Origin: Holosporales bacterium
Lineage (GTDB): Bacteria > Pseudomonadota > Alphaproteobacteria > Caedimonadales > Caedimonadaceae
Direction: 5' to 3'
DNA length: 24,000 bases
NCBI GenBank assembly: GCA_046318415.1
Contig: JBKCUK010000009.1
Span: 71,464 to 95,463, forward strand
Shown: positions 1-24,000 of the stretch, one piece after another
How the letters are laid out: each line of letters begins with the position of its first letter
Numbering within the stretch: the stretch's first letter is position 1
Position numbers and translations under genes: made by a program
Notes under the pieces: generated by a model
Database searches by the model: none
What the model was told of the DNA's origin: nothing
What the model saw: the letters and a program-made list of their open reading frames with translations, nothing else

Positions 1-2
1 CC

Positions 3-131
3 CCTAAAAAGCGGGCAGCCAAAGAATTAAGAACTGAATTAGATAAGCTGAGCGCATCCTTGGTAACGGCCGATAGCAAAACCCTCAAAGCGCTGATTGC
101 GCAATGGGTTCCCCATTACAAACCCAATTAA
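3..131 (+). CDS. 3' end (42 codons + stop) of a gene entering from upstream of the window: PKKRAAKELRTELDKLSASLVTADSKTLKALIAQWVPHYKPN*. Possibly the C-terminal tail of a CapD/WbpM-type polysaccharide-biosynthesis nucleotide-sugar dehydratase.
   Basis: My own translation: frame 3 is open from the window edge to TAA at 129-131, and a strong hairpin terminator follows within ~10 nt. The ORF track omits it because it has no start in the window. The product guess rests only on remembered resemblance of the '...ALIxxWVPxYKP' tail to CapD-like proteins. Confidence 0.4.
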   Translation, partial: PKKRAAKELRTELDKLSASLVTADSKTLKALIAQWVPHYKPN

Positions 132-138
132 AGCCCAC

Positions 139-166
139 AAAAAAACCGCCCCGAAGGGCGGTTTGA
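139..166. terminator. Bidirectional intrinsic terminator between two convergent genes
   Basis: The hairpin is ccgccc (146-151), loop cgaa, gggcgg (156-161), extended by A-run 139-145 pairing with ttt 162-164. On the minus strand it reads aaaccgcccttcggggcgg followed by a 7-T run, about 30 nt after the stop of the 194..1612 gene. On the plus strand it follows the TAA at 129-131. Confidence 0.8.
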
Positions 167-193
167 ACTTAACGATTATCAAGAACTTAGAGA

Positions 194-1612
194 TTAGGAC
201 CTGTTTGAGCTGGAACTGGAGCTAGAACCAGCATTGACGCCGCTGAAGTGATCAAAGAGATAGAGCTCATCCAGCTCTTCAAGATGCTCGTAAGTGCTCA
301 GCATTTGGTCCCTCATGTTTGAAAGACCCTCTCGTTGTATTCTGCCCTTGAAAGACTCAAACATGCTTCTCTCAGCAGCCGTTATGCCATACCCACTGTT
401 GCCATTCAGTGCCCAGTTCATGATTTGTACAGCACGCTGAACTTCGCCGATTTTCGCACCCCGCTTGAGGCCAAAATACATCAGCCATCGGTCAAACATC
501 ACCTTGGTTTGAGGATCATTTTTAAGTTTGATCCGTTTCTGCTTTTGTTCAGCACTAAGATCCAAGTCTTCATCCTCCGCAGCAGCACGCACAGCCGTAC
601 TAGAGCTAGAGCTGGAAACTTGAGGTAGTGCACTAGAGGCAGCCCCTACCCGACCCGGGTTTGCATTCTGAGGTACAGCATGAGATACAGCGGCCAACCG
701 ATCCAAGAAGCCCAATACCTTGAGTTCAAGGAGCTGATTATAAAATGATTTGACATCTTGCGACAAGGTTCGACGAGTCAATTCTTTGAACGTTTTACGT
801 TGGCTTTCCATAAACTCAGACGTGAGCCCAAAAGGGATATTCCTATTCTGATGCTGACGCCTTGCATCCCGGAGCCAATCTTGCAGCTTGCTCTCTGCAA
901 TATAATTGAGACTCAGCTGCCATTGTTTCGCGCATCTGTCCTCTTCAGTGTTCAACCACCCAAGCGGCGCCTCATTGAGGGCAGTTAGGATGAGGGCATA
1001 GCGGTTCTTGATTTGATCGAGGCTGGCAGTGGCAGACAGCTCAAATTCGTCAAGGAGTGTTTGAGAAGTATTCATCCAATAGGGATCATTGAAAATTGCT
1101 TGACGCCGCTGCATTTGCTGGGGCGTTAAATTCAAACCCTCGACATTGTTCCTGGAGCCGATGCTCACTGCACTTGAAGACGATGATGCCTGGGCAGACC
1201 TGGGTTGGTCTTGTAGATCCAGCAAACTCAGACGAATGGCGGCATCAAGCTCGGCGTCATCTTCTGTAATTTGAGCAGAAAATGTTGGGGCCATGGGTTC
1301 AGGGGCAGGCAAAAGAGAAGACACGGCGGCTTGAGCCGGAGCCGGAGCCAAAGGTTGCGCGCGCAGAGCGCTTTGTTCATGTGCACTCTCCAAAAGCGCA
1401 CGCTCCAGGGCATGCTGTTCTCTCTGGGCATAGTGTTGTTCTTCCAGGGCCCGCTTCGCCTGTTCGTAATTGTATTGAATTTGGCTTTGACGCAGAGCTT
1501 CCGCGAAATCAGCATCATCATTGATCTCAGAAGCAAAAACTGTCGTCGATGCCAATAAAGACATGCCCAGCATGACAGTTAATGAAAAACGCTTAATACT
1601 TAAGGACATCAT
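194..1612 (-). CDS. Exported modular protein of unknown function. Architecture: Sec-type signal peptide, three UIM-like motifs, poly-Ser linker, J-like module A, poly-Ser linker, J-like module B, poly-Ser tail.
   Basis: This is the 485-codon ORF 194..1651 in the track. The likely start is the ATGATG at 1612/1609 (a GGGG lies 4 nt upstream) rather than 1651, giving MMSLSIKRFSLTVMLGMSLLASTTVFA|SE. That has a basic n-region, a hydrophobic core and a V-F-A cleavage-type site. A terminator lies 30 nt downstream. I recognise no family, so the motif calls come from reading the translation. Confidence 0.75.
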   Translation of the reverse strand: MMSLSIKRFSLTVMLGMSLLASTTVFASEINDDADFAEALRQSQIQYNYEQAKRALEEQHYAQREQHALERALLESAHEQSALRAQPLAPAPAQAAVSSLLPAPEPMAPTFSAQITEDDAELDAAIRLSLLDLQDQPRSAQASSSSSAVSIGSRNNVEGLNLTPQQMQRRQAIFNDPYWMNTSQTLLDEFELSATASLDQIKNRYALILTALNEAPLGWLNTEEDRCAKQWQLSLNYIAESKLQDWLRDARRQHQNRNIPFGLTSEFMESQRKTFKELTRRTLSQDVKSFYNQLLELKVLGFLDRLAAVSHAVPQNANPGRVGAASSALPQVSSSSSSTAVRAAAEDEDLDLSAEQKQKRIKLKNDPQTKVMFDRWLMYFGLKRGAKIGEVQRAVQIMNWALNGNSGYGITAAERSMFESFKGRIQREGLSNMRDQMLSTYEHLEELDELYLFDHFSGVNAGSSSSSSSNRS

Positions 1613-2103
1613 CGACCCCATTAAAAAGTTAAAATAGACAAAATGACACATACCAAATCCATAAGCACAAAGTCAAGACAATAAGGGAATTTTTTATTAG
1701 GGTAAGACGTCTGGGATAAGAGCTTTGGCATATTCACTCTGCCTTCTGCGCCAACTGGTGAGCATAAAGGCATTTTTTCTCTGATTTTCAGTGAGATAAT
1801 AGGTGTGATTGAGCTTTTGATTCGCTCATCCCCATGAAGATGGAAGGAAGGAACCCTCTCCGTGCTGGGGTCCAACGTTGCTTTTGAAGGGCCTTTTAGG
1901 ATAATATTTGACAAAAAGTCTAATCGCGCAAAATGTGTGCGGTGCGATGGGGACCTCTTCCCCGCAGCCAGCAAAGCGAACCAATTTCCAGAGAATCAAT
2001 ATGGGGACATTCTCCTCAAAGTGCCAAAAAAGCTTTCTCTGTCGTCATCAGCATCGATCCAGACCCCTCAATGCAGATCTTTTGGCTGTGAGCCTACACT
2101 CAG

Positions 2104-2123
2104 CCCCTCCCCGCCCCAACCCC
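2104..2123 (-). other. Canonical G-quadruplex motif on the minus strand (GGGG-TT-GGGG-C-GGGG-A-GGGG); an i-motif-capable C-tract on the plus strand
   Basis: The plus strand reads cccc t cccc g cccc aa cccc at 2104-2123. The motif lies about 65 nt downstream of the GDH stop codon (2187-2189) in the direction of transcription. Confidence 0.6.
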
Positions 2124-2186
2124 ATTAGGAAGTGAGCCAGCAGGACTCAAGCGCGGCAGGACCATGCTTGCGGTTTCCCAAGAGGG

Positions 2187-5100
2187 TTAGGCGCCATACA
2201 CAAAACAGCGCAATTCTCGGCAAATGACAGTGAGCAGAGCCAAATCAGGAGTTGGCACCTTATCCATGTCCTGCAAGAGATCCGACAAGCCACGTTTGCT
2301 GCTGCTGTTCTGGTGGAGCCAAACCTCTAACGCCTGATCATCGGCCATTTTTAGCCCCTGGCTTCGGGCATTCAAAAGGATCTGCTGAACGGCATGTTTG
2401 TGGGTATTGAAAAGATCTTCACGGATTCCACCGGTTGCAGCATAGAACCAGCTGTTATTGCCCTCAAGACGATCCAGCTTACGCAAGACACGGCTGATCC
2501 CCAAGCGACTCCCCACGCTATAATAGAGAGCAGCGACCTCGTGGACATCGTAGCCCGATTCATTGGCTAAGAGGATGGTGTCAGGGGAGGACACGACAAC
2601 TTGCGCAAAGGCAATGCGATTGGCAAGGGTGGGCGCAATACCCATGGCCAGATATTCTTGGACAAACTCATTCAGGCGCTGGGTCATTTCGCCATTCAAA
2701 CAATCGGCAAGATCCGCAAGCAATGTGCGCACGGCAACTTGCAGCGCTGCCAGACCATCGCTGATGCTGGGGTGGTTGGCCGCATGCAACACCGCCCAAT
2801 GGGTGGTACGGCGAATCATACCACGCACGATACCCAGCGCTTTCAGGTGCGCCTGGGGTTCAAGGGTTTGTTGGTGGGCGTCGATTTCCTCCCACAAATT
2901 CAAAAGACCAAAGGCATCGCGGGCGGTAAAATAGGCACCCACCAACACTTCAAGACTGCACCCCAACTTTGAGCGATATTCATGGATAAAGGTTGCCCCC
3001 ATGCGATTCACGATTTCATTGGTGATATAGGTTGCCACCAATTCACGACGCAAAGGGTGCTGCTTGATGGCATCCCGCAAACCCCGCAAGGGTTTGGGAA
3101 AATAGCTCACCAACTCACGCTCGAAGTAAAAATCATCGACAACGGTGGATTTTTGCAGCTGCTCATACAACCAAATCTTGGCATACGCCATCAGCACCGC
3201 CAATTCTGGACGTGAAAGCGCTGTGAGGTTGGCCTGATACTCGCTTAAAGTCGTATCATCGGGTAAAAATTCAAGGCTGCGATTCAAAATGCCAGCAGCT
3301 TCCATATCCCGCATCATGCGGGCCTGATGATCCAGGATACGCGTGCCTTGCTGGCGCATCAGGCTGATCGCCAAAGCTTGCTTTGTGTTATCCGCCAACA
3401 CCAATGAAGCCACTTCATCGGTCATTTCAACCAACACAGCATCACGGGCATCAGGATTGACCAGTTTCAATTCCGCGGCTTTGTTCATCAAAATTTTGAT
3501 GTTCACTTCATGGTCAGAACAATTCACGCCACCCGCATTATCGACCGCATCGGTATTGATTCGACCGCCCGCGCGGTTATAGTCGATGCGCCCCAACTGC
3601 GTGCATCCCAGGTTGGCGCCCTCGCCGATGACTTTGGCCCTCACATCCCGGCCATTGACGCGCACAGCATCATTGGCCCGATCGCCCACATCAGCATTAG
3701 ACTCCCGTGAGCTTTTAATAAAGGTGCCAATGCCGCCAAACCACAAAAGATCGACCTGCATTTTAAGAATGGCGCGCACCACCTCTGTAGGGGTGGCCTC
3801 CCCTTCGGGCATCTCCAACAGGGTCGCCATTTGGGGGGTGACGCGAATGCTTTTGGCAGAACGCTCAAATACGCCGCCACCTTCCGAAATAAGGCTTTGA
3901 TCATAATCCATCCAGGTCGATCGCGGCAGAGCGAACAGACGCTGGCGTTCTTGATGGCTTTTTTTCAGGTCTGGATCGGGGTCGATGAAAATGTGCTGGT
4001 GATTAAAGCAGGCCATAACCTTTAGGGTATCGGTGTACAGCATACCATTGCCAAAAACATCGCCTGACATATCCCCCACGCCAGCGACCGTAATGGCTGA
4101 CGTTTGGGGATCAATGCCCATTTCATGGAAGTGACGTTTCACGCTTTCCCAGGCGCCCCGGGCGGTGATGGCCATCTTTTTGTGGTCATAACCGCTTGAG
4201 CCTCCGGATGCAAAGGCATCGTCCAGCCAAAAACCATACTCGCGCGCAATGGCATTGGCGTAATCGGAAAATGTGGCCGTCCCCTTGTCGGCCGCCACCA
4301 CCAGGTAGGGATCATCCTCATCCAGGCGCACCACATCCTGGGGCGGGACCATCTGGCCATTGACAATATTGTCGGTGAGATCTAAAAGACCGCGCACCAT
4401 GGTGCGATAGCACTCGACACCTTCGGCAAACTGGGCGTCGCGGTCACCGTCCACAGGTGGATGTTTCACGATGAAACCGCCCTTTGAGCCCACGGGAACA
4501 ATCACGGTGTTTTTGACCATCTGAGCTTTGACTAGACCGAGGATTTCCGTTCTAAAATCATCCAAACGATCGGACCACCGGATACCGCCGCGCGCAACCT
4601 TGCCACCGCGCAGGTGCACAGCCTCCATGCGCGGCGAGCACACGAAAATCTCGAACTTCGGCCGAGGCAGCGGCATATCCTCAATATCGTCACATTTAAA
4701 TTTCAACGATATGTAGGGTTTTGGTCGTCCATCCACCCGCTTTTGGAAATAATTGGTGCGAACGGTGGCGCTGAAAAGATTGGCAAAACGGCGCAAAATC
4801 CTGTCTTCCACCGGACTTTGAATGGTGGCCAGCTGTTGCTTAATGCTGAGCAGTTGTGCCGATCCGTCGGCCTGAATGGCCGGGTCGAAGCGCTGCTGGA
4901 AATACTGCACCAAGTCCATGACAAACTGCGGATGGCGGGTGAGTACGCCCTCCACCGTCTCGCGGCTGTAGGGAACCTGCAATTGCCACAAATAACGCCA
5001 GTAAGTCCGCATCAAGCTGGCCTGACGCGCGCTCAGGTCGGCCCGCAAAATCAGCTTATTAAAGCCATCATCCTCCAACTCGCCCCGCCAGACCGCGTCC

Positions 5101-7019
5101 AAGGCTTCTAAAAAGCCATTGCCGCTGCGCGCCGGATTAAAGGGGACATCCCCCTCAGGCACGGCTTCGAAATCTTGGATCCAAAATGGGTATTCCTGAC
5201 CTTGCGGACGCACACCAAAGGGAATTTCACTGATTACTTTTAGGCCAAGATTCTCAAGGGTGGGCAGAATCGTCGAGAGCGGCATGGGCGCCCCAGAGCT
5301 GTAAAGCTTCAGGCGCAGTTTACCCTGATCTTCCCCATGCAAGGCATAAAGGCGTGTTCCATGGAGGGCACCGCTGGCGCCCAAAGCTTCCAGCTCATGA
5401 ATGTCTTGGATGACAGCACTACCTCGAAAACGCTCCTGATAGCCCTTACCGAACGCCTCCCGATATTTGCGGAACAATCTCTGCCCGTCATGATCACTGT
5501 AAGCCTCAACCAGAGAATTTTTCAAATCATCTGCCCAAGAACGCGCCGCATGAACCAGCTTTTGCTCGATCGCTTGAAAATCTAAATCCTTGGCAAGACC
5601 GGCGCGAAGGGCAATGGCATAATGTACACGGGCCAGGGGAAGGCTACCAAATTGCGCTTTGTAATAGCTTAGCTCGCCTTGCAGGCTCTCGGCCAAAATA
5701 TCACCCATTTGCTCACAAAGGGCAGAATCAAAGCGCTCGCGCGGTACATAGACCAAGCATGATAAAAAGCGGTGAAAACGGTCCTTGCGCACAAACAACA
5801 CCACCCGATGGCGCTCTTGCAGATGCAGAATTTCAAGGCCGATTTCCGCCAATTCTTCGGTGGATGCTTGAAAGAACTCGTCCCGCGGCAGCGAGTCGAG
5901 AATATGGATCAGGGCTTTGCCATCATGCCAATTGCGTGCCAGTCCTGCATGGGCAAGTACATCATCAATTTTCTTTCGAAACAAAGGAATATCGCGGGTG
6001 CTACTATCGTAGGCAACGGACGTAAAAAGACCGACAAACAGACGCAGACCCACGACGTTGCCCTTGGCATCAAAACGGCGCACCCCAATCACATCCATGG
6101 GAACCGTGCGGTGTACGCGGGCGCGCAAACTGGCTTTGTTGACCAACAGGGCCTCTTGCACCATTAAATACGCCCGGACCTCGTGGTTAAAGGTTATGCC
6201 CGAGAAAATTTGGCTGAGCGTTTGTTGGCCGTGAACACGCAAAATACCTAAGGTATTTTCCGGCAACTGATCGGGACTCAGGTCTTCAGTGTGGGAAAAA
6301 CGAAAATCACCGCATCCTAAGAAAGTAAAATGGTCATCCCGCAGCCAATCAATGAATTGGACCACTTCATCATCGGCAAGGGTCGGATTTTGTTTGACCA
6401 GATCCTGCAGTTCCTCAATCACCTCTTGGGCTCGGGCACGCATACCTTGCCAATCACCGGTCGCATACCGCACATCCCTTAAGACGTCTTTTAAGGCCCC
6501 TTCCAAGACAGGAATCAAGTCGGGATGGGCGCCATCGACCACTTCGCAGTGAATGAGCGACTCAAAGTGCCCTGCGGGGTTTTCAGCCTCAGCATCCAGA
6601 ACGCGCAATAATTGGCCGTTTTTATCACGCTCTACTTTCAGAATCGGGTGGACGGTGATACGCACACCCAAATCATGGGCTTCGATCATGCCATTCAACG
6701 AATCCACCAAGAACGGCATGTCATCGTTGACGATATCAAGAATGACACGCTCAGCCGCCGCCGTTGGATAGGTGGGGCGCCAATAATAAACCCGCACCTT
6801 GGGTTCGCCAGGGGTGCGTTGCTGAAGAAATTGCCACAGATCAAACACACCTTCGGCCAATTTTTCAGGAGGAGCCTTACGAATATCGTCGTATGTAGGG
6901 TGAATGAATAACTGAGACATAAAACGATCGAAGGAGTCTCGCTTGCTTTCTTGTTCCATGGATCGCGCATGACTGGCAATCAGACGGACGAGTTCTTCTT
7001 TTTTTTGCTTCAACGCCAC
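2187..7019 (-). CDS. gdhB: NAD-specific glutamate dehydrogenase, large (~180 kDa) bacterial type
   Basis: The ORF is 1610 aa and uninterrupted. Its length and motifs (for example RGGIRWSDRLDDFRTEILGLVKAQMVKN and GDMSGDVFGNGML) match my memory of the Bac_GDH family. The start codon is GTG at 7017-7019. Several long antisense ORFs inside it are treated as spurious. Confidence 0.93.
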   Translation of the reverse strand: MALKQKKEELVRLIASHARSMEQESKRDSFDRFMSQLFIHPTYDDIRKAPPEKLAEGVFDLWQFLQQRTPGEPKVRVYYWRPTYPTAAAERVILDIVNDDMPFLVDSLNGMIEAHDLGVRITVHPILKVERDKNGQLLRVLDAEAENPAGHFESLIHCEVVDGAHPDLIPVLEGALKDVLRDVRYATGDWQGMRARAQEVIEELQDLVKQNPTLADDEVVQFIDWLRDDHFTFLGCGDFRFSHTEDLSPDQLPENTLGILRVHGQQTLSQIFSGITFNHEVRAYLMVQEALLVNKASLRARVHRTVPMDVIGVRRFDAKGNVVGLRLFVGLFTSVAYDSSTRDIPLFRKKIDDVLAHAGLARNWHDGKALIHILDSLPRDEFFQASTEELAEIGLEILHLQERHRVVLFVRKDRFHRFLSCLVYVPRERFDSALCEQMGDILAESLQGELSYYKAQFGSLPLARVHYAIALRAGLAKDLDFQAIEQKLVHAARSWADDLKNSLVEAYSDHDGQRLFRKYREAFGKGYQERFRGSAVIQDIHELEALGASGALHGTRLYALHGEDQGKLRLKLYSSGAPMPLSTILPTLENLGLKVISEIPFGVRPQGQEYPFWIQDFEAVPEGDVPFNPARSGNGFLEALDAVWRGELEDDGFNKLILRADLSARQASLMRTYWRYLWQLQVPYSRETVEGVLTRHPQFVMDLVQYFQQRFDPAIQADGSAQLLSIKQQLATIQSPVEDRILRRFANLFSATVRTNYFQKRVDGRPKPYISLKFKCDDIEDMPLPRPKFEIFVCSPRMEAVHLRGGKVARGGIRWSDRLDDFRTEILGLVKAQMVKNTVIVPVGSKGGFIVKHPPVDGDRDAQFAEGVECYRTMVRGLLDLTDNIVNGQMVPPQDVVRLDEDDPYLVVAADKGTATFSDYANAIAREYGFWLDDAFASGGSSGYDHKKMAITARGAWESVKRHFHEMGIDPQTSAITVAGVGDMSGDVFGNGMLYTDTLKVMACFNHQHIFIDPDPDLKKSHQERQRLFALPRSTWMDYDQSLISEGGGVFERSAKSIRVTPQMATLLEMPEGEATPTEVVRAILKMQVDLLWFGGIGTFIKSSRESNADVGDRANDAVRVNGRDVRAKVIGEGANLGCTQLGRIDYNRAGGRINTDAVDNAGGVNCSDHEVNIKILMNKAAELKLVNPDARDAVLVEMTDEVASLVLADNTKQALAISLMRQQGTRILDHQARMMRDMEAAGILNRSLEFLPDDTTLSEYQANLTALSRPELAVLMAYAKIWLYEQLQKSTVVDDFYFERELVSYFPKPLRGLRDAIKQHPLRRELVATYITNEIVNRMGATFIHEYRSKLGCSLEVLVGAYFTARDAFGLLNLWEEIDAHQQTLEPQAHLKALGIVRGMIRRTTHWAVLHAANHPSISDGLAALQVAVRTLLADLADCLNGEMTQRLNEFVQEYLAMGIAPTLANRIAFAQVVVSSPDTILLANESGYDVHEVAALYYSVGSRLGISRVLRKLDRLEGNNSWFYAATGGIREDLFNTHKHAVQQILLNARSQGLKMADDQALEVWLHQNSSSKRGLSDLLQDMDKVPTPDLALLTVICRELRCFVYGA

Positions 7020-7166
7020 GATGTCTACCCATTAAGTGTGCGACTTATAATGCATTTATCATAACCGGGAATAGGTTAAGAATCATCCGCAAATCAGGGC
7101 GGAATCGAGTTGTTTGTTGATGTTTTTTAGGATGATGAAGTTTGATTTTTTGGGGATTTATTGAAC

Positions 7167-7241
7167 TGGAGCGGGCGAAGGGATTTGAACCCTCGACCCC
7201 AACCTTGGCAAGGTTGTGCTCTACCCCTGAGCTACGCCCGC
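7167..7241 (-). tRNA. tRNA-Gly (anticodon GCC), CCA encoded
   Basis: The reverse complement reads GCGGGCGTAGCTCAGGGGTAGAGCACAACCTTGCCAAGGTTGGGGTCGAGGGTTCAAATCCCTTCGCCCGCTCCA. It has a 7-bp acceptor stem (GCGGGCG/CGCCCGC), a D-loop AGCTCAGGGGTAGAGC, and an anticodon stem CAACC/GGTTG with loop TTGCCAA. It also has a T-arm GGGTTCAAATCCC and a terminal CCA. Confidence 0.95.
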
Positions 7242-7258
7242 TCGTCAGTACGAGGTGC

Positions 7259-7286
7259 ATATTAGCGAACATGACGGAGTTTGCAA
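7259..7286 (-). promoter_or_regulatory. Sigma-70-like promoter for tRNA-Gly (TTGCAA-N16-TAATAT)
   Basis: The minus strand reads cTTGCAAactccgtcatgttcgcTAATATgcacctcgtactgacgaGCGGG. The -35 is at 7281-7286 and the -10 at 7259-7264. The predicted start is about 10 nt before the mature 5' end, consistent with an RNase P leader, and an A/T-rich tract lies upstream. Confidence 0.5.
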
Positions 7287-7305
7287 GGGGGTTTATAAAT
7301 TTTTT

Positions 7306-7740
7306 TTAGAAAAAACCTATTTTCCCCAGAAAACCAAGGAAAATCGCCCCAACCAGAAAGGCCAACAAACCTAAAAAGGCCGGGGTGACATGGGCACGCC
7401 TCATCTTGCCGAGCTCAGCGCTGCGGACGTGAATACCCAGCTCTTTTTGCTCAAGAAAGGTCTTCAAACCCGAAGGCGTCACGCCCCGTTGAAAGGCAGC
7501 GCTTCGTTTCTCGCCAAGGGCCAGATCGATGGTCACCCGCTGTAATTTATCAATCTCATTTTCGCCCAAGTAGGTCGCCATGTGACGGGCGGTTTCTGCC
7601 AGTTTTTGGGGGGTTACATCACCTTCAACGACTATACGCATGATCACCCATGATGGTTGTTGCCTTATTTTTTTCATTTTTAACCCGAAGAAAGTAAAAA
7701 AACGGTTCAAAATCAGAGGTCGAGCAGCCACGCACAGCAT
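7306..7740 (-). CDS. Hypothetical small protein with a C-terminal hydrophobic anchor (…HVTPAFLGLLAFLVGAIFLGFLGKIGFF*)
   Basis: This ORF fills the gap between lpxL and tRNA-Gly on the same strand as its neighbours. The start is ambiguous: ATG at 7740, 7677 (MKKIRQQ…) or 7641 (MRIVVEG…), none with a convincing SD. I recognise no family. Confidence 0.4.
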   Translation of the reverse strand: MLCVAARPLILNRFFTFFGLKMKKIRQQPSWVIMRIVVEGDVTPQKLAETARHMATYLGENEIDKLQRVTIDLALGEKRSAAFQRGVTPSGLKTFLEQKELGIHVRSAELGKMRRAHVTPAFLGLLAFLVGAIFLGFLGKIGFF

Positions 7741-7790
7741 TTTTTATGGGGACAACCCAGTATTCATCAACAGAATGCTTTTTTGTGCTT

Positions 7791-8714
7791 TTACTTTAGC
7801 GCCCGGTATTCATCCTTGTGCCAACGCCGGTGTTGCCAAAACCAATCCTCGGGCCTGGCCCGAATCCATTCTTCAAATAGGGCATTCATTTGGATGAGTA
7901 AGTCTTGGGTTTGTGCATTGAGGTCCCCTTCGATCCTTGGTTGCAGGGGCGGATAATAGGTGACGCGAAAGCGCGGCGTGCCATCCAAACGCTCGACCCG
8001 CACGGGCACAAAGGGGCAGTCATACTTGATGGCAAGGCGGGCACCGGCAGATGCTGTTTTTGCAGGATAACCGAAGAAGGGAATCAGATCGCCTTCGCGC
8101 AATTTTTGATCATTGAGCATCGCCACATGACCGCCCTGGCGCAGCACCTGCAACATTCTTTTGGCGCCATCGGGACCTTTGGTGATGACCTCGTGGGTGA
8201 CCCTGCGGTGCACAACTTGAATCATGCGATCGACCAGGGGATTATTTAGCTTGCGATAAAGCTGGGTGATCTTCAATCCTCCCCGAAGCGCCACAAAGGT
8301 GGCCAGCTCCCAGTTGGCCAAGTGGGCCGTCACTAAGACCGCAGGCTTGCCATCGTGGATCAAGGCATCCACCACATCATATCCTTGAACCTCAATGGGA
8401 CTGTCGGGACCTTGCAGGGGAATGCGACTGAGGCGCATATACTCGGCGATGGTCCGGCCTAAACTCTCCCACGAGGCTGCCAAAATCTCTTGATGACGCG
8501 CAGATGTCAAATGGGGTAAGGCGCGACGAATATTGAACTCGGCCACCCGATGGGTGGGCAGCAAAGGGCCCACAAATCTGGCCAATTTACCCATCCACCT
8601 TGAGGCAACCTGAAAGGGTGGTATATGCAAAAGGCCAATAAGAATGCCCGCCAAAAGAGCAACCGGCAGATCCAAAAAGGTACGTTTAATATAAAATTTA
8701 GCTTTTCGAGCCAT
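7791..8714 (-). CDS. lpxL: Lipid A biosynthesis late (lauroyl/myristoyl-type) acyltransferase, LpxL/HtrB family
   Basis: The 307-aa product has an N-terminal TM segment and an H-x4-E acyltransferase motif (TAHLANWELA). Its family-typical length and its position directly after lpxK support the call. The ATG at 8712-8714 overlaps the lpxK 3' end by 17 nt. Confidence 0.8.
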   Translation of the reverse strand: MARKAKFYIKRTFLDLPVALLAGILIGLLHIPPFQVASRWMGKLARFVGPLLPTHRVAEFNIRRALPHLTSARHQEILAASWESLGRTIAEYMRLSRIPLQGPDSPIEVQGYDVVDALIHDGKPAVLVTAHLANWELATFVALRGGLKITQLYRKLNNPLVDRMIQVVHRRVTHEVITKGPDGAKRMLQVLRQGGHVAMLNDQKLREGDLIPFFGYPAKTASAGARLAIKYDCPFVPVRVERLDGTPRFRVTYYPPLQPRIEGDLNAQTQDLLIQMNALFEEWIRARPEDWFWQHRRWHKDEYRALK

Positions 8715-9675
8715 TTTTAAGCTTTTCTAACACAAAGTCACATATTCCTTGGGGGTCTTCAAATTGAAGGGTGATCTCAAGTTGCATCACCTGGGGTTGC
8801 ATCTCTTTGGGCAGCCGCACCCAGTCCTTGGCCGTTGTCACCAATTGCGCGCCATGCCTATCGGCCACGTGACGCAAAGACGCCAGGTCCCCTTGTGAAT
8901 AGGCATGATGATCCGCAAAGGCCTTAAAATCACACACCTGCGCCCCCACATCCTGCAAGGTGCGCAAAAATTTCTCTGGATACGCAAGACCTGCAAATCC
9001 GACTACACGCCGTCCCGCCACATCTATCGTATTCTGGGGCCTTATAAAAGCCCGAAACACAGGGCAGGAAACTTGTGGTAATACGCCCTCTCCTTCCCCC
9101 ACAACAACAAGGGCGTGGGCGCGGGCAAGGCCTTCTTTTAAATCCTCCCGCAAGGGACCTGCAGGAAAGACCAACCCATTGCCCAAACCCCGCTGGGCAT
9201 CCACCACAACCAGACCACAGTCTGCCTCGACCCACGTTTGCTGATGACCATCATCCAAGATGACGGCTTGTGCCCCCGCCTGGTGCGCGCAAACACACCC
9301 AGCAAAGCGGTCACGGCTGACCCATGTCACGCCCTGCCTTGCCAACAACAAGGGCTCATCTCCAACATCATCACTGGTATGAGAGGACACCTCCACCTGC
9401 AGCGTACCCTTTGTTTTACGGCCATACCCCCTGCTGACAAAATGAACGGGCGATAGCTGATCGAATAAGAGGTGATGAAGCGCCAACGCAACAGGTGTCT
9501 TGCCTGCGCCACCTAGCGTAAGATTTCCAACACTCAGTACAGGCAAAGGCGCTTTTTGGGGCCGTGACCAACAGCGCTTGAGCTGGCCACCCCAGTGATA
9601 AAGACAGGCCAAAGGTTGCAACAAGGTTGCGCCTATACCGGGTGGTGATTGCCAAAATTGCGGTGCGCGCAGCAT
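8698..9675 (-). CDS. lpxK: Tetraacyldisaccharide 4'-kinase
   Basis: The 325-aa product has the P-loop VGNLTLGGAGKTP near the N-terminus and the downstream GDEP motif typical of LpxK. The ATG at 9673-9675 lies 1 nt after the waaA stop codon. Confidence 0.9.
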   Translation of the reverse strand: MLRAPQFWQSPPGIGATLLQPLACLYHWGGQLKRCWSRPQKAPLPVLSVGNLTLGGAGKTPVALALHHLLFDQLSPVHFVSRGYGRKTKGTLQVEVSSHTSDDVGDEPLLLARQGVTWVSRDRFAGCVCAHQAGAQAVILDDGHQQTWVEADCGLVVVDAQRGLGNGLVFPAGPLREDLKEGLARAHALVVVGEGEGVLPQVSCPVFRAFIRPQNTIDVAGRRVVGFAGLAYPEKFLRTLQDVGAQVCDFKAFADHHAYSQGDLASLRHVADRHGAQLVTTAKDWVRLPKEMQPQVMQLEITLQFEDPQGICDFVLEKLKNGSKS

Positions 9676-9676
9676 G

Positions 9677-10960
9677 TTAAGCTTTTGCCTTTTCCAGGTA
9701 GGGTGCTAAGGACGCCAGTACCCGATCCAGTATGTGTTGATGCCCCGCCACCACCTCCCCTGCCCGCTTTGCATAGGTTAGCCTCAGCGCTTCATCGCCC
9801 AACAGTTGCGCAAGATTCTCGATTAACTGCGCAGCATCGGCCACCTCGAGGGCAGCATTATGGTGTCGGAAAAGATCCCGTAAATCCCGGGTCTTGTGCA
9901 TGTGGGGACCATGGAGAATGGCGCAGTGCAACTGGGCAGGCTCGATGAGATTATGACCCCCAATGGGCACCAATGACCCACCTAAAAAGACGCAAGAACT
10001 GACGCTAAAAAACAACCCCATTTCCCCCAAGGTATCAACAATGTAGATATCCGTATCCTTGCGTATTGCTTCGCCTAAAGAGCGCAATTGAATGCGTAGA
10101 TTGTGGGCTGCAAGCTGCTCGACCAAAGCAGGAACCCGCAAAGGATGGCGTGGGGCGATCAGTGTCACCAAGCTTGGATAAAGGCGACGCAAGTGCAAGT
10201 GACATTCGGCAACCACGGCCTCTTCCCCTTCATGGGTACTGGCGGCCAACCACCGTGGGCGATCATTAAGCTGGGTCTTAAATGTTGAGAGAGCAACCTG
10301 ATCGTACGCCAAAGGGGGCGCCAAAAGCTTAAGATTCCCAAGGGGAACAACCTCTTCGGCACCCAAGGTACGCAACCGTTGGGCAGCCTCTTCAGATTGC
10401 GCCAAACATAGATCAAAGGAACTCAGCAAAGCCCGGGCCCAGGGCTTAAACAGGCGCCACCGCTTAAAAGAGCGATCGCTCATGCGGGCATTGATCAAGA
10501 TCAGCGGTATGCCGCGTTCAAAGGTCTCAAACACCATATTCGGCCATAATTCGGATTCGGCCCAAAGGGCAAGGTCGGGCTGCCAGTGGTTGAGAAAACG
10601 CTCAATCCAACTGGGCACATCCAACGGCGCAAACTGGTGAATGGCATTTTTGGGAAGTCTATTCTTTATCACCTCCGCTGCGGCACGCGTCCCCGTGGTT
10701 ACTAAGAACTGAAGACGCGGATACTCTTTGGACAACGCCGCCATGAGGGGCAGCAAAGAGAGGCTCTCGCCCACGCTTGCGCCGTGCAACCAGGCAACAA
10801 AACCATCGGGCCTCGGCTGCTCACTGATGCCTTTGCGCTCATGCAAACGCAAAGCATCCTCTTTACCCAACAGGGCCCTGCGCTCTAGGCTACGGCGTGC
10901 CCAGAGGGGACCGAAGGTTTGGCTCAGCAACCAATAGGGGGAAAATAAAGAGGCCCTCAT
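9677..10960 (-). CDS. waaA: 3-deoxy-D-manno-octulosonic acid (Kdo) transferase
   Basis: The 427-aa product carries HGASVGE near the N-terminus and a C-terminal GGSL…GGHNLIEPA glycosyltransferase motif. Its start ATG (10958-10960) overlaps the upstream lipoprotein stop as ATGA. Confidence 0.9.
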   Translation of the reverse strand: MRASLFSPYWLLSQTFGPLWARRSLERRALLGKEDALRLHERKGISEQPRPDGFVAWLHGASVGESLSLLPLMAALSKEYPRLQFLVTTGTRAAAEVIKNRLPKNAIHQFAPLDVPSWIERFLNHWQPDLALWAESELWPNMVFETFERGIPLILINARMSDRSFKRWRLFKPWARALLSSFDLCLAQSEEAAQRLRTLGAEEVVPLGNLKLLAPPLAYDQVALSTFKTQLNDRPRWLAASTHEGEEAVVAECHLHLRRLYPSLVTLIAPRHPLRVPALVEQLAAHNLRIQLRSLGEAIRKDTDIYIVDTLGEMGLFFSVSSCVFLGGSLVPIGGHNLIEPAQLHCAILHGPHMHKTRDLRDLFRHHNAALEVADAAQLIENLAQLLGDEALRLTYAKRAGEVVAGHQHILDRVLASLAPYLEKAKA

Positions 10961-11229
10961 AGCCCCTTTTCAGCGTCCTGAACCACGCTTGACTTGGGTT
11001 CTTCTTCTGTCGCGTCCTGATCTTTGGGCAGGCTTTTTTCCATTTCATAGGCCTTTTCTATCTCCTGCCCCTCATCCATGGACTCTTCATCGGGCGGGAA
11101 GTCATCGCGCCAACCCGTCTGCGGCCAGGCCTTGAGGGCGCAATCGTTTTCATCGGGCCGTGGGGTGCATCCCGCAAGGGCAGCCAACACGGTCACCAGC
11201 ACCAGACATGTCACATTCGTCGTTTTCAA
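10957..11229 (-). CDS. Small acidic lipoprotein of unknown function (90 aa)
   Basis: The signal peptide has a lipobox: MKTTNVTCLVLVTVLAALAG|C. The start is TTG at 11227-11229, preceded by a strong SD (AGGAGcaaaaaTTG). The 3' end is translationally coupled to waaA. The mature part is rich in D and E. Confidence 0.7.
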   Translation of the reverse strand: MKTTNVTCLVLVTVLAALAGCTPRPDENDCALKAWPQTGWRDDFPPDEESMDEGQEIEKAYEMEKSLPKDQDATEEEPKSSVVQDAEKGL

Positions 11230-11258
11230 TTTTTGCTCCTAGCCTTTTTGATCGGCCA

Positions 11259-11930
11259 TTACGGTTGATTATGCACCAGATTGTCGCACCGAAGCGAGAC
11301 CTCGGTCAAGGCATCATGGATCCGCTTTTTATGGCCTTCTAGGGTTTCATCCTGCTGAAATGCCACCGGTTGCCCCACCGCCAAGACCCCTTTGCCATAG
11401 GGTAAGGCAAGGATAAAACGATCCCAAGAATGGAGAATTTTTGCACGATTGGTGGCATAAGCCACTGGAATCACATCCACCTTACCAAGGCGGGCAAGGG
11501 CCACGGTGCCGTCACTCACCTGATAACGAGGCCCCCTTGGACCATCGGGCGTAATCCCAACCGTCTCGCCCTTTTGCAGCAAACGCACCATGGCGCGAAG
11601 GGCCTGGGTTCCGCCTTTCTTGGTTGATCCTGCAACGGTGTGAATACCATAGTGACCAACGGTTTTGGCGATTAACTGCCCATCACGATGGGCTGAAATC
11701 AGCATATGAAACGGCCGTGAGTTCTGCCAAATAAAGCACCCCAGCAAAAGTCTATTGTGCCAAAAAGCAACAATAAAGGGTTTGTTCTCGCGCCAGTAAG
11801 CCTCGAAAATTTCTCGCCCTAAAAAGGTCCACTGGCTGCTGCGATAAACCCAGCCGATATAACCAGCAGCAAGCCGTGCAAACATGTCAATAACGCGCGG
11901 ATGACGCAGAATTTTCTTAAACAGCGCCAT
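11259..11930 (-). CDS. DUF374-family lysophospholipid acyltransferase-like protein
   Basis: Motifs FWHNRLL, SAHRDGQLIA and ITPDGPRGPRY match my memory of DUF374, which commonly sits between msbA and waaA. I chose the ATG at 11930 (MALFKKILRHP…, with GGGGAAG upstream) over the track's 12023 start. The 12023 start would run 107 nt into msbA, whereas the 11930 start overlaps the msbA stop by 14 nt. Confidence 0.8.
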   Translation of the reverse strand: MALFKKILRHPRVIDMFARLAAGYIGWVYRSSQWTFLGREIFEAYWRENKPFIVAFWHNRLLLGCFIWQNSRPFHMLISAHRDGQLIAKTVGHYGIHTVAGSTKKGGTQALRAMVRLLQKGETVGITPDGPRGPRYQVSDGTVALARLGKVDVIPVAYATNRAKILHSWDRFILALPYGKGVLAVGQPVAFQQDETLEGHKKRIHDALTEVSLRCDNLVHNQP

Positions 11931-13725
11931 CTTCCCCACTCTGTGGCGCTGGGGCAGCCAATTGCCCGCGACACAACTCTGCGTAGCGGGGCGATGAAAC
12001 CAACAGCTCTTCATGACGACCAAGGGCTACGATGCGGCCTTTATCCATCACCACAATCAGATCGGCTTCCTTCACAGTAGCCAACCGATGGGCAATAATC
12101 AGGGTGGTACGTCCCCGCTCAAGGGCGCGTAACGCTTGCTGAACCTTATGCTCGGATTCTGAATCCAAAGCTGAGGTGGGCTCATCCAAAAGCAAAATAG
12201 GCGCATTTTTTAACATGGCCCGCGCGATGGACAACCGCTGGCGCTGCCCCCCTGAAAGGCGCACGCCATGCTCGCCCACCCGGGTATCATACCCTTCAGG
12301 AAAATCCATAATAAAGTCATGGGCGGCCGCAGCCTTTGCCGCCGCCATGATGGCGTCATCGCTTACCTCTTCGCCGGGTAAGCCCATGGCGATGTTGGTG
12401 CGTATGGTTTCATCAAAAAGAATGACTTCTTGCGAGACCAAGGCGATATTCTTTCGCAAAGAGGCCAAAGACACCTCGCGAATGTCTTGACCATCAATGC
12501 GAATCGCACCCGAACCAACATCATAAAAGCGCGGAATTAAGTTGATGAGAGTGGACTTGCCAGCCCCACTGGCGCCCACAAAGGCCACCATGGCATGACC
12601 TGGTATCTGCAGCGACAAATCCGCCAAGACTTCGCCACCGCCCTCATACGAAAAGCATACATGGTCAAGGATGATCTCTCCCTTTGACACCTGTAGGGCG
12701 CGTGGCTGTGAGGCTTCTGTGATCTTTGGCTGCAAATCAAGCAAGGCAAAGACGCGACTGGCTGCGCCTAGTTGTTCTTGCAGGTTGGCATTCAGGTTGG
12801 TGAGGCGCTTTAAGGGCTCGTAGGCCAGCAGGAGGGCCGCAATGAAGGAGAAAAATGCGCCAGGACTTTGCTCACCCGCAATGACCTGTTGGCCACCATA
12901 AAGAATGACGATGGCAATGGCGACGCCACCTAAAAATTCCATTAACGGATGTCCTGCGGCTTTGGTGCGCACCGCTTTGACCGAGCGTTCAAATAAGCGC
13001 TCGACCACATCGGCGACGGCCCTCGACTGCACCCCCTCCAGCGCATAGGATTTAATCAAGCGCACACCCTGAAAGGCTTGGGTAAGGATAGAACTTAGAC
13101 CAGCCGTATCACTTTGAATGGTTTTGGCAGCCTTGCGCAGACGCCGGCCAATGCGCGCCACAGGCAGGATTGCCACCGGCAAGATCACGAAGGCACACGT
13201 GGCCAGCAATGCATCCTGGTAAAACATCAGCGCCACAAACGCGATCAGGGTGAGACTATCCTTACAAATATTCGTCAGCGTCCCCGTCACGGCGTTATGA
13301 AGCTTCGTCACGTCGTTGGTAAAGCGGGAAACCAGATCCCCGGACGGGGTGCGGTGATAAAAGGCAAGATCTGCGTGCACGATGTGATCAAATAAGTCAC
13401 GCTGAATGTTGGCGATCATGCGCTGTCCCACAGCACTCATGATCACCGTTTCGCCATAGGTGGCCAAACCCTTGGTCAAAAACACAGCAAACACCCCAAA
13501 TGTTGCCGGCAGCAACATGGACGCATTTTTGCCGATGAAAATGTCATTGATAATGGGCTCGATCAACTTTGCCGGACCCACAGAAGCCGCAGCCGCAATC
13601 AACATCAACAACACGCCCAAAAGCAAACGCCCCATATGGTGACGGGCATAAATGGAGAGGCGCTGAATCAGGCGCCAACCTTCGCCCACCGTTGGCTTTG
13701 GCTTAGAAGTTTTCTGCAACCGCAC
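11917..13725 (-). CDS. msbA: Lipid A export ABC transporter (fused permease/ATPase)
   Basis: The 602-aa product has an N-terminal six-TM ABC exporter domain. It carries Walker A GASGAGKST, the signature LSGGQRQR and Walker B ILLLDEPTSALD. The start is GTG at 13723-13725 with AAGGA upstream, and it heads the lipid A/Kdo gene string. Confidence 0.88.
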   Translation of the reverse strand: MRLQKTSKPKPTVGEGWRLIQRLSIYARHHMGRLLLGVLLMLIAAAASVGPAKLIEPIINDIFIGKNASMLLPATFGVFAVFLTKGLATYGETVIMSAVGQRMIANIQRDLFDHIVHADLAFYHRTPSGDLVSRFTNDVTKLHNAVTGTLTNICKDSLTLIAFVALMFYQDALLATCAFVILPVAILPVARIGRRLRKAAKTIQSDTAGLSSILTQAFQGVRLIKSYALEGVQSRAVADVVERLFERSVKAVRTKAAGHPLMEFLGGVAIAIVILYGGQQVIAGEQSPGAFFSFIAALLLAYEPLKRLTNLNANLQEQLGAASRVFALLDLQPKITEASQPRALQVSKGEIILDHVCFSYEGGGEVLADLSLQIPGHAMVAFVGASGAGKSTLINLIPRFYDVGSGAIRIDGQDIREVSLASLRKNIALVSQEVILFDETIRTNIAMGLPGEEVSDDAIMAAAKAAAAHDFIMDFPEGYDTRVGEHGVRLSGGQRQRLSIARAMLKNAPILLLDEPTSALDSESEHKVQQALRALERGRTTLIIAHRLATVKEADLIVVMDKGRIVALGRHEELLVSSPRYAELCRGQLAAPAPQSGEDGAV

Positions 13726-13789
13726 TTTTCCTTATGGTTGATGTCTTCTACAGATACCTGATCTACGGGTTTTGCGGAAGTCTCTCATG

Positions 13790-14506
13790 CTAAACTGTTG
13801 ACCGCTCGAACACAAAATAGGTGCACGGACGCCCCGCTGCCATGGCTTTGGCCTCATAACGGGTAGGCGGCCAATCTTCGGGCCGCACCGCACTTCGCAT
13901 CACCAAACGGAACTCGGGCACCTGCTGGATTTGCTCAAGCGCCCAAACCAAATAGTCCGCATGGTCGGTGGCAAAGTACCAACGCCCACTTTTTTTCAAC
14001 ATCCGCAAAAAGTGGCGCAAAATCTCTGGCCGCAGCAAGCGTCGCTCGTGATGACGGGTTTTGGGCCACGGATCTGGAAAAAGGACATAGAGTTCATCCA
14101 GCACCTGATCGGCAATCTTCGGTAGTAAATTGCGCACGTCACCATGATGGATGCGCACATTCTTCATGCCACCTTCGTGCACATGGCGCACCAGCGATGC
14201 AACGCCATTGACAAACGCTTCGGCACCGATAAAACCCACCTCCGGCTTTTGCTGAGCGCGCGCCGCTAGATGTTCACCACCCCCAAAACCAATCTCCAGG
14301 GCATAACGCGGTGAAGACGGGAAAAGGGAAGGCAAATCAAGAACATCTGCATCATCAAGCGGAACCACAAGCTGGGGAAGGACCTCTGCCATCAGGCTTG
14401 CCCGATAACCCACGATCGGGCGCCCCTTGCGACGCCCATAAAAGCGTGTATCGGTCTTTTGAGTCGTGCCCTCTCCTTCGTGCACTGTCTTACCTTGCGC
14501 GCTCAT
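13790..14506 (-). CDS. trmB: tRNA (guanine-N7)-methyltransferase
   Basis: The 238-aa product carries EIGFGGGEHL (SAM-binding) and LFPDPWPKTRHHERRL, which are characteristic TrmB motifs. Confidence 0.9.
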   Translation of the reverse strand: MSAQGKTVHEGEGTTQKTDTRFYGRRKGRPIVGYRASLMAEVLPQLVVPLDDADVLDLPSLFPSSPRYALEIGFGGGEHLAARAQQKPEVGFIGAEAFVNGVASLVRHVHEGGMKNVRIHHGDVRNLLPKIADQVLDELYVLFPDPWPKTRHHERRLLRPEILRHFLRMLKKSGRWYFATDHADYLVWALEQIQQVPEFRLVMRSAVRPEDWPPTRYEAKAMAAGRPCTYFVFERSTV

Positions 14507-14704
14507 GATTTGCTTGCCATTGGAAATTCACACCATGGGCTGATGCTTTATCGCAAAAGTGGACAAAAAACAAGAAGTGAGCATGGGACTTGAATTTGAG
14601 GATATCCCCTTGGATGGACGTGCGCCTTGCCGTGATGGGCAGAGCAAACCGAACATACGGCGCAGTTTAGATTTCTCTTCAAGGCTAGGTGTGGCCCAAA
14701 AACA

Positions 14705-14764
14705 CAAAACCCCGCGGCGATATTCACGGCTATGTAAGGCACAAACGCAAAACCCCGCGGCGAT
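14705..14764. repeat. Perfect 17-bp direct repeat caaaaccccgcggcgat (14705-14721 and 14748-14764), each followed a few nt later by cggct
   Basis: Read directly from the sequence. The copies are 43 bp apart in the trmB-phasin intergenic region, and the second copy forms the 5' arm (plus-strand sense) of the terminator hairpin listed next. Confidence 0.85.
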
Positions 14765-14781
14765 GTCGGCTCGCAGGGTTT
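14745..14781 (-). terminator. Putative intrinsic terminator of the phasin gene
   Basis: The minus strand reads AAACCCUGCG-agccgacaucgc-CGCGGGGUUU followed by Ugcguuug. This is a 10-bp stem including one G.U pair, a 12-nt loop and a U-rich tail, about 76 nt after the phasin stop codon. Confidence 0.5.
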
Positions 14782-14856
14782 AAACACCACAATTAACCTC
14801 TCGAGAACCCCGTGTCTTTTAGCAAAGAATGAATCTTCGCCAAAGAGCAGAGATTT

Positions 14857-15285
14857 TTAGTGTTTGGTGGCTTTTTTTGCCATGTTTTTGGCTGTTTCCA
14901 TGCCTTCTTTCACATGTTCTTGCACATGACGTGCCAGCTCTTTTTGGGAAGAAACAATAACTTCACCCAATTCTTTGGCATGGCTCATGCCCCGTTCCAT
15001 GGCTTTTTTCATGCAATTGTTGTGGAGCTCCATGCCTTCCTCAAAGGATTTGCAGCTCATCATACCCCGCACGTGAGAGCCAGCCTCTTCCATCATTTCC
15101 CGCGCAAACTGCGCCTGCATGGTACCGATGGTCTTCAGGGCACTCATGGCTGCGCTTTGGGCGCTTTGGAAAGCCTCGATATTGCGCTTGTTTGCGGCCA
15201 TAACAGATTCCATATCCAGCTTTGGCATGGCATCGCGAAATGCATTGAATGGATGTTCGGATTTATTTTGAGATTGACCGGCCAT
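14857..15285 (-). CDS. Phasin-family (PHA granule-associated) protein, 142 aa, Met-rich
   Basis: The segment DMESVMAANKRNIEAFQSAQSAAMSALKTIGTMQAQFAREMMEE fits my memory of the phasin family pattern (…qkaNleal…). The ATG at 15283-15285 has a GGGGG SD 7 nt upstream. The gene has its own promoter-like and terminator-like signals. The longer antisense ORF 14860..15336 is rejected. Confidence 0.6.
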   Translation of the reverse strand: MAGQSQNKSEHPFNAFRDAMPKLDMESVMAANKRNIEAFQSAQSAAMSALKTIGTMQAQFAREMMEEAGSHVRGMMSCKSFEEGMELHNNCMKKAMERGMSHAKELGEVIVSSQKELARHVQEHVKEGMETAKNMAKKATKH

Positions 15286-15339
15286 AAGCTTACCCCCTTT
15301 GTACGATTTATTTGCCGCAGTCTTTCCTGCTTTTAATCA

Positions 15340-15368
15340 ATTATGACTCTGTTCGCCACACAGGTCAA
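15340..15368 (-). promoter_or_regulatory. Sigma-70-like promoter for the phasin gene (TTGACC-N17-CATAAT)
   Basis: The minus strand reads gaTTGACCtgtgtggcgaacagagtCATAATtgatt. The -35 is at 15363-15368 and the -10 at 15340-15345, about 55 nt upstream of the phasin ATG. Confidence 0.45.
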
Positions 15369-15435
15369 TCCCCATCTCTTTTTCTTAGACCAAAGCACCA
15401 AAGAACAGGCCGGACAGCCCCACTTGCGCATGGAA

Positions 15436-15993
15436 TTACTGCAAGATAGGTGCGCCAAATTTAAGGGCGCGATCAAGGGCCGCCATGGTTTTGGCCTGAT
15501 CTTCCGTCTCATCTTCGAGCCAGACAACGGTGGCATAAAGCAAAACAAGGCCAAGGGCTTGTTGCTGTACAAGACCATAGGGTCCTGTCGGGGTTAGGCC
15601 CGCTGCCTCTAGAGAAAGACCACTTGCGGTGTGCCCCACACAAAACAGCTGCGCAAAAAGGCCAGGTGAGCACCACAAGTCTTGCGCGAGACGCTTGACC
15701 GCATCTCGATAAGGATGCAGGGCATCAAAACGCGCCATCAATACTTCAAAAAGACGATCCTGAACGCTTTGCCCCTTTTCGGATTCCGGCAAACTTTGGG
15801 TACTGAGTTCATCAATGTACGCTCCACAGCGCGCTAGAGCTTGCTCGGGCGATTGCGCCCACAGCAACACCTCATCCAATGTCACGCCCAGGCGACCAGC
15901 AAGCGCCGTCAGGGTAAAACCGGACCATCCATCGCGACCGATCAACAGCAGGGTTGCCTCTGCAAATTTTCGCTCATTGCTGGGGTATGTCAT
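15436..15993 (-). CDS. COQ9-family / TetR-fold protein (185 aa)
   Basis: The N-terminus (ATLLLIGRDGWSGFTLTALAGRLGVTL) resembles the degenerate HTH of COQ9. The C-terminus (LLYATVVWLEDETEDQAKTMAALDRAL) fits the COQ9 'W..D.S.D...T..FLD.R' pattern. The ATG at 15993 overlaps the proC stop as ATGA. A genuine TetR regulator cannot be excluded. Confidence 0.55.
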   Translation of the reverse strand: MTYPSNERKFAEATLLLIGRDGWSGFTLTALAGRLGVTLDEVLLWAQSPEQALARCGAYIDELSTQSLPESEKGQSVQDRLFEVLMARFDALHPYRDAVKRLAQDLWCSPGLFAQLFCVGHTASGLSLEAAGLTPTGPYGLVQQQALGLVLLYATVVWLEDETEDQAKTMAALDRALKFGAPILQ

Positions 15994-16814
15994 GGGACCT
16001 CTCCTTGCAATTCATAAGTGCGCCTCAGCGCGGCTTCCAAGGCATGGCGCCACAGGGCATCAAGCGCCCCATCCCGATTCAAGACATCAAGGGCCGCCGC
16101 CGTCGTTCCCTTAGGACTGGTGACCTCTTGACGTAAGATCTCGGGTGTTTGATGGCTATGGTCAAGATAAGCCAAACTACCCAGCAGCAAGTCTTTTGTG
16201 AGCTCAGAAGCCTCATTTTGCTCAAGCCCTAAAGCCACCGCTGCTTGGCTCAAGGTCTCGATAAAACGGTAAACATAAGCTGGGCCGCACGCCGTCAACA
16301 CAGCCGCCCGATCCAGGAGATCTTCACTGTGGAACCATTTTACCGATCCCACCGCTGCTAAAAGCTGGTTAATGGCCTTGATGTGGTCTTCCGTCACCCC
16401 TCTGTTGGCCATGGCAAGAATGATGCCGCGACCGATGCTTGCCGGTGTGTTGGGCATGGCACGAACCACGGGAACACCCTCACCCAAGTGCTGCTGGTAA
16501 AAAGATAAAGACTTTGCCGCAGCCACACTCAGGGCACAGGCAGTCCTTTCAAAAAAACGCTTATAATGGGGCAAGACAGACGCTAATTTTTGCGGTTTTA
16601 CTGCAAAAATGACTATTCTTGGATCTATATCAAGGCTGTCGGCTGTGGGTGACCAAGTAATACGAGGATCATTTAACAACTCGGCACATGACTGCTCACG
16701 CGGGGTAACAATGACAAGCCCCGGGTCCAGCAAACCCGCCTCACGCCACCCGCGCACAAGGGCGGTGCCCATGCGCCCACATCCAACAAGAAGGAATGCA
16801 GGCGATGTCCCCAT
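15990..16814 (-). CDS. proC: Pyrroline-5-carboxylate reductase
   Basis: Motifs include the Rossmann GCGRMGTAL, MPNTPASIGRG and TSPKGTTAAAL. I prefer the ATG at 16812-16814 (GAGG SD 8 nt upstream, 2 nt after the ybjN stop) over the track's TTG at 16820. Confidence 0.9.
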   Translation of the reverse strand: MGTSPAFLLVGCGRMGTALVRGWREAGLLDPGLVIVTPREQSCAELLNDPRITWSPTADSLDIDPRIVIFAVKPQKLASVLPHYKRFFERTACALSVAAAKSLSFYQQHLGEGVPVVRAMPNTPASIGRGIILAMANRGVTEDHIKAINQLLAAVGSVKWFHSEDLLDRAAVLTACGPAYVYRFIETLSQAAVALGLEQNEASELTKDLLLGSLAYLDHSHQTPEILRQEVTSPKGTTAAALDVLNRDGALDALWRHALEAALRRTYELQGEVP

Positions 16815-16816
16815 GC

Positions 16817-17308
16817 TCAAGCCTCGCCAACCGTATCAAGCATGGCGAATGAGGCCGCCTCTTTTGGTGTTTTACCTCCCCAGATCACAAACTGAAAGGC
16901 GGGATAAAAACGCTCGGACTCGCCCACCGCAATTTCCACAAGCTCTTCAAGGGATTCAACCCGAGGCGACCGATCACCCGTCAACAGCAAAGCATAGCGT
17001 AGCAGAGGCACGGATTCATCAGGATCAATTTCAAAGTGGCCAAGGGCCAAACGCTGATTAATCAAAGCCAACAACTCATAAACCGGCGTCATCTGGCTAG
17101 GTTGGACCCGCATATCCATAATGCAACACAGCTGCAGGATACGGGCGTCGGCCTGCCAGTTAAATTGTATCCGATAGTCGCACCAGCGGCCATCCACCTC
17201 GGCAATCAATTCCTCCGAGTTCACCCGATGATAGGGCCACTCTTCGGAAATGACAGCTTCTTCGATCATGTCGATGGGATTGGTCACGGATGCATTTCCC
17301 TTCTTCAA
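16817..17308 (-). CDS. YbjN-domain protein (putative chaperone-like/sensory-transduction regulator family)
   Basis: The 163-aa product has NPIDMIEEAVISEEWPYHRVNSEELIAEVDGRWCDYRIQFNW, which matches the YbjN family N-terminal pattern. YbjN upstream of proC is a common arrangement. The start is TTG at 17306-17308, with an alternative GTG at 17287. Confidence 0.7.
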   Translation of the reverse strand: MKKGNASVTNPIDMIEEAVISEEWPYHRVNSEELIAEVDGRWCDYRIQFNWQADARILQLCCIMDMRVQPSQMTPVYELLALINQRLALGHFEIDPDESVPLLRYALLLTGDRSPRVESLEELVEIAVGESERFYPAFQFVIWGGKTPKEAASFAMLDTVGEA

Positions 17309-17488
17309 GACACCACTCTCTTCCTAGTTTAGCTTAGCACTAGCATAGCTTGTAGAGGAAACCCAACATAAAACGATAGCGTTTTGCACGTTGTTGACGG
17401 CCTGTCCATGGGCAGACAGCCTGGTTTCGCGTAAATAAAGAATGAATTAAAGTGTTTACCGAAATAATGTAGCTAATCGAGGTTTAAT

Positions 17489-18286
17489 GTGGCCCTCACT
17501 TACCCCATGATTGACCCTGTGGCCTTAGAGCTGGGTCCTGTTGTGATCCGCTGGTATGGCTTGGCTTACGTCGCCGGTATTTTATTCGCCTGGGGTTATT
17601 GCAAAGCCCTTATTCGAAAATACCAAATCGCCATGCAAGCCAAGGACTTTGACGATTTTGTGCCGTGGATGACCCTGGGTGTGGTGGCCGGTGGACGTTT
17701 AGGCCAAGTTCTCTTTTATGATACCGCTTACTACCTCGCCAACCCCTTTGAGATCATTGCCATTTGGCACCCAGGCATGAGTTTTCATGGCGGCATTCTA
17801 GGTGTTGTCACCGCAACGGTTATTTTTTGCCGCAAAAGAGGCATACCTATCCTTCATATGCTCGATCTTCTTGCGTGTGCAGCTCCGATCGGGCTGTTTT
17901 TGGGCCGGATTGCAAATTTCATCAATGCCGAGCTGGTGGGACGCGTATCGGATGTGCCCTGGGCCATGGTTTTTCCAGGAGCAGGCCCTTTTCCACGTCA
18001 CCCCAGCCAGCTGTACGAAGCTGTCTTGGAGGGACTGCTGCTGTTCATCCTGACCAATATGGCCATGCGCCGCGCAACGTGGCGACACATACCTGGCAGG
18101 GTGATGGGGCTTTTCATCGCAGGATACGGCATTGCCCGCATCATCGGCGAGGTGTTTCGCGAACCCGATCATCATATTGGCTTCTTGATGGGTGGTACGA
18201 CTTGGGGACAGTGGCTCTCGGTTCCCATGGTGATCTTGGGCCTTTATTTCATATTCCGCTCACACAAAACCGATGTCACCCGTTGA
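17489..18286 (+). CDS. lgt: Prolipoprotein diacylglyceryl transferase
   Basis: The 265-aa polytopic membrane protein carries the motifs HGGILG, GRIANFINAEL and HPSQLYEA. The start is GTG at 17489 with a GAGG SD 6 nt upstream. Confidence 0.92.
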   Translation: MALTYPMIDPVALELGPVVIRWYGLAYVAGILFAWGYCKALIRKYQIAMQAKDFDDFVPWMTLGVVAGGRLGQVLFYDTAYYLANPFEIIAIWHPGMSFHGGILGVVTATVIFCRKRGIPILHMLDLLACAAPIGLFLGRIANFINAELVGRVSDVPWAMVFPGAGPFPRHPSQLYEAVLEGLLLFILTNMAMRRATWRHIPGRVMGLFIAGYGIARIIGEVFREPDHHIGFLMGGTTWGQWLSVPMVILGLYFIFRSHKTDVTR

Positions 18287-19316
18287 GGCCCTGCTGCGCC
18301 AAGAAATCGCCCGACAAGGCCCCGTAACCGTTGCCAGGTTTATGGAGGTCGTGCTGCATCATCCCCAGCACGGCTATTATCGGACACAAAAACCCCTGGG
18401 CCGGGAAGCCGACTTTATCACTGCCCCAGAGATTTCGTCGTTGTTTGGGGAAGTTATTGGCGGTGTTTTACTGGCAAAGGCCCTCTCCTTGTCTGAAGAA
18501 ATGCCCATACATCTGATCGAGTTGGGGCCTGGACGGGGGCTTTTGCTCCAAGACATTTTGCGGGTATTCCAACTGAGACCCCAAGTGCTGTCACGGCTTT
18601 GTGTGCATTTGATCGATATCAACATGCCTTATCATCCGACGCTCACGGCCAAATCCGCACCGCTTAAGCCTTTTTTTTATGAGAGTTATCAAGAACTTCG
18701 GGAAAAGCTCCCACGAGGGGCCGTATTGCTGGTCGCCAATGAATTTTTAGATGCCCTCCCGGTGGCGCAATATGAAAGAACCAAAGACAGCTGGACAGAG
18801 CGTGCCATCAGCATCAACCCTGAAGGGAATCTCCATTTTACGTCCCTGCCCTGCCCCACGGGCTTTAGCGGACCTCAAGCGCCAGCGGGAGCAATCATCG
18901 AGCGCTGCCCCACGGCTGAAGAACTTGTGCAGCAAGTCTCACAAGACATAAACGCCCGCACCGGCATGGCGCTTTTCATTGATTATGGGTCCCTTGAGCC
19001 AGGTTTTGGGGATACCCTTCAAGCCATCCATCGCCATCGGCATGTGGATCCCCTCTCACACCTTGGTGAAGCAGATTTGACGTGTCACGTAAGTTTTGCG
19101 CCGCTTGTGGCCCATGTGATGGAAAACAACCTATCCGCCCACTGCATGACGCAACGGGATTTTTTACTCCATTTTGGCGCAGCAAGCCGTCTCGAGCACC
19201 TGTTAAAAAAAGCCGGTCATCGCGCAAAAGAGTCTTTAATTCAGTCATTTAATCGCTTGATTAGCCCGACAGAAATGGGCACCCTTTTTAAAGTAATGAT
19301 GGTGGAAGGTTCCTAG
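18273..19316 (+). CDS. Class I SAM-dependent methyltransferase, MidA/NDUFAF7 family
   Basis: The 347-aa product has DFITAPEISSLFGEVIG and ELGPGRGLL (SAM-binding), typical of the MidA/DUF185 family. The ATG at 18273 overlaps the lgt 3' end by 14 nt. Confidence 0.8.
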   Translation: MSPVEALLRQEIARQGPVTVARFMEVVLHHPQHGYYRTQKPLGREADFITAPEISSLFGEVIGGVLLAKALSLSEEMPIHLIELGPGRGLLLQDILRVFQLRPQVLSRLCVHLIDINMPYHPTLTAKSAPLKPFFYESYQELREKLPRGAVLLVANEFLDALPVAQYERTKDSWTERAISINPEGNLHFTSLPCPTGFSGPQAPAGAIIERCPTAEELVQQVSQDINARTGMALFIDYGSLEPGFGDTLQAIHRHRHVDPLSHLGEADLTCHVSFAPLVAHVMENNLSAHCMTQRDFLLHFGAASRLEHLLKKAGHRAKESLIQSFNRLISPTEMGTLFKVMMVEGS

Positions 19317-19319
19317 ACG

Positions 19320-20093
19320 ATGATGATCCCTTTTAAGGCGTCAAGCCTCTTCCAGGATGTGCCAGGCATTGCCCACGGCTTTTTCACCCGTCAAGGAGGC
19401 GTCAGTCAGGGCCTCTGCAGCAGCCTCAACGTCACCTTCAAAGACATGGATTCTGTCGAAAATGTGGACGAAAATCGCGCCCGCGTGGGTCAAGCCCTTG
19501 GCTTGAAGGATGCGCCCTTTTTTGTGCGCCAAGTCCACGGCACCAATGTCCACCTCATCCTCAGCCAACCTGATCGAACTTCAGTTATCGAAGCCGATGC
19601 CATCATTAGCACCGTTCCGGGTCTTGCCATCGCTGTTCAAACTGCGGATTGTGTTCCCATCTTACTGGTTGACCCGAACGAGCGTGTTATTGCGGCCATT
19701 CACGCGGGATGGCGCGGTGCCGCAGCGGGGGTCATTCAATCCACCCTTTCCGCCATGGCGGCACTTGGGGCCACCCCAGACGGGCTTTTGGCAGCCGTTG
19801 GGCCAGCCATCGGACAACCTCATTTTGAAGTGGGTAGCGAGGTTAGGGAGACTTTTGTGAACGCCGATACTGCTGCAAAACCTTTCTTTACGGAAAGCTC
19901 GAAGACGCATCACTGGCTGTTGGATTTGAAAGGTTACACAGCCCATGTGCTGGCCCATCATGGCGTTCGTCACCTTGAAGTTTTGTCCTACAATACCTAT
20001 GCAGATCAGGATTTGTTCTTTTCTTTCCGCCGTGCAACCCATCGGGGTGAAGCAGGATGTGGTGGGCAAGCGAGCTGTATTGCACTTCTTTAA
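19320..20093 (+). CDS. pgeF: Peptidoglycan editing factor PgeF / YfiH-family (laccase-domain) protein
   Basis: The 257-aa product has QVHG, EADAI, TADCVPILL and HAGWRG. It starts 3 nt after the upstream stop codon. Confidence 0.85.
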   Translation: MMIPFKASSLFQDVPGIAHGFFTRQGGVSQGLCSSLNVTFKDMDSVENVDENRARVGQALGLKDAPFFVRQVHGTNVHLILSQPDRTSVIEADAIISTVPGLAIAVQTADCVPILLVDPNERVIAAIHAGWRGAAAGVIQSTLSAMAALGATPDGLLAAVGPAIGQPHFEVGSEVRETFVNADTAAKPFFTESSKTHHWLLDLKGYTAHVLAHHGVRHLEVLSYNTYADQDLFFSFRRATHRGEAGCGGQASCIALL

Positions 20094-20212
20094 TCCATTC
20101 GTAACGCTCAAAGTTTTTCACTTCATCCCCAAAAGGTAAAGATTACCATAGCCCAGAAGTGAGTTTCGGCTATAATAGGGCGTCGTTTGTCCGCTTACAC
20201 AAGGAGAACAGC

Positions 20213-21025
20213 ATGTCCTCGACCGGTTTACTTTCGGGAAAACGTGGTTTAATCATGGGTGTTGCCAATGATGCCTCCATCGCATGGGGGATCGCCCAGG
20301 AATGCGCCGCCGCCGGCGCCGAGCTTGCGTTCACTTACCTTTCTGAGCCCTTTAAGAAAAGAGTCGAGCCCCTAGCTGAGTCTGTCGGCGCCAAACTCAT
20401 TCTACCTTGTGACACCACCCAAGACGATCAGATCGATCAGGTCTTTCATGACATCGAAAAGGCCTGGGGCAAGCTTGACTTTGTTGTGCATGCCATCGCC
20501 TTTTCAGACAAAAACGAGTTGCGTGGCGCTTACATAGACACATCCCGCAACAACTTTTTATACACCATGGATGTGTCGTGCTATTCCTTCACGGCCGTGT
20601 GTGCCCGAGCCAGCAAACTGTTGAATCCCGGTGGCAGTTGCGTGACCTTATCCTATTACGGCGCTGAAAAGGTCATGCCCCACTATAATGTTATGGGTGT
20701 TGCCAAAGCCGCCCTGGAAGCCAGCGTGCGCTACCTTGCCGTGGACCTCGGCAAACAGGGCGTGCGCGTCAATTGCATCTCAGCAGGCCCGATCAAAACC
20801 CTTGCCGCATCGGGTATTGGTGATTTCCGCTATATTTTAAAATGGAATCAGTATAACGCACCACTGCGCCGCAACGTCAGCCAGGAAGAAGTCGGCCGTT
20901 CAGCGCTTTACCTTTTGTCAGATCTCAGCTCTGGTGTTACCGGCGAGGTCCATTACGTGGATTGTGGCTATAATATTATCGGCATGAAGGATCCCGAAGC
21001 GCCCGATTTAACTTTAAGTCAATAA
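20213..21025 (+). CDS. fabI: Enoyl-[acyl-carrier-protein] reductase (NADH)
   Basis: Motifs include GLIMGVANDASIAWGIA and YGAEKVMPHYNVMGVAKAALEASVRYLAVDLG…RVNCISAGPIKTLA. I chose the ATG at 20213 (AAGGAG SD at 20201-20206) rather than the track's upstream start at 20159. Confidence 0.92.
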   Translation: MSSTGLLSGKRGLIMGVANDASIAWGIAQECAAAGAELAFTYLSEPFKKRVEPLAESVGAKLILPCDTTQDDQIDQVFHDIEKAWGKLDFVVHAIAFSDKNELRGAYIDTSRNNFLYTMDVSCYSFTAVCARASKLLNPGGSCVTLSYYGAEKVMPHYNVMGVAKAALEASVRYLAVDLGKQGVRVNCISAGPIKTLAASGIGDFRYILKWNQYNAPLRRNVSQEEVGRSALYLLSDLSSGVTGEVHYVDCGYNIIGMKDPEAPDLTLSQ

Positions 21026-21071
21026 ATTTGTGAATCTAATGCTAAGAACGACACTTTCAAGAAGGTTTGGT

Positions 21072-22838
21072 ATGCGCACATTAGGAGTTTGGCTGACCCG
21101 TTTACTGGCCCTGATCGGGGGCCTTGTGGTCCTTCTGCTGATTACTTTTTTCATGGCCATTAAACGCGGTTCAATACCCTCAGCCACCCTCGAGCCCAAG
21201 CCAATGGTCCTGACCCTCTATTTGGACCAGCCCATGCCCGATTTCATCGATCACTCGAGTCTCAGCGGGATTTTAAGGCCGGATGCTCTCTCCCTTGCGG
21301 ACTTTGAGGAAACCCTCATCCACGCAGCCAAGGATCCCAACGTCAAGTCGATCATCCTATATGCAAGTGGGGCCAGCATGGGCCTAGCCCAAGCCCAAGA
21401 AATTCGCTCGGCCATCAAACGCTTTCAGGAGTCCGGCAAGAAGGTCTTTGCCCATGCCGATACTTTTGGCGAGTTGACCGGCGGTACCCTTCCCTATTAT
21501 CTCGCCAGTGTGGCGGATGAAATCTGGCTGCAGCCCATGGGAAGTGTGATGCTGACCGGCTTTGCCATGGAAATTCCGTTTGTCAAAGATCTCCTCGACA
21601 AGGTTGATGCCCAAGCACGCTTTGCCAAGCGCGAAGAGTATAAATCGATGCCGGATACGCTGACCGAAAGCGGCCTTTCACCCGCCAATCGCGAAGCCAA
21701 TCAAGAACTGCTTGCAGGCCTGTCTCAACAAGTGCTGGCAGAGATTGCAACAGATCGCGGCCTCGCCTCGGATGCCGTTGAAGCCTATGTGGCCCGCATG
21801 CCCATAACCGGTGAAAAAGAGCCCCTTGAGGCAGGACTCGTGGATAAAATCGCCTACGCCGACGAGTTGGAGTCCAAGGCCCTTGAGACCGCTGGAAAAG
21901 ACGCGGAATTGGTGGACTTGAATGATTACTGGCGTCACGAAGCAAAGGGGAAGAACAAAACAAAGGCAAACCAAGCCATCGCCGTCATCTATGGTGAGGG
22001 GATCATCATGAGCGATCAGGGCTCAGACCAAGGCTTTAATGATGAGCCCATCTTTTCTGGGGAATACATGAAAGAGGCCATGGACCAAGTTCTGAAGAGC
22101 AGCAATGTGAAAGCCATCGTCTTTCGGGTCAACAGTGGGGGTGGATCACCCGTGGTCTCCGAGACCATCTGGCGCCAAATTCGCCGTGCTCAGGCAGCTA
22201 AGATTCCAGTGATCGCCTCCATGGGCGACATGGCAGCCTCGGGAGGATACTGGGTTCTGACCCATGCCGATAAGATCGTCGCCAACCCTGCCACCATCAC
22301 GGGGTCCATTGGCGTGTTCTCCGGCAAAGTGGTGCTTGAAGGTTTGATGAAAAAAATTGGTGTGAATTGGGAACACATCACAACGGCTCCCCACGCAGGT
22401 ATGTGGAGTGCCAATCGAGACTTCACGCCCGAACAATGGCAAAAGTTACAAGCCAGCATTGATCAGACTTACCAAATGTTTGTCACAAGGGTGGCCGAGG
22501 GTCGCCGGCTTAATCTTGACCATGTGAAGCAGATTTCCAAAGGCCGTGTGTGGACCGGCGAACAAGCGCAAAAGTTCGGGCTAGTTGATGCTTTGGGCGG
22601 CATGCACACAGCACTGCAAATGGCCAAAGAGGCCGCAAAAATAAGTGCCGTTGAGAATGTTGAGGTGGTGGTCTATCCGCGCAGCATCCCCTTCTATCAA
22701 CGCCTGAAATTGATGTTTTCAAGCTCGGCAAGTGTGATGCACAAGTTCAGCAATGCCTGGACCCTATGCCGCGCCTATTGGTCCATGGGCGTGACCGGAT
22801 CACCAACAACCCTTGTTGAGCCTATGGTGATCCGCTAA
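21072..22838 (+). CDS. sppA: Signal peptide peptidase SppA, 67K (two-domain) type
   Basis: There is an N-terminal TM anchor and two ClpP/crotonase-like halves. The second half contains the serine motif MGDMAASGGYW. The start is ATG at 21072 (GAAGG SD 6 nt upstream), with alternatives GTG at 21030 and ATG at 21039. Confidence 0.85.
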   Translation: MRTLGVWLTRLLALIGGLVVLLLITFFMAIKRGSIPSATLEPKPMVLTLYLDQPMPDFIDHSSLSGILRPDALSLADFEETLIHAAKDPNVKSIILYASGASMGLAQAQEIRSAIKRFQESGKKVFAHADTFGELTGGTLPYYLASVADEIWLQPMGSVMLTGFAMEIPFVKDLLDKVDAQARFAKREEYKSMPDTLTESGLSPANREANQELLAGLSQQVLAEIATDRGLASDAVEAYVARMPITGEKEPLEAGLVDKIAYADELESKALETAGKDAELVDLNDYWRHEAKGKNKTKANQAIAVIYGEGIIMSDQGSDQGFNDEPIFSGEYMKEAMDQVLKSSNVKAIVFRVNSGGGSPVVSETIWRQIRRAQAAKIPVIASMGDMAASGGYWVLTHADKIVANPATITGSIGVFSGKVVLEGLMKKIGVNWEHITTAPHAGMWSANRDFTPEQWQKLQASIDQTYQMFVTRVAEGRRLNLDHVKQISKGRVWTGEQAQKFGLVDALGGMHTALQMAKEAAKISAVENVEVVVYPRSIPFYQRLKLMFSSSASVMHKFSNAWTLCRAYWSMGVTGSPTTLVEPMVIR

Positions 22839-22844
22839 AGGGTG

Positions 22845-22876
22845 AGGACGCTTTTCTTAATCCTGCAAAAGCGCCT
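22845..22876. terminator. Hairpin between convergent sppA and the small minus-strand ORF; no U-tract on either side
   Basis: The stem is agg(a)cgctttt (22845-22855) paired with aaaagcgcct (22867-22876), with an 11-nt loop. It begins 7 nt after the sppA stop and overlaps the last codons of the 22857..23132 ORF. Confidence 0.3.
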
Positions 22877-23132
22877 GAAGCTCCTCGGTCGTCATTTGCT
22901 GGATTGGGCGCAGTCCTTGGGGACTGCGTTTTGCGTTCAACAGGCCCAAGACCTTGAGTTGTAACTCTTTTATTTTCACAGCAGCCGTTAGATTTTCGCT
23001 GGCAAGGGCCGCCTGATAGGCTTTTTCTAAATCAGCTAAAATCGTCTCTCGACTGGGTCCGGGGGTTGAGGTTGACGAAAGACGTGGACTTTTTACAGAA
23101 CGACGGCGGGTCGTCTCTTCTTGATGTGCCAT
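22857..23132 (-). CDS. Hypothetical small protein (91 aa) with a basic Ser/Thr/Arg-rich N-terminus and a helical C-terminus
   Basis: The ATG at 23130-23132 is preceded by a strong SD (GGGAGGaaaagagtATG), so I prefer it over the track's start at 23162. I recognise no family with confidence. Confidence 0.5.
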   Translation of the reverse strand: MAHQEETTRRRSVKSPRLSSTSTPGPSRETILADLEKAYQAALASENLTAAVKIKELQLKVLGLLNAKRSPQGLRPIQQMTTEELQALLQD

Positions 23133-23338
23133 ACTCTTTTCCTCCCTTTTTGAGTACCGCATGGACGGGGAGAGGAAGGCGGCTGTTTTTATTTTTTCTC
23201 AGTGACTGACTGCTACCTTTGACATCTTAAAACAGCTGCAAGGACACAGTTTGCGATTTCAACTGACCCAACACAAAACGCCCCTCACCTTCCTCTCCTC
23301 CATAGGATATGATTAGCCCATTAGGTAGGAGCATTCAT

Positions 23339-24000
23339 ATGATCCCTCGGCGCCCCCATTTGATTGGTATCCTTTTTATGCTGGCGTCCATGCTGACCTA
23401 TGCCTTTGTGAATGCTAGTGTTAAATCGGTGATCATGGATTATCCCGCCCCCCAAGTCCTGTTTTTTCGCTATGCGCCAGCCCTTATTCCCTATGTTTTT
23501 CTGATCCTCCACGCACGCCATGATCACCCCACCACCACATCCAACCTCAGATGGCATATGGGCAGTGCCTGCGTCAGTATCATCAGTCTTTGGGCCTTAT
23601 TCACTGCCCTTGGACGCCTGCCCCTGGCCGAGGTCACCGCCCTGACCTTTACCTCGGTTTTCTTTGTGGTTTTGCTGGCGGCTGGTTTTCTTAAAGAGCG
23701 GACGTCCCTTGGGAGCTGGATCGCCTTGGCGGTGGGCTTTGGGGGGGTGATGATCATGGTCAATCCACAGCATCACTTGTTGAATAAAAATGCCTTACTC
23801 TGCCTGATGGCTGCATTTGGAGATGCCGTAATCATGGTACTGGCGCGACGCCTCACACGACAGGAATCAAGCTTAACCGTGGTGTTCTACTTTGCCCTTT
23901 TTGGCGCCTTGATCACATCCCTATTCTTGCCGTTTGTGTGGCAGCGGCCGACCCTCCCCGATTTAGGTCTGCTGCTGTTTTTGGGTTTGGGGGGCGGTAT
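23339..24000 (+). CDS. EamA/DMT-superfamily transporter, 5' part (continues beyond the window)
   Basis: My own translation: ATG at 23339 with an AGGAG SD at 23327-23331, open to the window end. It begins MIPRRPHLIGILFMLASMLTYAFVNASVKSV…LPLAEVTALTFTSVFFVVLLAAGFLKERTSLGSWIALAVGFGGVMIMV…. It has several TM helices and the typical EamA repeat pattern. It is missing from the ORF track because it has no stop in the window. Confidence 0.75.
   Translation, partial: MIPRRPHLIGILFMLASMLTYAFVNASVKSVIMDYPAPQVLFFRYAPALIPYVFLILHARHDHPTTTSNLRWHMGSACVSIISLWALFTALGRLPLAEVTALTFTSVFFVVLLAAGFLKERTSLGSWIALAVGFGGVMIMVNPQHHLLNKNALLCLMAAFGDAVIMVLARRLTRQESSLTVVFYFALFGALITSLFLPFVWQRPTLPDLGLLLFLGLGGG

Follow-up and report, generated by a model that had tools for sequence, protein, structure and literature searches.

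The protein encoded at 194..1612(-) in a 24,000-nucleotide stretch of Holosporales DNA (the window) is best explained as a lineage-specific, modular protein of a Holosporales symbiont with a predicted Sec-dependent export signal. By its sequence it carries one credible ubiquitin-interacting motif (UIM) candidate and two weak, core-only matches, not the three tandem UIMs that a first-pass annotation of the window had proposed. Whether the protein binds ubiquitin and takes part in interaction with the host is a finer question: the reading is plausible on the evidence set out below, if somewhat short of probable.

The gene and its product

The ORF at 194..1651(-) is a real gene. The maximal frame, reaching 1651, encodes 485 aa, and the numbering of the motifs follows this form; the NCBI start is M14, from which the ORF list and translation give a product of 472 aa (194..1612(-), stop codon at 194-196). 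Inspection reveals a GGGG Shine–Dalgarno-like run just 5′ of the M14/M15 ATGs. The protein is identical to NCBI MFN7710022.1 and MFN9001389.1, both 'hypothetical protein [Holosporales bacterium]', and two Logan contigs also carry the gene; exact look-up found the 485-aa form on record and the 472-aa form absent. From the N-terminus, a signal peptide is followed by a long helix bearing two degenerate UIM-like cores, then by a Pro/Ala linker, by the UIM candidate on its own short, isolated helix and, beyond a Ser-rich linker, by two helical domains that are paralogues of each other (D1 and D2).

Database searches left the protein an orphan. A word-indexed search of 5.8 billion proteins returned the orphan protein alone, and phmmer against 1.84 billion representatives returned the protein itself and P0002, an Ala/Thr/Ser-rich repeat protein aligned over the Ser-rich linker, which we judged to be low-complexity noise and not a relative. 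GTDB genomes and JGI metagenomes contained no relatives, searches with the N-region and with a D1/D2 profile found nothing at E ≤ 10, and Pfam and NCBIfam gave nothing meaningful for the whole protein (INT10 at E 0.05; a thiopeptide precursor at E 3.7). Sequence searches of the PDB with the N-region, the D1/D2 profile and the D1 and D2 cores produced chance-level matches only. Homologues in free-living bacteria, which the first-pass annotation had named as evidence against its proposal, were thus looked for and found neither there nor elsewhere in the databases searched. On inspection, neither a MIT-interacting motif nor a UBAN motif (DFxxER) was in register with the sequence.

The UIM-like motifs

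All three peptides that had been picked out as UIMs lie where they had been placed in the translation of 194..1651(-). Core 1, NDDADFAEALRQSQIQ (aa 44-59), is encoded at 1475..1522(-), core 2, REQHALERALLESAHEQ (aa 77-93), at 1373..1423(-), and motif 3, TEDDAELDAAIRLSLLD (aa 129-145), at 1217..1267(-). We scored each by inspection at the eight specified positions of the Hofmann–Falquet consensus, X-Ac-Ac-Ac-X-Phi-X-X-Ala-Phi-X-X-Ser-X-X-Ac-X (PMC8273247). Cores 1 and 2 fit six of the eight, the acidic run of core 2 being weak, and motif 3 (EDDAELDAAIRLSLLD) fits seven, with Ala at one Ac position and extra acidic residues flanking. All three keep the invariant Phi, Ala, Phi and Ser, motifs 1 and 2 retaining just this hydrophobic-x-x-Ala-hydrophobic-x-x-Ser core; motif 3 alone follows the published consensus closely, and the other two do so loosely. 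Motifs 1 and 3 have DDA[DE]-Phi-x-x-A-Phi-R-x-S in common (alignment P 0.03). Between cores 1 and 2, whose serines are 33 residues apart on one continuous helix, lies a further degenerate unit (aa 62-75) in which Ser is replaced by Gln.

Motif 3 is the best UIM candidate by Pfam UIM_2 (scored as a fragment), by a position-specific scoring matrix (PSSM) and by shuffles. With Pfam, the whole protein yielded no UIM matches at E ≤ 10. As an isolated fragment, motif 3 scored 16.5 bits (E 0.0086) on PF23625 UIM_2, the cut-off for which is 21 bits, and within a 114-aa fragment it scored 12.2 bits; three authentic UIM controls reached 16.0-19.1 bits on the same model, all under 21. The motif 3 fragment did not match PF02809, on which controls score 19-27 bits. 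Control fragments of Vps27 UIM1 (19.9 bits) and Hrs (19.3 bits) likewise fell below 21 bits and, because authentic motifs also fail it, this cut-off is not decisive for single motifs. None of ten shuffles of the motif 3 fragment matched a UIM model. Motifs 1 and 2 matched neither PF02809 nor PF23625 at E ≤ 10, either as fragments or in the 114-aa N-region. Profile searching, which the first-pass annotation had looked to for confirmation of a tandem array, therefore supports motif 3 alone, below threshold and with the fragment scored on its own on PF23625, whilst the whole protein, PF02809 and motifs 1 and 2 offer nothing in its favour.

The PSSM, which we built ourselves from 19 UIMs, gives a similar picture. 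Motif 3 scores 14.5 bits, just under the weakest true UIM (true UIMs, each excluded from the matrix when scored, reach 15.2-41.6 bits), whereas motifs 1 and 2, at 1.4 and 2.9 bits, are far below. Motif 3 is the top-scoring of the 25,330 six-frame 20-mers of the window, and four of the five top matches in the six frames fall in the orphan protein. Composition-matched shuffles gave P ~0.003-0.005 for motif 3, 0.02 for the second-best site and 0.004 for the third-best, and the three sites, all within 110 residues, jointly exceed such shuffles at P ~0.002-0.005. Among proteins of the same Glu/Asp/Ala/Leu/Ser-rich composition, 0.35% should by chance contain a match as good as motif 3.

Single-sequence AF2 modelling places the motifs in different surroundings. 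Cores 1 and 2 sit on a single long, confident alpha-helix (aa 44-98; 1358..1522(-)), with pLDDT 84-93 at residues 41-80 of P0001 (ORF aa 54-93) and the helix modelled to P0001 residue 82 (ORF aa 95). A Pro/Ala-rich linker follows, QPLAPAPAQAAVSSLLPAPEPMAPTFSAQI (aa 99-128; 1268..1357(-)), predicted to be disordered, with no secondary structure and pLDDT ~30-37. Motif 3 then forms an isolated helix (P0001 residues 119-131; pLDDT ~33-37) between unstructured Pro/Ala-rich and Ser-rich linkers. UIMs are short amphipathic helices. A short isolated helix amid disordered linkers is their usual setting (PMC8273247), and motif 3 has this setting in the model, at low local confidence. The reading of motif 3 as a UIM is supported, then, because its UIM_2 score is within the range of the authentic controls, because it beats its shuffles and because of the isolated helix on which it lies.

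Export and the host

The first-pass annotation had read a Sec signal at the N-terminus, and inspection bears this out. The predicted signal peptide (aa 14-40; 1532..1612(-)) consists of MMSLSIKR followed by FSLTVMLGMSLLASTTVFA: K20 and R21 precede a 19-residue hydrophobic core (aa 22-40), the most hydrophobic 19-mer in the protein (mean Kyte–Doolittle 1.67), and V and A occupy positions -3 and -1 of the predicted cleavage site, VFA↓SE. Such a signal takes the protein to the periplasm only, so that crossing of the outer membrane is an assumed step in any host-directed role. For secretion, Holosporales have a type VI system as their candidate apparatus (PMC11909080), and this does not take Sec substrates. 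That a Sec signal is atypical for T3SS/T4SS effectors had been raised as a caveat; the point is weaker than feared, as the periplasmic PRP1 protein of Holospora, which has a putative signal peptide, is set free into the host nucleus (PMC9866348).

The source of the DNA is a Holosporales MAG, NCBI labelling the orphan protein and two neighbouring proteins 'Holosporales bacterium'. Holosporales is an obligately host-associated order (PMC11909080) and at this level, that of the order, the producer of the orphan protein is host-associated; the earlier guess of a host-associated intracellular alphaproteobacterium, made from the DNA alone, was right. Where a symbiont dwells in the cytoplasm, any protein on its surface or released from it is directly exposed to host ubiquitin. 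The Sec-type signal peptide, the obligately host-associated lineage and the modular build with disordered linkers together favour a host-facing role and, with a host-associated source, the features of a signal peptide and no free-living homologues, none of the grounds on which the first-pass annotation would have given up its proposal applies outright.

Genomic neighbourhood

An intrinsic terminator hairpin, AAACCGCCC-TTCG-GGGCGGTTT followed by a T-run (143..164(-)), lies ~30 nt past the stop codon and is probably shared with the convergent gene, a 661-aa Polysacc_synt_2 gene with its 3′ end at 3-128(+). Genes for envelope components flank the orphan gene: those to one side are for lipid A, those to the other for O-antigen or capsule. 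At 0.49, the GC3 of the orphan gene is the lowest in the window (others 0.52-0.61). Orphan status, lowest GC3 and a terminator of its own fit a fast-evolving accessory gene among housekeeping genes. No inverted or direct repeats of the kind that would mark a mobile element flank the gene, and a search for synteny with the neighbouring glutamate dehydrogenase gave no close genome.

The C-terminal domains

The C-terminal half of the protein is an internally duplicated helical domain. D1 (aa 171-326; 674..1141(-)) has a ~43-aa insertion relative to its paralogue D2 (aa 361-475; 227..571(-)). The two give an ungapped 56-residue alignment (score 56, shuffle P 0.0015) and are 28% identical when aligned with MAFFT. 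AF2 models D1 as all-helical at low confidence; D2, modelled with D1 as an added row, has five main helices (pLDDT 65.6, pTM 0.60). D1 has no sequence match in Pfam, NCBIfam or the PDB, and Foldseek of the D2 model against the PDB returned nothing significant, the best hits (E 0.6-8) being mostly J-domains.

A possible mechanism and its rivals

In the proposed mechanism the protein would, once exported, be exposed on the surface of the symbiont or released, whether by lysis, in outer-membrane vesicles or along a type II-like pathway, and would thereby contact the cytoplasm or nucleoplasm of the host. Its candidate UIM at aa 129-145 would there bind the Ile44 patch of host ubiquitin via L135, A138, I139, S142 and the flanking acidic residues, and cores 1 and 2, on the helix before it, could contribute avidity for polyubiquitin or for multi-ubiquitylated proteins. 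Conceivably the partner is instead an ATG8-type ubiquitin-like protein, engaged at its UIM-docking site, and the duplicated C-terminal domains may bring a second activity or binding partner. Host cells coat intracellular bacteria with ubiquitin, and at this coat the protein might serve as an adaptor or a decoy.

About equally likely is that the resemblance arose by chance, in an orphan periplasmic or envelope protein whose acidic, Ala/Leu/Ser/Gln-rich helices contain Phi-x-x-A-Phi-x-x-S patterns and have no ubiquitin role. The periplasm is, after all, the default meaning of a Sec signal, the flanking genes make envelope components, and profile support is confined to one sub-threshold motif, scored only as a fragment on one of the two Pfam UIM models. 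In a 400,000-aa proteome of ordinary composition, chance should produce a PSSM score of at least 14.5 bits ~0.26 times (about one small proteome in four would have one), and scores like those of motifs 1 and 2 some 40-70 times. A fourth 'UIM-like' site (aa 235-254) scores 8.8 bits without the essential Ala, which tells us that this sequence readily yields near-matches. Chance sits less easily with the clustering of three sites in 110 residues, which beats composition-matched shuffles (top-three sum P 0.002), or with the detail of motif 3, which has the commonest UIM core, A-I-x-L-S-L, together with an acidic run and an acidic residue at +3; moreover, mimicry of a motif for use on the host is more credible from the outset in a modular, linker-rich protein of a host-restricted lineage.

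Two further proposals turn on the C-terminal domains. In one, which is unlikely, the protein is an adaptor like HSJ1/DNAJB2, with D1 and D2 as degenerate J-like domains lacking His-Pro-Asp that act with the UIMs to link ubiquitylated host proteins to host Hsp70. The idea was put forward from a sequence pattern ahead of any structure search, and about half of the top 50 Foldseek hits of the D2 model in the PDB then proved to be J-domains, although at E 0.6-8, TM ~0.22 and rmsd 6-12 Å these are not significant and the model itself (pLDDT 65.6) is only moderately confident. Comparing D1 and D2 with five J-domains, hhalign aligns the helix I-II region over 22 columns (P 0.003) but at a probability of 10%; a self-built J-domain HMM matches FKEL/FKEI collinearly and, in a single comparison, reaches E 0.004-0.03, but only 2-3 bits. 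Pfam DnaJ (PF00226) matches no fragment and phmmer against the PDB yields no J-domain. Membership of the family calls for a profile match to PF00226 and for His-Pro-Asp between helices II and III, and neither D1 nor D2 has these: the position of the defining catalytic motif is occupied by NEA in D1 and NGN in D2. More doubtful still is the full extension of this idea, a Sec-exported mimic of a eukaryotic ubiquitin–chaperone adaptor in which a tandem UIM array would capture polyubiquitylated host proteins or the symbiont's ubiquitin coat whilst two HPD-less J-like domains engage host Hsp70 without activating it, stalling ubiquitin-dependent clearance of the protist endosymbiont. Least probable of all, and by a long way from being likely, is a periplasmic chaperone of the Spy/CpxP/ZraP type. 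It was suggested by the LTxxQ-like openings of the C-terminal domains (LNLTPQQMQ and LDLSAEQKQ, each with a second L/I-T-x-x motif), which recall the motifs of these helical, Sec-exported stress proteins and locally resemble Spy 'LNLTDAQKQQ'; both domains, of 115-156 aa, are helical throughout and follow a Sec signal. Yet whilst hhalign aligns the first motif over 17 columns, it does so at P 0.048 and a probability of 1.1%; Pfam LTXXQ (PF07813) scores 29.4 and 23.4 bits on Spy control fragments and matches none of the four corresponding fragments of the orphan protein, and neither Spy nor CpxP was found by PDB sequence searches or Foldseek. These profile tests, with their positive controls, largely refute LTXXQ membership.

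Comparison with known systems

For the ubiquitin-binding reading, the natural comparison is with eukaryotic UIM proteins such as S5a/Rpn10, Vps27, Hrs, STAM, epsins, ataxin-3, RAP80 and USP25. Motif 3 lines up with these at the acidic run, at Leu, Ala, Ile and Ser and at the acidic residue that trails them, and its A-I-x-L-S-L core occurs in STAM, Vps27 UIM2 and USP25. In the AF2 model it shares with them a short helix flanked by disordered linkers. RAP80 has a Ser-to-Ser spacing of ~25, compared with 33 for cores 1 and 2. Multiple copies per protein are usual (PMC8273247), as they would be in the orphan protein. Against this, the orphan protein is bacterial and has a Sec signal peptide at its start, motif 3 does not reach the Pfam thresholds or match PF02809, cores 1 and 2 are far more degenerate than the usual tandem UIMs, and VHS, ENTH, VWA, Josephin and USP domains are all absent. 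The pairing of a possible UIM with a J-like helical domain recalls DNAJB2/HSJ1, which has a J-domain and two UIMs, but here the domain order is reversed, neither domain qualifies as a J-domain and the HPD motif is missing. HopI1 of Pseudomonas syringae is a bacterial effector with a J-domain.

Bacterial precedents come from two sources. Mycobacterium tuberculosis PtpA, through a UIM-like region, and Rv1468c/PE_PGRS29, through a UBA domain, have been shown experimentally to bind host ubiquitin non-covalently, Rv1468c whilst on the bacterial surface (PMC5048167, PMC6488588). They provide a precedent for a eukaryote-like ubiquitin-binding module in a bacterium, for which the orphan protein is, from its sequence, a candidate, although they belong to another phylum, use another export route and are unrelated in sequence. 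Closer to home, the 63-kDa PRP1 and an 89-kDa invasion-tip protein of Holospora obtusa are stored in the periplasm before their release or exposure to the host, and bear eukaryote-directed motifs (DNA-binding and actin-binding; PMC9866348). Like the orphan protein these are lineage-specific Holosporales proteins, and PRP1 too has a putative signal peptide, but they have no detectable homology to it and the target proposed here is ubiquitin. Holospora has an infectious form with an enlarged periplasm, which is not known for the MAG encoding the orphan protein.

Significance

A 2025 review describes the Holosporales as a large, ancient group of obligate protist symbionts whose interaction mechanisms are "still poorly understood", experimental data on their secreted molecules being lacking (PMC11909080). 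Should the match be fortuitous, this is just another orphan envelope protein. Were the ubiquitin–chaperone mimic to prove real, Holosporales would gain in it their first host-interaction factor that is experimentally tractable. If the ubiquitin-binding motif is functional, the protein offers a concrete and cheaply testable candidate, since binding by a fragment or peptide can be assayed without culturing the organism, and non-covalent capture of ubiquitin, documented mainly in mycobacteria, would extend to the endosymbionts of protists.

A lineage-specific gene among cell-envelope genes

The focal gene is read from the minus strand as one long ORF, 194..1651, encoding 485 amino acids in its maximal form, from which residues are numbered here; in the NCBI annotation the protein starts at M14 and has 472 amino acids, and both NCBI records describe it as “MAG: hypothetical protein [Holosporales bacterium]”. 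The Logan assemblies SRR31514666 and SRR31514667, independent of each other, both carry the identical gene, a GGGG run lies upstream of the M14/M15 ATGs and a hairpin terminator of textbook form is located 3′ of the stop codon (143-164). This is a real gene and a transcription unit of its own.

Upstream on the same strand lies the gene for a 1610 amino acid NAD-glutamate dehydrogenase, with a convergent Polysacc_synt_2 gene on the other side and housekeeping genes (lipid A genes, msbA, trmB, proC, lgt, fabI and sppA) making up the rest of the window. On a contig reaching past the window's left edge (L001, 7066-10782) are Polysacc_synt_2 (CapD-like), Wzy_C O-antigen ligase-like and EVE-domain genes; taken with the lipid A cluster, these place the orphan amid genes of cell-envelope biosynthesis. 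The focal gene has a GC3 of 0.49, lower than that of any other gene in the window (0.52-0.61). The 536 bp that separate the focal gene from the stop codon of the glutamate dehydrogenase gene (1652-2186) contain no genes and have a G+C content of ~0.47-0.48, against ~0.53 for the rest of the window; no flanking repeats were seen around this stretch, and a promoter scan directly upstream of the focal start found nothing convincing.

Searches for relatives of the protein returned none from 5.8 billion clustered proteins, GTDB genomes or JGI metagenomes, and a phmmer search of 1.84 billion representatives gave only one sub-threshold protein (P0002), itself an Ala/Thr/Ser repeat protein, which was rejected as it matches across the query's Ser-rich linker.

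Elsewhere in the window, the sole RNA gene, tRNA-Gly(GCC) at 7167-7241(-), lies in the 772 bp that separate the gdh start from an lpxL-like gene. Pfam gave no match at E<=0.01 for two ORFs, 14860-15336(+) (158 aa, with a low G+C of 0.48) and 15436-15993(-) (185 aa), which may be additional lineage-specific genes. The maximal DUF374 ORF, 11259-12023(-), begins with TTG and shares 107 nt with the 3′ end of the gene for the msbA-like ABC transporter, 11917-13725(-); the real start of the DUF374 gene probably lies downstream of this TTG. At 23306-23998(+), the right edge of the window cuts through a gene of the EamA family (drug/metabolite transporter; Pfam E 3e-19), which explains why the last kilobase has a strong negative AT skew.

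Putative signal peptide and domain architecture

Residues 14-40 comprise K20 and R21, the protein's most hydrophobic 19-mer and then VFA|SE, and look like a Sec signal peptide, bearing out the export signal proposed in the first-pass annotation. Single-sequence AlphaFold2 gave a poor model overall (pLDDT 48), with an all-helical C-terminal half.

That half contains an internal duplication, D1 (aa 171-326; 674-1141(-)) and D2 (aa 361-475; 227-571(-)), aligned over 56 ungapped residues (shuffle P 0.0015) and again beyond a 43-residue insertion in D1, with 28% identity between the two domains and both copies starting with L-[ND]-L-[TS]-x-x-Q-x-Q-[KR]-R...N-D-P. The duplicated domain has no detectable relatives. 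With D1 supplied as an alignment row, D2 was modelled as a helical bundle of five main helices (pLDDT 65.6, pTM 0.60). A J-domain-like pattern had been noticed in the sequence before any structure search. With hhalign, the match to J-domains extends over 22 columns in helix I-II (probability 10%, P 0.003), our own J-domain HMM gave 2-3 bits, and about half of the top 50 matches in an unbiased Foldseek search of the PDB were J-domains, all at E>=0.6 and TM ~0.22 and not significant. Neither Pfam DnaJ nor phmmer against the PDB gave a J-domain match and D1 and D2 lack the HPD motif; the resemblance is a lead, not a finding. A Spy/CpxP periplasmic chaperone reading, suggested by LNLTPQQMQ and LDLSAEQKQ, two stretches that resemble the LTxxQ motif, was rejected in tests with positive controls.

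The UIM-like motifs

Three segments of the N-terminal region had been described as tandem ubiquitin-interacting motifs (UIMs): motif 1 (aa 44-59; 1475-1522(-)), motif 2 (aa 77-93; 1373-1423(-)) and motif 3 (aa 129-145; 1217-1267(-)). Against the consensus X-Ac-Ac-Ac-X-Phi-X-X-Ala-Phi-X-X-Ser-X-X-Ac-X (PMC8273247), motif 3 satisfies seven of eight positions and motifs 1 and 2 six each. In the AlphaFold2 model, a long confident helix (pLDDT 84-93) spans motifs 1 and 2, and motif 3 is a short isolated helix between disordered Pro/Ala-rich and Ser-rich linkers.

The whole protein has no UIM match in Pfam, even at E<=10. Because the filters of HMMER work against very short models when the protein is long, we scored the motifs as isolated fragments alongside three authentic UIMs, which gave 19.3-27.5 bits with PF02809 and 16.0-19.1 bits with PF23625 (UIM_2). 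Motif 3 fell inside the control range with UIM_2 (16.5 bits, E 0.0086) and did not match PF02809; motifs 1 and 2 matched no Pfam UIM model. With a PSSM built from 19 UIMs, of which the fragment test confirmed three, true UIMs scored 15.2-41.6 bits when withheld from the model, motif 3 14.5, motif 2 2.9 and motif 1 1.4. All three segments are present as sequence, but “three tandem UIMs” overstates what is one credible UIM and two weak core-only matches, and “textbook match” is likewise too strong for motif 3. A fourth UIM-like site, TEEDRCAKQWQLSLNYIAES (aa 235-254; 890-949(-)), lies within the D1-specific insertion and scores 8.8 bits, with Gln at the position of the essential Ala.

Host-facing protein or chance motif?

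The motif might have arisen by chance in an orphan that is helical, acidic and rich in Ala, Leu and Ser, and whose role in the envelope is purely bacterial. In a 400,000-aa proteome of ordinary composition, 0.26 matches of at least 14.5 bits are expected, and 0.35% of proteins with the focal protein's own composition are expected to have one (exact calculations). None of ten composition-preserving shuffles of the motif 3 fragment matched a UIM model, the P values from PSSM shuffles were 0.003-0.005 (motif 3), 0.02 and 0.004 (the two next-best N-region sites) and 0.002 (sum of all three), and regex counts gave similar values. Four of the window's five best-scoring 20-mers in six-frame translation fall in the focal protein. 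Statistical support for the UIM matches is real but not overwhelming. An origin by chance is about as likely as the most likely single reading, a tentative one, that the protein is a host-facing adaptor or decoy.

The first-pass annotation correctly guessed the type of organism, an intracellular alphaproteobacterium, NCBI records naming a Holosporales bacterium. Interaction mechanisms in this group are poorly understood, the main candidate delivery route being a type VI system (PMC11909080), which a Sec signal does not fit. Set against this mismatch, the periplasmic protein PRP1 of Holospora obtusa, which has a putative signal peptide, is released into the host nucleus, and the 89-kDa invasion-tip protein exposes actin-binding motifs (PMC9866348). 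A symbiont free in the host cytoplasm or nucleus presents any surface-exposed or released protein to host ubiquitin. Two Mycobacterium tuberculosis proteins are documented to capture host ubiquitin non-covalently: PtpA through a UIM-like region and Rv1468c, a surface protein, through a UBA domain (PMC5048167, PMC6488588). If the adaptor or decoy reading is true, the focal protein would be another bacterial mimic of eukaryotic ubiquitin-pathway modules, a kind already known, and would offer a rare testable handle on the interaction between Holosporales and their hosts.
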